Below are positions 1 through 58,829 of a DNA stretch of 58,829 bases, piece by piece. Source of the stretch: a virus; the IMG/VR virus record IMGVR_UViG_3300045988_093898, positions 1-58,829 of that record. One strand, 5' to 3'. The notes beneath the pieces were generated by a model. That model was not told the origin of the DNA and made no database searches. It worked only from the letters and a program-made list of their open reading frames with translations. The number at the start of each line of letters is the position of its first letter. Within the stretch, counting starts at the first letter, position 1. Position numbers and translations under genes: made by a program.

Positions 1-47
1 GATTTATGCCAATGGGAAATGGCAGAAGAAAGTATGTGTCATTGATT
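1..47. repeat. Terminal direct repeat identical to 58783..58829 (assembly overlap of a circular or circularly permuted genome; unit length 58782 bp)
   Basis: Read directly: gatttatgccaatgggaaatggcagaagaaagtatgtgtcattgatt occurs at both ends. An ORF starting at 58727 continues in frame into 2..187. Confidence 0.95.
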
Positions 48-187
48 ATCACGCACAATGTAGTAGCAAAGATGGCATAAATGTTACTTGCAAATTTGAT
101 AAACTGAAAACTGATAAAAACGGTTCGGCTATCTACGATGAAGCTAAAAAAGATTTTGCAAAAGAACACATAGTTGCAAGGATTTAA
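2..187 (+). CDS. 3' part of a small basic protein gene that starts at 58727 (gene spans the circular junction)
   Basis: Frame beginning at base 2 is open to TAA 185-187. It continues the reading frame of 58727..58829 through the 47-bp overlap. Confidence 0.6.
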   Translation: MYANGKWQKKVCVIDYHAQCSSKDGINVTCKFDKLKTDKNGSAIYDEAKKDFAKEHIVARI

Positions 188-198
188 GGAGCAAAGTT

Positions 199-417
199 AT
201 GAAAATATCAGAAATGAATAACTGCATTGAAGAAATGCGTAAATGTTACAAGTTTGATGATAATAAAACGGAAATAAGACTTGGCAACATATCAAGTGGT
301 GGCTGTGACATATATGTATCTGTCTGCACAAGGGACGAAAACGGAACACAGATTGAAATGACAAGGCGTGCGGATAAACTGGATGAGGAGCGAGATTATG
401 AAACACCAAGTAATTGA
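199..417 (+). CDS. hypothetical protein (72 aa)
   Basis: ORF track. AAGGAG 8 nt upstream of the ATG. Confidence 0.5.
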   Translation: MKISEMNNCIEEMRKCYKFDDNKTEIRLGNISSGGCDIYVSVCTRDENGTQIEMTRRADKLDEERDYETPSN

Positions 418-874
418 GGGAACCGAAAAAGAAATAATAAGGCTTCAAGAGGAATTAGGTAAAGCCAAATTAGGAAGAGAAGTATTGTCAAACGAGTTAC
501 TTATTTACGATGATACGATGAAAATAGATATTCTTGGAACAGAATACAGAATTGAAATCCACAAAGTATCAGAGGACAGTTACATGGAGAAAAAAGGTCT
601 TGCAGGCTATTGTGAAGAAGAAAACAAGTTGATTGTAGTTGCCGATATGTCCGAAGAAAAATATTTTGTAGGCATGGACGAAAAAGCTCAGGAAACATAT
701 CGCAAAAAGACCTTAAGACATGAAATTATGCACGCTTTTCTTAATGAGAGCGGGCTGTCTGATAGTTCAAATCGGTTTGATGGTGCATGGGCAAAGAATG
801 AGGAAATGGTTGACTGGTTTGCAATTCAAGCCCCAAAAATATTTTTTACGTTCAAGAAAATGAATATTTTGTAA
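398..874 (+). CDS. HExxH metallopeptidase-like protein
   Basis: Motif LRHEIMHAF. GAGGAG lies 7 nt upstream of ATG 398; the ORF track starts it at GTG 368. Confidence 0.55.
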   Translation: MKHQVIEGTEKEIIRLQEELGKAKLGREVLSNELLIYDDTMKIDILGTEYRIEIHKVSEDSYMEKKGLAGYCEEENKLIVVADMSEEKYFVGMDEKAQETYRKKTLRHEIMHAFLNESGLSDSSNRFDGAWAKNEEMVDWFAIQAPKIFFTFKKMNIL

Positions 875-940
875 ACATGTATTACCGGCTACAGATTGAT
901 TGTAGTCGCTACCCTAAAACAGTTATAGGCAGAGGTCTAT

Positions 941-976
941 AAGCACCTTTGCTAGAAAGCGAGGTGCTTCTTTTTT
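941..976 (+). terminator. Hairpin aagcacc/ggtgctt followed by T6; overlaps the putative terL start
   Basis: Stem 941-947 / 963-969 and T-run 971-976, read directly. Confidence 0.5.
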
Positions 977-2717
977 GGCATCTAAATATCTTAAAGAAAC
1001 AGTTCAAAGTTATGAAAATTACATAGAGAAAAATGGAATAGATGAAAGTGTTATTGATGCATACATAGAAGCGGCAGGAGTGGCAATAAATACAGAAAAG
1101 GATATTCAGTATGGATTGCAACTTACAAAGCGTTCTAAGGACTTTGTAGAGCGTTTTTGCATGAAAAAAACAGGCGGCACAATATGGAAATTGGAAAAGT
1201 ATGCGTTTGAGAATAAAGTTGAGTATGATTTAATTGATAAATATTATAAACCAACATTATATGAAGCTCAAAACAAAATTGTAGACAGTTATTTTCAGTA
1301 CATAGAGAGAAAAAGAGAGCCTAAAGACAGATTTTATATGCCACGAAGAAAGCAATTAGTAAAAATTGGGCTTATTGAGGCATTGCAAGGCATGATAGAT
1401 GATAAATATGACATTTTATGTGTTAGCTTAGTGCCGGGTGCTGGGAAAAGTACGGTTGAAAAGTTTTTTCATTCGGGCATAGCTGGTTGGTTTCCAAAAG
1501 ATTATAGTTTGTTTTATTCTCATAGCGGTGATATTACACGAATGTATTATGATGGCGTTTACGACATTGTGACAAATGACGAGGAATATGCATGGCATGA
1601 AATATTTCCAAAACTTTCAGTAACAAGCACAAATGCAAAGATGGAACAGTTTAACATAGGGAAATATAAACCATTTCCAAGCGTGCAATGCGCATCTGTA
1701 GGAAGTAAAAATGCCGGTAAAGTTCGTGCAAGTAAATTTTTACTTGTAGATGATATGATAGGCGGCATCGAGGAAGCCTTAAATCCGGTTATTCTTGATA
1801 AACTATGGAATAAGTATGCGGTAGACGCAAGACAGCGTAAGACACAAGACACGGACGGAAAGCCGTGTAAGGAGATACACATTGCTACTAGGTGGTCGGT
1901 ACATGATGTTATTGGCAGAATACAAAATATGTATGAGGAAAATCCGAGGGTTAAAGTGATTGCAGTACCGGATGTTGACCCGATTACAGGAGAGAGCAAC
2001 TTTAATTATGAATACGGAGGCTTTACAAAAGAGTTCTTTGCAGACCAACAACTTTTAATGGATGAAATCTCTTATAGATGTTTGTATAAGCAAGAACCCA
2101 TTGAGCGTGAGGGATTATTGTTTCCTGATGACAAAATACGCAGATACCTTAATTTACCACACGGAGAACCGGAGATTATTACAGGGCAATGTGATACAAA
2201 AGGAAAAGGAACGGATTATTTTGTATTGCCGGTGCTTCAAAAATATGGTGATGATTATTATTGTGTTGATTGCGTGTGTGACAATACGGCAGATTATGAA
2301 GCACAATACAGAAACGCAGCGGGTGTACTTGTAAATAATAAAGTACAGGAATGCGAATTTGAGCGTAATGCTGGTGGAGACAGAGTTGCAATGGAAGTTA
2401 ATAAGAGAGTTGAGAGCGTAGGCTGGATATGTAACATCACTGACACCCCAACGGAAACAAATAAAGAAGCAAGGATATTCCAATGTTCTAACTGGATATT
2501 ACAGCACATTATTTTTAAAGACCCCTCACTTTATAAACCTAACGAGCCATATGGAGTAATGATGTCATTATTAAAGCAGTATTCGGTGTCGGGTAAAAAA
2601 CAATTAGATGATGTACCGGATGTTTTTTCAAACTTTGCATTAAGAATAACTCAAGGAAATAGAATTTCCAAAGTTGAAGCTGCTATAAATCCATTTAGTA
2701 GCGGTAGGAGGTATTGA
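975..2717 (+). CDS. terL: terminase large subunit
   Basis: 580 aa. Walker A-like VPGAGKST, acidic LLVDDM Walker B-like motif, C-terminal nuclease-sized domain, and position upstream of the portal gene. The TTG start at 975 is uncertain because it lies in the T-run of a hairpin. Confidence 0.88.
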   Translation: MASKYLKETVQSYENYIEKNGIDESVIDAYIEAAGVAINTEKDIQYGLQLTKRSKDFVERFCMKKTGGTIWKLEKYAFENKVEYDLIDKYYKPTLYEAQNKIVDSYFQYIERKREPKDRFYMPRRKQLVKIGLIEALQGMIDDKYDILCVSLVPGAGKSTVEKFFHSGIAGWFPKDYSLFYSHSGDITRMYYDGVYDIVTNDEEYAWHEIFPKLSVTSTNAKMEQFNIGKYKPFPSVQCASVGSKNAGKVRASKFLLVDDMIGGIEEALNPVILDKLWNKYAVDARQRKTQDTDGKPCKEIHIATRWSVHDVIGRIQNMYEENPRVKVIAVPDVDPITGESNFNYEYGGFTKEFFADQQLLMDEISYRCLYKQEPIEREGLLFPDDKIRRYLNLPHGEPEIITGQCDTKGKGTDYFVLPVLQKYGDDYYCVDCVCDNTADYEAQYRNAAGVLVNNKVQECEFERNAGGDRVAMEVNKRVESVGWICNITDTPTETNKEARIFQCSNWILQHIIFKDPSLYKPNEPYGVMMSLLKQYSVSGKKQLDDVPDVFSNFALRITQGNRISKVEAAINPFSSGRRY

Positions 2718-2720
2718 CAT

Positions 2721-3146
2721 ATGACGACAAAAGACTATCTTAATCAAATCAATAGATTAAATATGCTGATAAATAATAAATTACTGGAAATTTCACAATA
2801 TAGAGAATTGTCTTGTAGTATATCGGCAGTAAAAAATGAAGAAAAGGTTATGACAAGTCCTAACCAAGACAAAATTGGTACAAACATAGCTAAAATTGAT
2901 GAAATGGAACGAAAACTTGATGAAATCATAGATGATTATATAACACTGAAGGAAAAAATAAAGCAACAAATAAATAAACTTCCTAAAAAAAGACATAAAA
3001 TAATTTTATATGAAAAATATATAAAATTTAAAAGTATTTCAGAAATTTCAAAAAAAATGGATATGACAGACAGAGGATGTAAAAAAGCACATAAAAAAGC
3101 GTTGGAAGAATTTGAAAAAATAAATAAAATACAATATACAGTATAG
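2721..3146 (+). CDS. DUF1492 / sigma-70 region-4-like phage transcriptional regulator
   Basis: N-terminal KDYLNQINRLNMLINNK coiled segment. C-terminal HTH-like KRHKIILYEKYIKFKSISEISKKMDMTDRGCKKAHKKALEEF. Confidence 0.5.
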   Translation: MTTKDYLNQINRLNMLINNKLLEISQYRELSCSISAVKNEEKVMTSPNQDKIGTNIAKIDEMERKLDEIIDDYITLKEKIKQQINKLPKKRHKIILYEKYIKFKSISEISKKMDMTDRGCKKAHKKALEEFEKINKIQYTV

Positions 3147-3149
3147 GTA

Positions 3150-3179
3150 TTGACAGTTCACTACTATATGTAGTATAAT
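3150..3179 (+). promoter_or_regulatory. sigma-A type promoter (TTGACA, 18-nt spacer, TATAAT)
   Basis: TTGACA 3150-3155 and TATAAT 3174-3179. Followed by a hairpin-rich leader (tatggga ... tcccata) before 3286. Confidence 0.55.
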
Positions 3180-3285
3180 TGTAATATGAAAAAATATGGG
3201 ATAGGGTAGCTCCCGACAAAGATAAAAGCCTATTATCTTTCCCATATCATAATAAATAGGTGTTTGCAGAAAGGCAGTAGACAAT

Positions 3286-3909
3286 ATGAGTAAAATAGAA
3301 GCAGAACTTGACGGTATAGAAACTGAATATGACCCGAATTATGGAAGTCGTGGCAGACGTGGGACATATTTGTATAAAATACCATGTGCTATATGTGGGA
3401 AAATAGTAAGAAGAGTTTGTTATACTAGGACAATTACATATTTATGTGATTATTGTAAAACAACGATAAGAAAGAAAAAAGAAATATCAAAAGAACTTTT
3501 GGAAGTGAAAACTCCGAAAGAAAAACAATTTGATAAGGCGGTAAACAAAATTAAAAAACAAGTTTTTGATTTTAGTTTGTACGAAAAAGCAATTAAAATT
3601 GCAGAAATAAGACAAGAATTATACGGCAGTATTCCAGAAGCGATGGTTGCAATCGAATTGCTGAGGTTGGGATACAGCATAATACCTCAGCAAAAGATAA
3701 AGAAATATAAAGTTGACTTTGCTATTCCAAAAGAAAAGATTATTATAGAAGTAGACGGCTCGTTGTATCATAAAGATGTATATAAAGGAGAAAGAGAAGC
3801 TATAATACAATTATCTTTAGGGCTTGACTGGAAAATCATTCATGTTCCAGCAGAAAAAATAGCAGAAAATATTACTAAACTGAAACAAGTCATAGAAGTT
3901 TTGAAATAA
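3286..3909 (+). CDS. zinc-ribbon + DUF559/Vsr-like (restriction-endonuclease fold) endonuclease domain protein
   Basis: N-terminal CxxC...CxxC. C-terminal KVDFAIPKEKIIIEVDGSLYHK ... IHVPAEKI pattern typical of DUF559. Confidence 0.5.
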   Translation: MSKIEAELDGIETEYDPNYGSRGRRGTYLYKIPCAICGKIVRRVCYTRTITYLCDYCKTTIRKKKEISKELLEVKTPKEKQFDKAVNKIKKQVFDFSLYEKAIKIAEIRQELYGSIPEAMVAIELLRLGYSIIPQQKIKKYKVDFAIPKEKIIIEVDGSLYHKDVYKGEREAIIQLSLGLDWKIIHVPAEKIAENITKLKQVIEVLK

Positions 3910-3976
3910 AATAAAATCTTTTCGGTGCGTATCACTTTTTAACAGGCGGTACGCATTTTTTGATGGAGAAAACAGA

Positions 3977-4168
3977 ATGAAAAGCAAAATGATATATTGT
4001 CCTCAATGCAGGCGAAAAGTCGCTACATATGATGGGCGAGCAACGATAAATAAAATTGCAAAATGCAAAAAATGTAATTTACAAGTTATTTATGATGTTG
4101 CAAGGGATGAAACAACAGTTAAGCCGTTACCAAAAAGAGAAACATCTAGCGGTGCTGTTTTATATTAG
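3977..4168 (+). CDS. Com-like zinc-ribbon protein
   Basis: 63 aa. CPQC..(21)..CKKC resembles the phage Mu Com layout. Lies immediately upstream of the portal gene. Confidence 0.4.
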   Translation: MKSKMIYCPQCRRKVATYDGRATINKIAKCKKCNLQVIYDVARDETTVKPLPKRETSSGAVLY

Positions 4169-4176
4169 GAGGGAAT

Positions 4177-5640
4177 ATGCGGAACACAAGACCTCTGAGA
4201 GATATTATAAAAGGAAATTACGGCAGAAAAGTATTATATACTACTGCGGAGACAATAACACAGAACAACATATTAAAGGTTGTCGGTGATGCTATCGGAA
4301 ATTTCTATTATAACAAAACAATAATCGATTATTTGTGGCGATATTACAAAGGCGACCAACCGGTATTGTACAGAACAAAAGTTGCAAATGATGATATTAT
4401 AAACAAAATTGTAGAAAATCATGCATATGAGATAGTGCAATTCAAAGTCGGGCAAACTTATGGGGAGCCGGTACAGTTTGTGAGTAGAAAAGATGATGAT
4501 GCCGTAAATAATGCTGTTGATGAACTTAACGACTATATGTCAGATGCAAATAAACAAGAAAAAGACATTAAGTCGGGTGAATGGCAGTCGGCAACAGGAA
4601 CATCATTCAAAGCGTTACAGTTTTCAGATGGCGACATACCATTCAGAATTGTGTGTCCTACACCCATAAATACTTTTGTAGTTTATAATTTAAGTACAGA
4701 AGAACCCATGCTTGCAGTACAAGAATTAAAGGACTTTGAGGGCAATTATTACAAGTTGTGCTACACAGATACAAGTTCATGTATCATTAGAGATGGTGTT
4801 GTATCTGACTGGAAACTACATGGTTTTGGAAGTATTCCTATCGTTGAGTTTCCAAACAATCACGAAAGATTGTCTGATATTGAAATTGTTATTGATATGT
4901 TAGATGCAATTAACAATATGCAGTCTAACAGAATGGATGGAGTTGAACAGTTTGTTCAGTATTGGGTTAAGTTTATAAATTGCGAGATTGACGAAGAAAC
5001 ATTTGCAAAAATGAAAGAAAGCCATGCACTTGCGGTCAAATCAATCAATAAAGACAATAAATCAGATGTTGACATTATGACGCAAGAACTTAATCAAACA
5101 CAATGTCAAGTTGCGAAAGATGACTTGTGGGACAATACATTATCCATTTTGGCTATACCGAACAAAAATAACAATAACAGCGGCGGCGATACGCAAGGGG
5201 CTGTACAGCTAAGAAATGGATGGGACTTTTCTAAAACTAGAGCAAAGTTAAAAGACCCGATTGTTAAGTCAGCAGAAAAACGGCTTGCTAAAGTAGCTTT
5301 AAATATTATTCGTATTAAAGACCACGATTTAGGTATAACCTTAAGAGATTTTGATGTGCAGATAAATCACAGTCCACAGGATAATATGTACACTAAGGCT
5401 CAGACATTGTTACAGCTTTTACAGTGCGGTATACATCCACTTATAGCCATTAAAACTGTAGGATTGTGGGGAGATGCAGAAAAGACATTCTTGCTATCAC
5501 AGCCATACATTGATAATTTATGGAAAACTATTGATGATGTAGAAGCACAGGAACAAAAAGCACAAGAGATAATGCAACAAATGAACAGTAACAATGAAGT
5601 AAATAATGATAATAACAAAAATGAAGCAGTTATCGAGTAA
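4177..5640 (+). CDS. portal protein (SPP1 gp6-like)
   Basis: 487 aa. Position after the terminase region and before the scaffold; acidic N/Q-rich C-terminus. Confidence 0.82.
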   Translation: MRNTRPLRDIIKGNYGRKVLYTTAETITQNNILKVVGDAIGNFYYNKTIIDYLWRYYKGDQPVLYRTKVANDDIINKIVENHAYEIVQFKVGQTYGEPVQFVSRKDDDAVNNAVDELNDYMSDANKQEKDIKSGEWQSATGTSFKALQFSDGDIPFRIVCPTPINTFVVYNLSTEEPMLAVQELKDFEGNYYKLCYTDTSSCIIRDGVVSDWKLHGFGSIPIVEFPNNHERLSDIEIVIDMLDAINNMQSNRMDGVEQFVQYWVKFINCEIDEETFAKMKESHALAVKSINKDNKSDVDIMTQELNQTQCQVAKDDLWDNTLSILAIPNKNNNNSGGDTQGAVQLRNGWDFSKTRAKLKDPIVKSAEKRLAKVALNIIRIKDHDLGITLRDFDVQINHSPQDNMYTKAQTLLQLLQCGIHPLIAIKTVGLWGDAEKTFLLSQPYIDNLWKTIDDVEAQEQKAQEIMQQMNSNNEVNNDNNKNEAVIE

Positions 5641-5755
5641 TCGGTAGCTGTTTTTATTTTATAAAAATTCGCAATGCCGTGAGCGTATAAACCGGCAATG
5701 TCAACCGGTGTCGTTGCACCGTATAAAAATTCGTAGGACATAACGGAGGTAATTT

Positions 5756-6310
5756 ATGAAGAGAGAAGAACTGACAGCTATGGGTTTGACTGATGAACAG
5801 ATTGAAAAAATCATTGCTGAGAATAGCAAGGATGTTCAGGCAGCAAACGCAAAGGCAAACAAAAACAGTGAAGAGTTGACAAGACTGCGTGAGTTGGAAA
5901 AGGAATACACAGCCATGAAAGATAAGGATTTATCCGATTCGGAAAGACTGCAAAAAGACCTTGATTCTGCAAATGCAAAAATCGCAGAACTTGAAAAGAC
6001 ACAAGCTATTGCAAATCAAAGAAGCAATGCGGCATCCAAGTTTAACATTTCTGCTGAACAGGCGGCACAGGTTATCAAAGATGACGGCAGTTTTGACTAC
6101 GAAGTACTCGGAAAAATTATCTCTGATAAAGAAACCGCTGCGGCACAGGCTAAGGAACAGGAGATTGCAAACAATACGACAAATCCGGGCGGCAGCAGTG
6201 CAGGTAGTGATAAAGGAACTGAAAAACCGGCAGATGTTGAAAATGCCGAAAAGATAACTTTCGGAGAAGCATCAGCCAACAATGAAGCAAAAAATGAATA
6301 TGTTTTATAG
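5756..6310 (+). CDS. capsid scaffolding protein
   Basis: 184 aa, highly charged alpha-helical sequence (MKREELTAMGLTDEQIEKIIAEN...), located between portal and capsid. Confidence 0.72.
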   Translation: MKREELTAMGLTDEQIEKIIAENSKDVQAANAKANKNSEELTRLRELEKEYTAMKDKDLSDSERLQKDLDSANAKIAELEKTQAIANQRSNAASKFNISAEQAAQVIKDDGSFDYEVLGKIISDKETAAAQAKEQEIANNTTNPGGSSAGSDKGTEKPADVENAEKITFGEASANNEAKNEYVL

Positions 6311-6320
6311 GAGGTAAACA

Positions 6321-6665
6321 ATGGGAAAACCTATTGAAAGAGATTTCACACAAAGTAAAGGGATTTTGAAATTTTTCCCTTATGAGGGTGCGGCGTGCAT
6401 AGTACCGCAGACGATGGTAGCTGATGCGGACACAAATGGCCGCAAGATTGTTAAAGCGGGAACACCATTCCCTAGCAATGACAAGGATTGCGTAGGTTAT
6501 CTGCTTAAAGATGTAGATGTAACGCAGGGTGACGCACCAGGAACATATGTATATCAGGGAACTATCGACTGGGAAAAAGTGAAAGGACTTTCAATCGCAG
6601 AAGCGGCTAGAAAGGCAACACCTAGAGTAACTTTTTACGGTGCAACAGCATTAGCAGGCGAATAA
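6321..6665 (+). CDS. head decoration-like protein
   Basis: 114 aa, directly upstream of an E-family capsid gene. The VGYLLKDVD...TYVYQGTIDWEKV pattern resembles lambda gpD-like proteins. Confidence 0.5.
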   Translation: MGKPIERDFTQSKGILKFFPYEGAACIVPQTMVADADTNGRKIVKAGTPFPSNDKDCVGYLLKDVDVTQGDAPGTYVYQGTIDWEKVKGLSIAEAARKATPRVTFYGATALAGE

Positions 6666-6683
6666 TAGGAGGTAAATAGAACT

Positions 6684-7778
6684 ATGGCAGCATTACCATT
6701 ATCAGAAGCATTTACAGCGAGAAGTCTTGGTGTAATGTGGAATAATTATGAAAAAACTTTAGGTTCTGCCCCTTATCTTGGCAGACAGAAGTTTGGAACA
6801 AGAAAACAGGATTCACTTGAACTTAGATTTATCAAAGGCAAAAGTGGACTTCCAGTATCGTTAAAGGCATCTAACTTTGATGCGCAGGCAGAGCTAAGAG
6901 ATGCAGGTGGTTTCTCCGACATTCAGAACAAAATGCCGTTCTATCGTGAAAGTTATATGGTCACAGAGGAAGAAGAACAGGAGTACGCAAACTATCAAAG
7001 TGCTGAAAACTCTAGCCTTGCAAATCAGGTACTTAGAGAAATTAGCAAGAAGCCTATGAACCTCATTGAGGGAGCGTTAGTAGTCCCTGAGCGTCAGATT
7101 TGGAACTTGTTAGCACCAGCAGATGGAGTTCCAAAAATTCCGGTTACGATTGGTGGAAAGAACTACAATGTTGAATATACATTAGACAGTGGAGTGGAAC
7201 ATAAGAAAGACCATTTTATCGAAATTCAGACGCCAGCTGATAAGTGGGATGCGCCGACAACGGCAACACCCCTCGACGACCTTATACAGGCAAGAAGAAC
7301 ATTTGCAAAGAAAACAGGTTATTCACTGACAAGATTTACTATGAATACAGAAACTTTTGAGAAACTTCTTGAAGCTGAGGACACAAAGAAGCAGGTACTT
7401 GGAATTGCGGCATATCAAGGTGGTATTAGAGTACAGCAGGGACAGGTTGTTGATTATCTGAAAGGCTATGGCATTGAGATTGAAGTTTACGACAAACTTT
7501 ACATCGACCCAGCAGACGGTCAGACAAAATATTTTGTACCGACAGGTGTTATTTGTGCTCAATCGGGCGGTGTGTATCTCGGAGATTATGTGTTTGGCAG
7601 AACTCCTGAGGAAAGAAGTGGAAGTCTTACAGACGGAAATCTTTCTATTGTGGAAACTGGTATCGCTGTTTACACATATGCTACAAATCATCCTATCAAT
7701 ACTCATTGTGTAGTATCTATGATTGGATTGCCTACTTTTGAGGGCATGGACAGCGTTGTAGTAATGAAAGTAATGTAG
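6684..7778 (+). CDS. major capsid protein (lambda gpE-like family)
   Basis: 364 aa with strong RBS AGGAGG, in the expected position. The C-terminal pattern (...YFVPTGVI...SMIGLPTFEGMDSVVV) resembles Phage_cap_E. Confidence 0.82.
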   Translation: MAALPLSEAFTARSLGVMWNNYEKTLGSAPYLGRQKFGTRKQDSLELRFIKGKSGLPVSLKASNFDAQAELRDAGGFSDIQNKMPFYRESYMVTEEEEQEYANYQSAENSSLANQVLREISKKPMNLIEGALVVPERQIWNLLAPADGVPKIPVTIGGKNYNVEYTLDSGVEHKKDHFIEIQTPADKWDAPTTATPLDDLIQARRTFAKKTGYSLTRFTMNTETFEKLLEAEDTKKQVLGIAAYQGGIRVQQGQVVDYLKGYGIEIEVYDKLYIDPADGQTKYFVPTGVICAQSGGVYLGDYVFGRTPEERSGSLTDGNLSIVETGIAVYTYATNHPINTHCVVSMIGLPTFEGMDSVVVMKVM

Positions 7779-7788
7779 GAGGTGCTAC

Positions 7789-8013
7789 ATGAAAGCGACA
7801 CACACTATTAAGTACAACGGAAAATGGTATAACGCAGGTCAAAAAGTTCCCAAAGATAAACAGGGGGCTTCTTTTGCTTATACCAAAACAGACATAAATC
7901 GTATGAGCACTGCCGACCTACAGGCACTTGCATCTGAAAACGGAATTTTAGATGCTGACAGTTTTAGCGGTGCTGATTTGAAAAGTATGTTAATCGAGAA
8001 ATTCAATTTGTAG
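7789..8013 (+). CDS. hypothetical head-module protein (74 aa) with SAP/Rho-N-like C-terminal motif
   Basis: ORF track with RBS AGGAGGTG. Motif STADLQALASENGIL...LKSMLIEKF. Confidence 0.5.
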   Translation: MKATHTIKYNGKWYNAGQKVPKDKQGASFAYTKTDINRMSTADLQALASENGILDADSFSGADLKSMLIEKFNL

Positions 8014-8024
8014 GAGGTAATCAT

Positions 8025-8507
8025 ATGGAATTCATAGATGCTTTAGAGTTGTTGAAACAGGGTAAAAAAATAAAATTACCTAGTTGGAGTGGCTACTGGG
8101 TAAGGGAAGATAATACAGTAAAAATGTATTGTAAAGATGGTAATGTATTGGATATAAGAGAAACAGAAGATGTATTTTATACATTATCTAATATTGCATC
8201 AGAAAATTGGAAAGTGGCAGAAGATGAAGAAATTCATTTAGATGTGCATACTTTTACTTTCGGAGAAGCAATCCGTAGATTAAAAACAGGACAGAAAGTT
8301 GCACGAAAAGGTTGGAATGGCAAGAAACAGTATATTCAGTTGGCAACAGGCATCTCTTATAAAACAGGAGATGATGAAATTGTAAATTGCGAACATGATG
8401 CGATAGGTAATAAAGCAATTGCTTTTGTCGGAACATCTGGTGTACAGATGGGCTGGCTTGCATCACAGGCTGATATGCTTGCAGAGGATTGGATTGTTGT
8501 AGAATAG
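8025..8507 (+). CDS. tandem DUF2829 (Tad2-like) domain protein
   Basis: Two repeats of the F..A...LK.G.K+....W motif: FIDALELLKQGKKIKLPSW and FGEAIRRLKTGQKVARKGWNGK. C-terminal WLASQADMLAEDWIVV is typical of DUF2829. Confidence 0.62.
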   Translation: MEFIDALELLKQGKKIKLPSWSGYWVREDNTVKMYCKDGNVLDIRETEDVFYTLSNIASENWKVAEDEEIHLDVHTFTFGEAIRRLKTGQKVARKGWNGKKQYIQLATGISYKTGDDEIVNCEHDAIGNKAIAFVGTSGVQMGWLASQADMLAEDWIVVE

Positions 8508-8523
8508 AAAGTGAGGCTTAAAT

Positions 8524-8916
8524 ATGGAATTGAACAAAGCAGAATATACGATTTTAGCACAAGTCAAAATCAGACTTAAACAATTTCATATGGAAACTGT
8601 CACAAATGAAGATGATACAACAAAGGATGTAGCCGTGTTTGATAACAAAGAAGATGATTTGCTCATTGAACAGCTTATTAAACAGGCTACAGAAGATGTT
8701 AAGAACAGGAGAAATTACCCCGACAGCTACACGGAAAAAATGATAACAGAGGACTTGAAACAGTTCGAGGGAGTTATCGTTAATCTTGTTGTGTATGACC
8801 ATTCACAGGCGGGCGAAGAATTTATGGCAAGTTTTGGCGAAAATGGTGTAAGTCGAACATGGAAAGACAGAGACAGCTTATTTGTCGGGGTATTTCCTTT
8901 TGTAAAAATGTTATAA
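8524..8916 (+). CDS. head-tail connector (gp6-like)
   Basis: 130 aa, positioned after the capsid genes. The LIEQLIKQATEDVKNRRN pattern is typical of gp6-like connectors. Confidence 0.55.
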   Translation: MELNKAEYTILAQVKIRLKQFHMETVTNEDDTTKDVAVFDNKEDDLLIEQLIKQATEDVKNRRNYPDSYTEKMITEDLKQFEGVIVNLVVYDHSQAGEEFMASFGENGVSRTWKDRDSLFVGVFPFVKML

Positions 8917-9027
8917 ACATTAAAAAGAAGATTGTGCGTACCATATACGTGAGGTCACGAAAATGGTGCAGGCGATACACTTTAAAGGGTGGTGGGCGGT
9001 GTATCAAAATTATACAGGAGATATAAA

Positions 9028-9333
9028 ATGCAAGATATTTTATTACAAACATATATAATAGCATTACCGATTTTTTTGGGCTATATTGTTTGGCTTCTAA
9101 AACAACAAAAAAATGATAAAGACGCAAATAGCAAAGGAACTATGTTGCTATTGCGTGTACAACTTATCGAATACCACGATAAGTATATGAAAATTGGTGA
9201 AATGCCCTCTTATGCGTATGACAATTTTGTTGAAATGTATAACGCATATCACGCACTTGGCGGTAATGGCATGGTAACCAAAATGTATAACGAAATACAA
9301 GAAATTCATTTAAAGAATGGAGGTAAAGACTAA
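9028..9333 (+). CDS. single-pass membrane protein (holin-associated?)
   Basis: N-terminal TM segment LLQTYIIALPIFLGYIVWLL. GGAG lies upstream of ATG 9028. Stop overlaps the holin start (TAATG). Confidence 0.5.
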   Translation: MQDILLQTYIIALPIFLGYIVWLLKQQKNDKDANSKGTMLLLRVQLIEYHDKYMKIGEMPSYAYDNFVEMYNAYHALGGNGMVTKMYNEIQEIHLKNGGKD

Positions 9334-9602
9334 TGGATATAACATCAGTATCAACAGTAGTTGCCATTGTCGTGATTACATATCTTATCGGGTATGCGGC
9401 AAAGCAGATACCACAGATAAAAGATAACCTTATTCCGGTTATTGTAGGCATAGCAGGAGCAGTCTTGGGCGTTATTGGTATGTATATCATACCTGATTTC
9501 CCAGCAAGTGACATTCTCAATGCTATTGCTGTCGGAATTGTTTCGGGATTGTCCAGTACCGGTATAAATCAGATTTATAAGCAAGGAAAAACAAATGCTT
9601 GA
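9333..9602 (+). CDS. holin
   Basis: 89 aa with three hydrophobic segments and a charged C-terminus. NAIAVGIVSGLSSTGINQIYKQ resembles Gram-positive phage holins. Confidence 0.68.
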   Translation: MDITSVSTVVAIVVITYLIGYAAKQIPQIKDNLIPVIVGIAGAVLGVIGMYIIPDFPASDILNAIAVGIVSGLSSTGINQIYKQGKTNA

Positions 9603-10059
9603 TATAAATAAACAGGCTATGAAATATTCACAGCAGGGACAACGAATAACAATCTATGAAAAAGACGACGAGGGTAACATACTTTACGAGGGATATACTG
9701 ATAATGAGGGCAATTTTATCCCTTATCTTGATGATGAGGGTAATAAAATTCCGAAAATTATTGGCGAAGTAATTGGCTTTTCTAAACCAGTTGACTTTAA
9801 AGCAAACATAGCTTTCAGCGGTGGCGAAGCAAAGATTGAAGAATTTGGCTTTGATACTGCTGACTATGACGCAATCATGTTGACAGACAGAAACAAATTT
9901 CCGCTTAAGAAAGGGGATTTAATATGGCTTGATAGCGAAGTAGAATTTACTGACGGAGAAAACGAAGTAGTGGACGAAACATCAGCAGATTTTACTATTG
10001 TTGGAATTAAGCCGGCTTTGAAGTCAACAAAGTATGTGCTTAAAGCGGTTGTAAAGTAG
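9595..10059 (+). CDS. hypothetical head-tail joining protein
   Basis: 154 aa. Called from its position between connector and tail genes only. Confidence 0.4.
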   Translation: MLDINKQAMKYSQQGQRITIYEKDDEGNILYEGYTDNEGNFIPYLDDEGNKIPKIIGEVIGFSKPVDFKANIAFSGGEAKIEEFGFDTADYDAIMLTDRNKFPLKKGDLIWLDSEVEFTDGENEVVDETSADFTIVGIKPALKSTKYVLKAVVK

Positions 10060-10065
10060 GTGATT

Positions 10066-10608
10066 ATGTCTAAGCAAACAATAGCATTAGGATTGTCGGT
10101 AAAGTCTGTAGAAAAGGCTATAAGACAGCTTAAAAGCTATAAACAATGGCTAAGGAATAAAACGACAGAACTTGTAAAGGCACTTGCGGAAATTGGCATA
10201 TCTGTTATAGAAACAAATGTAGCAGACGCAAGTTATACCTTTGACAGCAAAGGGGTTAGAAGTGGTTCTAACACCGAACATTATAACTATGTAAAACTTA
10301 ATAATTTTGGAAGTTATTCACAGGCAAATCTTATTGTCGAGGGTGAAGAAATTCTTTTTATTGAGTTTGGAGCTGGTGTTTATTACAACGGCGAAGCAGG
10401 AACAAGCCCACATCCAAAAGGGCAGGAATTTGGCTTTTTAATTGGCTCATACGGTGTCGGTCATGGTGTTCAGAAAGTGTGGGGATATTATGACGAAACA
10501 GGAGCACTTGTAATGACGCATGGTGTTGAAGCAACAATGCCTGTTTTAAAGGCATACCAAAAAATCATTACTGATTACATATCAGTAGCAAAGAAGGTGT
10601 TCGGATGA
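10066..10608 (+). CDS. tail-completion / HK97 gp10-like protein
   Basis: RBS TAGGTG upstream of ATG 10066. Called from position and size. Ends with TGA, overlapping the next start (ATGA). Confidence 0.4.
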   Translation: MSKQTIALGLSVKSVEKAIRQLKSYKQWLRNKTTELVKALAEIGISVIETNVADASYTFDSKGVRSGSNTEHYNYVKLNNFGSYSQANLIVEGEEILFIEFGAGVYYNGEAGTSPHPKGQEFGFLIGSYGVGHGVQKVWGYYDETGALVMTHGVEATMPVLKAYQKIITDYISVAKKVFG

Positions 10609-11018
10609 AAGCAAGAACTGAATGGGCTTATAACTTAGAAAGAACTATTTTTTCTATCGTTAAAGCAAGAGCTGAAAATAGCTTGAAAAATAAATATCCG
10701 AAAATTCGTTTTACAAATGAAGAAGAAGCTGACGGAAACGCAATTTTCCCAACTGTATTGATACAATCTGTACAACCTTTAGAGAAAGTGGCAGATTTAG
10801 AAAAGATAAATATTGATACAGTGCTTTACACAACACAGGTCACAATTACAACGAACAAAAGTAGAAATGAAGCTTTGAATATTGCTTATGAGATAGCTGA
10901 TAAATTTAAGCAAATGGCATTTACTTTAAATCCTATGCCTTTTGTTAGAAAAGAAAATAAAGTTTACACAGCAACTTTTAGAGCATCACGAACTTTTGAT
11001 TGGAATGATATTATATAG
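10605..11018 (+). CDS. tail terminator-like protein
   Basis: 137 aa, immediately upstream of the major tail protein. Called from position only. Confidence 0.4.
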   Translation: MKARTEWAYNLERTIFSIVKARAENSLKNKYPKIRFTNEEEADGNAIFPTVLIQSVQPLEKVADLEKINIDTVLYTTQVTITTNKSRNEALNIAYEIADKFKQMAFTLNPMPFVRKENKVYTATFRASRTFDWNDII

Positions 11019-11065
11019 AGCTTTTATAGCTCTTATTTTTTTACGCAAAATTAGGAGGTAATACA

Positions 11066-11563
11066 ATGGCAACAGGTTTAAAATCAAGAATCGCTTACAA
11101 AGAACCAAATTCAAGTGCGGCAGAGGGTGAATACTGGGCTGGTACTTATAAATTGCTTATGAGGGCAAAGTCTATCCCATCGCCATTCGGCTCACAAAAT
11201 ATGGTCGATACATCGACGCTTGAAGATTTGGTGGAAACACAGGAAATGGGTAGACGTTCAGCAGGCTCAATGGAAGTACCGGGAGCGTTTGAAAAAACAT
11301 ATAAAGATGACATGGTTTCAAATGAGGGCAAAAAACTCGACTTTATTATTTTGTATGGCACCGATGGTAAAGGCTCAGAGGGAATATGTGGTTTTATAGG
11401 ACAGGAATCATTTGCACCGGATGAAGCAACAGAAGACCATTTAACAGGTACGGCTACGGTATCAGTTCAGACAGTACCTAAGTGGATTGAGGACAATTAC
11501 ACTGTAGCGGTAACAGAGGATGAAAATGGTTATCCAACGGCAATTACACTCACAAAAAAATAA
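11066..11563 (+). CDS. major tail protein
   Basis: 165 aa with strong RBS AGGAGG, positioned before the chaperone pair and tape measure. Confidence 0.62.
   Translation: MATGLKSRIAYKEPNSSAAEGEYWAGTYKLLMRAKSIPSPFGSQNMVDTSTLEDLVETQEMGRRSAGSMEVPGAFEKTYKDDMVSNEGKKLDFIILYGTDGKGSEGICGFIGQESFAPDEATEDHLTGTATVSVQTVPKWIEDNYTVAVTEDENGYPTAITLTKK
11554..11560 (+). promoter_or_regulatory. A_AAA_AAA slippery heptamer in phase at the 3' end of the major tail protein gene (possible -1 frameshift; 28-codon extension to 11646)
   Basis: Zero-frame codons are aca aaa aaa taa. The -1 frame stays open from 11560 to TAA 11644-11646. Confidence 0.3.
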
Positions 11564-11718
11564 ATCGCCAGTCGGCTAGAAGTGAAAAGGCTGTTACGGC
11601 TGGCGTTAGTGATGATACAGCCGCTTCTTACTCATACGATGAATAATTAAATTGATTAAAAGTGGGGCGGTCTTAGGACTGCCCCCTTTCTTACAAATGT
11701 AAGGGAAAGGGAAATAAT

Positions 11719-12171
11719 ATGTATAAAATTATAAATATCAATAAAAAGGACTATAAACTTGAATACTCATTAGAAGCATCACTTTATCCTGAGAGCACAG
11801 AAAAGTTATTAGAACTTATATCATCAACAGATGCAGAAAACGAGAATGACAAGATTAAAAATATAATTAAAGGAATGTCAAATGTTCCACAAACAACATT
11901 ACATATGTTCTATGCAGGCTTACTTGAGCATCATGGTACAGGCTCAGATAGTGACGGAACAGTAACATCAATAGAAGATGCAAAGGCATTGTTAAAACAG
12001 TATATAAGTGAAAATAAAACAAACTTCTATGCTGTTATGGAAATGATTATGGGACAGATGGCAGAAGATGGTTTTTTAGACTTGATAGGTCTGAACGACA
12101 TGATACAGACCGAGGAAGAAGAACCGAAGAAAACTCCGAAAATTCCACAAGACCATTTGAAGAAAAATTAA
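11719..12171 (+). CDS. tail assembly chaperone (gpG-like)
   Basis: 150 aa, acidic, located between the major tail protein and the tape measure region. Confidence 0.62.
   Translation: MYKIININKKDYKLEYSLEASLYPESTEKLLELISSTDAENENDKIKNIIKGMSNVPQTTLHMFYAGLLEHHGTGSDSDGTVTSIEDAKALLKQYISENKTNFYAVMEMIMGQMAEDGFLDLIGLNDMIQTEEEEPKKTPKIPQDHLKKN
12072..12078 (+). promoter_or_regulatory. T_TTT_TTA slippery heptamer for -1 programmed frameshift (gpG to gpGT)
   Basis: Zero-frame reading is ggt ttt tta. The -1 frame is open from 12018 to 12539. Confidence 0.55.
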
Positions 12172-12539
12172 GTTTCAAAGAAAATATTGAAAAAAATATC
12201 TTGCCAAGTGCGATAAAGGCAGGATTGACATATAAAGAAGCTATGCATATGACCCCAAAAGCCATCGAGATGCACATAGAAGCGTATAGTGAGAAAGAAC
12301 AGGAAAAAGTAAAAGTATCTGAATATCTTTCATGGCTCAACGGCTATTATGTTGTCGAAGCAATAGCTTGTACTTTTGGAAAAGGAAAATATCCTAAAAA
12401 TCCTTTACTTGAAGAAGAAAAAGAAGAAAAAATTAAAAATAATTCAAATAAAGAGGGACAAGAAGAAATCGCTGTATTTGAAATGAAGCAAAGAATTAGG
12501 TTGCTAAGAGAAAGCGGACTTCCTGAAAGCCCTGATTAA
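12078..12539 (+). CDS. -1 frame extension of the tail chaperone (gpT-like part; no independent strong start)
   Basis: The frame is open across the 154-nt overlap with 11719..12171. The ORF track only finds a TTG at 12201. Confidence 0.5.
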   Translation, partial: RLDRSERHDTDRGRRTEENSENSTRPFEEKLSFKENIEKNILPSAIKAGLTYKEAMHMTPKAIEMHIEAYSEKEQEKVKVSEYLSWLNGYYVVEAIACTFGKGKYPKNPLLEEEKEEKIKNNSNKEGQEEIAVFEMKQRIRLLRESGLPESPD

Positions 12540-12587
12540 AGACGGTGTGATTGAAGCATACCGTCTTATTTTTTGAGGTGATAATCA

Positions 12588-13280
12588 ATGAAAATGACTA
12601 CAAAGTATGCAAAAAGCATTAGTTATGGAAATAAAAGACCATTAAGTAATATCAAATACATTGTGATACATTACACAGGCAATAAAGGAGATACGGCACA
12701 GAATAATCTTGATTATTTTGCAAATGGCAATACAAGACAGGCAGGAGCACATTTCTTTGTTGATAAAAAAGGAAAAGTCGGCAAGTCAATAGCAATGAGC
12801 CGTACAGCATGGGCGGTAGGTGGCGACCACAGAAGCGGAAGAAAAGGCGAAGCGGCTTATTTTGGCAAATGTACAAACGCAAACTCAGTGTCTATTGAAT
12901 TATGCGATATGTGCTTAAAAACAAACTGGGAACAGATGTATGCGACAAGAAAACTTGTTAAATACATTCAAAGTAAGTGCCCTAATGCAAAAACAATTAT
13001 CAGACATTGGGATGTAAACGGAAAAGATTGTCCAGCACCTTTTATAGGCAATGGTAACGAGAAATGGACTGAATTTAAGCGTTTTATAACAGCAGGCTAT
13101 AAATTTACGGCGGTTGTTACAAAACATGCGGCATTAAGAAGTAAACCGAAATTGGGGGCAGTAAATAAAAAAGGTACTGCAAAAAAAGGAACAAAAGTTA
13201 AGATTGTCAAACTCAATGGGAATTGGGGACTTACTGACAACGGATATTGGATAAGTCTTGAAAAAGTAAAAGAGATTTAA
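12588..13280 (+). CDS. N-acetylmuramoyl-L-alanine amidase endolysin (Amidase_2/PGRP fold + SH3b-like C-terminus)
   Basis: Motifs IVIHYTGN, AHFFVD, SIELC, IRHWDVNGKDCPAPF. C-terminal KGTKVKIVKLNGNWG...GYWISL. Confidence 0.85.
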   Translation: MKMTTKYAKSISYGNKRPLSNIKYIVIHYTGNKGDTAQNNLDYFANGNTRQAGAHFFVDKKGKVGKSIAMSRTAWAVGGDHRSGRKGEAAYFGKCTNANSVSIELCDMCLKTNWEQMYATRKLVKYIQSKCPNAKTIIRHWDVNGKDCPAPFIGNGNEKWTEFKRFITAGYKFTAVVTKHAALRSKPKLGAVNKKGTAKKGTKVKIVKLNGNWGLTDNGYWISLEKVKEI

Positions 13281-13295
13281 TCAGAATGAGGTGAT

Positions 13296-16200
13296 TTGAT
13301 GGAATTAGATAGTTTAGAACTGAAAGTATCGGCAGAAGCACAGTCGGCAGAAAAAGCACTTGACAGCCTTATAGGTAAATTGCAGAGTTTTTCGGAAGCA
13401 CTTGGCGGTATAAACACTACTTCCATCAGTAAAAACCTTGAAAATCTTGCTAAAGTCGGCGGCTTGAAAACTATCACTAAAGAGGTAGAGGACTTAGGAA
13501 AAACTGTAGACAATGTCGGTAAGAAGAAAACAAAGACTGAGGTTAAAGTCGATGTTAAGCAAGGGTTAGAAGCTATAAAGGAATTACAAAGCAAGTTTTC
13601 CAATATAGGTAAAGGAACACAATTTAACGGCAATTTAAGCAGTTTAGAAAAAGAATATGATAAATTGTCGGCTAAGCTAGATAAACTTGCTGAAAGAGAA
13701 CAGAAAGCACTTGCAATAGGAACTGCATCAACAAACGATAAGGCGTTTCAAAGTTTACAATACGATATTGCTAACACAATAAACAAACTAGCAGAACTTG
13801 AAACAAAGATACAAAGTGTTAAAAACCAAAATACATCTCAAACAGCTAATATACCGATTTTTAGATGGGACAATCAAAATACAGGCAGTACACAAAATAT
13901 TACAGAGAATATTGAGAAGTCACTTAAAAGCATTCCTGAAACCGCAAAATATTCGGTAGAGCAAGCACAGAAATCATTAAATGAAGCTATATCTAAAGTG
14001 CAAAATGCACAGACGAATGTTGAAGATTTTTCGCAAAGAATATCACAGGCTAGAGCTAATCTTAAAAATGTTGAAGTGAGCGGCAAAGGCATGGGTACCG
14101 ATGAATGGGATAGAGCCTATATTGCTTTGCAAAAAGTTGTTTCAGAAGCTAAGCAATATAAAGCGGCTTTAAATGAGCGTGCAACAGGTATCAATACAGA
14201 TATAAGCGAGACAGACAGTCTTGATACTAAGGTTAATAAACTGAGAGAAGATTTAAAGCAGTTAAAAGCGGATGGATTTGGTTTTGGTGATACCACATTT
14301 GACAAAACATATCAGCAACTTAATCAAGCTGAAAAAGAACTTGCAGAGTACAAAGCTAGACTGACAGAAAGCGAAACATCGACAAGAAGTTTTAGCAGTA
14401 CATTAAAGAGTGCGGCAACAGGTTTTTCTAATTTTATCAGTAAGATTAAAAATGCTGGTGCGGCAACATTGAATTTTGCTAAGAATGTCCGTAACATGAA
14501 ATCGCCTTTGAAACTTGCACTCGGTCAAATTAGTAAATTAGGAAATTCGGTTGCAAGGCTGTATTTCAAGTACATGATGCTGTCAAGGGTTGCTGGTGCA
14601 CTTGGTAAAGTTCTTGGTATATCAAGTGATTATGTTGAGGAATACAACTATTTTCAAAAGGCAATAGACAAGATTGCACAGGAAAATAAAGGCAATTACA
14701 AAAAATACGGCTATGATAATGCTAAGAGTTATGCGGATAGCTTTGAGGATAGACTTACAACTCTTACAGGCAAAATGACAGGATATAAGCCCGATAAAAA
14801 TGGAAATCTTATAGATACTGATACGGCAAGTCTTGGGCTTGATATTACACAGGTTACAAACTTTGAAGCTCAAATCGCACAAATGACAAACTCTGTCGGA
14901 ATGATGGGTGAGGCATCTATTGCAACCTCAAAAGCCATGACAATGCTTGCTGGGGATATGTCCTCATTAACAAATATGCCACTCGACACCGTTATGAAAA
15001 ACTTTTCAAGTGGTCTTTCGGGTGCGGCAATGGCTGTCAAAAAATACGGCATGGACATATCAGTTGCAGCATTACAGGAAACAGCACTTGGGCTAGGTGT
15101 TAAGAAAAATGTTTCTGATATGACACAGGCTGAGAAAGAGTATTTGCGTGTTATCACTATGTTACAGCAGTCTAAAGTAGCATGGGGCGACTTAGCAGAC
15201 ACAATAAATCAACCAGCAAACCAGTTTAGAATGTTAAAATCAAACATTAAGCAATGTGGTTTGATGTTATCAAGATTATTTATGCCTGTCATACAAAAAG
15301 TATTACCGTGGTTAAATGCAATGGCAATGGCTGTTAAAGACTTAATGAAACATATCGGTGATTTGTTTGGTTTAAAGTTTGATAGCAGTCTTGGTTCAAC
15401 AGGCAGTGACACATCAGATACCTATGACGATGTATCAGACAGTGCCGACAATGCGGCAGATAGTATAAATGATGCGGCAGATGCACAGAAAAAGTTTAAT
15501 AAGCAGTTACAGGGATTTGATAAGTTAAATAATCTTACGACAAATGAAACATCTAAGAAAGACAGTGACAAGGATAAAAACGGCACAGGAAATGTTAGCG
15601 GCGTATTATCTGATGCTCTTATAAATGCTGTCGAGGATTATGAAAAACGCTGGAATAAAGCGTTTAAAAGCATGACAAGTGATGCTGATAACCTCAAAGA
15701 AAAGATTGAAAAATTATTTACAACAGCTTGGGACACAGGTGACGGAACAGAAATCGGTGAAGCACTTGCGACAACCTTAAATAAGGGCATTGACTGGGTG
15801 AATAATAATACAGACAAGTGGACTAAAGGACTTAAAAAGATTACAAGTATCATGGGTACATCTTTGAATGGTTTTGTTAAAAAGTTCAAATGGGATGGTC
15901 TCGGAAAAGCTGTTGGAAATTCGATTAAAGGAGTGCTTGAAGCAGAAACAAACTTTTTTAAAAAAGTAAACTGGGTAAATCTTGGAAAAGGTTTGTCAAG
16001 TACACTTAATTCAGCTATAAAAACAGGAGTTTTGCAGTCGTACTTTAAATCAATGGCAAGTAAGCTAAGGGCGGCTATTGAGACAGCGTTTGGAGCAATT
16101 ACTACTTTTGATTTTAAAGGACTTGGAAATGCGTTAGGACAGGGAATAAATGACTTTTTTAAGACAATGAATAAGAAAAATAAGCAGACTGGTCTTAATG

Positions 16201-18263
16201 GATGGCAAGAACTTGGAAAAAGTTTAAGTGATGGCATAAAAGGCATTGCAGATACATTAACTACAGCTTTAAAAAAGGTGAAGTGGGAGAAAGTCGGTCA
16301 AAGTATTGGAGATTTTATCTCAGCTATTGATTTTGGCAAGGTTACTTGGAGCTTATTAGGTTTAGCAAAAGCGTTGGTCAGTGCGATAGGCTCAGCTCTC
16401 AAAGGTTCATTTTCAAAAGCACCTATTGAGACAGGTTTATTGGCGGCATTTGCATTGGTAAAATACACTGGTATAGGAAAGTTTATTGCTGGCGAAGTTT
16501 CTAAGAAAATGGCGGCTTTTTTAGCTGAAAAAATGGGTTTTGAAATCGCAAAAGACGCAGGAATAAGCACAGCCATCAAAACAGGGCTTAAAGGGCTTAT
16601 AGCAAAAGCAGGCTTAACAAGTTTAAGTGTTTCAGTAGGTGTAGTTGGGATAGCTGCGGCAACAGCGGCGTTGGTAACTTTCTATAACTATGTAGAAAGC
16701 AAAGCTGATGAAAAAATAAAGTTAGATATATCAGAAGCTAATAAGGCATTAGGTGACTTAAATTCATCAGCGAAAGAATGTGAAAAAGCGGTCAACAAAA
16801 CTAAAGATGCTTTAAAGAAAGTTGAAGCAAGAGACGAAAATGCTCAAAAAAAGGGAAAAGACCTTGAAGTATTAGCAAATGCTTATTATAAATTATCGAA
16901 AAAAGTTAATAAAACCAAAGGTGAACAAGAAACTTTAAAGAGAATGTCGAAAGAGCTTTCAAAACAAATGCCCGGACTTAAAAAGAATATCGACAAAGAA
17001 ACTGGAGCGTATAAAGGAAGTTATAAACAGCTTAAAAAACTTGTTGAAAAAACGAAAGAGTATTACAAAGCGAAAGCTGCGCAAAAAGACCTTGAAGATA
17101 TTGGAAAAAAACTTTATGAAAACGAAAAGGATTTAGCAAAAGCGGCAAATGATGCAAAGAAAGCGGAAGCTATATTAAAGAACGAAAGAATAAATCTTGT
17201 AAATCAGACAAAAAGATTAAATGAACTTGAAGAAAAAAACTTAAAATGGAAAAGTGGCTCAGCTTCAATGACCAAATCCGAATATACGGAAATGGAAAAA
17301 TTGCGTACAGAAGTGCCGAAACTTGCACAAAAATTACAAGACCAAGAAAAAGTTTATAAAAACCACAAAAAGGAACTTGGGGCACTTAAAGACACACAAC
17401 AAGAACTCAATGAAAAGTATAATACAGCTTCTGACTATGTAGAGAAATATACAAAAAAGGTAGACAGTAATACTACTAGCACCAATAAGCAAAAAGACGC
17501 TATAAAAGGTGTTGGGGAAGAAACCGATAAATTGTCAGGCAAAAAAGCTACTGTATCTATAAATTCCAAAGGAGTTGAAAAGACTAAAAAAGATATTGAC
17601 GGTATAACGAGTAAAAAAGTTAAAGTTACCGCAAATGCCAAAAAAGGTAAAAATTTTGATAAAACAAAAAAGGATTATGACGATTTTAAGACTAAAAATG
17701 CAAATATAAAGCTAAATGTAAAAAATGCAGACAAGTTAAAGGAAGTTGTGAAAAATCCGTTGCTAACCGATATAGGTAAGAAAAGCACAATAAAAAGGAA
17801 TGTAGAGATTACTTTTAAGATGAAAAACAATTTCACTGACAATCTCTCTGATTTTTTAAATAAAATTTCGACTGGAAGCAAACCTAAAAAGAAAGCAAAA
17901 GGCGGTATCTTTGAAAACGGCTCATGGCATAACATAGCTAAGTATGCAAGCGGCGGTATGCCGAACATGGGGCAGTTATTTGTAGCAAGAGAAAAAGGTC
18001 CTGAGCTTGTAAGTACATTAAAAGGTCATACTGCGGTTATGAACAATGACCAAATAGTTGCGTCGGTATCTCAAGGTGTGTCAGATGCGGTATATAATGT
18101 TATGACACCTGTTTTAACAAGTCTTGTAACAAGTATAAACCGCATGAATAGTAGCGGCACTCCTTTGTATGTCGAGGGTGTTTCTGAGGGCGATATAGTT
18201 AAGATAACACAGAATGCTAATGCTGATTACAAGAAGCGGTATGGCAAACCTCTTTTCACTTAG
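13296..18263 (+). CDS. tape measure protein
   Basis: 1655 aa, coiled-coil rich with central hydrophobic segments, positioned after the chaperones. Confidence 0.9.
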   Translation: MMELDSLELKVSAEAQSAEKALDSLIGKLQSFSEALGGINTTSISKNLENLAKVGGLKTITKEVEDLGKTVDNVGKKKTKTEVKVDVKQGLEAIKELQSKFSNIGKGTQFNGNLSSLEKEYDKLSAKLDKLAEREQKALAIGTASTNDKAFQSLQYDIANTINKLAELETKIQSVKNQNTSQTANIPIFRWDNQNTGSTQNITENIEKSLKSIPETAKYSVEQAQKSLNEAISKVQNAQTNVEDFSQRISQARANLKNVEVSGKGMGTDEWDRAYIALQKVVSEAKQYKAALNERATGINTDISETDSLDTKVNKLREDLKQLKADGFGFGDTTFDKTYQQLNQAEKELAEYKARLTESETSTRSFSSTLKSAATGFSNFISKIKNAGAATLNFAKNVRNMKSPLKLALGQISKLGNSVARLYFKYMMLSRVAGALGKVLGISSDYVEEYNYFQKAIDKIAQENKGNYKKYGYDNAKSYADSFEDRLTTLTGKMTGYKPDKNGNLIDTDTASLGLDITQVTNFEAQIAQMTNSVGMMGEASIATSKAMTMLAGDMSSLTNMPLDTVMKNFSSGLSGAAMAVKKYGMDISVAALQETALGLGVKKNVSDMTQAEKEYLRVITMLQQSKVAWGDLADTINQPANQFRMLKSNIKQCGLMLSRLFMPVIQKVLPWLNAMAMAVKDLMKHIGDLFGLKFDSSLGSTGSDTSDTYDDVSDSADNAADSINDAADAQKKFNKQLQGFDKLNNLTTNETSKKDSDKDKNGTGNVSGVLSDALINAVEDYEKRWNKAFKSMTSDADNLKEKIEKLFTTAWDTGDGTEIGEALATTLNKGIDWVNNNTDKWTKGLKKITSIMGTSLNGFVKKFKWDGLGKAVGNSIKGVLEAETNFFKKVNWVNLGKGLSSTLNSAIKTGVLQSYFKSMASKLRAAIETAFGAITTFDFKGLGNALGQGINDFFKTMNKKNKQTGLNGWQELGKSLSDGIKGIADTLTTALKKVKWEKVGQSIGDFISAIDFGKVTWSLLGLAKALVSAIGSALKGSFSKAPIETGLLAAFALVKYTGIGKFIAGEVSKKMAAFLAEKMGFEIAKDAGISTAIKTGLKGLIAKAGLTSLSVSVGVVGIAAATAALVTFYNYVESKADEKIKLDISEANKALGDLNSSAKECEKAVNKTKDALKKVEARDENAQKKGKDLEVLANAYYKLSKKVNKTKGEQETLKRMSKELSKQMPGLKKNIDKETGAYKGSYKQLKKLVEKTKEYYKAKAAQKDLEDIGKKLYENEKDLAKAANDAKKAEAILKNERINLVNQTKRLNELEEKNLKWKSGSASMTKSEYTEMEKLRTEVPKLAQKLQDQEKVYKNHKKELGALKDTQQELNEKYNTASDYVEKYTKKVDSNTTSTNKQKDAIKGVGEETDKLSGKKATVSINSKGVEKTKKDIDGITSKKVKVTANAKKGKNFDKTKKDYDDFKTKNANIKLNVKNADKLKEVVKNPLLTDIGKKSTIKRNVEITFKMKNNFTDNLSDFLNKISTGSKPKKKAKGGIFENGSWHNIAKYASGGMPNMGQLFVAREKGPELVSTLKGHTAVMNNDQIVASVSQGVSDAVYNVMTPVLTSLVTSINRMNSSGTPLYVEGVSEGDIVKITQNANADYKKRYGKPLFT

Positions 18264-18328
18264 AATATTGCAATATTGTGCCGAATGTGGTATGATATAG
18301 CAAATATTGAAAAGGAGTGTGAACGGAT

Positions 18329-19147
18329 ATGAGAAAAAGTTTTTTTACAAAGATTGTAGCATTTTTAGGGATAGCAACTCTTGTTATTTCCAGTACCTAT
18401 ACTACATCTTATGCAATATGTAATCACAGATGGGTTTTAGATTCTAGTTTTAGTGAAAAACCCACATGTTCTGAGGCGGGTTATAATTGGTATGATTGCT
18501 CTATTTGCGGCGATTCTAAGAAAGTGACTGTTCCAGCGACAAGAATACATAAATGGACGGAGTGGAAAGCTGATGGTTATTTATGTGAGGATGGAAAGTG
18601 GGAAAGATATTGCACTGAATGTTACAAAGAAGAAACAAAAGCAAGACAAGGTGATGGCTCACATTTATGGTCTAATTGGGAAGTGTGGACAGAAGCTGAC
18701 TGTTTAAACAAAGGACAGGAAAGCAGATATTGTTATAATTGCTCTCAAAGAGAATACAAGGATATTCCAGTTGATGACACAAAACATGATTGGAGTAGTT
18801 GGAGTACATTGTGGGATGAAAGTGTAGAACCTACAATTTTTAAAAGTGGAAAACAGACAAGACATTGTTATACTTGTTCAAAAATAGAAATAAAGAAAAT
18901 ACCTAAATTAAAGGCAACAGTTTTAATATCATGCAAGAGCAAAACTTTAAAAGTAGGTGAAAAGCTGAAATTAAAAATAAAGAAAAGAACTTATCCTGAT
19001 GTATTGAAAAGTTGGACTACTGACAACAAAAAAGTTGCTAAAGTCAATAAAAAAGGAAAAGTTTTGGCTGTTAAAAAAGGGAAAGCTACGATAACTTTAA
19101 AAATGAAAAGTGGTTGCACAGCAACTTGCAAGGTAAAAGTTAAATAA
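18329..19147 (+). CDS. secreted Cys-rich repeat protein with C-terminal Big_2 (bacterial Ig-like) domain
   Basis: Signal peptide MRKSFFTKIVAFLGIATLVISS. Four ~40-aa repeats of H.W..W....C...G...R.C..C. C-terminal KVAKVNKKGKVLAVKKGKATITLK is typical of Big_2. Confidence 0.62.
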   Translation: MRKSFFTKIVAFLGIATLVISSTYTTSYAICNHRWVLDSSFSEKPTCSEAGYNWYDCSICGDSKKVTVPATRIHKWTEWKADGYLCEDGKWERYCTECYKEETKARQGDGSHLWSNWEVWTEADCLNKGQESRYCYNCSQREYKDIPVDDTKHDWSSWSTLWDESVEPTIFKSGKQTRHCYTCSKIEIKKIPKLKATVLISCKSKTLKVGEKLKLKIKKRTYPDVLKSWTTDNKKVAKVNKKGKVLAVKKGKATITLKMKSGCTATCKVKVK

Positions 19148-19171
19148 AACAAATATCATATAAAACCACAA

Positions 19172-19196
19172 GGCGGATTTAATATCCGTCTTTTTT
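19172..19196 (+). terminator. rho-independent terminator
   Basis: Stem ggcggat/atccgtc followed by T6. Confidence 0.65.
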
Positions 19197-19234
19197 AGTA
19201 CAATCAAAAAACTTGAAAAAATTTAAAAAAGGTA

Positions 19235-19263
19235 TTGACTTTCTGTGGCTACAGTATTATATT
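19235..19263 (+). promoter_or_regulatory. promoter of RHH cassette 1 (TTGACT, 17-nt spacer, TATATT)
   Basis: Read directly. The upstream A-rich block ttgaaaaaatttaaaaaagg is homologous to 47476-47500. Confidence 0.55.
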
Positions 19264-19296
19264 TATTGTAGCGACAAAAAGAAAAGAGGTGATAAG

Positions 19297-19476
19297 ATGT
19301 CGCCAAGAACAGGCAGACCAAAATCTGATAACAGTAAAGATGTAATGTTTAGAGTTCGCCTTGATAAAGATATGGTTGAAAAACTGGAAAAGGCTTCGGA
19401 AAACTTAAATATTACAAAATCAGATGTTGTCAGAAACGGTATTGAAAGTGAATACCAAAGGTCTATAAAAAAATAA
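19297..19476 (+). CDS. ribbon-helix-helix (CopG/Arc-like) regulator, paralog of 47562..47729
   Basis: MSPRTGRPKSDNSKDVMFRVRLDKDMVEKLEKASENLNITKSDVVRNGIE: a beta-strand followed by two helices. RBS AGAGGTG. Confidence 0.7.
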   Translation: MSPRTGRPKSDNSKDVMFRVRLDKDMVEKLEKASENLNITKSDVVRNGIESEYQRSIKK

Positions 19477-19541
19477 GAACAGTTACATCACCCTGAGAAA
19501 GTACGCAACTGTTCTAACAACAACCCTATAAAGGAATTGAT
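19467..19541 (-). ncRNA. predicted cis-antisense small RNA (about 75 nt) between the RHH gene and the downstream gene
   Basis: A minus-strand promoter at 19548-19576 points into hairpin 19477-19514, which on the minus strand is followed by a T-run. The same arrangement is conserved at 47719-47827. Confidence 0.5.
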
Positions 19542-19547
19542 AAATAT

Positions 19548-19576
19548 ATTCTATCATTACTTTATAGGGAAATCAA
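19548..19576 (-). promoter_or_regulatory. minus-strand promoter TTGATT, 17-nt spacer, TAGAAT
   Basis: The plus strand reads attcta (19548-53) and aatcaa (19571-76). Both hexamers and the 17-nt spacing are conserved in cassette 2 while the spacer sequence differs. Confidence 0.5.
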
Positions 19577-19604
19577 GCAAATTTTGAAAGCGAGGTAGAA
19601 TATT

Positions 19605-19979
19605 ATGACAAAAGCAGAATTAGAAGAAAAAGCAGACCGCATGGAATATCAGTTAGACTTAGAGAAAACAAGGAAAGAAATCATTGAAATGGTAAACGGA
19701 TGTAGTTCGCTTATAACTCTTAAAGAAATGAAAGGAAATGTCAAAGAATTGTATCGCAGACATACTACAGACTGGGTAAATGTAGCGTTAAGGGATAATC
19801 TTTGCGACCTTGCCAAACAGTTGTCAGACAATTACGAATATGAAATATTGAGAAATATAAATGTTATGCTCTATGCAATGGTTTTGAAAAATGGAAAAAT
19901 TGACACTGACAGCCTTTTTCTTACACCGTACATGGAAAGTATGAAACAAAAACGCAATATACAAGGGGGTGCAGCATAA
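19605..19979 (+). CDS. hypothetical protein (124 aa), translationally coupled to the antirepressor gene
   Basis: RBS GAGGT. Its stop overlaps the next start (TAATG at 19977-19981). Confidence 0.55.
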   Translation: MTKAELEEKADRMEYQLDLEKTRKEIIEMVNGCSSLITLKEMKGNVKELYRRHTTDWVNVALRDNLCDLAKQLSDNYEYEILRNINVMLYAMVLKNGKIDTDSLFLTPYMESMKQKRNIQGGAA

Positions 19980-20764
19980 TGAATGAGATAAATAATGTAA
20001 TAGATATGAAAACTCCGATTGAGATTGCTTTACAGATTGATGAAAGCGGTCACACTACAGCGAGAGCATTGTATGATTTTTTGGAGCTTGCACCAAGTCA
20101 GTTTTCAAGATGGGCTAAAACCAATATTGAGAGTAATGAGTTTTATGAAGAAAATAAAGATTGGTGGGGGTTCGACATTATGTTGAACGGTAATAAATGT
20201 AAGGATTATCGACTTACAACAGATTTTGCGAAGCATCTATCTATGGAAAGTCATTCTGCCAAGGGCAAGACAGCAAGGCAGTATTTTGTTAAGGTAGAAG
20301 ATAAAGTAAAGGAAGTTGTAATCAATCGTTCTCAGTTATCTCCACAGATGCAGATGTTTTATGCAATAGCAGACGAACAGGCTAAAATGGAGCTTGAACA
20401 AAAACGGCAGGCAGAGCAGATAAATAAAGTTGAGCAGACAGTTGACAACATGAAAGAGATATTCACAGAGCCTATCGGAGATTGGAAAGCCGAAATAAAT
20501 TCAAGGGTTCGTGAAATATCAATCAAGAGTAACATTGACTATCAGACACTTTATAATCAGCTTTACGGCGAACTGGAGACAACAGCACATTGCAGTCTTA
20601 AAAGATTACAGGATAACAAGAAAAAGCGTATGGAAAAGGCAGGCAATACAAAGACTGCTATTAAACAGGAAACTACAAAAATTGCAATTATATACGAAAA
20701 GCCACAACTTAAAGCAATATTTGAAAATATAGTCAAGAAATATGCTATGAGTTATTGTGCATGA
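19979..20764 (+). CDS. AntA-type phage antirepressor-like protein
   Basis: N-terminal ...TARALYDFLELAPSQFSRWAKTNIESNEFYEENKDWW... resembles the AntA domain. The C-terminal half is coiled-coil. Confidence 0.6.
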   Translation: MNEINNVIDMKTPIEIALQIDESGHTTARALYDFLELAPSQFSRWAKTNIESNEFYEENKDWWGFDIMLNGNKCKDYRLTTDFAKHLSMESHSAKGKTARQYFVKVEDKVKEVVINRSQLSPQMQMFYAIADEQAKMELEQKRQAEQINKVEQTVDNMKEIFTEPIGDWKAEINSRVREISIKSNIDYQTLYNQLYGELETTAHCSLKRLQDNKKKRMEKAGNTKTAIKQETTKIAIIYEKPQLKAIFENIVKKYAMSYCA

Positions 20765-20800
20765 TATGAAATTATGTGATACATAGATATGATAATAAAA

Positions 20801-20828
20801 GGACAGAACTACATATTCTGTCCTTTTT
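20801..20828 (+). terminator. rho-independent terminator
   Basis: Stem ggacagaa/ttctgtcc followed by T6. Confidence 0.7.
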
Positions 20829-20872
20829 TGATGCAAAAAATCATTAACCTTAAAAAGTTTAGAGGTAGAATT

Positions 20873-21322
20873 ATGGCATTTTCAAAGAGTAAAGGTCTTG
20901 TTTCTATTGCTACAGGCTATAGCGGTGGAAATTACGAATACACAAAGATAGACCAATTTATTGCGGCAGATAATTTAAGTATCACCGCTGACAGGGCACA
21001 GGATTTAGATAGTTATGTCAATGCAAACGGTCATTTAAAAAGAAATGTTTTAAAGCATATGCGTGATGGCATATCTTTTTCAACGGTCTATATGGGGTAT
21101 GACAAAAAAGAAAACTTTATGACTATCATTCGCAAAGCTATGAAACAAAAGGATTGTGCAGAGCCACCCGAAAAGAAAGTTCGTGTTAGGTACTTTAATG
21201 AATGGACTAATGATTACGAAACAGGATTTTTCTATATACCGGATGTTGAATGGAAATATGGTGGTACATATAAGGGAACACCGACATATTTGCCTACGAC
21301 ATTTGAGTTAATAGAGTATTAG
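20873..21322 (+). CDS. distal tail protein candidate
   Basis: 149 aa, the first structural gene after the tape measure and moron island. RBS AGAGGT. Confidence 0.4.
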   Translation: MAFSKSKGLVSIATGYSGGNYEYTKIDQFIAADNLSITADRAQDLDSYVNANGHLKRNVLKHMRDGISFSTVYMGYDKKENFMTIIRKAMKQKDCAEPPEKKVRVRYFNEWTNDYETGFFYIPDVEWKYGGTYKGTPTYLPTTFELIEY

Positions 21323-21334
21323 CGAGGTGAGACG

Positions 21335-24139
21335 ATGCTTAATCTTACAGATAGTGAAAAAGAGTGCTTTTACGGCAGAGGAACTTATTTTAATGACTAT
21401 GAATTTAATTTTTCTGATTTGAATTTTACAATAACAAATGAGACATTACATCAAGAGTCAGTAACTATTAAAGAAAGTATATGTGATAGTGAAGATTTAC
21501 AGTTAGGCGGTTGTATTGCATCCTCATGTGAATTTGAGGTATCGGAGCTTGAAAACAATCAGCTTGCAGGATTGGAGTTTACAGCAAAATTACTTGTAAA
21601 TGATGGTAAAGACGTAGTTGTAAAAATGGGTAAATATCGTGTGGATTCTGCAAAAAGAGTTAATGATAAAGACTATAGAAAAATTGTTGCTTATGATGCT
21701 TTATACGATGCACAAATAGATGTTTCCGACTGGTATAACAAAGTTTTCTATGTAGTATCTGAATATGAAGAAGTAGTTGCAATCGGAGATATTGATGATT
21801 TATGGGAACACGGAGACTATTATATTGATAATTCGGGAAGTAAACCACCTTGGATAGCGTTTTTTGCGAATGGTGCAGTACCCGAAGAATGTCAAGATAC
21901 AACATATCTTGATACATCAACAGGCAAATTATACGAAGCACAAAATACAAGTAAAGACGAAGATAACGAATTATATCGTTGGGTTGAAGTGTATCAATGT
22001 AAAAGGAAAACAACCACGAAGCGTATTTACGCAAAAACAACATTAAAAAAACTAAGAGAAAGTCTTTTAAATCACTTGAACATTTCTTTTATAGAACAGG
22101 ATTTAATAAATGATGATGTAACTATCGAGAGGACATTTGATGCTAGCGATACTGGTGAAATCATCGGCACAGATATACTAAAATACATTTGTGAATTAAA
22201 TGCTGGATTTGGAAAAATAAATCGTGATGGAAAATTTGAAGTAATTCAATTGACAAGTGCGGGGTTATATCCCGAAGAAACATTGTACCCATCTGAGGAT
22301 TTATACCCCGAAGAAAGCAATTATGAGCTTTTAAGTGCAGAAGAAAACGAAGCTAATTATATTTCTGTAGCTTATGAAGAATATGAAACAGAAGCTATTA
22401 CGGGTGTTATAGTAAAAAGCAATAGTGATAATGTTGGTCAAGTTGTAGGAACAAAAGATAATGCTTATATGCTTACTGGAAATCCTTTGATATACAATAA
22501 GACCTCAGAAGATTTAACAAAAATCGGACAAAATATATTTGCAAAAATAAAAGGAATTACATACAGACCAAACACAACAACTTTAGAGGGGTTGCCGTAC
22601 TTAGAAACAGGCGATTATTATATTCTGACAAAAAACAATGACGATGTAGGTTCACCTATATTTACAAGGACATTGGCAGGAGTACAAGCGTTAAAAGATA
22701 CGTTTGAAAGCAAGGGAAATAAACTAAGAGTAAACGAAGATAGTCAAACGTCAGAAATGATGACTTTACAGTCAAAAATGCTTAAAATTCAAAAAGGTGT
22801 TGACGGACTGTTGATAGAGGTTACAGACCTTGACGAAAATACAAGTTCAAGATTTGAACAGACAGCAAATAAGATTGAAGCTGAGGTTATAAGAGCAAGC
22901 AATGCCGAAGGAGAACTTTCGGGCAGACTGACAATTACGGCAGATGCAATTACACAGGAAGTCACCAGGGCGAAAGCCGAAGAAGCAACATTGAGCGGTA
23001 GAATAAATGTCACAGCGGAACAAATTACAGCCGAAGTAAAAAGAGCCGAGAACGAAGAAAATAGCATAAGAACAGCACTTACATTAAAGGCTGACAGTGC
23101 AGAACTGGGATATTACCAGACAAAAGCTGATATGACAAATTATGCTACGACTACTTGGGCTGAGAATCAGATAAGTAGCAAAGTGTCGAAAGGGGATGTA
23201 TGCAGCGAGATAAATCAATCATCAGAGCAGATTATTTTGAAGTCAAATAGGCTTGTTATCGACAGTACAAATTTTAAATTAGATGCAAACGGTAACGCAG
23301 ATTACAGAGGAAACATATCTGCCAGTGATGCTAAATTTTATAACATAACAGGCTTTGGAGGAATGATAAGCATTATCTCTGGAAGCAGTTTTTCAGCGGG
23401 AACAGGCGGCTACCAAAGAGATACTTATGGATATATCAAGGTACATAGTGATGATGGTACAGCAAACTGTTATGTTGAAAGTGATAAACTTATAGGAGAC
23501 ACAATAGAAGCCGGAAGAATCAACGGTTCAACTGGATACTTAGAATTGCACGGTTACACAAAAGCAAAAATGTTTGTATTTAACGATGAAGCATACGGCA
23601 TTGTTCTCGATATGAATAGTAATCGTGATTTGCATTTAAGACCAGCATCTAACGAAGATACAGACTGCGGTTCAGCATCTTATAAATGGCGAAATTTGTA
23701 TTGTAAAAATGGCACTATACAAACATCTGACAGAAACGAAAAAATGAACATATCGGATATGTCAGAACAATATGCAAATGCAATTATTGATGATGCTTCA
23801 CCAAAAACATATATGATGCTTAACAATGAAAGCGGAAGAACTCATGCAGGAATGATAGCACAGGATTTAGAAGAACAGTTATCAAAAAACGGTATGAGTT
23901 CAAAAGATTTTGCAGGGTTCATAAAATACGAAAAAGAAGATACTAACGGAGTTCCAACAAGTGAATACGGCTATGGAATACGCTACGAGGAATATATAGC
24001 ACCGCTTATTAAGTATTCTCAGTGTTTAAAAAGAGATTTGAAGCAGGAAATAGAGAGAAATCAGCAGTTACAATTTCAACTTTTAAATTTACAAGGTGAA
24101 TTTACAATATTAAAACAACAGATTTTAGGAGGAAAATAA
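21335..24139 (+). CDS. tail-associated / tail fibre protein with C-terminal peptidase S74 intramolecular chaperone domain
   Basis: 934 aa. C-terminal TSDRNEKMNI...THAGMIAQDLEEQL...YGIRYEEYIAPLIK matches the S74 autoproteolytic chaperone signature (Ser-Asp-x-x-x-Lys). Confidence 0.72.
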   Translation: MLNLTDSEKECFYGRGTYFNDYEFNFSDLNFTITNETLHQESVTIKESICDSEDLQLGGCIASSCEFEVSELENNQLAGLEFTAKLLVNDGKDVVVKMGKYRVDSAKRVNDKDYRKIVAYDALYDAQIDVSDWYNKVFYVVSEYEEVVAIGDIDDLWEHGDYYIDNSGSKPPWIAFFANGAVPEECQDTTYLDTSTGKLYEAQNTSKDEDNELYRWVEVYQCKRKTTTKRIYAKTTLKKLRESLLNHLNISFIEQDLINDDVTIERTFDASDTGEIIGTDILKYICELNAGFGKINRDGKFEVIQLTSAGLYPEETLYPSEDLYPEESNYELLSAEENEANYISVAYEEYETEAITGVIVKSNSDNVGQVVGTKDNAYMLTGNPLIYNKTSEDLTKIGQNIFAKIKGITYRPNTTTLEGLPYLETGDYYILTKNNDDVGSPIFTRTLAGVQALKDTFESKGNKLRVNEDSQTSEMMTLQSKMLKIQKGVDGLLIEVTDLDENTSSRFEQTANKIEAEVIRASNAEGELSGRLTITADAITQEVTRAKAEEATLSGRINVTAEQITAEVKRAENEENSIRTALTLKADSAELGYYQTKADMTNYATTTWAENQISSKVSKGDVCSEINQSSEQIILKSNRLVIDSTNFKLDANGNADYRGNISASDAKFYNITGFGGMISIISGSSFSAGTGGYQRDTYGYIKVHSDDGTANCYVESDKLIGDTIEAGRINGSTGYLELHGYTKAKMFVFNDEAYGIVLDMNSNRDLHLRPASNEDTDCGSASYKWRNLYCKNGTIQTSDRNEKMNISDMSEQYANAIIDDASPKTYMMLNNESGRTHAGMIAQDLEEQLSKNGMSSKDFAGFIKYEKEDTNGVPTSEYGYGIRYEEYIAPLIKYSQCLKRDLKQEIERNQQLQFQLLNLQGEFTILKQQILGGK

Positions 24140-24140
24140 A

Positions 24141-24386
24141 ATGGTTAAATTAAACAAACAAACTACAGTAACAGGGGCATGTGTATTGACAGTTGATGGT
24201 AAGGAAGAACAGGTGGCGTACATGAACGCTTCAATTCCAGTCGGCGGCGCACCTAATATCAGTCGTGCTATTCAGAATGTAGAGTTATTCAACGCAAACA
24301 AAGAGGAAGTATTGAAAGACTTTGCGGCATTTGACAATTATGTATATAGCCTTATGGAAACAGAGGAAACAAAAAAAGCAGAATAA
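24141..24386 (+). CDS. hypothetical tail protein (81 aa)
   Basis: ORF track. Tightly packed between the two fibre genes. Confidence 0.5.
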   Translation: MVKLNKQTTVTGACVLTVDGKEEQVAYMNASIPVGGAPNISRAIQNVELFNANKEEVLKDFAAFDNYVYSLMETEETKKAE

Positions 24387-24399
24387 GAGGTGACACACG

Positions 24400-25854
24400 A
24401 TGGCAGTAGTAAAGGTTTACACCCGAATAAATTGGCTTAATAAGTCGGAAAGTCTGACAACACCGCTTGGTAAAACAAACTTAAATAAGATGGATAAAGC
24501 AATAGACACCATTGATAACGAAGTAGTATCTATTTCAGCGACTGCGGAAAGCCTTGATACAACAAAAGCCGATAAAGACCAGCTTAACAATATGATAACT
24601 GATATATCTTTTAACGACAAAAATGGTGTTATCAGCATAACAAAATATAACGGTACAGTATTGAATATTGATACCGCAATGGAAAAGATAGCCGTAAACT
24701 TTGAATATAACGCACAGACACAACAACTTATACTTACACTTGAAAACGGTGAAAAGCAATACATTGATATGTCGGCTTTGATTACTCAGTATGAGTTTAA
24801 AGGCACTGATACGATAGCTTTTAGCATTGATAGTGATGGAAAAGTGAATGCGTCTATTAAAAGCGGCAGTATAACAAAAGCTATGCTGTCAAGTGAAGTT
24901 ATGTCGGCTATAACATTATCAGAAAGCAATGCGGTTGCATCGGCACAGGCGGCGTCTCAGTCAGCTACAAATGCTGATATGGACGCTAAGTTATCTCAGT
25001 CGTACAGCGTTGGCAAGAGCGGTATTCGTGATGGCGAAGATACCGACAATGCAAAATACTATTCAGAGCAGGCAGAAAAATTTGCAAAAGAAGCAGAAGA
25101 TATTGTTGGCAGTAATTTTATAACTCAAGCTGAAAAAGGTGTTGCAAATGGTGTAGCTGTCTTAAATGCAAACTTAGCAGTTGAAAAAGCGGTAGCAGAT
25201 GAAGATGGTAACAACATTCAAAATACATATGCTAAAAAGACAGAAATATCAGAAGCTATAGAAGTTGACAGCAAGTTGTCGACAACAAGCACAAATCCAG
25301 TACAGAATAAAATAGTAACTAATGCAATTAACAGTGCAAGTCAACAGGCGGGCAAAGCGAATGGGATTTTAACTCAGTGGCAAGAACAAGGCAGAATACC
25401 AAACGGCATTGCAAACAATCTTGTTACGACAGAAGAGGGATATGTTGCGGATGCAAGACAGCTAAATAAAAGTGTTAAAAATAGCTTTGCGTATGAGATG
25501 GATAAAAGTATCTCCGCGATAAATAACAGTTCAATATGGCAACAAGTGTCACCTAAAAACCTTAGTACACAAGTCGAATGGAATGTTTTCAGACAAAGAA
25601 TAACTACAGCAAGTTCTTTGTGTAATTTAGAATTAAACTTTACAACCAAACAAATATTTTCACGAGGTAACGATTATGAATTAGCCATATTAACAGGTTT
25701 TACACCTAACACACAATGCAATATGTTGATATTTTGTGATACAAATGTTGTAGCTGTAGCTATAAAAAGCGATAAAACAATAACATTACGCCCTTTAAAT
25801 ATGGACATCCCAGCCAATTACCAACTGAGTACACAATGTATATACACATATTAA
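24400..25854 (+). CDS. tail fibre / receptor-binding protein
   Basis: 484 aa. The N-terminal LTTPLGKTNLNKMDKAIDTIDNEV motif is common in Firmicute phage fibres. Last large gene of the tail operon. Confidence 0.68.
   Translation: MAVVKVYTRINWLNKSESLTTPLGKTNLNKMDKAIDTIDNEVVSISATAESLDTTKADKDQLNNMITDISFNDKNGVISITKYNGTVLNIDTAMEKIAVNFEYNAQTQQLILTLENGEKQYIDMSALITQYEFKGTDTIAFSIDSDGKVNASIKSGSITKAMLSSEVMSAITLSESNAVASAQAASQSATNADMDAKLSQSYSVGKSGIRDGEDTDNAKYYSEQAEKFAKEAEDIVGSNFITQAEKGVANGVAVLNANLAVEKAVADEDGNNIQNTYAKKTEISEAIEVDSKLSTTSTNPVQNKIVTNAINSASQQAGKANGILTQWQEQGRIPNGIANNLVTTEEGYVADARQLNKSVKNSFAYEMDKSISAINNSSIWQQVSPKNLSTQVEWNVFRQRITTASSLCNLELNFTTKQIFSRGNDYELAILTGFTPNTQCNMLIFCDTNVVAVAIKSDKTITLRPLNMDIPANYQLSTQCIYTY
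25520..25531. repeat. left copy of 12-bp inverted repeat TAAATAACAGTT (inside the fibre gene, read as N-N-S)
   Basis: The exact reverse complement is at 26181..26192. Confidence 0.8.
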
Positions 25855-25857
25855 ATA

Positions 25858-26217
25858 TTATTTGCAACGATAAAAGAAATTTGCGTATCCTGATAAATGT
25901 ACTCCTTTGGGACAATAAATATTTATATTTCCGTTTAGAGAAATCCATCCATAACTTAAGCAAGGATTTCCTGTTACTGCGTCCCATGAACTTAATGAGA
26001 AATACTGCACTCCGTCTGGAACATGAGATGAGTCGTTTAATACTACAAGCGTTGCCTCTGAACTTGATAAACCAGAATGTTGATAATAAAATGATACAAA
26101 CATCATTTTGTCTTTTTTATCATAAAAAGCATTTAAACCTTTTATTTCAGAAGCAACATTTACAAAAGTGAACTGAGTTAAACTGTTATTTAACAAACAG
26201 AAAATAAGATAAACCAT
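25858..26217 (-). CDS. inverted alternative fibre C-terminal cassette (silent ORF, 119 codons)
   Basis: Converges on the fibre stop with a 3-nt gap. No RBS, and a stop codon sits directly upstream of its ATG. Shares the in-phase N-N-S 12-mer, followed by exactly 107 codons as in the fibre gene. Confidence 0.5.
   Translation of the reverse strand: MVYLIFCLLNNSLTQFTFVNVASEIKGLNAFYDKKDKMMFVSFYYQHSGLSSSEATLVVLNDSSHVPDGVQYFSLSSWDAVTGNPCLSYGWISLNGNINIYCPKGVHLSGYANFFYRCK
26181..26192. repeat. right copy of the 12-bp inverted repeat (AACTGTTATTTA)
   Basis: Exact reverse complement of 25520..25531. Both copies are 325 nt from the symmetry centre at 25856. Confidence 0.8.
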
Positions 26218-26223
26218 TTATTA

Positions 26224-26247
26224 AAGAGCTTCACAGCTCTTATTTTT
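26224..26247 (+). terminator. rho-independent terminator of the tail operon
   Basis: Stem aagagct/agctctt followed by atttttat. Confidence 0.6.
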
Positions 26248-26261
26248 ATACAAAGAAAGGA

Positions 26262-26621
26262 ATGACCATTATGAAAATCAAATTAAAAGACAAAACAGAA
26301 CTTACGGTAACAGATGCTTGCACATCAACATCAATAGTAGCTGAGTTTATTTCAGCTGAGGAAATTGAAGATTTCCGTAAAAAACTTACAGACGAGAATT
26401 TATCATCTTTTGCATATGTAAATGATGACGGAACGATAGTAGGAGAATATAAAAACTGCACTTTTACAAATGTCACTTATGCAGAAAAAGGCGGCAAGTT
26501 TACGGCTACATACAACATCCGTCAGTACAGTGACATGGAAGTAAGATTAAATGTACTGGAAAAAGAACAGACCTTACAAGGCGATGCCATTGCAAGTATG
26601 TCAGAAACAGTATATTCATAG
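26262..26621 (+). CDS. hypothetical protein (XkdW-position protein)
   Basis: 119 aa. The start could instead be ATG 26271. Confidence 0.5.
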   Translation: MTIMKIKLKDKTELTVTDACTSTSIVAEFISAEEIEDFRKKLTDENLSSFAYVNDDGTIVGEYKNCTFTNVTYAEKGGKFTATYNIRQYSDMEVRLNVLEKEQTLQGDAIASMSETVYS

Positions 26622-26635
26622 AAAGAGGTGATAAT

Positions 26636-26758
26636 ATGAACGGAATTGTAAAATTTTGGGCTTACAGAATAGGCTTTGATTTGTCGAGGATTGATGAAGT
26701 CCCAAACAAACTTAAAACACCGGTCAGCGAATACATAGCTCAAAGCATGGCAGATTAA
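26636..26758 (+). CDS. small XkdX-like protein (40 aa)
   Basis: RBS AGAGGTG 6 nt upstream. Found by reading the sequence; not in the ORF track. Size and position resemble XkdX. Confidence 0.35.
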   Translation: MNGIVKFWAYRIGFDLSRIDEVPNKLKTPVSEYIAQSMAD

Positions 26759-26905
26759 GTCATAAAATGTCGAACTATAACAGCCAAATCCTCTTGTTTC
26801 CCTTATCCTCAAGCCGTACAATAAACTTGTCAGAAGTTATCTGACAACATCAAGTTTTGGCAAGGGGCGGTGTAATTGGCGTTGCACTGCCCTACATTGA
26901 GGGGA

Positions 26906-26934
26906 TTGACATAGCAGAACAGTTGTTCTATAAT
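26906..26934 (+). promoter_or_regulatory. consensus promoter TTGACA, 17-nt spacer, TATAAT
   Basis: Read directly. Preceded by the palindrome ttgtcagaagttatctgacaa. Confidence 0.6.
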
Positions 26935-26956
26935 GTGTCGCATAGGAGGATTAAAT

Positions 26957-27082
26957 TTGAGTAAAGAAGAACTAAAACGAGAAATTGTGGAACTTGTAGA
27001 CCAAATTGACAACGAAAAGATTTTAAAACTTATAGCGGGCTTTGTAAAAAGTGGCTATAAAGAGGAACAGGCAGGGAAATAA
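26957..27082 (+). CDS. small hypothetical protein (41 aa, TTG start)
   Basis: AGGAGG 7 nt upstream of the TTG. Helical, charged sequence. Confidence 0.35.
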   Translation: MSKEELKREIVELVDQIDNEKILKLIAGFVKSGYKEEQAGK

Positions 27083-27098
27083 AACCCTGCCTTTTTTT
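27071..27098. terminator. terminator hairpin between convergent genes
   Basis: Stem gcaggg/ccctgc followed by T7. Confidence 0.65.
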
Positions 27099-27112
27099 GT
27101 TTGACAAACTTT

Positions 27113-27487
27113 TTAATCAATAAACTTTTCAAAAAAATCACATAACACTTCTTTTTTATCTGTTGATAACTTATCATACTTTATAATGAATTTCTTAAAT
27201 CTTTCATCATGCAATCCTATTTTCATCACAATATCTGAATATTCATCGTCGGTATCTTCAAATTGCTTTTCTTCTATCAAGTCGGTCATTCCTATATTGA
27301 AGTAATCAGCAATCTTTCTAAGTTTTCCAGTACCAGGAAGTGAATTGCCTTTACACCACATATTTAATGTTGTAGGCTTTTCGTTCAATTCTTTTGCAAC
27401 ATCTATCTGTTGTTTCTGATTTAAAGCTATATATTTGTTTAAGTTTTTGGCAAATATACGCTTTGTTTCTTCCCTATCATCTGTCAT
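27113..27487 (-). CDS. CI-like repressor (XRE-family HTH)
   Basis: Motif IFAKNLNKYIALNQKQQIDVAKELNEKPTTLNMWCKG. Divergent from a Cro-like gene. Confidence 0.8.
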   Translation of the reverse strand: MTDDREETKRIFAKNLNKYIALNQKQQIDVAKELNEKPTTLNMWCKGNSLPGTGKLRKIADYFNIGMTDLIEEKQFEDTDDEYSDIVMKIGLHDERFKKFIIKYDKLSTDKKEVLCDFFEKFID

Positions 27488-27529
27488 AGCTATCCTCCTT
27501 TCATTTTGTATTATATAGCAAAACTAAAA

Positions 27530-27597
27530 AAAATTCAATATAAAATCCAATTATTTTGAATTTTAGTCTTGACAATTCAATGTGATTGAATTATAGT
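27530..27597. promoter_or_regulatory. genetic switch: two palindromic operators with half-site AATTCAA plus the rightward promoter
   Basis: aaaattcaa (27530-38) pairs with ttgaatttt (27556-64). aattcaat (27574-81) pairs with attgaatt (27585-92). TTGACA 27569-74, 17-nt spacer, TATAGT 27592-97. Confidence 0.6.
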
Positions 27598-27628
27598 TGT
27601 ATTATCAAATCAAGAAAGGAGTGGTTAG

Positions 27629-27832
27629 ATGCCGAAGATTTCTCTTGAAGCAGTAAGAGTAAATGCAAAAATGACACAGAAAAACTGGGCTAAATTGCTT
27701 GGTGTTTCGGTAACAACAGTGATTAACTGGGAAAAAGGGAATACTGAGCCGAGCTTATCTCATTTGAAAGAAATGAGCCGTTTATCAGGCATTCCAATGG
27801 ATTTTATTTTTGTACCCGATAAATCCAATTAA
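27629..27832 (+). CDS. Cro-like XRE-family HTH regulator
   Basis: 67 aa. Motif MTQKNWAKLLGVSVTTVINWEKG. Confidence 0.75.
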   Translation: MPKISLEAVRVNAKMTQKNWAKLLGVSVTTVINWEKGNTEPSLSHLKEMSRLSGIPMDFIFVPDKSN

Positions 27833-27862
27833 ATTGAATTTTAAATGTCGGAAAGGAGAATT

Positions 27863-28609
27863 ATGAACGATTTACAGATATTTAATAATGAAGAGTTCGG
27901 AAAAGTAAGAACGGCTCTTGTAAATGAAGAACCAATGTTTTGCTTAATAGATATTTGCAAGGCGTTGGAAATTAAAAATGCTACTGATGTAGCGAAAAGG
28001 CTTGATGAAGATGAACTGACTAGATTAAATCTAGGCAGTCGTGCAGGTGAAACAAATTTCATAACAGAAAGCGGTTTGTATGCGGTTATCTTAAGAAGTG
28101 ACAAGCCGAATGCAAAGAAGTTTCGTAAATGGGTAACATCAGAGGTTCTTCCATCAATCAGAAAAAACGGCGGTTACATAGTAGGACAGGAAAACATGAC
28201 GGATGATGAACTCATGGCAAAAGCACTTATGGTGGCACAGAATAAGATTGCTGAGAGAGACAAACAGATTGAACGCATGAAACCGAAAGAAATATTTGCC
28301 GACGCAGTATCGGCTAGTGAAACATCAATCCTTGTCGGAGATTTAGCAAAGCTGATTTCTCAGAACGGTTACAAAATCGGACAAAAGAGGTTGTTTGAAT
28401 GGTTAAGAACGAATAACTTCCTTATTAAATGCGGTTCATCGAGAAATATGCCACAGCAGAGATTTGTTGAACAGGGATTGTTTGAAGTCAAAGAAAGCAA
28501 CATTCAGAACCCCGATGGCAGTGTGAGAATAACACGCACAACTAAGGTCACAGGCAAAGGGCAGATTTACTTTGTTAATAAGTTTATGAAAAGTGAGGTA
28601 ACAGCATGA
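27863..28609 (+). CDS. antirepressor (Bro-N + KilAC/ANT domains)
   Basis: LQIFNNEEFGKVRTALVNEEPMFCLIDICKALE (Bro-N). The C-terminal ...LAKLISQNGYKIGQKRLFEWLR...VTGKGQIYF is KilAC-like. Confidence 0.75.
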   Translation: MNDLQIFNNEEFGKVRTALVNEEPMFCLIDICKALEIKNATDVAKRLDEDELTRLNLGSRAGETNFITESGLYAVILRSDKPNAKKFRKWVTSEVLPSIRKNGGYIVGQENMTDDELMAKALMVAQNKIAERDKQIERMKPKEIFADAVSASETSILVGDLAKLISQNGYKIGQKRLFEWLRTNNFLIKCGSSRNMPQQRFVEQGLFEVKESNIQNPDGSVRITRTTKVTGKGQIYFVNKFMKSEVTA

Positions 28610-28761
28610 CAAGAGAACAGAGAATATCAGAAATCATGGACGAACTTTCATGTTGTCGTGATGTGGCAGAGCAGATGTTCTTAGACGAGATTTGCGACAA
28701 ATATGGAACTGATGATGTGGATGTGGCATTACAGATGTTTTTGGATGACGAGGAAACATAA
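28606..28761 (+). CDS. small acidic hypothetical protein (51 aa)
   Basis: ATGA overlap with the preceding stop. Read from the sequence. Confidence 0.35.
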   Translation: MTREQRISEIMDELSCCRDVAEQMFLDEICDKYGTDDVDVALQMFLDDEET

Positions 28762-28777
28762 AGAAAGGAGAATAAAA

Positions 28778-29005
28778 ATGGACGATTTTATCGAAAATGC
28801 TTTAAAAAACGAAATGTTGAAAACAACAGATGGAACTATATTTTTTGCAACGCTTTGCCAAAACAGACGAGCCATAGATTGTTTGGCTAATTCTACAAAA
28901 GAATTGATTGCACAATATGGCTTATCTGCTTCGGAAGCTAAAGGGTTTTTAGATTATATGAAGATTGTTATTGATGCTTCTTCATATCTTTCTCCAAAGA
29001 AATAA
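28778..29005 (+). CDS. hypothetical protein (75 aa)
   Basis: AAAGGAG 8 nt upstream of ATG 28778. Confidence 0.45.
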   Translation: MDDFIENALKNEMLKTTDGTIFFATLCQNRRAIDCLANSTKELIAQYGLSASEAKGFLDYMKIVIDASSYLSPKK

Positions 29006-29201
29006 TGCGAATGCCGCATTCGTCAAAATTAAACATGTCCGATTCGGGTATTTCTTTAGCAGTCTTGAGTATAGATAACACTTTGGCAGAGTGAGGATAT
29101 TCAAGACCACAGTTAGGACAAACAATTTTGTTAGTGGATATATCTTCATTTACAGTATATTCACTATGGCAAGTACAAAATATTTGAAACTTTAAAAACA
29201 C
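28968..29201 (-). CDS. zinc-ribbon protein (77 aa)
   Basis: CTCH...CPNC. A lone minus-strand ORF in the early region. Confidence 0.4.
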   Translation of the reverse strand: MFLKFQIFCTCHSEYTVNEDISTNKIVCPNCGLEYPHSAKVLSILKTAKEIPESDMFNFDECGIRIISLEKDMKKHQ

Positions 29202-29275
29202 AACTTCACCTCCTTATTAAATGATAAGGAGATTATACCACAGGGGCAAAAGAATAGAAAGTGAGGCATATAAAT

Positions 29276-29371
29276 ATGTTCGTAAACCCGTTTGCTTTAG
29301 GAATTTTGGCAACTTTATTCACGGAGATGGCTTTGTTCATTGTTTGGGCGTGGATTTCAAGTAAAAAATAG
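29276..29371 (+). CDS. small membrane peptide (31 aa)
   Basis: RBS GTGAGG. Hydrophobic sequence FALGILATLFTEMALFIVWAWI. Confidence 0.3.
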   Translation: MFVNPFALGILATLFTEMALFIVWAWISSKK

Positions 29372-29384
29372 AAAGGGAAAAGAT

Positions 29385-29513
29385 ATGAGTAAGATTGTTA
29401 CTGATATAAATGAATTATCAGTTTTTGAAATAGAACAGTTAGCAAAAGTGCTGAGGTTTGAACTTGTTATTAACAACGGTAACGAGATAAAGATTGTTAG
29501 AAAGGAGAAATAA
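29385..29513 (+). CDS. small hypothetical protein (42 aa)
   Basis: RBS AAGGGAAAAG. Read from the sequence. Confidence 0.3.
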   Translation: MSKIVTDINELSVFEIEQLAKVLRFELVINNGNEIKIVRKEK

Positions 29514-29516
29514 TAG

Positions 29517-29918
29517 ATGATAGACGCAAGTAGAAAAAGTGATGCGGAGAAGCCAACGGAAGTTATCGGTGTATCGTTTAATGTATATAACGAACTTATA
29601 TGCATATCGACAAAAGTTGATGTTGTAGTCGATTTAATGTGTCACGGAGTTTTAATGGCAGACGATGTTCTGAAAATATTGAAAGTCGAAACATCTTTGC
29701 CAAAGGAAACGACATTTGAAAGTTACATAGCAGTCCCAGTTTACTTTTATAACAATCTTGTAGATTTAAAAGTGCGTGTAGATGTTCTGCTAGATATGCT
29801 GGAAAACAACGACTATGTATCAACAGACGAGATTTTAAGAACACTTGGCACAGAGTTGGCGATTGAAGAAGCCGACAGATGGGAGAAAAAGAAAAATGAA
29901 AGGGTTGACAATAAATAA
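29517..29918 (+). CDS. hypothetical protein (133 aa)
   Basis: ORF track. RBS AAAGGAG. Confidence 0.5.
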   Translation: MIDASRKSDAEKPTEVIGVSFNVYNELICISTKVDVVVDLMCHGVLMADDVLKILKVETSLPKETTFESYIAVPVYFYNNLVDLKVRVDVLLDMLENNDYVSTDEILRTLGTELAIEEADRWEKKKNERVDNK

Positions 29919-30702
29919 TAAAGAGTATCGGGCAAGAGAGGGAGTGAGCAGTACCGACTTAAAGAAGATTGCAAAGTCCCCGGCTCATTTCCGTTACTGG
30001 AAAGATAACCCGCAGGAAGATACTCCAGCGTTGCTTTTTGGCAGAGCAGTACATAAATATGCTCTTGAAAAAGATAAGTTCACTGAGGAATTTGCGATAG
30101 CACCCGAAGTGAACAAAAGAAACAAAGAGGGCAAGGCTCAGTGGCTTTTATTTCAAGACCAAAATGAGGGCAAAGACATTATTTCACTTGAAGATTTTGA
30201 AAAGATAAAGGCTATGAGGGAAACATTATATCAGACATTTTTTGTAAGTCAGTTGTTAAAAGGCAAAAAAGAGCTGTCTTACTTCACGGAAGATGATGAA
30301 ACAGGCTTAACTATAAAGTGCCGTCCCGACTGTCAGACACAAATCGGAGATGCACATATTCTGATTGATTATAAATCCTGTGCAGATGCCAGCGGCGATA
30401 AGTTCATGCGTGACGCAATCAACTTAATGTATGACCTACAAATGGCATTTTATAAAGACATTATGGATAAAGTGACAGGGCACGAACACTCAGTCATTTT
30501 CATAGCACAGGAAAAAACACCCCCGTATGCAGTAAACATTCTTGAAGCAAATGAGTATTTTTTGAAAAGTGGCAGAGATATGTATAGAACTTATCTCAAT
30601 ATTTATAAAGAGTGTTTAGAAACTGGGAACTGGTATGGTTATACCAATGGTGCTATTAACACGCTTGGTTTGCCAAACTGGTTACAGAAACAATATGAAT
30701 AG
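29896..30702 (+). CDS. PD-(D/E)XK exonuclease (RecE/DUF3799-like)
   Basis: GVSSTDLKKIAKSPAHFRYW...LLFGRAVHKYALE and ILIDYKSC motifs. Upstream of recT. Confidence 0.68.
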   Translation: MKGLTINNKEYRAREGVSSTDLKKIAKSPAHFRYWKDNPQEDTPALLFGRAVHKYALEKDKFTEEFAIAPEVNKRNKEGKAQWLLFQDQNEGKDIISLEDFEKIKAMRETLYQTFFVSQLLKGKKELSYFTEDDETGLTIKCRPDCQTQIGDAHILIDYKSCADASGDKFMRDAINLMYDLQMAFYKDIMDKVTGHEHSVIFIAQEKTPPYAVNILEANEYFLKSGRDMYRTYLNIYKECLETGNWYGYTNGAINTLGLPNWLQKQYE

Positions 30703-30715
30703 AAAAGGAGATAAT

Positions 30716-31114
30716 ATGGATATTGTAATTTTAAATACAAGCCGTTTAAGAGTGGCTATTGATAAGTATGTAAAGAAAAACAATGAACATAGCATGACAG
30801 ATTGTTTTAAGCGTAAAAACTTAAATTCAAGTATTTTGTCGAAAAGCGAGAATAGATTTGTTTCTTCATATAAAAATAAGGTTACGGCTGAAATTGATGA
30901 ATATACAGCATACGGTGCTATGTATTCTGATGTGTGGCAACAGATTAAAAATTCTTTTGGTTTTAAAGCAGAAGATTTTGAAATTGAAAGGCTTCCTGCT
31001 ACATCTAACAGCTTAACTAACGGTAAAGTTTTAGATAGAAGAATTTCAGACTTAGAAGAAAAATATATTGTTTTGGCGAAAATAGTTGAGGAATTAAGAA
31101 GAAAAGGAGAATAG
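30716..31114 (+). CDS. hypothetical protein
   Basis: AAAGGAG upstream of ATG 30716. Confidence 0.5.
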   Translation: MDIVILNTSRLRVAIDKYVKKNNEHSMTDCFKRKNLNSSILSKSENRFVSSYKNKVTAEIDEYTAYGAMYSDVWQQIKNSFGFKAEDFEIERLPATSNSLTNGKVLDRRISDLEEKYIVLAKIVEELRRKGE

Positions 31115-31119
31115 AACGA

Positions 31120-31392
31120 ATGAGCAAATTAAGAGTTTGGCATAATTGCCAAGTAGGAGCGGTTAAAAACTTTTATGTCGAAGTTGAAAGCATTGAACAG
31201 GCTTGGAAAGTTCTTAATACATTGTGGAACTATGACTTGTTTCAGTATGAAAACCGTATAAAACCGGACTATTGTAACGCATCCGGACTTGAATATTTTG
31301 ACGAGAAAGAACACGAATGGTGCGAGTGGTGCGATGATGATGGATTAGAGATAAGAGAACATTTTGAAGAATTAGAGGAAAGCGAGGAATAG
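31120..31392 (+). CDS. hypothetical acidic protein (90 aa)
   Basis: ORF track. Confidence 0.5.
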   Translation: MSKLRVWHNCQVGAVKNFYVEVESIEQAWKVLNTLWNYDLFQYENRIKPDYCNASGLEYFDEKEHEWCEWCDDDGLEIREHFEELEESEE

Positions 31393-31395
31393 AAC

Positions 31396-32244
31396 ATGAA
31401 TGAAGTAAGCGTTAAGAACAACAATCATGTACCTTTTAACAACATAAATCAAGGTACAGTCGCAGTTGAAAGTAGCAGAGCAATAACAGAAGCACAGGGA
31501 AAATTGTTACTTGCAAAGCAGTTTCCGAGAAATTATACAAATTGCTATGCAACAGCTATTGAAGCGTGTCAGAGAAAAGGTTTTGCCGATAAAGCGTTTT
31601 TTGCATATCCACGAGGGGGACAGACTGTAACAGGAGTGACAATTAGATTTGCCGAGGAATTAGCAAGATGCTACGGCAATCTTGATTACGGTATCAAAGA
31701 ATTATCGCACGAAGATGGCAAATCTGAGATGCAGGCATATGCATGGGATTTGGAAACAAATACAGTATCAAGTCAGAACTTTACAGTTGAACATATCATG
31801 GAAACACGAAACGGCAGCAGAAAGTTGACAAGCCAGCGTGATATTTACGAGAGAACAGCTAATGACGGTGCAAGAAGATTAAGAAGCCGTATTTTGGCAA
31901 TCTTACCGCCAGATTTGGTTGAGGACTGCATCAAAGAGTGTAAAAAGACACTTGCAGGGCAGAACGGCATTCCTTTTAAAGATAAAGTTAAAAATATGGT
32001 TGTAGCTTTTGCTAAATACGGTGTTACAAAGGAAATGCTTGAAAAGAGATTAGACCACACTGTCGAGAGTATCAGTGAAGATGAACTGACAGAGTATATC
32101 GGCATTTTCAACGGTTTGGCACAGAAAGAAACAACGGTTTCAGATTGGTTTGAACAGCCAAAGACAGCAAGCCAGATGACTGCATTGCTTGAAGAAGCTG
32201 AGAAAGAAGAAAAAGAGAAAGCACAGAAAGAGGAAAAGAAATAA
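31396..32244 (+). CDS. recT: RecT-family single-strand annealing protein
   Basis: 282 aa. The ...AITEAQGKLLLAKQFPRN...AFFAYPRGGQTVTGVTIRFAEELARCYGNL pattern is typical of RecT. Confidence 0.78.
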   Translation: MNEVSVKNNNHVPFNNINQGTVAVESSRAITEAQGKLLLAKQFPRNYTNCYATAIEACQRKGFADKAFFAYPRGGQTVTGVTIRFAEELARCYGNLDYGIKELSHEDGKSEMQAYAWDLETNTVSSQNFTVEHIMETRNGSRKLTSQRDIYERTANDGARRLRSRILAILPPDLVEDCIKECKKTLAGQNGIPFKDKVKNMVVAFAKYGVTKEMLEKRLDHTVESISEDELTEYIGIFNGLAQKETTVSDWFEQPKTASQMTALLEEAEKEEKEKAQKEEKK

Positions 32245-32651
32245 TGACATACAAAGTGATGATTGATAAGAAAAACAGTACATTCCCCTTAAAAGGGTTG
32301 AATGAACTGTTGGGTGCGAGATTGTACAACCCACGCACGAAAAGATATACAAATTCTGTCAAGACTTCAAATGACAGGACTTGCTTAAAGGCAATAAAAA
32401 AGTGCTTGCCATCGGTGCATATTGATAAGCCTATTAAATGCACTTTCTACATTTACGCAGCCAACAAGATGCATGACAGAGGAAATCTTTGCAGTGCAAC
32501 AGAAAAGTCGTTTTTAGACGCTTTACAGATAGCGAAAGTCATTAGAAATGATGGCTGGGATGATGTTCTTGACAGCGTTTTTCACACAGAGGTTGACAAG
32601 GAAAATCCGAGAGTTGTAGTGGAAATTGAGGTTTTAGGAAAGGAGAAATAA
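32244..32651 (+). CDS. rusA: RusA-like Holliday junction resolvase
   Basis: 135 aa. DRGNLCSATEKSFLDALQIAKVIRNDGWDDV resembles the RusA D.DN...K...DAL...DD motif. Confidence 0.65.
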   Translation: MTYKVMIDKKNSTFPLKGLNELLGARLYNPRTKRYTNSVKTSNDRTCLKAIKKCLPSVHIDKPIKCTFYIYAANKMHDRGNLCSATEKSFLDALQIAKVIRNDGWDDVLDSVFHTEVDKENPRVVVEIEVLGKEK

Positions 32652-32996
32652 TTGAAAATAGTGAGAAATAAAAGTCAGTATGACTTTTTAATAAAAATTA
32701 AAAATGAATATGTTACTATAGCATGTCTCCGACCATGGTTGCTTGAAAGAAAATACAATTTATATTTTTATTATTATGGTGAAGAACATGAAGCAGGAAC
32801 ATATGCTTGCAACCACTTTATTAATGGCAATGTGAGTATTGTTGTTTGGGAAAAGGAAAACGAACTTTTTAGAGATTTTCTTGTAAGAGTGGAGCATATG
32901 ATATTAAAAAAATTGTATGCTATAGGAACTTCAATACTTGAAGAAACAAAAAATATTGATGATTCGGATTTAAAAAGTTGGGAAAAAAGAAAGTAG
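32652..32996 (+). CDS. hypothetical protein (TTG start)
   Basis: ORF track. AAGGAG upstream. Confidence 0.45.
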   Translation: MKIVRNKSQYDFLIKIKNEYVTIACLRPWLLERKYNLYFYYYGEEHEAGTYACNHFINGNVSIVVWEKENELFRDFLVRVEHMILKKLYAIGTSILEETKNIDDSDLKSWEKRK

Positions 32997-33004
32997 GTGA
33001 GAAT

Positions 33005-33301
33005 ATGAGAGTAATTTCGCAGAATGGAAAATCTGATATTCCATATGAATATTTTGTTTTTACAATAGTTGGTAATGGCAATAGTTATAGTATTATTGCA
33101 ACTAAAAATATTGCAGAACCACCAGAAGTGATTATGAATAGCATTTTGGCAACTTATTCAACCGAAGAAAAGGCAATTAAAGCTGTGGAAATGTTGAGAA
33201 CGAAATGCAGAAAATTCCAAGAAATAACAAGCGAAAATGGAAGATATTTTGCATTCAATTATCCGAAAGTTTTTCAGTTCCCACAGGATAGTGAGGTGTA
33301 A
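33005..33301 (+). CDS. hypothetical protein
   Basis: RBS TAGGTGAG upstream of ATG 33005. Confidence 0.45.
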   Translation: MRVISQNGKSDIPYEYFVFTIVGNGNSYSIIATKNIAEPPEVIMNSILATYSTEEKAIKAVEMLRTKCRKFQEITSENGRYFAFNYPKVFQFPQDSEV

Positions 33302-33302
33302 T

Positions 33303-33749
33303 ATGGACGTAATGGATGTTATAGAAACTGCTAAAAGACTTTTTAAAGATAGAGAAGAATATTTCAAAGAACTTGAAGCGTTAAAAGAGGATATAAGTTT
33401 CTTTGATATGTATATGAAAAGGAACAAGAAAAGTAAGGCTAAATTTGCAGTAAGAATTTTTTACAACTGTACTTCCAAAGTTTTTGATGATATTTGGAAA
33501 AAGTATAGTTATTATACGTCTGATATTGAAATAGTTTTTTCGGAGTTTATAGTTTTGAAAGCTATTATACAAGATATTGACGAAGATACAAACCGTTTTA
33601 CTAAAAATACAAAGAAAGAATTTATAGATTATTTCGAGCAGTACGGAGAGACTATGGTAAAAGATTATGTTTCAGACTTTATTGGTTGTAGCAGAGGCTG
33701 TACAGCTGTACTTGAAAAAATTGAACAAATTAAAGCTGAGCAAATCTAA
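33303..33749 (+). CDS. hypothetical protein
   Basis: RBS GTGAGGTG upstream of ATG 33303. Confidence 0.45.
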   Translation: MDVMDVIETAKRLFKDREEYFKELEALKEDISFFDMYMKRNKKSKAKFAVRIFYNCTSKVFDDIWKKYSYYTSDIEIVFSEFIVLKAIIQDIDEDTNRFTKNTKKEFIDYFEQYGETMVKDYVSDFIGCSRGCTAVLEKIEQIKAEQI

Positions 33750-33771
33750 AAACTAAGGAGTTGAACTACAA

Positions 33772-34335
33772 ATGAGTGCAAGGAGAGCCGCTATAAGGCG
33801 TGAGAGATTGCAGAGGAACAAAATTGAGAAGAAAAAAGGTGCTATGGCTGAACTTGAAAGAGCAAAAGAGCAAGGCATTATTGATGGTAGGGCGATAGGA
33901 GTTAGTGCGTGTCTTGAAGTGTTACACAGTAAATATAAATTTAGCAACAATAAAGCACAACAGTTACTCAATGTTATGGGGAGAGAAAGTGCAAGACTTG
34001 ATGATACAGGTGTTAGATTTGTTGCAAATTACTATGCTGAGAAGTTTGAAAAGAAACTAGATGCACTGGAAATGTATCAAGATACAGCTGATATTGCTAC
34101 AAAGATTTATTGTGCATCAAAGCATGAGTTGTTTGTAACATCAGTCGCAATAGTCTTGATGGTGCTAAATGAATTATGGAATTTTAGCAGTAACGATAAA
34201 AACACTGGTCGGCTTGATTACATCATGGAGTATTGCACAAATCGGTATTTAGAAATGCAACTTGACCCCGACAAAAACACAGCAGAATATTACTTTGAGC
34301 GAATGTTAAGACGGACTGGTTATAAGTTACATTAA
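33772..34335 (+). CDS. hypothetical protein (187 aa)
   Basis: ORF track. RBS AAGGAG. Confidence 0.5.
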   Translation: MSARRAAIRRERLQRNKIEKKKGAMAELERAKEQGIIDGRAIGVSACLEVLHSKYKFSNNKAQQLLNVMGRESARLDDTGVRFVANYYAEKFEKKLDALEMYQDTADIATKIYCASKHELFVTSVAIVLMVLNELWNFSSNDKNTGRLDYIMEYCTNRYLEMQLDPDKNTAEYYFERMLRRTGYKLH

Positions 34336-34561
34336 GAGGTAAATATGATAGACGAAAAGAAGATTATTAAGAAAATCGAAAACAGGATAGAAGCAAGAGA
34401 ACAAAGCAAATCCGATTTAAGAAAGGAATAACGAGTACCCGGTAAACCGGGTTGATGCAGAGGGTGTATAACTGCTAGCGAAAAATCCTAATTAGTAGAG
34501 TGTAAAAAGCGTGTGAAGCCATTTAGGATTATCCATGTTACGGTATTTGTAGCGTGGTGTT

Positions 34562-35302
34562 ATGACAAAACTAAAAGTATGTTGGATAAGTGCAGGAATA
34601 TCAAGTTTTATGGCAGGATATTTAGCAGGGGATGTAGATGAATGGATTTACATAGACATTGCCGACCAGCATAAGGACAGTATCAGATTTATCAAAGATT
34701 GTGAGAAAGCAATCGGAAAGAAAATAGAAATTTTAAGTAGTGCAGAGTATAAGAGTGTCGAAGATTGCGTCAAGGTTTTTGGCGGTTTTAGAAATCCTAG
34801 TAACAACTTTGCACCATGTACAAACTGGCTTAAAAAGAGAGTGAGAAAGGAGTGGGAAGAACAACACAAAGATTGTGAATTGACTTATGTGTGGGGATTT
34901 GACTTGAAAGAGAAGAACCGAGCAGAACGAACCATTGAAGCCAATCCGCAAGCAAATCATGAGTTTCCACTTATTGACAAATGCTTGTCTAAGGAAGAAG
35001 TACATGGACTATTTGAACGGACTTTTGATTTTAAGCGACCACTCATGTATGACTTAGGTTACCCAAATAATAATTGCATTGGTTGTGTCAAGGGCGGCAT
35101 GGGTTATTGGAATAACATTCGTAAAGATTTCCCTGAGGTATTTAAGGCAAGGTCAGAACTTGAAAGACAGGTCGGTTACGCAATGTTAAAGGATAGCAAC
35201 GGCAAGCCAATTTTTCTTGACGAATTAGAACCGACGAGAGGAAACATGAATACTGAAATTTTTCCCGATTGCGGCATAATGTGTTATTTGAATTTAGAGT
35301 GA
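34562..35302 (+). CDS. PAPS reductase / PP-loop ATP-pyrophosphatase family protein
   Basis: N-terminal CWISAGISSFMAG (PP-loop-like). The ...FPLIDKCLSKEEVHGLF...LGYPNNNCIGCVKGG pattern is typical of phage PAPS-reductase-like proteins. Confidence 0.65.
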   Translation: MTKLKVCWISAGISSFMAGYLAGDVDEWIYIDIADQHKDSIRFIKDCEKAIGKKIEILSSAEYKSVEDCVKVFGGFRNPSNNFAPCTNWLKKRVRKEWEEQHKDCELTYVWGFDLKEKNRAERTIEANPQANHEFPLIDKCLSKEEVHGLFERTFDFKRPLMYDLGYPNNNCIGCVKGGMGYWNNIRKDFPEVFKARSELERQVGYAMLKDSNGKPIFLDELEPTRGNMNTEIFPDCGIMCYLNLE

Positions 35303-35311
35303 GGTGAGAAC

Positions 35312-35494
35312 ATGACAGTAGACGAATTTAAGCTACTTGTAATAGATACTAAAATCTCGGTGCGTGATATACGCACTGGGGAGTATCTGAAAAATAAAAA
35401 CGAATATGGCAGCAGGAAAATACAGGAAGTGTATGCAAGAGCACACAGGTATAAAGACAGCTATGAGGGAAATATAGTTTTGCTGGTGAGGTGA
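35312..35494 (+). CDS. hypothetical protein (60 aa)
   Basis: ORF track. RBS GTGAGGTGAG. Confidence 0.4.
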   Translation: MTVDEFKLLVIDTKISVRDIRTGEYLKNKNEYGSRKIQEVYARAHRYKDSYEGNIVLLVR

Positions 35495-35498
35495 TGTA

Positions 35499-35699
35499 AT
35501 GAGCTGTAAGAATTGTACTGAAAGAAGAATAAACTGCCATGCTGTATGCGAAAAATACATAAAGTGGAAAGCTGAGGACGATAAACGCAAAGAAGAAATA
35601 CGCAAGAAGCGTGATGAATTAGTGAATATCACAGGCTATGAGAAACAAAGACATATAAACATGAAAACACGAAGAAAAGTAAGTGTTGATAGGATTTGA
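35499..35699 (+). CDS. Cys-rich small protein (66 aa)
   Basis: CKNC...CHAVC motifs. Confidence 0.4.
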   Translation: MSCKNCTERRINCHAVCEKYIKWKAEDDKRKEEIRKKRDELVNITGYEKQRHINMKTRRKVSVDRI

Positions 35700-35748
35700 A
35701 AGGAGATGAATGTCCGTTTTGAGAATATAAAGGACAAGATATGTCGTT

Positions 35749-35937
35749 ATGAGACGAAATCGTACTGAAATATGGTGCGGTTTATCAAGAGAATTTCATT
35801 TTGTCAAAGTTGATGAATTGAAAGATACGGCAATTAAAACATACAGAACAGCAAAACAGGCTGAAAGTGGTTGCTCTTCTTGGGATAGAGATTTTGAAAT
35901 TGTTGAGTGCAAAGAAATTATTGATATAGGAGAGTAA
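35749..35937 (+). CDS. hypothetical protein (62 aa)
   Basis: ORF track. Confidence 0.4.
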   Translation: MRRNRTEIWCGLSREFHFVKVDELKDTAIKTYRTAKQAESGCSSWDRDFEIVECKEIIDIGE

Positions 35938-35939
35938 AA

Positions 35940-36260
35940 ATGAAGTTATTCAAAACACATAGAGACATTGAAATAAACAAACGATTTGGAAATGTGAGAA
36001 TTTCAACATTCAAATATTCAAAGCCTATTGAAAATTCTGACAAGTGGGAACATTGCACAGAGATTTCTTGTTGGTATGACAGAGATTGTGAAAACTGCCC
36101 TATGGGGTGAGAAGAGTGTGGTTACGAGGGCGAATGTAACGATTGTGGCTGTTTATTTGATTACAATTTCAGAGTTCCTATATGGAAATGTATGTTGCCT
36201 AAATGGATTAAAAACATAATAGCAAGACATTACAAAAATAAGAATGCGTGTCCGTTTTAG
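35940..36260 (+). CDS. Cys-rich protein interrupted by one in-frame TGA (36108..36110)
   Basis: ATG 35940 to TGA 36108. The same frame then stays open for 50 more codons to TAG 36258-60, with no internal start. Context is CENCPMG-TGA-EECGYEGECNDCGC. Confidence 0.45.
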
Positions 36261-36272
36261 AAAGGAGTAGGA

Positions 36273-36641
36273 ATGGAGAGATTAACAAACAGAGAATATG
36301 GCGAAATTTCCTGCACAGGCAGAGAAATACCATGCAGTTCATTTTGCAATAACTGTTCTCAGGGTACAGGTAATTGTGAGATTGTAAAAAGAATGGTTGA
36401 GAAGTTAGCTGATTATGAGGACTTAGAAGAACGGGGCAGACTTCTCAAGCTACCTTGCGATAAAGTATATTACATTGTTGATAAGAACAATCCGAAATAT
36501 ACGGCAGTAATGAGTAAAGCTATAAGAGATTTGACAGTTTATGAAATTGAAAATATTGATATTGACGGAAGATATTTTTCAACAAAGGAATTAGCCGAAG
36601 CAAAACTGAAAGAATTGAGAGGTAATCAGAATGAAGTGTAA
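36273..36641 (+). CDS. hypothetical protein (122 aa)
   Basis: ORF track. RBS AAAGGAG. Confidence 0.5.
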   Translation: MERLTNREYGEISCTGREIPCSSFCNNCSQGTGNCEIVKRMVEKLADYEDLEERGRLLKLPCDKVYYIVDKNNPKYTAVMSKAIRDLTVYEIENIDIDGRYFSTKELAEAKLKELRGNQNEV

Positions 36642-36698
36642 TGAGTGTAACAATGCAAATATATGTTTAGACCATATTGAACTACCTGACTTGCAGGG

Positions 36699-37139
36699 GT
36701 GTACAAGTGGAATACCAGACCGCATAGCAACCCTATGAGCTTTTGGACTGAACAGGATGTATTGCTTTACATCAAAGAAAACAATCTGCCTATTTGTTCA
36801 GTTTATGGCGAAGTAGTCACAGATTATGAAGCTATGGGGCAATGCGAGAATCAGATGTCATTTGCTGATTTTGGGCTTTTTGACAAGGAAAGACCATTGC
36901 TGAAAACCACAGGATGTCAAAGAACTGGTTGTGTACTGTGTGGGTTCGGATGTCACTTAGAGAAAAAAAGCAGATTTTTAAGGCTGAAAGAAACGCACCC
37001 TAAATTCCATAATCTGCTTTATATCTTGAAAAACAATGGCGTGACATACGCAGAAGCTATTGATTGGGTGAATGAACACGGAAATATGAATATTAAGTAT
37101 TACGAAAGTGAGGTGATTCAGAATGAAGATTTTAAGTAG
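36699..37139 (+). pseudogene. C-terminal fragment of a second PAPS-reductase-like gene (N-terminal PP-loop half absent)
   Basis: SNPMSFWTEQDVLLYIKENNLPICSVYGE...TGCVLCGFG is the C-terminal signature only. The frame opens just after a stop and there is no convincing RBS. Confidence 0.4.
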
Positions 37140-37398
37140 GAAGAAATATAATAAACTCATTGAAGATTTTGAGAAATCGCAGAAAAAGGTCGAGGAACTC
37201 AAAAGGATAAACGAGAGTCTTGGGAAAAAGTTGGAAGATAAAAAGACAAGTTGCAAATTGAACAATGGCAAGGATTTCTGTTTTAACTGTAAAAACTCTT
37301 ACAGATACAAGACATACTGGGGAGTGACAGAATACGAAAAATGCGGTTGCTTGCTTGATGTGCCTTGCGAGAGTTTTGAAAGAAAAGAAGATAACTAA
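37123..37398 (+). CDS. hypothetical protein (91 aa)
   Basis: ORF track. Confidence 0.45.
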   Translation: MKILSRKKYNKLIEDFEKSQKKVEELKRINESLGKKLEDKKTSCKLNNGKDFCFNCKNSYRYKTYWGVTEYEKCGCLLDVPCESFERKEDN

Positions 37399-37465
37399 CT
37401 AAAAACCAAAGAAAGGAATAGGTTGTCGCGACATAAAACCGAGGTTTCCTTTTGGGAGAAAAAGT

Positions 37466-37873
37466 ATGAATTTTGACAATTATTCTTGTAGCAGACAGAT
37501 GGATATATTTGACTTCTTAGAAGATAAGAACAAAGTGAAAGAGTTTAACCCTTTGAAAGCACTTGCTTTATGTGGTACAGGGTTTGAAAACGGAATGAAA
37601 AGAGTAAAAGATTATTTTCTTGAAAATCATAATTTGAGAGAAAAAGTTGCGTTTTTAAAAAACGAATACGGGACAGGCGGTTTCGGTTCGCCTGAGAAGA
37701 AACCTTGCTATATACATGGAATGTGTACGGTTACTTCACAGAAGCTGATTGAATATGAGTATTACGATGAAGATATGCAGGACATAAAGAAATATTGCAG
37801 TTGGGTTGACTTGGCGAATGTTATTACAGAAATGGTTAGATGCAATGAATATATTTATAGAGAGGGTGATTGA
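37466..37873 (+). CDS. hypothetical protein (135 aa)
   Basis: ORF track. Confidence 0.5.
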   Translation: MNFDNYSCSRQMDIFDFLEDKNKVKEFNPLKALALCGTGFENGMKRVKDYFLENHNLREKVAFLKNEYGTGGFGSPEKKPCYIHGMCTVTSQKLIEYEYYDEDMQDIKKYCSWVDLANVITEMVRCNEYIYREGD

Positions 37874-38014
37874 ATGAAAGGGAGATTTCCTAAAACACTT
37901 ATTGAAAGCAAATATAACAGGATGCCTGCTAATGTAGATTTGACAAAATATACATCTCCGAAAAAGTACGGAATTTATTTACAGGAGAAGAAACATAAGA
38001 GAAAAAGGAAGTGA
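37874..38014 (+). CDS. small basic protein (46 aa)
   Basis: TGAATG junction with the preceding gene. Read from the sequence. Confidence 0.3.
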   Translation: MKGRFPKTLIESKYNRMPANVDLTKYTSPKKYGIYLQEKKHKRKRK

Positions 38015-38823
38015 TGATTATGGCGATTTACAGAAATGTAAGGCTTTCATTTTGGACTGACAACAAGGTAATAGACGAGTTCACACCCGAAGATAAGTAT
38101 TTTTATCTGTACTTGCTCACAAACCCTCAGACAAATTTGTGCGGTTGTTATGAGATAAGTTATAAAAGCATGAGTGAGGATACAGGATATAACAAAGATA
38201 CTTGCCTGAGGTTATTGAAAAGATTCGACGAAGTACACAATGTTATCAAATTTAATGAGAGTACAAAAGAAGTGCTGATTCTGAATTGGTATAAATATAA
38301 CTGGAGCAGTTCGGCAAAGACTTTGTCAGGGGTTATGTCAGCGGCGAAGTACATAAAATGCGAAAAATTTAGAAATTATGTTTTAAGTGTTGCAGAAAGT
38401 GTGAAGAATGGTAATAAAGAGCCAGTCAGATACCCCATACAAGCATCTGTATCTGTAGCTGATACTGATTCTGTTTCTGATTCTGTTACTGAAACTGATA
38501 CTGTAAATAATAAAAAGAACATTACAGGAGAGTATATAAAGGAAATTGTTACTTATCTGAATGAAAAATGCGGTACACATTACAGATGTAACACAGCAAA
38601 CACTAGAAAGCATATAACGGCGAGATTTGCTGATGGCTATACGGTTTCTGATTTCATGACAGTGATTGATAAGAAGTCTGCCGAATGGCAAGGTACTAAA
38701 TTTGAATTGTATTTACGACCCGATACTTTGTTTGGAAGTAAATTTGAAAGTTATCTGAATCAGCAGATTAAACAGAAAAATGAAACATCGGATTTTTTAA
38801 GTAGTTGGGGGATAGGAAAATGA
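38011..38823 (+). CDS. phage replisome organizer (N-terminal organizer domain + conserved phage C-terminus)
   Basis: AIYRNVRLSFWTDNKVIDEFTPEDKYFYLYLLTNPQTNLCGCYEIS. C-terminal IVTYLNEKCGTHYR...ITARFADGYTVSDFMTVIDKK...LRPDTLFGSKFESYLNQ. The start could be ATG 38014 or 38020. Confidence 0.75.
   Translation: MMIMAIYRNVRLSFWTDNKVIDEFTPEDKYFYLYLLTNPQTNLCGCYEISYKSMSEDTGYNKDTCLRLLKRFDEVHNVIKFNESTKEVLILNWYKYNWSSSAKTLSGVMSAAKYIKCEKFRNYVLSVAESVKNGNKEPVRYPIQASVSVADTDSVSDSVTETDTVNNKKNITGEYIKEIVTYLNEKCGTHYRCNTANTRKHITARFADGYTVSDFMTVIDKKSAEWQGTKFELYLRPDTLFGSKFESYLNQQIKQKNETSDFLSSWGIGK
38446..38505. repeat. short tandem CTGAT/CTGTT-type repeats inside the replisome organizer gene (candidate origin)
   Basis: tctgtatctgtagctgatactgattctgtttctgattctgttactgaaactgatactgta, read directly. 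Confidence 0.4.
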
Positions 38824-39476
38824 CAAAAGAAGAAGTTCAAATGTTACTTGCCATGACACAGGCTGTATATCCTAACTACAATCCACCAAGCAGAGAAGCG
38901 GCAGTAAATGCGTGGCTCATGTGTTTAAGCGAGTATGATAATAATGTTGTCATGGCGGCATTTAAAGCATACATGACTACGAATACAAGTGGTTTTGCAC
39001 CTGCACCGGGGCAACTTATAGAAATATTGCAGACTTTGACACAACCATCTGAGTTGAACGAGCTGGAAGCGTGGTCGATAGTCAGAAAAGCGTTAAGAAA
39101 TTGTGGCTACAATTCAGAACAGGAGTTTGCAAAGTTGCCGACAGTAGTGCAAAAAACTGTAGGAACACCACAGCAGTTAAAGATTTGGGCTTGCGATAGT
39201 GAATTTAATGAAAATGTTGTGAGCAGTAATTTTATAAAGACATACAGAACAGAGGTCAAGCGAGCAACAGAGTTGAATAAAATGCCTGATGATATAAGAA
39301 AACTTGTAGAAATGGTAAATACAAACTCCACATCGGCTCAAATAGCAAACAAAAACAAACAGGCTATAAAGTTATCACTTGAAGATAAAAAAAACGAGGA
39401 AACAGGCAAAATGGAAGTTAGAAACAGTGTTCCTATGCCCGAGAAATATAAGAAAGAGTTTGGTATTAGAGATTGA
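38820..39476 (+). CDS. helicase loader (G39P-like)
   Basis: Position after the replisome organizer. The N-terminal ...LLAMTQAVYPNYNPPSREAAVNAWLMCLSEYDNNVVMAAFKAY pattern resembles the loader/inhibitor of G40P. Confidence 0.5.
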   Translation: MTKEEVQMLLAMTQAVYPNYNPPSREAAVNAWLMCLSEYDNNVVMAAFKAYMTTNTSGFAPAPGQLIEILQTLTQPSELNELEAWSIVRKALRNCGYNSEQEFAKLPTVVQKTVGTPQQLKIWACDSEFNENVVSSNFIKTYRTEVKRATELNKMPDDIRKLVEMVNTNSTSAQIANKNKQAIKLSLEDKKNEETGKMEVRNSVPMPEKYKKEFGIRD

Positions 39477-39490
39477 AAGCGAGGTATAGC

Positions 39491-39664
39491 ATGAGTTATT
39501 GTGATGGAAATTGTAAGCATTTGAATGATAAAAAGCACAAATGCGAACTTACAGGAGAAAAATTAACATTTATGAAGTATAAAGGTGCTGTTTCATTTTC
39601 AGTTAATGAGCATAGAGGATTTTGCAAATTTGACAACCCCGAATTGTTAGAAAGTGAGGAATAA
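39491..39664 (+). CDS. Cys-rich small protein
   Basis: RBS GCGAGGT upstream of ATG 39491. Confidence 0.4.
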   Translation: MSYCDGNCKHLNDKKHKCELTGEKLTFMKYKGAVSFSVNEHRGFCKFDNPELLESEE

Positions 39665-39665
39665 T

Positions 39666-40016
39666 ATGACAGAGAGCGAAGCGGTAGAAAAACTGAAAAA
39701 TATGCGACTGTTTATGCAGATTATTGACAAGAATAGCAAACATAAATTTGCGGAAGATGATTATAAAACTAACGAAATGGCAATCAAAGCACTTGAAGAA
39801 GTACAACAGTACCGCGCAATCGGCACACCGGAAGAATGCCGGGCGGCGAGAGAAAAACAGATGCCGAAGAAAGTAGTTAAGAACGGAAAACGGAGCTACA
39901 AATGCCCTTGCTGTGGTGAGAGCGCAAAGACAGAGACAGGTGATAGTTTTATCGACTATCGACTAGATTATTGCGATGGCTGTGGTCAGAAATTAGATTG
40001 GAGTGATGAAGAATGA
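39666..40016 (+). CDS. hypothetical protein with C-terminal zinc ribbon
   Basis: CPCCGES...CDGCG. RBS GTGAGGA. Confidence 0.45.
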   Translation: MTESEAVEKLKNMRLFMQIIDKNSKHKFAEDDYKTNEMAIKALEEVQQYRAIGTPEECRAAREKQMPKKVVKNGKRSYKCPCCGESAKTETGDSFIDYRLDYCDGCGQKLDWSDEE

Positions 40017-40297
40017 GATTGATTGATGCGGATAAGTTAATATTACACTTAAATGACTATGCATTGCAAGAAGCACCATTCAGGGGCGAAAGTGCAGATG
40101 TATATGATGCAATAGAAAACTGTATTAAGGCAATAGAAGAACAGCCAACAGCCTATGATATGGAAAAGGTTGTTGAGAAATTGGAAAATCAAAGCAAAGA
40201 ATATAATTCTGGAGTAAGATTACATGGAAAATCAGAAGAAATGCTTACGGATGATGCAATCGAGATAGTAAAGGCAGGTGGAAAGAATGACGATTGA
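40013..40297 (+). CDS. hypothetical protein (94 aa)
   Basis: ORF track. ATGA overlap. Confidence 0.45.
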   Translation: MRLIDADKLILHLNDYALQEAPFRGESADVYDAIENCIKAIEEQPTAYDMEKVVEKLENQSKEYNSGVRLHGKSEEMLTDDAIEIVKAGGKNDD

Positions 40298-40520
40298 ATG
40301 TAAAAATTGTTCTATGCACGAAGAATGTATTTGCGAAGCAAGTGCAGACGAATGTGAAATCAGAAAGCAGTCTTATAACAAGGCTGTTGATGATTTCTAT
40401 AACAAAATTATTGAAGCATACGAAGAAATGAAAAATATTCCACAGGTAGAAAAATCAACAGTACATACAATAGCATTAGGAATAATGGAGCAGTTAAAAA
40501 ATAAGGATTTAGCGAGGTAA
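40287..40520 (+). CDS. hypothetical protein
   Basis: RBS AGGTGGAAAG upstream of ATG 40287. Confidence 0.4.
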   Translation: MTIECKNCSMHEECICEASADECEIRKQSYNKAVDDFYNKIIEAYEEMKNIPQVEKSTVHTIALGIMEQLKNKDLAR

Positions 40521-40527
40521 TTATACA

Positions 40528-40668
40528 ATGAATGATTGCAAAGGATGTAAATATGAGAACAGCGCAGATATAGAGGTACTTTTAGAATTTTGTACAACTT
40601 GTAAAAGAGCCTATTCTAATGAAGAAGATAGAGAATTTCACGAAGATAAGTATGAGATTGTAGACTAA
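40528..40668 (+). CDS. small zinc-ribbon protein (46 aa)
   Basis: CKGC...CTTC. RBS GCGAGGT. Confidence 0.3.
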   Translation: MNDCKGCKYENSADIEVLLEFCTTCKRAYSNEEDREFHEDKYEIVD

Positions 40669-40717
40669 GCTAAAACTAAGAAAGGAGTAAGAGTTTTGTG
40701 CACAGTAAAAACCGGTT

Positions 40718-41389
40718 TTGCTCCATAAAATTATGTATAGTGAGAATAAAAAGAAGTGGCTTAAAGAGCGTTATCGTCAAAGAAAAGAACATAGCTTATG
40801 TACCAAGTGCGGTAAACCTGCAATGACAAACAAAACTCTATGCAAGAAATGTGCCGAAAAAAGAAAGAAGAAATATCGAGAAGATAGAGAGTTTTTCAAA
40901 ACGCTGGGACTATGCCCGAAATGCGGCAAAAACAAATTGTTTGGCGGTGAAAAAACTTGTCCTGAGTGTTTAGCTTATGCTGAAAAAGTAAATGCTAAAC
41001 ACGCAATAAAAACAGCTGGTAGCAAAGAAGCGTACAATAAACAAGTTTATCAAAAAGCAAGACAGCGTTATGATGAGCAAAATCTTTGCGTAATGTGTAA
41101 AATAAGACAGCGTGCAGAGGGACATATACATTGTGAAGAATGTCTCGAGAAAAGACGCAAGAAAGGCAGAGAAATACGAAAACAGCAAGAAAAAGTAGGT
41201 ATAACAAGAAGCGAAAGACCAGCTTACGGACTTTGCTATCGCTGCGGAAACCCACTCGATAGAGACGGGAAGTTGTGCGTAAAGTGTGCAGCAAAAGCTG
41301 TAAGCTGTTTACCTAAATTTAGAAATACAGATGTATGGAAAAAGAATAACAATCTATTATTTGGAGGTAAGCAAGATGATAAAATTTAA
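40718..41389 (+). CDS. basic protein with four CxxC...CxxC zinc-ribbon repeats
   Basis: CTKCGKPA..CKKCAEKRKK, CPKCGKNK..CPECLAYAEK, CVMCKIRQ..CEECLEKRRK, CYRCGNPL..CVKCAAKA. Start uncertain. Confidence 0.5.
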   Translation: MLHKIMYSENKKKWLKERYRQRKEHSLCTKCGKPAMTNKTLCKKCAEKRKKKYREDREFFKTLGLCPKCGKNKLFGGEKTCPECLAYAEKVNAKHAIKTAGSKEAYNKQVYQKARQRYDEQNLCVMCKIRQRAEGHIHCEECLEKRRKKGREIRKQQEKVGITRSERPAYGLCYRCGNPLDRDGKLCVKCAAKAVSCLPKFRNTDVWKKNNNLLFGGKQDDKI

Positions 41390-41570
41390 AAGCGAATGTG
41401 TTGACTGTCCTAGCGAAATAGGTTGTCTTGGGGATAGTTGCCCGAAACGCAATATACCTCACTTTATATGCGATTGTTGTGGGGAAGATGTAGAAGAATT
41501 GTACGGATATGACGGAGAGCAGTTGTGTAAAGACTGCTTGCTTGATGCAGTACCAAAAGTAGAAATATAG
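41376..41570 (+). CDS. Cys-rich small protein
   Basis: GGAGGT upstream of ATG 41376. Confidence 0.4.
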   Translation: MIKFKSECVDCPSEIGCLGDSCPKRNIPHFICDCCGEDVEELYGYDGEQLCKDCLLDAVPKVEI

Positions 41571-41582
41571 GAGAAATGGCTT

Positions 41583-41792
41583 ATGAAGTTTTCAGAACTT
41601 ACTAAGCCGGAACTTGATGAAATTTTAAAGAACGCCAATTTTACAGAGGAAGAAGAGAATATATTTACAATGCTTGCAAGAGGAAAAACACTTACAGAAG
41701 TTGCACAAAGAAATATGATATGTGAACGAACTGTACAGAGAAAAGTTGACAAGATAAAAGTAAAGATTGAAAAATTGGAGGTTTTGAAATGA
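41583..41792 (+). CDS. sigma-70 region-4 / LuxR-type HTH regulator (late activator candidate)
   Basis: FTEEEENIFTMLARGKTLTEVAQRNMICERTVQRKVDKIKVKI. Confidence 0.55.
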   Translation: MKFSELTKPELDEILKNANFTEEEENIFTMLARGKTLTEVAQRNMICERTVQRKVDKIKVKIEKLEVLK

Positions 41793-41966
41793 TTAAAATA
41801 ACAATAAATGGAAACGAGATAAAAGCAGAGGATGTAACTTTATCTGCCGATATTGTAAAAATCATAACATCATGCCTTGATTGACATTATATTTTAAAAA
41901 GGTTAGAATGTGTCGTAAGTACGATAAATGCGGCACATTCTTTTTATATAAAAGGAGGATTTGAAG

Positions 41967-43340
41967 ATGGAATGTGTTGCGTACATGAGAGTATCAACAG
42001 AAAAACAAGCAGAAGATGGAAACGGGCTGGAAAGCCAAAAAAGAGATATTGATAATTACTGCAATAAGAACGGTTATATAATCAGTGATTACTATATTGA
42101 CGATGGTTATACTGGTGCAAACATGGACAGACCACAGCTGCAACGACTTATCAGCGATTGTGTATCGAAAAGAGTGAAGTGTGTTGTTGCTTTTAAATTA
42201 GACAGGTTGTCACGAAGCATGGTTGATGGAATATATATCATCGAACGAGTGTTTCAAGCAAACAACATCTTGTTTAAATGTGTGCATGACAGTATAAGCT
42301 ACGACAGTCCGATGGAGCAAGCATATACTCAGATGATGGCAGTTTTTGCACAGCTTGATAAAAACACAATGATGTTGCGTATGCGTGGCGGTATGTTGGA
42401 AAGAGTAAAGCAAGGCTACTGGATGGGTGGCGGTAATACTCCTTATTGCTATAAGTATGATAAGGAAAAAGGAATTTTAGTACCTATACCCGAACGGAAA
42501 GAGCAGGCAAATCAAGCATTAGATTTGTTTATCGACGGCTATTCGGATGTTGCAATTAAAAAAATGCTTAATTTTACGCATGAGCATACTGTTAAAATGG
42601 TTTTAACAAGTCCAGTAAACATCGGCATGATACCATATAAGGGCAATTTATATAAAGGTTTGCATGAGCCTATTTTTGATAAAGATAGATTTCAGCTTGC
42701 ACAGGAAGCGAGGAAAAACAGAAGAAAAAAGAAAACAGTTAGCCTCAACAAAGAACCAAATTTATTGACAGGTTTATGTTATTGCGGTGTGTGTGGATGT
42801 AAAATGCGTTATCAAAAATGGGGAAGTGAATCTGATGCACCTAAAAAAATTTACTGTTGCTCACGAAACAAAGATTTATTTTATTTGCCGAATTACAATA
42901 GAGACTGCGATAATTCAATAGAATGGGCTACCGACATTGAAAAACAAGTCGAAGCTGAGATAATAAAAATATCTTTAAATTTGTCATCGCAAAAACCAAT
43001 CGCAAAGCAGAGTAAAATTGATATAATACAGTCGCAAATCAAAAAGGAAAAATATCGCCGCAAAAGGCTTTTTAATCTTTACGCAGATGGAAATGACGAT
43101 GTTTTGAATATAATAAAACAGTCAGACGATACTATCAGTAGTTTAAAAGAACAACTTGAAATTGAATTATTAAGTAAAGAAGCAAATAAAAAGAAAAGTA
43201 TTGCCTATGAGAACATCAAAAAAATTGCCGATGTTTGGGACAGCATCGACAAAAGAAATAAAAATATGATACTTAAAACTATAATTGACAAGATAATAAT
43301 TGTCAATGGAGATATTGAGATACAATTAAAGAATTTTTAG
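41967..43340 (+). CDS. large serine recombinase (integrase)
   Basis: N-terminal AYMRVSTEKQ catalytic motif. About 457 aa with a Cys-rich zinc-ribbon (CYCGVCGCKMRY...YCCSRN) and a coiled-coil C-terminus. Confidence 0.85.
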   Translation: MECVAYMRVSTEKQAEDGNGLESQKRDIDNYCNKNGYIISDYYIDDGYTGANMDRPQLQRLISDCVSKRVKCVVAFKLDRLSRSMVDGIYIIERVFQANNILFKCVHDSISYDSPMEQAYTQMMAVFAQLDKNTMMLRMRGGMLERVKQGYWMGGGNTPYCYKYDKEKGILVPIPERKEQANQALDLFIDGYSDVAIKKMLNFTHEHTVKMVLTSPVNIGMIPYKGNLYKGLHEPIFDKDRFQLAQEARKNRRKKKTVSLNKEPNLLTGLCYCGVCGCKMRYQKWGSESDAPKKIYCCSRNKDLFYLPNYNRDCDNSIEWATDIEKQVEAEIIKISLNLSSQKPIAKQSKIDIIQSQIKKEKYRRKRLFNLYADGNDDVLNIIKQSDDTISSLKEQLEIELLSKEANKKKSIAYENIKKIADVWDSIDKRNKNMILKTIIDKIIIVNGDIEIQLKNF

Positions 43341-43420
43341 CACATACTACACACCATGCCGATGGCAGTATGTTAGTGCTAATACCGTATTTATCGTACT
43401 TTTACAACTAAATAAAATCT

Positions 43421-43462
43421 AACTGTCGCTTTTATGTCGTAAAACTGTCGTTTTTATGTCGT
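43421..43462. repeat. two 20-bp direct repeats AACTGTCG(C/T)TTTTATGTCGT separated by 2 nt, downstream of the integrase (attP-region candidate)
   Basis: Read directly. Also the palindrome acatact...agtatgt at 43343-43375. Confidence 0.5.
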
Positions 43463-43633
43463 GTTCAGCGGCTTTTTTTGTGTGAAAATAAAATTACAAA
43501 AGGAGAGTGATTGAATTGTATGACGAAGATTTAAGAGAGCGATTACTCTCACGGGAACAAATACAAAAATTAGACTTAGTAACTCAAACAATATTGTTTA
43601 GTGTTATTGAGGATGTATTAGAGGAGAGAGAAC

Positions 43634-44155
43634 ATGATAAACAATCCTTATCAACCACAGATGACTTATACTCCGGGTTATAACGCATATCCGTACAACC
43701 CGATGCAAAGATTTCAGGAACAGCAGTTACCGCAACAGCCCGTTCAACAAGTACCACAACAGCAGAATTTACAGATACAAGCAGGGATAAATGGCAGAAT
43801 GGTGGCAGCAGTTGAACAAATTGCTGCTAATGATGTACCTATGGACGGCTCAGTTGCATTTTTTCCTAAACAAGACTTGACGGAAATTTATGCAAAACAA
43901 TGGGGTGCAGACGGCTCAATAAAAACAGTCGTGTATAAACCTTATACAGAGCCTAAAAACAGTCAAGGCATAAATAATACAGAAAATATCGAAAACTTGA
44001 AAATTGACCTATCAGACGAAAGCACAGCGGTATTTATGCAGAAGTTTGATGAGATTTTTAATAAATTTGACGAGTTAGAAAACAAAATGTGTAAAAGTGC
44101 TACTTCTCAAAGGAAAACTTCGACTTTAAAAAAGGAGGGCGGTGTAAATGAATAA
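43634..44155 (+). CDS. protein with Q/P/Y-rich low-complexity N-terminus
   Basis: 173 aa. NPYQPQMTYTPGYNAYPYNPMQRFQEQQLPQQPVQQVPQQQN. Confidence 0.5.
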   Translation: MINNPYQPQMTYTPGYNAYPYNPMQRFQEQQLPQQPVQQVPQQQNLQIQAGINGRMVAAVEQIAANDVPMDGSVAFFPKQDLTEIYAKQWGADGSIKTVVYKPYTEPKNSQGINNTENIENLKIDLSDESTAVFMQKFDEIFNKFDELENKMCKSATSQRKTSTLKKEGGVNE

Positions 44156-44378
44156 TCAGATTATGCAGATGTTAAATCAGATTAAAAATATAAAAAATCC
44201 AAAAGAAGCCGCTATGAAAACATTAGAGCAAGCGGCAAATCAAGGAAATCCAATGGCAAAAAATATGTTGCAGAAAATAAACAGTGGCGACATGAATGGA
44301 GCACAGCAAATTCTTGGTAATTTTATGAATGAACAGGGATTGAATATACAGGAAATTCAAAAACAAATTCAAAAATAG
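44148..44378 (+). CDS. hypothetical helical protein (76 aa)
   Basis: ORF track. Overlaps the preceding stop. Confidence 0.45.
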   Translation: MNNQIMQMLNQIKNIKNPKEAAMKTLEQAANQGNPMAKNMLQKINSGDMNGAQQILGNFMNEQGLNIQEIQKQIQK

Positions 44379-44454
44379 TGCATATTAGGGTTTTGTCCGG
44401 ACAATAAAAACCAGTTCCCTATTTTGTAAATAAATCAAATGGAGGTAAACTAAT

Positions 44455-45234
44455 ATGTTTAACAACGGAGTTAGCCTTGCCGATATTGCGGCAGTAACAG
44501 GCAATAACAGAAACAATGACGGTATGTGGGGAGACGGTGCATGGTGGATTGTCATTCTTCTTATTTTCGGCTGGGGTGGTTTTGGTAACAACGGCTGGGG
44601 TAACGGTAATGGAATGGGTTCTACTGCCGCCGCTTATACAGACAGTGCTATTCAGCGTGGATTTGATAATCAGGCTGTTGTTTCAAAACTTGATGGCATT
44701 TCTAACGGACTTTGTGACGGTTTCTATGCTATGAACAACAGTATGCTCACAGGTTTTAATGGTATTAACACAAATATCATGCAGACAGGCTACGGCATCC
44801 AGCAGGCTATTAACGCTGATACAGTTGCTAATATGCAGAATACAAATTCTTTACAGTCACAGCTCGCCAACTGCTGCTGTGAAACGAGAGAAGCTATTCA
44901 GGGTGTAAACTACAATATGGCAACCAACACTTGTGCTTTGCAGAACACCATGAACAACAACACGAGAGACATTATTGACAGCCAGCAGGCAGGAACGAGG
45001 GCAATCCTTGACTTCTTGACAAATGACAAGATTGCAACCTTACAGGCAGAGAATAACGATTTGAGAAGAGCTGCTTCACAGGATAGACAGAACGCACTTC
45101 TGACTTCTGCCATGAGTGCACAGACACAGCAGATTGTCAACTCTGTAAATCCTACAGCTATCCCAGCCTATGTTGTGCCTAATCCTAATGCTTATGCTTA
45201 TGGATGTGGCTGCAATACAGGATGTGGCTGCTAA
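44455..45234 (+). CDS. membrane-anchored N/Q/G-rich protein ending in GCGCNTGCGC
   Basis: TM segment WWIVILLIFGWGGF, a GNG-rich linker, a CCC motif and a Cys/Gly C-terminus. RBS GGAGGT. Confidence 0.5.
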   Translation: MFNNGVSLADIAAVTGNNRNNDGMWGDGAWWIVILLIFGWGGFGNNGWGNGNGMGSTAAAYTDSAIQRGFDNQAVVSKLDGISNGLCDGFYAMNNSMLTGFNGINTNIMQTGYGIQQAINADTVANMQNTNSLQSQLANCCCETREAIQGVNYNMATNTCALQNTMNNNTRDIIDSQQAGTRAILDFLTNDKIATLQAENNDLRRAASQDRQNALLTSAMSAQTQQIVNSVNPTAIPAYVVPNPNAYAYGCGCNTGCGC

Positions 45235-45321
45235 AAGTAGCAGCTACGCAAAAATGAATAATTGAGTATCTTAATTGAGTTTAACTCGATTATGTCTGCT
45301 AAGCAGTATTACTTATAATCA

Positions 45322-45355
45322 AAGGGCAGGCTATAATGTTTGCCCTTATTTTTAT
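45322..45355 (+). terminator. rho-independent terminator
   Basis: Stem aagggca/tgccctt followed by atttttat. Confidence 0.6.
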
Positions 45356-45373
45356 GAAAGAGAGGTAAATAAA

Positions 45374-45802
45374 ATGGCTGAATTTAGTAATGTAGCCGTA
45401 CAGAATGTAGCTACAAACGGAAATGTATTATTTGCAGATACACCGACTTCAACTTGCAATAAAGGATGTATCACTCACCGCACAGGAAGTGGCTTAATCA
45501 ATGTTAAGGGTGCGACAAATAATTGCCGTGCAAAGTACAGAGTAGAATTTAACGGAAATATTGCAGTTCCTGATGGTGGTACGGCAGGGGCTATATCACT
45601 TGCGATTGCAATAGAGGGTGAACCGGATTTATCGACACTGGCAATTTCTACACCGACAGCGGTTGAAGCATTTAACAATGTTTCTACGGCTACGGATGTA
45701 TGGCTTTCTTGCGGATGCTGTCAGGCAATTTCTGTAAAGAACACATCTACACAGGAAATTAGTGTAGCAAATGCCAATATTACAGTTAATCGTGTTGGCT
45801 AG
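45374..45802 (+). CDS. beta-rich protein resembling BclA-C / C1q-like (TNF-like jelly-roll) domain proteins
   Basis: 142 aa. The pattern VAVQNVATNGNVLF...YRVEFNGNIAV...ISLAIAIEGEP...ISVKNTSTQEISVANANITVNRV matches my recollection of exosporium BclA C-terminal domains. RBS AGAGGT. Confidence 0.35.
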   Translation: MAEFSNVAVQNVATNGNVLFADTPTSTCNKGCITHRTGSGLINVKGATNNCRAKYRVEFNGNIAVPDGGTAGAISLAIAIEGEPDLSTLAISTPTAVEAFNNVSTATDVWLSCGCCQAISVKNTSTQEISVANANITVNRVG

Positions 45803-45953
45803 GCTTGCTTGAAATGTATGCAAGAAGCGCATTGTCAACAATTTTGCTGATTGGTATTAGAGTTTGCTTGGAGTATTCTTTCAATTTCTTTTCAACCTCT
45901 TTGTTAAGAGTTGTCGAGAAACGGACGCGATTCTTCAGTTCATTTTTTGGCAT
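45786..45953 (-). CDS. ribbon-helix-helix protein (55 aa)
   Basis: MPKNELKNRVRFSTTLNKEVEKKLKEYSKQTLIPISKIVDNALLAYI. RBS AAAGGTGG. Confidence 0.5.
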   Translation of the reverse strand: MPKNELKNRVRFSTTLNKEVEKKLKEYSKQTLIPISKIVDNALLAYISSKPSQHD

Positions 45954-46061
45954 ATTTGTACCACCTTTCATAAATTTAATTAAGTTTAACACATTTTTTT
46001 ATTGAAAACAAGAAAATAATTTGATGTAATTTAATTAAAGTTAATTAAGTGAGGTGCGAAA

Positions 46062-46715
46062 ATGGCTAGAAACAGTTTGTACAATGACTTGACAGGTATG
46101 AAATTTGGTGCACTAAAAGTATTAAAAAGGCACGAAGGGAAAACCGATATTTCAAAATCTTGTTACTGGATTTGTCAATGCGATTGTGGAAATATTGTAA
46201 GCAGAAGGACATCGACATTAAAAAGGGCAAGTAAAGGCTCAATCCCTAATTGTGGTTGCTTAAATGCAAAAAGACTAAGGAAGTGTTCCTTATCAATGAA
46301 AAAACACGGCATGTCTAAAACAAGAATTTTTGGAATTTGGGAGAATATGCGCGACAGATGCAATAATCCTAATTCAAAGCTGTATTATTTGTATGGCGAG
46401 CGTGGAATTAAAGTTTGTGAGGAATGGTCAAATGATTTTTTGACTTTTTACAATTGGTCTATCAAGAACGGGTATAGGCAAGGATTATCCATTGACCGAA
46501 TAGATGTAAATGGAAACTATGAACCTAACAATTGTAGGTGGGCTACTGCAAAACAACAAATAAGAAACAGAAGAAATACGGTTTATGTCAATATAGGCGG
46601 CGTGAAAAAAACTTTAGGTGAACTTTCAGAAGAATATAACATTAAATACAACACCCTTTATGATAGGTATAGAAGACATAAAGGAGCATCGGATTTTAGC
46701 GATATAATTAAATAG
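46062..46715 (+). CDS. HNH (HNH_3-type) homing-endonuclease-like protein
   Basis: LSIDRIDVNGNYEPNNCRWATAKQQIRNRRNT and an N-terminal Cys cluster. Confidence 0.6.
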   Translation: MARNSLYNDLTGMKFGALKVLKRHEGKTDISKSCYWICQCDCGNIVSRRTSTLKRASKGSIPNCGCLNAKRLRKCSLSMKKHGMSKTRIFGIWENMRDRCNNPNSKLYYLYGERGIKVCEEWSNDFLTFYNWSIKNGYRQGLSIDRIDVNGNYEPNNCRWATAKQQIRNRRNTVYVNIGGVKKTLGELSEEYNIKYNTLYDRYRRHKGASDFSDIIK

Positions 46716-46728
46716 GAGGCTTGATGAT

Positions 46729-47382
46729 ATGCACAAATGGGCTAAACAGATAATGGAATGCGTCAAGGCTAAGGTTGACGGAATTGGAATTGACAATTTT
46801 GAGGGGCAGAACCTTGACGATTTAAAGGATTTTACAGAAATAGCGAAGAACATAGCTTGTTTTGACAAAGATTACAGAATTGTTGAAGCTATGGAAAAGG
46901 CAGAAGATAACGAGGATATTATGCGTATGCTTGAACAGTACGAAGATTATCCAGACAGAAGATATTATGACGCTTACCGCTATGCAAACGGCAGATTCGC
47001 CCCAAAAGGTCGTGGAACACGCAGAGGATATGAAGAACCGCCTTATTATCATATGTACCCAGAAGCAGAGCATATGAGGGACATGGATAGGGATGATAGA
47101 GGAAAGATGTATTACAGCGAACCTGCAAGCAATGCGAATGGTAGCAATAATATGTCAAGAAGCTACTCTGAAAGCAACTATGACAGGGCAAAGCGCAATT
47201 ATACAGAAACAAAAGAGTTACACAAAGGGAACACTCAGGAAGATAAAGAGCATAAGATGAAATCCCTTGACGGCTACATGAAAGAGTTGTCAACAGATAT
47301 TACACACTTGCTCGGCGACATGACCGCAGAAGAGAAAAATCTTTTAAGAACAAAACTTAGTACGCTTGTTTCTAAGATTTGA
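46729..47382 (+). CDS. hypothetical Y/R/D-rich protein (217 aa)
   Basis: ORF track. RBS AGGAGG. Confidence 0.5.
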   Translation: MHKWAKQIMECVKAKVDGIGIDNFEGQNLDDLKDFTEIAKNIACFDKDYRIVEAMEKAEDNEDIMRMLEQYEDYPDRRYYDAYRYANGRFAPKGRGTRRGYEEPPYYHMYPEAEHMRDMDRDDRGKMYYSEPASNANGSNNMSRSYSESNYDRAKRNYTETKELHKGNTQEDKEHKMKSLDGYMKELSTDITHLLGDMTAEEKNLLRTKLSTLVSKI

Positions 47383-47406
47383 GAATAATATTTTCCGACA
47401 ATCTAG

Positions 47407-47440
47407 GGCTATAGATAGCAATATCTGTAGCCTGTTTTGT
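47407..47440 (+). terminator. rho-independent terminator
   Basis: Stem ggctatagata/tatctgtagcc followed by tgttttgt. Confidence 0.6.
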
Positions 47441-47454
47441 ACCTTGAAAACTAA

Positions 47455-47471
47455 ATATCAGTTGATGGTTT
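47455..47471. repeat. left copy of 17-bp perfect inverted repeat ATATCAGTTGATGGTTT flanking RHH cassette 2
   Basis: The exact reverse complement is at 48174..48190. Confidence 0.85.
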
Positions 47472-47500
47472 GTGAATTTGAAAAAAGTTTTAAAAAAGGG

Positions 47501-47528
47501 TTGACTTTTGGAACTCATAAGTTATAAT
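47501..47528 (+). promoter_or_regulatory. promoter of RHH cassette 2 (TTGACT, 16-nt spacer, TATAAT)
   Basis: Read directly. The direct repeat ggaactc appears twice around the -10 element. Confidence 0.55.
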
Positions 47529-47561
47529 AGACTTATGGAACTCAAAAGTGAGGTGATGATA

Positions 47562-47729
47562 ATGAGTCCACGCTTAGGCAGACCAACTGATTGTAAAAAA
47601 GACCATGATGTTAAAGTTAGAATTGATAGTGATACTCACGAAAAGTTATTAGAGTATTGCAAAAATCATGGTATTACAAAAGCTGAAGCTATTCGCCAAG
47701 GCATTCATTTGGTCTTAGAAAAAAAATAA
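47562..47729 (+). CDS. ribbon-helix-helix regulator, paralog of 19297..19476
   Basis: MSPRLGRPTDCKKDHDVKVRIDSDTHEKLLEYCKNHGITKAEAIRQGIHLVL. RBS GTGAGGTG. Confidence 0.7.
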   Translation: MSPRLGRPTDCKKDHDVKVRIDSDTHEKLLEYCKNHGITKAEAIRQGIHLVLEKK

Positions 47730-47792
47730 AAGTAACCGACACCCTAGACAAGTAGAAGTTACTCTTAAAACACCAATCCGAAAGAGATTGAT
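47719..47792 (-). ncRNA. predicted cis-antisense small RNA (second copy)
   Basis: Minus-strand promoter 47799-47827. Hairpin 47731-47763 is followed by a T-run on the minus strand. Confidence 0.5.
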
Positions 47793-47798
47793 AAATAT

Positions 47799-47827
47799 AT
47801 TCTACCAATTTCTTTCGTAGAAATCAA
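47799..47827 (-). promoter_or_regulatory. minus-strand promoter TTGATT, 17-nt spacer, TAGAAT
   Basis: The plus strand reads attcta (47799-804) and aatcaa (47822-27). Confidence 0.5.
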
Positions 47828-47855
47828 GTGAATAAAAACATTGGAGGTACAAGCC

Positions 47856-48155
47856 ATGAAAAGATATAATTTAATAAATAAAGACGGGGAAATCGAAAGC
47901 ACACTTTATATAGGTAGCGCAAGACAAATAAAGAAAGTGTATGATAGAGCACTTTATAACATAAATGATACTAGCTTAGAAGGCTATATCTTTAATACTA
48001 ATTATAAATTTAATATGGACATACATTACGGTGTATGTTTTTGTTACCATAGCACTTTTTTCGACAAGCCACAAATGTTATTTTGTACACCTAATAAAAT
48101 AACTGAAATTTTATTAGATGCTTACAAGGTGGAGGAAGTAACTTTGCTTTGTTAA
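47856..48155 (+). CDS. hypothetical protein (99 aa), cargo of RHH cassette 2
   Basis: GGAGGT upstream of ATG 47856. Confidence 0.5.
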   Translation: MKRYNLINKDGEIESTLYIGSARQIKKVYDRALYNINDTSLEGYIFNTNYKFNMDIHYGVCFCYHSTFFDKPQMLFCTPNKITEILLDAYKVEEVTLLC

Positions 48156-48173
48156 TATGATATTCAAATTTAT

Positions 48174-48212
48174 AAACCATCAACTGATATACTTAGTTGG
48201 TGGTTTTATTTT
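48174..48212 (+). terminator. terminator hairpin whose 5' arm is the right copy of the 17-bp inverted repeat
   Basis: aaaccatcaact (48174-85) pairs with agttggtggttt (48195-206), followed by tattttg. Confidence 0.6.
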
Positions 48213-48225
48213 GTGAGGTGATTTT

Positions 48226-48546
48226 ATGTTTATAATAAACAATATAATGTGGCAAATTGTATTTGTGCCAAGCGATAGTGATAAACTTATGCGTTCTGAC
48301 GGTTCTATTAGCCTTGCTGTGACCGATTTTAACGACAAGACGGTATATGTATCGGATAATGTAAAAAACGGCTATTTACGCAAAGTAATGGCTCATGAAT
48401 TATGCCATTGTTTTTGTTTCAGTTACAACATATATATGCCTATTCAGCAAGAGGAATATTTGGCTGACTGGATAAGTTTATATGGTGCAGATTTGATATA
48501 TTTACTTGACGATTTGATGATAACTTTAACAAGGAGTGTGGCATGA
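48226..48546 (+). CDS. HExxH metallopeptidase-like small protein
   Basis: VMAHELCHCF motif. 106 aa. Confidence 0.5.
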   Translation: MFIINNIMWQIVFVPSDSDKLMRSDGSISLAVTDFNDKTVYVSDNVKNGYLRKVMAHELCHCFCFSYNIYMPIQQEEYLADWISLYGADLIYLLDDLMITLTRSVA

Positions 48547-48701
48547 TAAAGGAATTATTAGAGCAGATACAAAAGACAAACCCCGACATAACAGTAGAAA
48601 AACTTATATCTGAGATACGATATAGTGACTATTTAACAAGAGCGTTGATGATAAGTAAAGGAATTGCCAGTAAAGAGGAAAACTGCTATACTAACAAATA
48701 A
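48543..48701 (+). CDS. small hypothetical protein (52 aa)
   Basis: ATGA overlap. Read from the sequence. Confidence 0.3.
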   Translation: MIKELLEQIQKTNPDITVEKLISEIRYSDYLTRALMISKGIASKEENCYTNK

Positions 48702-48715
48702 AAAGGAGTTTTAGT

Positions 48716-48970
48716 ATGGCAATAACAGGAACAAAAGGCAAATATGTATCGTATGAGTGTGATGACTTGATAGAAAATCTTAAACTTGATATATCAGAGT
48801 ATAGCAAGAGTTGCAGGGTTTACGCAATATCCGAAATGATGCAGGGAGTGGAAATCTATACCGGTTATGAATACACAGACAGAATACAGTTAAAGCGAGG
48901 GCAAAAATATACGCTCATGTCAGCCGGTCAGCTTATGGATATTTTACAAAAACAAAATTCGATATTGTAA
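48716..48970 (+). CDS. hypothetical protein (84 aa)
   Basis: AAAGGAG upstream. Confidence 0.45.
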   Translation: MAITGTKGKYVSYECDDLIENLKLDISEYSKSCRVYAISEMMQGVEIYTGYEYTDRIQLKRGQKYTLMSAGQLMDILQKQNSIL

Positions 48971-49099
48971 ATATTTGTTAAGTGTGGTATTATAGAATTA
49001 CAAGATAAGTTTAAAATGCTTGTCTTGTAAGTTTTGCACAATACATAGATGACAGTATGCGAGCGTGAATGTGCAAATTGCTGAAAGTGAGGTGACAAC

Positions 49100-49765
49100 A
49101 TGAGCAGTCCCGAAAATGATTTTATCGTTGTGAACACAAAGGAGGATGTCTTAAAAGAACGGTATATTGCCGGTGCTGATTTAGTCGGCAGATATGGATT
49201 CCCACAATTAACTCCGGTTTATGCACACTTAGAAGATGTTGAGCCGGTACCGTTCAATCTTGTAAGTAAAGAAAAGCATCCGAAAAATTGTGTTTGCCAT
49301 TTTTTTATAGATGATGTACGGTTTGAACGACTTTGGAACAATCCAAGTAAATACATGGATATATTGAAAAACTTTAAATATATATGCAGTCCCGATTTTA
49401 CTTTCTATGATGATATGCCACTTGCATTGAAAATATGGCAAATATACAGAAGTCGGGCATTAAGCTATTGTTTAAGTCAAGCCGGTTTAAAGATTATCCC
49501 GACTGTAGGCTGGGGAAGTGAAGAAACTTTTGATTTTTGTTTTGATGGTTTACCGGCACACTCCACGCTTGCGGTATCGACAAACGGATGTTTTTCTGAG
49601 GATGGGAAAGAATGTTATAGAAAAGGTTTTAAAGAAATGTGCAGGCGATTGGAGCCGATTCAAGTTGTTGTTTTTGGTTCTCAAATTGATGTTGATATAG
49701 ATGTAGATATTGTTTATAAATCGAGCTACTGGCAGCAAATGAGTGAACGACTAAAAAAGAGGTGA
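49100..49765 (+). CDS. DUF4417 domain protein
   Basis: CHFFIDDVRFERLWNNPSKY...SPDFTFYDDMPLALKIWQIYRSRAL...IPTVGW pattern as I recall for DUF4417. Confidence 0.55.
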   Translation: MSSPENDFIVVNTKEDVLKERYIAGADLVGRYGFPQLTPVYAHLEDVEPVPFNLVSKEKHPKNCVCHFFIDDVRFERLWNNPSKYMDILKNFKYICSPDFTFYDDMPLALKIWQIYRSRALSYCLSQAGLKIIPTVGWGSEETFDFCFDGLPAHSTLAVSTNGCFSEDGKECYRKGFKEMCRRLEPIQVVVFGSQIDVDIDVDIVYKSSYWQQMSERLKKR

Positions 49766-49770
49766 TTTTT

Positions 49771-49917
49771 TTGGGTAGCAGGAGCGGAAACAAAAAAGGC
49801 GGATATATTTACACGCCTGGATTAAAAAAGATTGTATATACAGAACAAAGAGGTGGAATCAAGATTGTAAAAACTCGTTATAAATTCTTAAAACAACGAC
49901 GCTCAAAGAATAAATAA
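49771..49917 (+). CDS. small basic protein (48 aa, TTG start)
   Basis: AGAGGTG 7 nt upstream. Confidence 0.3.
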   Translation: MGSRSGNKKGGYIYTPGLKKIVYTEQRGGIKIVKTRYKFLKQRRSKNK

Positions 49918-50019
49918 AGAGCATGTAAAGGCTTTCAAATGTAAAGATAGAAAAAATGAGGGTGAAATGTAAATCTGCTATATAAGAGCGTGAGAATGTT
50001 AAAAAAAGATAATAAAAAA

Positions 50020-50046
50020 GGAACTTGTTAAATGAGTTCCTTTTTT
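50020..50046. terminator. terminator hairpin with an A-run upstream and T-run downstream (could act in both directions)
   Basis: Stem ggaact/agttcc followed by T6. Confidence 0.6.
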
Positions 50047-50164
50047 CGTCCCAATATGGTACTATTAAATTAAATAGAAATAATTAAATATAAATTATTT
50101 TTTACATCCCACTATGTTTCTATTATTTATTGTAAAAATATTATATCAATTTATAACTTTTTCG

Positions 50165-50863
50165 TCAAGATAAAAAAACTGGCGTTTCGCCGTCATAAAG
50201 TTCAGCAAAAACTTTCGTTCCTTTGTCAAGATAGCGGCATCTTATTTTTTCAAAACGCCGAAAACCTTTTTTAGTGTATTCGTATTTTTTGTTTATCAAA
50301 TAAGCTATGCTCGCAATTTTGTTATCAATAAATTGTTCTGGAATATATGCGTTATTTCTTAAAAAACCTATTTTGTTTTTCTTTTCTAATTCTACGACAA
50401 CAATATCATCAACACGAATTAAATCTTCATATCTTCCAAGCGACAAAAAAGTTTTAGGATGTTTTAAAGCGGCGAAAACTTGTTGAAAATCTTCGTCTTG
50501 CGGCTGTATGTATATTTCTAAATTCAAGTCAGATAAAAAGTTGATTTCTTTTATATCTTGGACCCAGCCGACACACTTTCCGTTATTTTCGACGATAATG
50601 TGCCATCTTTTTCTTTGTTCGTCTGTAATTTTTCCGAAATTATAACCACCCTCCCAAATTTTTTGGGTTTCTTGATTAAAAAAACCTTTTCCGGAAACAA
50701 AAAAATTTAAAGGATGGTAACGCTCCCAGCCACAAGCGTGATGAACCATCCCGGAAATAGTAGAAAATGGTGGAAGCGGTAGAATTTCCGGAAATAGTGA
50801 AAAACCATATGGGAACCTTGCAGTTCCCATATACCCCACCATTTTTATAACTTTTAACGCCAT
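50165..50863 (-). CDS. Cas5-like (RAMP) protein, solitary
   Basis: 232 aa. N-terminal GYMGTARFPYGFSLFPEILPLPPFSTISGMVHHACGW and later FLSLGRYEDLIRV resemble Cas5 signature segments. Strong RBS AAGGAGG. Confidence 0.35.
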   Translation of the reverse strand: MALKVIKMVGYMGTARFPYGFSLFPEILPLPPFSTISGMVHHACGWERYHPLNFFVSGKGFFNQETQKIWEGGYNFGKITDEQRKRWHIIVENNGKCVGWVQDIKEINFLSDLNLEIYIQPQDEDFQQVFAALKHPKTFLSLGRYEDLIRVDDIVVVELEKKNKIGFLRNNAYIPEQFIDNKIASIAYLINKKYEYTKKGFRRFEKIRCRYLDKGTKVFAELYDGETPVFLS

Positions 50864-51051
50864 TCTGCTTCCTCCTTAAAGCCTTCTAAAATTGCAGTTG
50901 CAAGCTCGTCAGAAATTTCTTCATCTGCAAGCGGCTTTCTGTTTTCAAAGCCTAATTCGTTATCGAGGCTTGCGTCAATGTCTGCAAGTGCTTTTTCTCT
51001 GCTAAATCCCAACTCCATAATCTCATTTAATAAATCAATAGTTTTTTTCAT
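50854..51051 (-). CDS. small acidic protein (65 aa)
   Basis: Overlaps the Cas5-like start by 10 nt. RBS AAGGTG. Confidence 0.45.
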   Translation of the reverse strand: MKKTIDLLNEIMELGFSREKALADIDASLDNELGFENRKPLADEEISDELATAILEGFKEEAEWR

Positions 51052-51116
51052 AATAGTCACCTTTTAACCTTTCTTTTATTTTTTATAATTATATCTTTTA
51101 TAGTGATGTTTTTCAA

Positions 51117-51344
51117 TCACCAAAAAATTATATTTTTATTGCTGTCAATGTTGTAATGCCACCATTTGCCCGATTGATACATGATGCAGATATTGCCGTC
51201 CGCATCCGTCCAAGTCTTTTTAATACCGCCATGCTCCCACCAGTCAAATTGTGACCGGTGAAAGTTGTAAAAATCTTTTGCAGCTATGCCGTCATACCTC
51301 AGACTTATTCCCTGCAATTTAATTTTTGCCATAAAATTAACCAT
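51117..51344 (-). CDS. W-rich small protein (75 aa)
   Basis: ORF track. Start may be the second ATG. Confidence 0.45.
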   Translation of the reverse strand: MVNFMAKIKLQGISLRYDGIAAKDFYNFHRSQFDWWEHGGIKKTWTDADGNICIMYQSGKWWHYNIDSNKNIIFW

Positions 51345-51359
51345 CCTTTCTACTATTTA

Positions 51360-51566
51360 TTAAATTCCATATATCAAAATTTCAAAAATATCATTTTCGA
51401 TATTTTCAAATTCGACTTTAAAGAACAAGCCGCAATTCAAGTAGTCACATTCCAATGCTCCGAGATGCGAATATCTCCACGGAATGTTGTTTTTTTCAAA
51501 CGCATCTATAGCGTTATCCGCGAAAGTGCCATTCTTCCACTTAACTAAAAGTCCTGTCCTTGCCAT
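51360..51566 (-). CDS. hypothetical protein (68 aa), first gene of the minus-strand operon
   Basis: RBS AGGAGGTG 7 nt upstream. Confidence 0.5.
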   Translation of the reverse strand: MARTGLLVKWKNGTFADNAIDAFEKNNIPWRYSHLGALECDYLNCGLFFKVEFENIENDIFEILIYGI

Positions 51567-51615
51567 AATCTTGCACCTCCTAAAATGTTTTATTTGTATT
51601 TCTTATCTTGTATAT

Positions 51616-51644
51616 ATAATAGCATAATGTAAGGCACAAATCAA
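51616..51644 (-). promoter_or_regulatory. minus-strand promoter TTGATT, 17-nt spacer, TATTAT, with a TAAGGCACAA box in the spacer
   Basis: The plus strand reads ataata (51616-21) and aatcaa (51639-44). Confidence 0.45.
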
Positions 51645-51742
51645 TATGCAAATTAACTAAAATATAAGGCACAAAGCAAAATCTTTTTTGTGCAATGTGT
51701 ATAAGGCACAATATACAAAAAGAAACATATATATAGAAAGAG

Positions 51743-51771
51743 TTGACATAAGGCACAAAACAAGCTATCAT
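51743..51771 (+). promoter_or_regulatory. promoter TTGACA, 17-nt spacer, TATCAT, for the RHH gene; a box abuts the -35 element
   Basis: Read directly. Confidence 0.5.
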
Positions 51772-51807
51772 ATATACATATATAAAAAGAAAGCGAGGGC
51801 AAAAAAC

Positions 51808-52008
51808 ATGGAGCAAAAAGAATTAAAGACAAGCGAAGCAAGAAGGAGAGCAATATATAAATATGATGATAAATTCGAGCGGGTCAACTGTAGATTTATA
51901 AAAGGTACAAAAAGCCGCATCGAAAAATTAGGCTATAAAAGCATAAATGATTTCATAAAATTAGCGGTAACTGAAAAGCTGGAACACGATGAAAAAATTT
52001 TAAAATAA
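51808..52008 (+). CDS. ribbon-helix-helix-like regulator (66 aa)
   Basis: ARRRAIYKYDDKFERVNCRFIKGTKSRIEKLGYKSINDFIKLAVTEKL: a beta-strand followed by two helices. Confidence 0.5.
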   Translation: MEQKELKTSEARRRAIYKYDDKFERVNCRFIKGTKSRIEKLGYKSINDFIKLAVTEKLEHDEKILK

Positions 52009-52022
52009 GGCACAAAAAACTA

Positions 52023-52051
52023 TTGACATATAAGGCACAAAGATGTATAAT
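52023..52051 (+). promoter_or_regulatory. consensus promoter TTGACA, 17-nt spacer, TATAAT, with a TAAGGCACAA box in the spacer
   Basis: Read directly. Confidence 0.6.
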
Positions 52052-52099
52052 AAGTATATCAAATAAAGAAAGGGCGGCAATGCCGCAAAGGTGAATGTT

Positions 52100-52429
52100 A
52101 TGACAAATATTATAAATTTAAACGATACTTTAGGCAGGGTTGATGTTAGGGCGTTACCTTGCGGAAAAAATCAGAATATAGAGGTCAGGATTGGCAGAAA
52201 ACTCTACATGGTAGATGTGGACAAGAATGCTTTGCTTGCACACCTTGACTTTTACAAAAAGGTAAAAGCTGATAGAAAAAAATATTCAAAGTATGACCCA
52301 GCGGCTGAAATGGTTAGCGTTACGGTGAGAAATGATGTCCGTTTAAATAAAAAATTTTTTGAAAATATCGAAGAAATCAGCAAAGCACAAACAGTCTATG
52401 ATAGTTTCGGAAATTTTTTGTATCGATAA
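52100..52429 (+). CDS. hypothetical protein (109 aa)
   Basis: AAAGGTG upstream of ATG 52100. Confidence 0.5.
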   Translation: MTNIINLNDTLGRVDVRALPCGKNQNIEVRIGRKLYMVDVDKNALLAHLDFYKKVKADRKKYSKYDPAAEMVSVTVRNDVRLNKKFFENIEEISKAQTVYDSFGNFLYR

Positions 52430-52450
52430 AAAAGTTGGGTATTAGTTTTA

Positions 52451-52476
52451 GCAGCTTGAGATATAGCTGCTTTTTT
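52451..52476 (+). terminator. rho-independent terminator
   Basis: Stem gcagct/agctgc followed by T6. Confidence 0.65.
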
Positions 52477-52498
52477 AATATAGTTCTATTTTATAATA

Positions 52499-52721
52499 AT
52501 ACAGAAAATTGAGTTACGGATAGGGTATATGCCGTTACTCGAAAATCTGTATAAATCTAGTCTAGTTTCTGTATAATTTTATAAACACTAACTCGAATTT
52601 CTGTATATTTTTAAAAACAGCATTTTTGTATTGCATTTTTAACAAGCAAATAGGGATGCACATTATCTTATTTTGTGCAGTTATCACAAATATTATGCTA
52701 TAATTATACAGATTTTTGAGT
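52499..52721. repeat. four full copies and one partial copy of the 16-bp motif ATACAGAWWWTYGAGT
   Basis: Forward copies at 52499-514 and 52706-721. Reverse copies at 52537-552 and 52591-606. Partial reverse copy at 52563-574. Copies 1 and 2 form a 54-bp imperfect palindrome. Confidence 0.8.
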
Positions 52722-52938
52722 TTTCTTATACACCATACAAGCATCTGTTTTCTGTTACTGTTTTTAAAAAACTTTATACTGAGTTATATTAAATAAAAGA
52801 CAATAAAGTATATTTAGCATAAATAAATATATATTTATATATAGCCAATACAGTATATTATAAATATATAAATTATATTAAACACATATAAAGCTAGTAT
52901 GTAGATTATATATAAAACAAAAAAATATATTTAGGGTA

Positions 52939-52967
52939 TTGACAGCATATAAATTTAAGTGTATAGT
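52939..52967 (+). promoter_or_regulatory. promoter TTGACA, 17-nt spacer, TATAGT, upstream of the small terminase
   Basis: Read directly. Confidence 0.55.
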
Positions 52968-53099
52968 AAACGCATAAAATTTAATAACTTAGCTGTTTAG
53001 CACTTGTAAGAGATATATAAACACATGTATAGAGTATGTGTAGAATGTATATCTTTACAGGTGCTTTTTTATATTTATAACAATACTGGAGGTGAGCAA

Positions 53100-53747
53100 A
53101 TGGTAAAGAATGTAGAACAAAACATAGATGTATTTGAAAATGATGTAGATAAATATTTACAGCTTTTTCTTGAAGAGCAGAGCATAGAAGACATGAGAAG
53201 CGAGCCGCAAAATGTATGGAGTTCTGCATTGATGTACATTCAAAAGCATGTATTCAAAAACAATAAAATGCTTAAAATGACCACACCACCTGACGGTTAT
53301 AAAAGTAATGATTACGACAATCAGTATAGTAACTTAAATCAAAGCAACTGCAATGCATATGACTTAGAAAAAGTAAAACATGTATGTGATATATATATAT
53401 ATGAGTGTATGCTATATGATAAAATACCTACTCAGCAAGGCTTTATATATATGACAGGTATTACAGGTGATACTATATGCAGGTGGAAGAAAGATAGTAG
53501 TGTACTAAGTAAGTCGGGTTCAGAATTTTTGCAAAATCTTTATGATAGCGAGGAAGAGGCTTTGATGTCTAAAGCGCTCTCGCTCAGAAACCCGACCGGA
53601 GCACTCGCAGCACTCAATCATAAAAAGGGTTGGCGAGAAGATGGCAAGCTTCATGTACAGCAAGTCGAACAAAAGACAGCCGACCAGCTTCCAAGACTTG
53701 ACACAGTACCACAAGATGTAGTGGTTATTGAGGATAAAAGCCACTAG
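53100..53747 (+). CDS. terminase small subunit candidate
   Basis: HTH-like IPTQQGFIYMTGITGDTICRWKK and ...NPTGALAALNHKKGWRED resemble Terminase_2-type small subunits. RBS GGAGGTG. Confidence 0.5.
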   Translation: MVKNVEQNIDVFENDVDKYLQLFLEEQSIEDMRSEPQNVWSSALMYIQKHVFKNNKMLKMTTPPDGYKSNDYDNQYSNLNQSNCNAYDLEKVKHVCDIYIYECMLYDKIPTQQGFIYMTGITGDTICRWKKDSSVLSKSGSEFLQNLYDSEEEALMSKALSLRNPTGALAALNHKKGWREDGKLHVQQVEQKTADQLPRLDTVPQDVVVIEDKSH

Positions 53748-53815
53748 ATATTGTACAAATTTTGATAAATTGTAAGATAAACAATAGTTTATCAAAGAGT
53801 TAAAAAAAAGCGGGA

Positions 53816-53843
53816 TGCCGTCACCAACGGCAGGGGGTCCCCC
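53816..53843. other. GC-rich island with hairpin tgccg/cggca and palindrome GGGGGTCCCCC
   Basis: Read directly. Stands out in an AT-rich genome. Confidence 0.6.
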
Positions 53844-53922
53844 TCTGACAGAGCTGAAAAATTCGCCCCACTTAGTCCCTCAAATATTCTCAAAAAACAA
53901 AAATGGCGAAAAGGAGATTTAT

Positions 53923-54069
53923 ATGTTAAGTACGATAGCGCTATTATATTTAATTTTTATAATCGGTTGTCCTGTATGGATAAAAGCCTTAGTTATTACA
54001 GAGCTTGCTTGGAAAGCATATGAAATTTTATGTTGGATATACAATGCTGGTAAAGAATCAAAGAGGTAG
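53923..54069 (+). CDS. small membrane protein (48 aa)
   Basis: AAGGAG upstream. LSTIALLYLIFIIGCPVWIKALVI. Confidence 0.4.
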   Translation: MLSTIALLYLIFIIGCPVWIKALVITELAWKAYEILCWIYNAGKESKR

Positions 54070-54072
54070 CAT

Positions 54073-54258
54073 ATGAAAGAATATACGGTAAAAGATTTAT
54101 TTACAGTAATGAAAAGAGATGTACCGGTAAAACATATCGTGAGAAACATTTACTTGATACACAATCACATAGTTGATTGGAACTTTGACAAAACCGGTTC
54201 AGCGCCTACCGTGACATATATTTTGACTAAAGGCTGGCATTTAGCAAGATTGATTTGA
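54073..54258 (+). CDS. hypothetical protein (61 aa)
   Basis: ORF track. Confidence 0.4.
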   Translation: MKEYTVKDLFTVMKRDVPVKHIVRNIYLIHNHIVDWNFDKTGSAPTVTYILTKGWHLARLI

Positions 54259-54269
54259 GGAGTAGTTGA

Positions 54270-54425
54270 ATGGTAGTAGAAATTATCAGAAAATTGTTTT
54301 GCAGACATGAGTGGAAACTTAAGCATAAACTTGCAATTTATGAAGATGAGGACAAATTACCTATAGGCTATAAAGATGTTTATGTCTGTGAAAAGTGTTT
54401 GCGAAAGCATTTTATAAAATATTAA
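54270..54425 (+). CDS. small zinc-ribbon-like protein (51 aa)
   Basis: CRHEW...CEKC. Read from the sequence. Confidence 0.3.
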   Translation: MVVEIIRKLFCRHEWKLKHKLAIYEDEDKLPIGYKDVYVCEKCLRKHFIKY

Positions 54426-54443
54426 AGCAAAAGGAGAACAAAA

Positions 54444-54776
54444 ATGACTGGCAATGAGTATCAAAAGTTTGCAAACAGAACTTGCAGTATTACAGAAAAC
54501 AAAACGGATATGCTGCATCATGCAGTATTCGGTTTAACATCTGAGGCAGGAGAAGTAGCCGGGATGTTACAAAAGGAATATCAGGGGCACGAATTTGATA
54601 TAGACCATTTCAAGAAAGAATTAGGAGATTGTACATGGATGATTGCGGAAGCGTGTACTGCGGTCGGAATAACTCTTGACGATGTATTTAACACGAATAT
54701 CAAGAAATTAAAGAAACGCTATCCTGATGGTTTTACAACAGAAAATTCACTGCATAGGGCAGAAAATGATATATAA
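54444..54776 (+). CDS. MazG-like nucleotide pyrophosphohydrolase
   Basis: NEYQKFANRT...GLTSEAGEVAGMLQK...ELGDCTWMIAEACTAVGITLDDVFNTNIKKLKKRYPDGF. Confidence 0.75.
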   Translation: MTGNEYQKFANRTCSITENKTDMLHHAVFGLTSEAGEVAGMLQKEYQGHEFDIDHFKKELGDCTWMIAEACTAVGITLDDVFNTNIKKLKKRYPDGFTTENSLHRAENDI

Positions 54777-54932
54777 GAGTGAGGTGAAGAGATATGGCAA
54801 TTAGAGCACCAACAATTTAAAGTGAAACATTTTTTGAAACTTGTTTAACAATTATTTTTTTTCATATCTTTGTATCTTCTGAGAAATATTACATATCACA
54901 CACCGCAAGGCGATAACAGTCTTGCGGAATAA

Positions 54933-55004
54933 TGGGGCATCGCCAAGAGGTTAAGGCATAGCACTTTGACTGCTACATCATGGGTTCAAATCCCATTGCA
55001 CCAG
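54933..55004 (+). tRNA. tRNA-Gln (anticodon TTG)
   Basis: Manual cloverleaf. Acceptor tggggca/tgcacca (one G-A mismatch). Anticodon arm tagca-cttTTGac-tgcta. T arm atggg-ttcaaat-cccat. No encoded CCA. Confidence 0.8.
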
Positions 55005-55260
55005 TTTGGCAAGATGCCATCTTTGTTTTTCTTCTTGCAAAATTGCGGAGAAAAACTCCTTTCCCACACTAGCGGAATGCTGATTAAAGAGCCATCGCAC
55101 GGCTCGGTGTGGTTGTTCGGGTGTCTATCCCACGATGCCCGAACTTACATACTTTTTCCGTACTGGACTAATGTAGTTCCATTACAACTTTCACACCCAC
55201 CCATAACACACAGGTGCTTGCATACCATCTTAAAAGCCTATACAGAGGTGTATGCAACTT

Positions 55261-55332
55261 TGGCATATAGCTCAGTGGTAGAGCAACAGATTGTTAATCT
55301 GTGGGTCGTAGGTTCGATACCTACTATGCCAG
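55261..55332 (+). tRNA. tRNA-Asn (anticodon GTT)
   Basis: Manual cloverleaf. Acceptor tggcata/tatgcca. D arm gctc-agtggta-gagc. Anticodon arm acaga-ttGTTaa-tctgt. T arm gtagg-ttcgata-cctac. Confidence 0.88.
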
Positions 55333-55525
55333 TTATGTCAACACTTGTGCAGAAACCAATGTCGGCAATGGAAGAACAGAAACTAGCTGTTGACATTATC
55401 AATTTGCTCTCGACAAACGTCATTAGGGACGGTTCGAGAACGGTATAACAAAGTCCGTATGAATTATACAAATATAGCAACAAAAATAATTCAATCCGTA
55501 AGTAGATGCTATGAACTTACGGTTT

Positions 55526-55643
55526 CGGATAGTAGCTTAATGGCAGAGCTTCCTCGGAGCCGAAAGTGTAAGAATAAGGATGGTGCACACGAATTATTCT
55601 GAGAAAAAGCAGAGTGGCAGAGGTTCGATTCCTCTCTATCCGG
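55526..55643 (+). ncRNA. oversized tRNA-like element A (118 nt)
   Basis: Perfect 7-bp acceptor cggatag/ctatccg. D-arm-like gctt-aatggca-gagc. T arm agagg-ttcgatt-cctct. There are 69 nt where about 22 are expected, and I could not fold an anticodon arm. Internal 8-nt direct repeat TGGCAGAG (55541, 55615). Confidence 0.35.
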
Positions 55644-55743
55644 TTTATTTGGTCAGTGATATGCTGTTGGCTTAACTGGTGGTCTATGTCATGGCTGAAT
55701 GCAATACACGCCCACGCAAAAATACTAGTTACGACGCGGGTGG

Positions 55744-55854
55744 TAGATAGTGACGGAATAGGTAAACGGAATTGCCGTAGAGAATTGGGTGCAATCGACA
55801 ACTTAGCTACCCAGGTTGCGCACTCCTGTGTGGTGCAAATCCACACCTATCTAC
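55744..55854 (+). ncRNA. tRNA-like element B (about 110 nt)
   Basis: Acceptor-like gtagata/tatctac. T-arm-like gtgtgg-tgcaaat-ccacac. No canonical D or anticodon arms found by hand. Confidence 0.25.
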
Positions 55855-55922
55855 TTATCCTCAAAACTATCGAGGATAGCTGATAAACAGGCTTTTTAAA
55901 GTTCTTCCTGACAATATGAAGA

Positions 55923-55968
55923 AGAGTAGACAGATGGTGTTTTATCCGGTTCGATTCCGGACTACTCT
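55923..55968 (+). ncRNA. tRNA minihelix-like element C (46 nt)
   Basis: Acceptor agagtag/ctactct and T arm tccgg-ttcgatt-ccgga, joined by only 15 nt. Confidence 0.3.
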
Positions 55969-55996
55969 TTAATAATTTAAGTGAGAGGTAAGAAAG

Positions 55997-56515
55997 ATGG
56001 ATAATTTGGAACAACACAAAACACTTTTACAACAGATACATGATACATATGTCAAGAAAAATCATGATTATGGCGATAGCTTTAGTCGTTCATTTAAGAA
56101 ATATGGACTTGTAGCGGCTATGGTTCGCATGGAAGATAAATGGAACAGACTTGATAATATGGCATTAGGAGCAGAACAGAAAGTTGCTGACGAAACTATA
56201 AGAGATACGCTGCTAGACCTTGCTGGATATTGCGTTATGACAACGATGGAACTGGACAGAGAGAAAGATAACGCAAATCAAAAGGCATTTGAAGAACAGG
56301 TTCGGGATGAATATGTCGAAGTTTTTGGAGAAGATAACGAGAACGAAAATGAAGAAACAGATGCTTCTAATAAAACATCAGTGGAAAAGAGCTCTATTGA
56401 TGTAGGCAAGGTAATGGCTTTACATAATGCCAAATGGTCGCAAGCAAAGATTGCTGATGAAATGGGGTGTTCACAGGGGCGGATTTCGCAGATTATCAAA
56501 GAATACAAACAGTGA
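55997..56515 (+). CDS. DUF1599 / MazG-superfamily-like protein with C-terminal HTH
   Basis: HDTYVKKNHDYGDSF...MVRMEDKWNRL...LLDLAGYCVM. C-terminal WSQAKIADEMGCSQGRISQIIKEY. Confidence 0.5.
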   Translation: MDNLEQHKTLLQQIHDTYVKKNHDYGDSFSRSFKKYGLVAAMVRMEDKWNRLDNMALGAEQKVADETIRDTLLDLAGYCVMTTMELDREKDNANQKAFEEQVRDEYVEVFGEDNENENEETDASNKTSVEKSSIDVGKVMALHNAKWSQAKIADEMGCSQGRISQIIKEYKQ

Positions 56516-56534
56516 GGTAAATTTGAGGTGCAAT

Positions 56535-57011
56535 ATGAAAGATTGCTCGATTTGTAAATATTGTGATGAAGATTTTATTTTTGATGAAGAAATAGGAGAA
56601 GAATATCCGATTTACAATTGCCTAAAGGGGAATGATACATCACTTGACTATGAGTGCAAGGATTTTGAGAAATACAAGTCACAAAAATATAAAGAGAAAA
56701 ATACCGAATGCGATATATGCGAATACAGAGAAAAATGTGCAAAATATAGTTCTGGGATAGACTGTACAACCTACAGAGATACAAAAACACATATTATTTA
56801 TCCACAAGACAAATGTATTAAAAGAGCTTATGATTGTACAGATTTTAATGATAGCTTAGAACATAGACATATTGATATAGACCAATGGTTTAGAACTGTT
56901 AATATGCCTACAAATGAAGAAATAAAAGTATTTAAAAAGGCAAAAAAACTAGGTGTTGAGATACCTAAAAATATTGAAAACTATTTCAAAGAATATGGGA
57001 TTGAGGTGTAA
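56535..57011 (+). CDS. Cys-rich hypothetical protein
   Basis: GAGGTG upstream of ATG 56535. Confidence 0.45.
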   Translation: MKDCSICKYCDEDFIFDEEIGEEYPIYNCLKGNDTSLDYECKDFEKYKSQKYKEKNTECDICEYREKCAKYSSGIDCTTYRDTKTHIIYPQDKCIKRAYDCTDFNDSLEHRHIDIDQWFRTVNMPTNEEIKVFKKAKKLGVEIPKNIENYFKEYGIEV

Positions 57012-57012
57012 T

Positions 57013-57231
57013 ATGTGTAAGTTTTGCGAAAACATAGGAATAGGACTTCCAGATTGGAATTTCTTACCAGAAGAAGATTTTGACATAGTTCCTAGTGGAA
57101 TTAAAATAGAAATACGAAAAATAACAGATAATAACGCACTTGTTTTTACTAACAGTGCAGGTGAATACGGAGCAGGAGCATTAAATATCAACTATTGCCC
57201 TATGTGTGGCAAAAAACTGAGCGAGGACTAA
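57013..57231 (+). CDS. zinc-ribbon small protein, tandem paralog 1
   Basis: MCKFCENIGIGLPDWNF...NYCPMCGKKL. Confidence 0.5.
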   Translation: MCKFCENIGIGLPDWNFLPEEDFDIVPSGIKIEIRKITDNNALVFTNSAGEYGAGALNINYCPMCGKKLSED

Positions 57232-57233
57232 GT

Positions 57234-57446
57234 ATGTGTGAATTTTGTGAAGATATAGGAATTGGCATACCAAAATGGGACTTCTACAACGAAAAATCTC
57301 CGAATTATTCTGGAATTGCTATTGAGATACGCAACATTACTAATAGCCCGGGCTTAGTATTTACAAATTCTGCTGATGAATACGGAAGTGGGTATATAAA
57401 AATCAATTATTGCCCTATCTGCGGTAGAAAGTTGGTGGAAGAATGA
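57234..57446 (+). CDS. zinc-ribbon small protein, tandem paralog 2
   Basis: MCEFCEDIGIGIPKWDF...NYCPICGRKL. Confidence 0.5.
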   Translation: MCEFCEDIGIGIPKWDFYNEKSPNYSGIAIEIRNITNSPGLVFTNSADEYGSGYIKINYCPICGRKLVEE

Positions 57447-57697
57447 ATGAATTTTTAAAATTTTTTGATGATAAAGCAAAAGACTTCCCCATGCATCTTG
57501 AAATTACTTATAGTAAAATATGTGATTGGAATATTTTGATTTACAAAAAAGGCTGTGCTGATGATTACCCTAAAGCTAGGTGTAATGGCGAAGATATAAT
57601 AATTGTTGATGAAAGTGATTGCGATATGGAGCTTTGCTTTGCTAGGGCACATGTGAAGTTGAAAGAATGGCTTTCGGAATTTAATGGCGGATATTAA
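57443..57697 (+). CDS. hypothetical protein (84 aa)
   Basis: ORF track. ATGA overlap. Confidence 0.45.
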   Translation: MNEFLKFFDDKAKDFPMHLEITYSKICDWNILIYKKGCADDYPKARCNGEDIIIVDESDCDMELCFARAHVKLKEWLSEFNGGY

Positions 57698-57709
57698 GGC
57701 GGTGTAAGA

Positions 57710-58057
57710 ATGAAAGAAACTATTTTATATATTTCCAAATCGGAACAGGATATACGAAATTTTCTGAAACTTCTTCAATCAAGGCTAAAAGCAGTACAAA
57801 ATGAATGCATCCTAGATGAAAAACACAATATTTTAAAAGTACCAAAATATTATGATATTGTCGGGAAGAACATTCACGGAAACATGCTTGGTACAGGCTA
57901 TGGATATTGCAAATATTATTGTTTTTCAGAAGCGTATAGCAAAGATAAGTATAGCAATGCAGAAAATGAAAGGCTTAAAGAAATTCTTATGCACACAAGA
58001 GAGGGCGCAGAGGAAATATCAGAATTTGATATTTTACGTATGCTAGGGTTGACTTAA
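57710..58057 (+). CDS. hypothetical protein (115 aa)
   Basis: ORF track. Confidence 0.45.
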   Translation: MKETILYISKSEQDIRNFLKLLQSRLKAVQNECILDEKHNILKVPKYYDIVGKNIHGNMLGTGYGYCKYYCFSEAYSKDKYSNAENERLKEILMHTREGAEEISEFDILRMLGLT

Positions 58058-58068
58058 AAGGCGGTGGA

Positions 58069-58227
58069 ATGATGAAGCAGGAAAAAGAAATTTTATGCGC
58101 ATGTATTAACCATGAAAATTGTCCATTAGACCCGGTTAGTTGCGGATGTTCAATAGAAATTACGACTTTTGAAGATGCTGGTATAGGTAAAAGAACATTC
58201 ATTCCGGGAATCGAATGTGATAAGTGA
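58069..58227 (+). CDS. Cys-rich small protein (52 aa)
   Basis: RBS GGCGGTGG. Read from the sequence. Confidence 0.3.
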   Translation: MMKQEKEILCACINHENCPLDPVSCGCSIEITTFEDAGIGKRTFIPGIECDK

Positions 58228-58238
58228 GGGCGGTTTAT

Positions 58239-58535
58239 ATGAAACATCAAAAAGAATGGCGCACTTGCGACAGGTGCGGAAAAGAGATAAATATTCCAAA
58301 AGAGAAAAAGTGGTATGATTGCATAACACCGCATTTAAGAGAAATGAAACTTAAAAAATCGGTTAGCTTTGATGAGTATGTAACAAACATTCGTCAGAAC
58401 ATTGTTTTACCGGAACCGGAATTGAGCCAAATTAATAGTATCAGACTTAAAGAATATTATGTCAGTGAAACAGAGAGCATTGATTTATGCCCTAAGTGCA
58501 GGAAAGATTTTGAGAGGTTTATGAGAAATGAATAA
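58239..58535 (+). CDS. zinc-ribbon protein
   Basis: CDRCGKE...CPKCRKD. RBS GTGAGGG. Confidence 0.45.
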   Translation: MKHQKEWRTCDRCGKEINIPKEKKWYDCITPHLREMKLKKSVSFDEYVTNIRQNIVLPEPELSQINSIRLKEYYVSETESIDLCPKCRKDFERFMRNE

Positions 58536-58746
58536 CATTGACAATCCTTTATCAGATTATCAACCGCCATCTAAAGAAGCAATGATAAATTTCGGCATAG
58601 ATATTTCAAAAGAAGCGGTAGAAAAATATGCTTTGGAAAAGTTTGGTAGGCTGCCACAAAGCCACATTGAAATGGATTTTGCTAGGGATTCTAAAATAGT
58701 TGAAGAAACAAGGAGATTTATAAGCAATGAAGAAATCAAGAAGTAA
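58528..58746 (+). CDS. hypothetical protein (72 aa)
   Basis: ORF track. Confidence 0.45.
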   Translation: MNNIDNPLSDYQPPSKEAMINFGIDISKEAVEKYALEKFGRLPQSHIEMDFARDSKIVEETRRFISNEEIKK

Positions 58747-58829
58747 AATAATCATTAAAACAAGAGCTGGCGGTTACACAAAGATTTATGCCAATGGGAA
58801 ATGGCAGAAGAAAGTATGTGTCATTGATT
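58727..58829 (+). CDS. 5' part of the junction-spanning small basic protein gene (continues at 48..187 of the circular map)
   Basis: AAGGAG 9 nt upstream of ATG 58727. The frame is open to the end of the window. Confidence 0.55.
   Translation, partial: MKKSRSKIIIKTRAGGYTKIYANGKWQKKVCVID
58783..58829. repeat. Terminal direct repeat identical to 1..47
   Basis: Exact 47/47 identity, read directly. Confidence 0.95.

Follow-up and report, generated by a model that had tools for sequence, protein, structure and literature searches.

The viral record IMGVR_UViG_3300045988_093898, whose full 58,829 nt were analysed and are referred to here as the window, contains a non-coding island of about 1.2 kb, in which two ordinary tRNA genes are accompanied by at least four tRNA-shaped RNAs without an anticodon, structured spacers separating these genes. 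The island is most likely an array of tRNA-shaped genes on the plus strand, on which all the features described below lie, with tRNA-Gln and tRNA-Asn as its decoding members and a mini element (55064–55112) and elements A, B and C as its non-decoding ones. The tRNA-Gln(UUG) gene at 54933–55004 and the tRNA-Asn(GUU) gene at 55260–55333 were detected by both ARAGORN and Rfam (57.7 and 73.5 bits, respectively). An earlier note on this DNA had described both as folding cleanly; the two tRNAs are confirmed, but tRNA-Gln is not quite clean, its acceptor stem having a G4.A68 mismatch that occurs in the window copy only and is absent from all seven sibling copies among the eight compared. Following the array, the ribosome-binding site GAGAGG and the start codon of a DUF1599/HTH gene are read at 55982–55999.

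None of the six elements, i.e. the two tRNAs and the four tRNA-like ones, encodes its CCA; in each a U directly follows the discriminator and a hairpin abuts the 5′ side. When both strands of the whole 58.8-kb window were scanned for T arms directly adjoined by a 7-bp acceptor stem, only tRNA-Asn, A, B and the T arm of C were returned, and block-shuffled phage DNA gave about one match per 2.8 Mb. The scan, the Rfam result for A, the folds and the comparison with sibling phages together support A, B and C as real acceptor-stem/T-arm elements, tRNA-like, non-canonical and not due to chance, as had been proposed and at the positions then given. BLAST of the island against cultured phages matched the two true tRNAs and nothing else, and the island as a whole has a mosaic build, with modules common to sibling phages. 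A consensus scan of the plus strand, in and before the island, found no sigma-70-like promoter, ROOL, GOLLD and drum had no Rfam match in the window, and, judged by the longest complementary stretch, neither the centres of A, B and C nor the spacers matched the remaining phage genome better than shuffles did.

The spacers had been described as dense in hairpins, and both the folds and the compensatory changes in siblings bear out that they are structured. A leader hairpin (CCGCAAG/CTTGCGG, 54903–54927), read directly from the sequence, lies 5 nt 5′ of tRNA-Gln and is one of six, each abutting the 5′ side of a tRNA or tRNA-like element. Within the spacer 55007–55056, a hairpin followed by a U-run forms a weak terminator-like site (55007–55019), and a second folded hairpin (55025–55056) has its apex replaced and its helix kept in siblings L007 and L016. 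An 11-bp hairpin, with wobble-compatible sibling changes, folds at 55115–55144 and not at 55134–55163, where it had been placed; the one claimed at 55230–55258 does exist, but as the inner part of the leader hairpin TTGCATAC/GTATGCAA (55218–55257) that abuts tRNA-Asn and, in L008 and L012, has compensatory changes in its apical pairs. The 9-bp long-range pairing ATGTCAACA/TGTTGACAT reported earlier is exact and defines a spacer module at 55335–55396, supported by fold and sequence, in which a second box, AATGTCGGCA (55358–55367), is able to pair with the same 3′ arm as ATGTCAACA; the 5′ part of this module sits after tRNA-Ser instead in siblings. Further along, a leader hairpin with 11-nt arms (55493–55525) is read in the sequence abutting A, a long spacer hairpin folds between A and B (55646–55701), and a leader hairpin of the GCCCA.../...UGGGC type (55709–55742), kept with changes in L006, abuts B. 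Just 3′ of B, the hairpin UAUCCUC...GAGGAUA (55856–55878) is predicted by folding, and this spacer is 92–100% conserved in siblings.

The mini element at 55064–55112 was overlooked in the earlier reading of the island. Its 7-bp outer stem (CCACACU/GGUGUGG) encloses two hairpins, a small one (AGC-GGAAU-GCU) and, abutting the 3′ strand of that stem, one resembling a T arm (GAGCC-AUCGCAC-GGCUC). The region holding it (55005–55150) has a fold z-score of -4.6, and both the outer stem and the first hairpin show compensatory changes in siblings.

Element A (55526–55643) has a class-I tRNA frame without an anticodon arm: a 7-bp acceptor stem, a D arm GCUU-AAUGGCA-GAGC, a T arm CAGAG-GUUCGAUUC... with a canonical loop, and a centre of 61–69 nt. 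It is matched end to end by the Rfam tRNA model RF00005 with 40.7 bits (gathering score 29), a score reached by skipping 61 nt in place of the 15 nt of an anticodon arm. The abnormal body ascribed to A is located at the anticodon-arm site (Rfam local insert 61 nt), and the internal repeat TGGCAGAG noted there is real and belongs to a longer direct repeat of 19 nt with 79% identity (55534–55552/55608–55626). No column out of 118 varies in A across six sibling phages, in comparison with 22 of 192 in the adjoining upstream spacer. IMG/VR contains 54 distinct frames analogous to A; the search for homologues with a related centre returned identical copies only, plus frames with unrelated centres, and folding the centre of A revealed no significant structure. 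Single-sequence folds of A, B and C were not more stable than those of shuffles (z -1.0 to -1.6).

Element B (55744–55854) has the acceptor strands UAGAUAG/CUAUCUA, the dinucleotide UG, a D arm, a 58-nt centre, a 6-bp T stem with the loop UGCAAAU, and a C as discriminator; an 8-bp pairing GTAGATAG/CTATCTAC is formed. It had been described as having neither a D nor an anticodon arm. The anticodon arm is indeed missing, but a D arm of tRNA-Leu type (GACGGAAUAGGUAAACG) is present and reads UG-ACG-GAAUAGGUAAA-CGG, the pair 10:26 being A.G, where 71 of 86 family frames have G-C. Nor is the T arm canonical, as had been stated, since UGCAAAU is a non-canonical loop and stands on a 6-bp stem ending in GG/CC (GUGUGG-UGCAAAU-CCACAC). 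The centre follows the D stem, extends to the (C)AUG in front of the T stem and contains the stem P1 (UUGCCG/CGACAA), which covaries; RNAalifold gave compensatory changes in 11 of 22 pairs.

Element C (55923–55968) is, as first read, a 46-nt acceptor/T-arm minihelix, with a 7-bp acceptor stem (AGAGUAG/CUACUCU, pairing AAGAGTAG/CTACTCTT), a 5-bp hairpin and the T arm UCCGG-UUCGAUU-CCGGA. Its stems fold and are kept through compensatory changes in siblings, one of which, L018, has a 4-nt deletion in the acceptor strand. The ATG of the next gene lies 28 nt past the end of C, and siblings lacking C have a different tRNA-like element of 107 nt in the same place. Minihelices of the same architecture are found in unrelated phages, making C a recurrent type.

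B has every feature of a tRNA-Leu-framed family, of which at least 170 distinct sequences were collected across IMG/VR phages, Bacillota genomes and cultured phages, among them Bacillus phi3T, Listeria LP-101 and phages of Leuconostoc, Weissella and others. The signature consists of a 7-bp acceptor stem closed by the two ends, U8 G9, a 3-bp D stem with the loop GAAUAGGUARA, a 6-bp T stem ending in GG/CC with the loop UGCAAAU, and a non-tRNA centre of 41–196 nt. A covariance model, R1, for whose training 35 members were taken from other phage groups and the group of the window was left out, found B as its sole match in the window (62.5 bits, E 2e-13); it scored true tRNA-Leu genes at 26–41 bits and had no match in the T4 tRNA region. 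Over 86 distinct frames, pairing is found in 98.3% of cells, but in 34–45% when the register is slid, and covariation is seen in all seven acceptor pairs, two of three D-stem pairs and four of six T-stem pairs, the sixth T pair included. Even when IMG/VR was searched with a pattern that had no pairing requirement, almost all matches showed the complete B-type frame. The frame has a 13-bp acceptor/T stack (7+6), and position 55 in its T loop is a G; its elbow is conserved at U8, A14, A15, G18, G19 and C56, and the D-loop and T-loop nucleotides are near-invariant across phages of Bacilli and Clostridia, with stems that covary freely. It is a frame derived from tRNA-Leu. In all four non-decoding elements of the island, the acceptor and T arms, joined in A and B by the D arm, are intact and evolutionarily maintained, and the anticodon arm is missing.

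The centre of the B family is an exchangeable cassette of 41–196 nt. BLAST clustering sorted the centres of the at least 170 members into 126 unrelated payload classes; the frame TAGATAG/GTGTGG carries five of these classes, and the same payload recurs in differing frames (L005 and L011, L003 and L128). Constrained folds of 155 members revealed no shared architecture of the centre, with one to three branches in each. The discriminator is A in 54%, U in 28%, C in 13% and G in 4% of the family; leucine identity was considered as a common function and rejected, the discriminator not being conserved. Neither on the island, searched at E<=10, nor at 40 family loci did any Rfam family cover the element, and one member (L130) barely reached the tRNA threshold. 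Among 152 members, the upstream neighbours include the late regulators ArpU (21) and RinA (14), and the downstream ones HNH (18), TerS (24) and TerL (13); a conserved partner protein was also looked for and set aside, as these late regulators and packaging genes reflect genome position. The element of phi3T is located at KY030782 50193–50325 and that of LP-101 at about 42785–42915 of NC_024387, where it has rli62/rliG on one side and the mcrA RNA motif on the other. GenBank leaves the family unannotated, Rfam 15 has no entry for it, and no description of it was found by concept or frame sequence in open-access papers and bioRxiv. The family, carried by phages of Gram-positive bacteria (Bacillota), is large and apparently undescribed.

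Several identities suggested for these elements in the earlier note were examined. The idea that A, B and C mature into translation-competent RNAs, as genes that contain introns, are permuted or resemble tmRNA, is hardly credible, even though A scores as a tRNA except for one central insert and ARAGORN in intron mode does model it as a tRNA. The models conflict, one giving Ala(tgc) and an intron of 27 nt, the other Cys(aca) and an intron of 354 nt, and require a mismatched anticodon stem. In default mode ARAGORN reported none of the three, and its intron, low-threshold, tmRNA and mitochondrial modes returned nothing for B and C and only those inconsistent models for A. No anticodon arm (5-bp stem, 7-nt loop) is present in any of them, nor do stem halves of one flank the inserts of A and B. 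The island had no Rfam match to Intron_gpI at E<=10, the A and B inserts being about 58–69 nt, and inserts of 41–196 nt are mostly too short for group I introns. The tmRNA reading fails likewise, ARAGORN in tmRNA mode (lowered threshold included) and Rfam both being empty and a tag reading frame being absent; B and C had no match to the Rfam tRNA model on the island even at E<=10. We also regard it as very improbable that the elements are plain decaying pseudogenes, i.e. tRNA remnants disrupted by indels and no longer under selection. Some decay does happen, as seen from the deletion in the L018 copy of C and from clear tRNA fragments in sibling islands (L010 3030–3080), and the centre of A, which lacks significant structure and whose copies are all identical, would fit such a history. 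Nonetheless, the comparative alignment proposed for covariation revealed compensatory changes in the B frame and the C stems, as well as in the mini element; covariation in 86 sequences and the R1 match (E 2e-13) largely refute decay for B, A is invariant next to a variable spacer, the acceptor stems of A, B and C are perfect, and the same architectures recur in unrelated phages.

Known systems resemble the island in part. T4 rnaC (species 1) and rnaD (species 2) are small stable RNAs adjoining phage tRNA genes on the same strand, like the island elements. The non-decoding rnaC, of about 140 nt and annotated only as ‘small, stable RNA’, ends with a canonical T arm (CCGGG-UUCGAAU-CCCGG) and, behind it, a 3′ strand resembling that of an acceptor stem. 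We liken it to the island by gene arrangement and T-arm/acceptor architecture; it comes from a phage of a Gram-negative host, has no sequence or model similarity to the B family (R1 finds nothing), has a 5′ extension outside its tRNA-like part, and lacks the Leu-type D arm, the UGCAAAU loop and the exchangeable centre. With class II tRNA-Leu the likeness is in sequence: the 5′ part of B (U8 G9 and the D arm GCGGAAUAGGUAGACGC) hardly differs from its counterpart in real phage tRNA-Leu(UAA) genes (L090 7622–7705), and the elbow nucleotides A14, A15, G18, G19 and C56 are kept, plus a U at the position of U48. Unlike tRNA-Leu, B has no anticodon arm, a T stem of 6 rather than 5 bp, G instead of U at position 55, no fixed A as discriminator and no Rfam tRNA score, and R1 puts true tRNA-Leu well below family members.

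The tRNA-miRNA transcripts of murine gammaherpesvirus 68 contain tRNA-like units of the same scaffold logic. This logic also underlies engineered E. coli tRNA scaffolds, in which an unrelated structured RNA, put in place of the anticodon region, is processed and stabilised by tRNA enzymes; those systems are artificial or eukaryotic-viral, whereas the B family is natural and bacterial-viral, with a class II frame, a 13-bp stack and a putative rather than established processing. A tRNA scaffold has been used for in vivo RNA expression (PMC3753655). ROOL, GOLLD and drum are unexplained phage or prophage RNAs that tend to adjoin tRNAs (PMC5737381, PMC12286853). In L162, ROOL is 14 nt upstream of a B-family member, in L137 the distance is about 460 nt, and in L157 and L121 drum is found some 115 nt downstream of members, yet their structures and sizes differ from those of the B family. 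In YrlA, the RNA ends form a Ro-binding stem and the acceptor-like stem is closed, unlike the island elements, whose ends form the acceptor stem. These Y RNA-like non-coding RNAs mimic D and T arms and are untranslated (PMC4201824). A YrlA candidate in the island (55283–55396) was rejected, with 23.7 bits against a gathering score of 69 and an overlap with the T arm of tRNA-Asn.

For the island, we lean, if only slightly, towards a co-transcribed array that RNase P and RNase Z would cut into stable, non-decoding, tRNA-framed small RNAs. The whole array would be transcribed as one precursor, in which host tRNA maturation enzymes would recognise the acceptor, T-arm and elbow frames; RNase P would cut on the 5′ side and RNase Z after the discriminator, CCA would then be added, and each element would be released as a stable small RNA, with C setting the 5′ end of the downstream mRNA. 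RNase Z prefers a U after the discriminator. Such a U is found in at least 56% of the B family. In B. subtilis, CCA-less precursors are cut by RNase Z 3′ of the discriminator and processed by RNase P (PMC1874595), and one of the explanations proposed for why ROOL and GOLLD are found near tRNAs is that they are transcribed together (PMC5737381). If host enzymes do recognise the frames and thereby release stable RNAs, the frames would act as natural tRNA scaffolds, i.e. as handles for processing and stability. The missing anticodon, G55 and the 13-bp stack would keep the RNAs out of translation, and the centres, which differ between near-identical phages, would carry an accessory function; perhaps, and this is a guess, they bind host or phage factors in phage–host conflict. 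At the level of the family, it is possible, and we put it forward tentatively, that Bacillota phages possess a natural tRNA scaffold system with a Leu-derived frame, processed by RNase P, RNase Z and CCA addition and barred from translation by the 13-bp stack and G55, in which cargos are swapped by recombination inside the conserved D and T arms. Against the array speak the lack of a promoter match in the consensus scan, folds of A, B and C no more stable than shuffles, payloads that have no antisense match to the phage genome, and the signs of decay in siblings. Moreover, the 126 classes without a common architecture would be expected from a tolerated, neutrally drifting insert no less than from functional cargo, and the strict conservation of the Leu-type elbow may indicate a specific partner rather than generic processing.

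It is also possible, though rather unlikely in our judgement, that the RNAs are tRNA mimics or decoys, an option raised in the earlier note, with a function that resides in the frame and not in the centre: the Leu-like elbow and acceptor end would bind and titrate a host factor with affinity for tRNA, for instance LeuRS, a maturation enzyme, or a defence nuclease or toxin directed against tRNA, and the RNAs would be unusable and unharmable in translation, the centre being simply ‘not an anticodon arm’. This would suit the near-invariant loops on freely covarying stems, the conservation of the very departures from tRNA (G55, the 6-bp T stem) and the extreme diversity of the centres. Moreover, tRNA-targeting defences and phage tRNAs counteracting them are documented, yet the target of the reported tRNases is the anticodon arm or loop, absent from these RNAs (PMC10264068, PMC13056530). 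Charging by LeuRS is opposed by the variable discriminator, a C in the B of the window; compensatory changes maintain structure within payload classes, which is unexpected for pure filler, and no partner protein consistently co-occurs. Improbable, finally, is a mainly cis-acting role, in which the elements would punctuate transcripts as RNase P/Z cleavage sites setting mRNA ends, with the excised RNAs as by-products. It would apply above all to C, ending shortly before the next ATG at a place where siblings without it have another tRNA-like element, and to family members between a late activator gene and the packaging genes. With ArpU or RinA upstream and HNH, TerS or TerL downstream, these members do occupy what would be a late-operon leader, the LP-101 element is itself flanked by RNA motifs, and RinA-type activators act upstream of terS (PMC3152322, PMC3753634). 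However, a cleavage site needs no conserved Leu-type D arm, 13-bp stack or structured centre of 41–196 nt, three consecutive elements (A, B and C) exceed what is required, and the position is simply the tRNA gene site of these phages.

Why phages have tRNA genes at all remains under debate, and the RNA neighbours of these genes (T4 species 1 and 2, ROOL, GOLLD and drum) have stayed unexplained for years to decades. Our analysis indicates that part of an apparent phage tRNA array is not tRNA at all and consists of tRNA-shaped RNAs incapable of decoding. The B family is easily recognised by its precise structural signature and hypervariable, cassette-like centre and, as it occurs in tractable phages such as phi3T and LP-101, it can be tested directly in the laboratory; for annotators, it gives a reason to stop leaving these genes blank or under hypothetical ORFs. 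If the reading of the frames as tRNA scaffolds is true, phages would have a natural version of a tool that RNA engineers devised independently. The family would then be an RNA counterpart of the cassettes of accessory and anti-defence protein genes, in phi3T and LP-101 too.

The island of interest, a non-coding stretch of about 1.2 kb (54777–55996), lies in a siphovirus-like phage genome in which almost all long ORFs are on the + strand. It is bordered upstream by a MazG-domain gene (54444–54776) and downstream by a DUF1599 gene (55997–56515), whose product has an HTH at its C-terminus, a sigma-70 region 4/HTH-like segment at residues ~139–171. No credible ORF was found within the island; directly past the MazG stop codon, at the island start, lies a mini-ORF of eight codons (54803–54829, MAIRAPTI*) with the RBS GAGGTG. 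ARAGORN, and Rfam at gathering thresholds, called tRNA-Gln(UUG) (54933–55004) and tRNA-Asn(GUU) (55260–55333) and nothing else in the island. The earlier note described both tRNAs as folding cleanly, and both are indeed recognized, but tRNA-Gln has a G4·A68 acceptor-stem mismatch, position 55000 being A in the window versus C in 7/7 sibling copies. In one sibling (L002), the tRNA-Gln anticodon is CUG instead of UUG.

Elements A (55526–55643), B (55744–55854), C (55923–55968) and a fourth mini element (55064–55112) have been maintained as genes shaped like tRNAs but lacking an anticodon arm, and B represents a family that is widespread, well defined in structure and cassette-like at its centre. 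A scan of both strands of the whole 58.8-kb window for 7-bp acceptor stems in which the 3′ strand comes immediately after a T arm (5 or 6 bp, with a heptamer resembling a T loop) matched only tRNA-Asn, A, B and the T arm of C, versus about one match per 2.8 Mb of block-shuffled phage DNA. The initial observation of two tRNAs accompanied by aberrant tRNA-like elements is confirmed, and was even understated; the stems and repeats described are present, and the reported hairpins are real, with two sets of coordinates displaced by ~20 nt.

Under permissive filters, A matched the Rfam tRNA model from end to end (40.7 bits; gathering score 29), with 61 nt locally substituted for the anticodon arm. 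B and C matched no Rfam family even under these filters. It is 100% identical in every locus carrying it, and across six sibling phages none of its 118 columns varies, versus 22 of 192 in its upstream spacer. Searching IMG/VR for class-I D and T arms 48–78 nt apart gave 54 distinct frames whose acceptor stems pair perfectly or almost so; these include A and the frames of four loci (L257, L305, L334 and L255) in which a 5′ half as in A is followed by an unrelated centre. Inside the centres of these four is a hairpin, GGAG-UGCAAAU-CUCC, with the B-family T-loop heptamer as its loop; in L334 a tmRNA gene of the phage (8772–9075, tag ADRKLAMVA*) lies ~430 nt downstream of the A-type element (8227–8339).

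With the two flanking proteins as anchors, 111 IMG/VR loci were fetched, about 15 of which are close siblings of the window phage. Their islands consist of the same modules in variable combinations: Gln, Asn or Trp, with optional Tyr, Ser, Leu, A, B, a 107-nt tRNA-like element and C. The 107-nt type (L006 3744–3850, L008 3835–3941, L011 3835–3941) has the acceptor TAGTTGC/GCAACTA and the T arm GTGGG-TTCGACT-CCCAC, lacks a D arm, and in some siblings stands in for C or just ahead of it. After tRNA-Asn in the window, two similar boxes, ATGTCAACA (55335–55343) and AATGTCGGCA (55358–55367), can each pair with TGTTGACAT (55388–55396); the 5′ part of this 55335–55396 module comes after tRNA-Ser, not tRNA-Asn, in siblings, so it travels as a separate unit.

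In siblings, the 5′ 26 nt and 3′ 30 nt of B are constant while its centre is swapped for at least five unrelated sequences. A pattern of the D-loop and T-loop cores alone (AGGTARAC, 50–80 nt, GGTKCAAATCC), in which pairing was not demanded, recovered the complete frame in nearly all IMG/VR matches listed; with one genome per GTDB species, 57 of the 120 matches listed were frame-complete. Among the listed GTDB matches with a named organism, all were Bacillota (Bacillus, Paenibacillus, Lactobacillaceae, Leuconostoc, Weissella, Enterococcus, Faecalibacterium, Oscillospiraceae and Clostridia) except one Syntrophales MAG. Cultured carriers include Bacillus phage phi3T, Listeria phage LP-101, Leuconostoc phage Ln-9, Weissella phage PWc, Lactobacillus phage Sha1, Paenibacillus phage Pd_22F and others, where the element is without annotation or under a hypothetical ORF. 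No description of the family was found in Rfam 15, GenBank annotations, or open-access papers and preprints.

The family frame comprises a 7-bp acceptor stem, U8 G9, a tRNA-Leu-type D arm (GCG-GAAUAGGUAGA-CGC) much like that of real phage tRNA-Leu(UAA) and, 3′ of the centre, (C)AUG, a 6-bp T stem ending GG/CC with the loop UGCAAAU, the acceptor 3′ strand and the discriminator. Over 86 distinct frames, a set pre-filtered for mostly paired stems with the D stem outside the filter, standard pairs fill 98.3% of cells versus 34–45% with the partner slid by 1–3 columns, and covariation is seen in 7/7 acceptor, 2/3 D-stem and 4/6 T-stem pairs, including the unusual sixth; pairing behaved the same in unfiltered pattern matches. 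R1, a covariance model built from 35 members with the window's phage group, frame and payload class excluded, found B as its sole match in the window (62.5 bits, E 2e-13), and scored 58.5 bits in phi3T and 63.9 bits in LP-101, true tRNA-Leu genes reaching only 26–41 bits and the T4 tRNA region giving no match. A tRNA-Leu-like element in L175 (3734–3870; 23.2 bits with R1) combines a long centre with an insertion of ~28 nt in its D loop, and is followed by a C-type minihelix (~3915–3964).

The centre itself, 41–196 nt long, is exchangeable. The 170 distinct members collected, a lower bound for the family, sort into 126 BLAST classes, and 107 of these hold a single member. More than one class is found in eight frames (five classes in that of the window), and one centre can occur in different frames (L005 versus L011, L003 versus L128); the two findings imply that centres are exchanged through recombination within the conserved D and T arms. 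For the window's own class (nine sequences, four frames), three helices had RNAalifold support, namely the acceptor and T stems plus the internal stem P1 (UUGYSG/CSRCAA), with 11 of 22 pairs compensated; constrained folds revealed no architecture common to all classes.

For 152 members, the nearest same-strand upstream genes include late regulators of the ArpU (21) and RinA (14) families, and downstream genes include those for HNH endonucleases (18), terminase small subunits (24) and terminase large subunits (13). Such a position is that of the late-operon leader (PMC3152322, PMC3753634), which is also a tRNA-gene site in family-bearing phages. On the same strand, ROOL RNA adjoins members in L162 (667–1248; 1262–1384) and L137 (2663–3235), and drum RNA does so in L157 (230–335) and L121 (3449–3554); ROOL and GOLLD are found near tRNA islands in phages, their function being unknown (PMC5737381, PMC12286853). 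In LP-101 (L465, 2282–2737), rliG/rli62 RNA, the B-family element (2495–2625) and an mcrA RNA motif follow one another, flanked on one side by a gene annotated as a transcriptional regulator and on the other by the HNH/terminase genes. In phi3T (L466), the element (2500–2635) lies just downstream of yonN (HU-like), partly overlapped by the hypothetical ORF phi3T_57, with a DUF3800-VIII RNA motif 1.2 kb beyond (3863–3928).

None of the six elements (tRNA-Gln, tRNA-Asn, the fourth mini element, A, B and C) encodes CCA; the discriminator is followed by U in all six and by UU in five, and by U in at least 56% of family members. RNase Z prefers U right after the discriminator. RNase Z of B. subtilis cleaves precursors without CCA 3′ of the discriminator, and RNase P also processes them (PMC1874595). 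A hairpin abuts or nearly abuts each 5′ end (54903–54927, 55025–55056, 55218–55257, 55493–55525, 55709–55742, 55903–55924); after RNase P cleavage these would be 3′-terminal in the spacer RNAs, so the spacers might themselves be stable.

The explanation we lean towards, with somewhat better than even confidence, is that the array is co-transcribed and that each element would be released as a small stable RNA by RNase P, RNase Z and the CCA-adding enzyme. The frames would serve as scaffolds for processing and stability, and the lack of an anticodon, together with G55 and the 13-bp acceptor/T stack, would bar these RNAs from translation. The main rival, which we rate as clearly less likely but still credible, assigns the function to the frame, which would mimic a tRNA and so titrate away a host factor that binds tRNA. 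Charging by LeuRS is unlikely as a shared function, since the family discriminator is mixed (A 54%, U 28%, C 13%, G 4%) and is C in the window's B. A role in punctuation only is rather improbable, being most plausible for C, since the start codon that follows lies 28 nt past its end. Minihelices with the layout of C (46 nt), 43–59 nt long, recur in unrelated phages.

The earlier interpretation, which ranged from intron-containing, permuted or tmRNA-like forms and decoys to decayed genes, is supported in part. That the elements are pseudogenes is very improbable. In siblings, the T-stem changes of C are wobble-compatible and its small hairpin went from AGACA/UGUUU to AGGC/GCUU in two lineages, with a 4-nt deletion in the acceptor strand of one sibling. 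The fourth mini element, in the spacer 3′ of tRNA-Gln (fold z-score of the region −4.6), has an outer 7-bp stem and two hairpins, the second abutting the 3′ strand, and shows compensatory changes in the outer stem and first hairpin; other spacer hairpins keep their helices though apices are replaced. Intron, permuted or tmRNA readings deserve almost no credence.

The elements belong to a known kind, the small RNAs of tRNA-like shape encoded in phage tRNA clusters. Among classical examples the nearest is T4 species 1 RNA (rnaC), a product of the T4 tRNA cluster whose 3′ part is a canonical T arm followed by an acceptor-like strand; it has no sequence or model similarity to the window elements. 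Engineered tRNA scaffolds (PMC3753655) are similar in design, and there is a realistic chance that these elements represent a new class of natural RNA scaffold.
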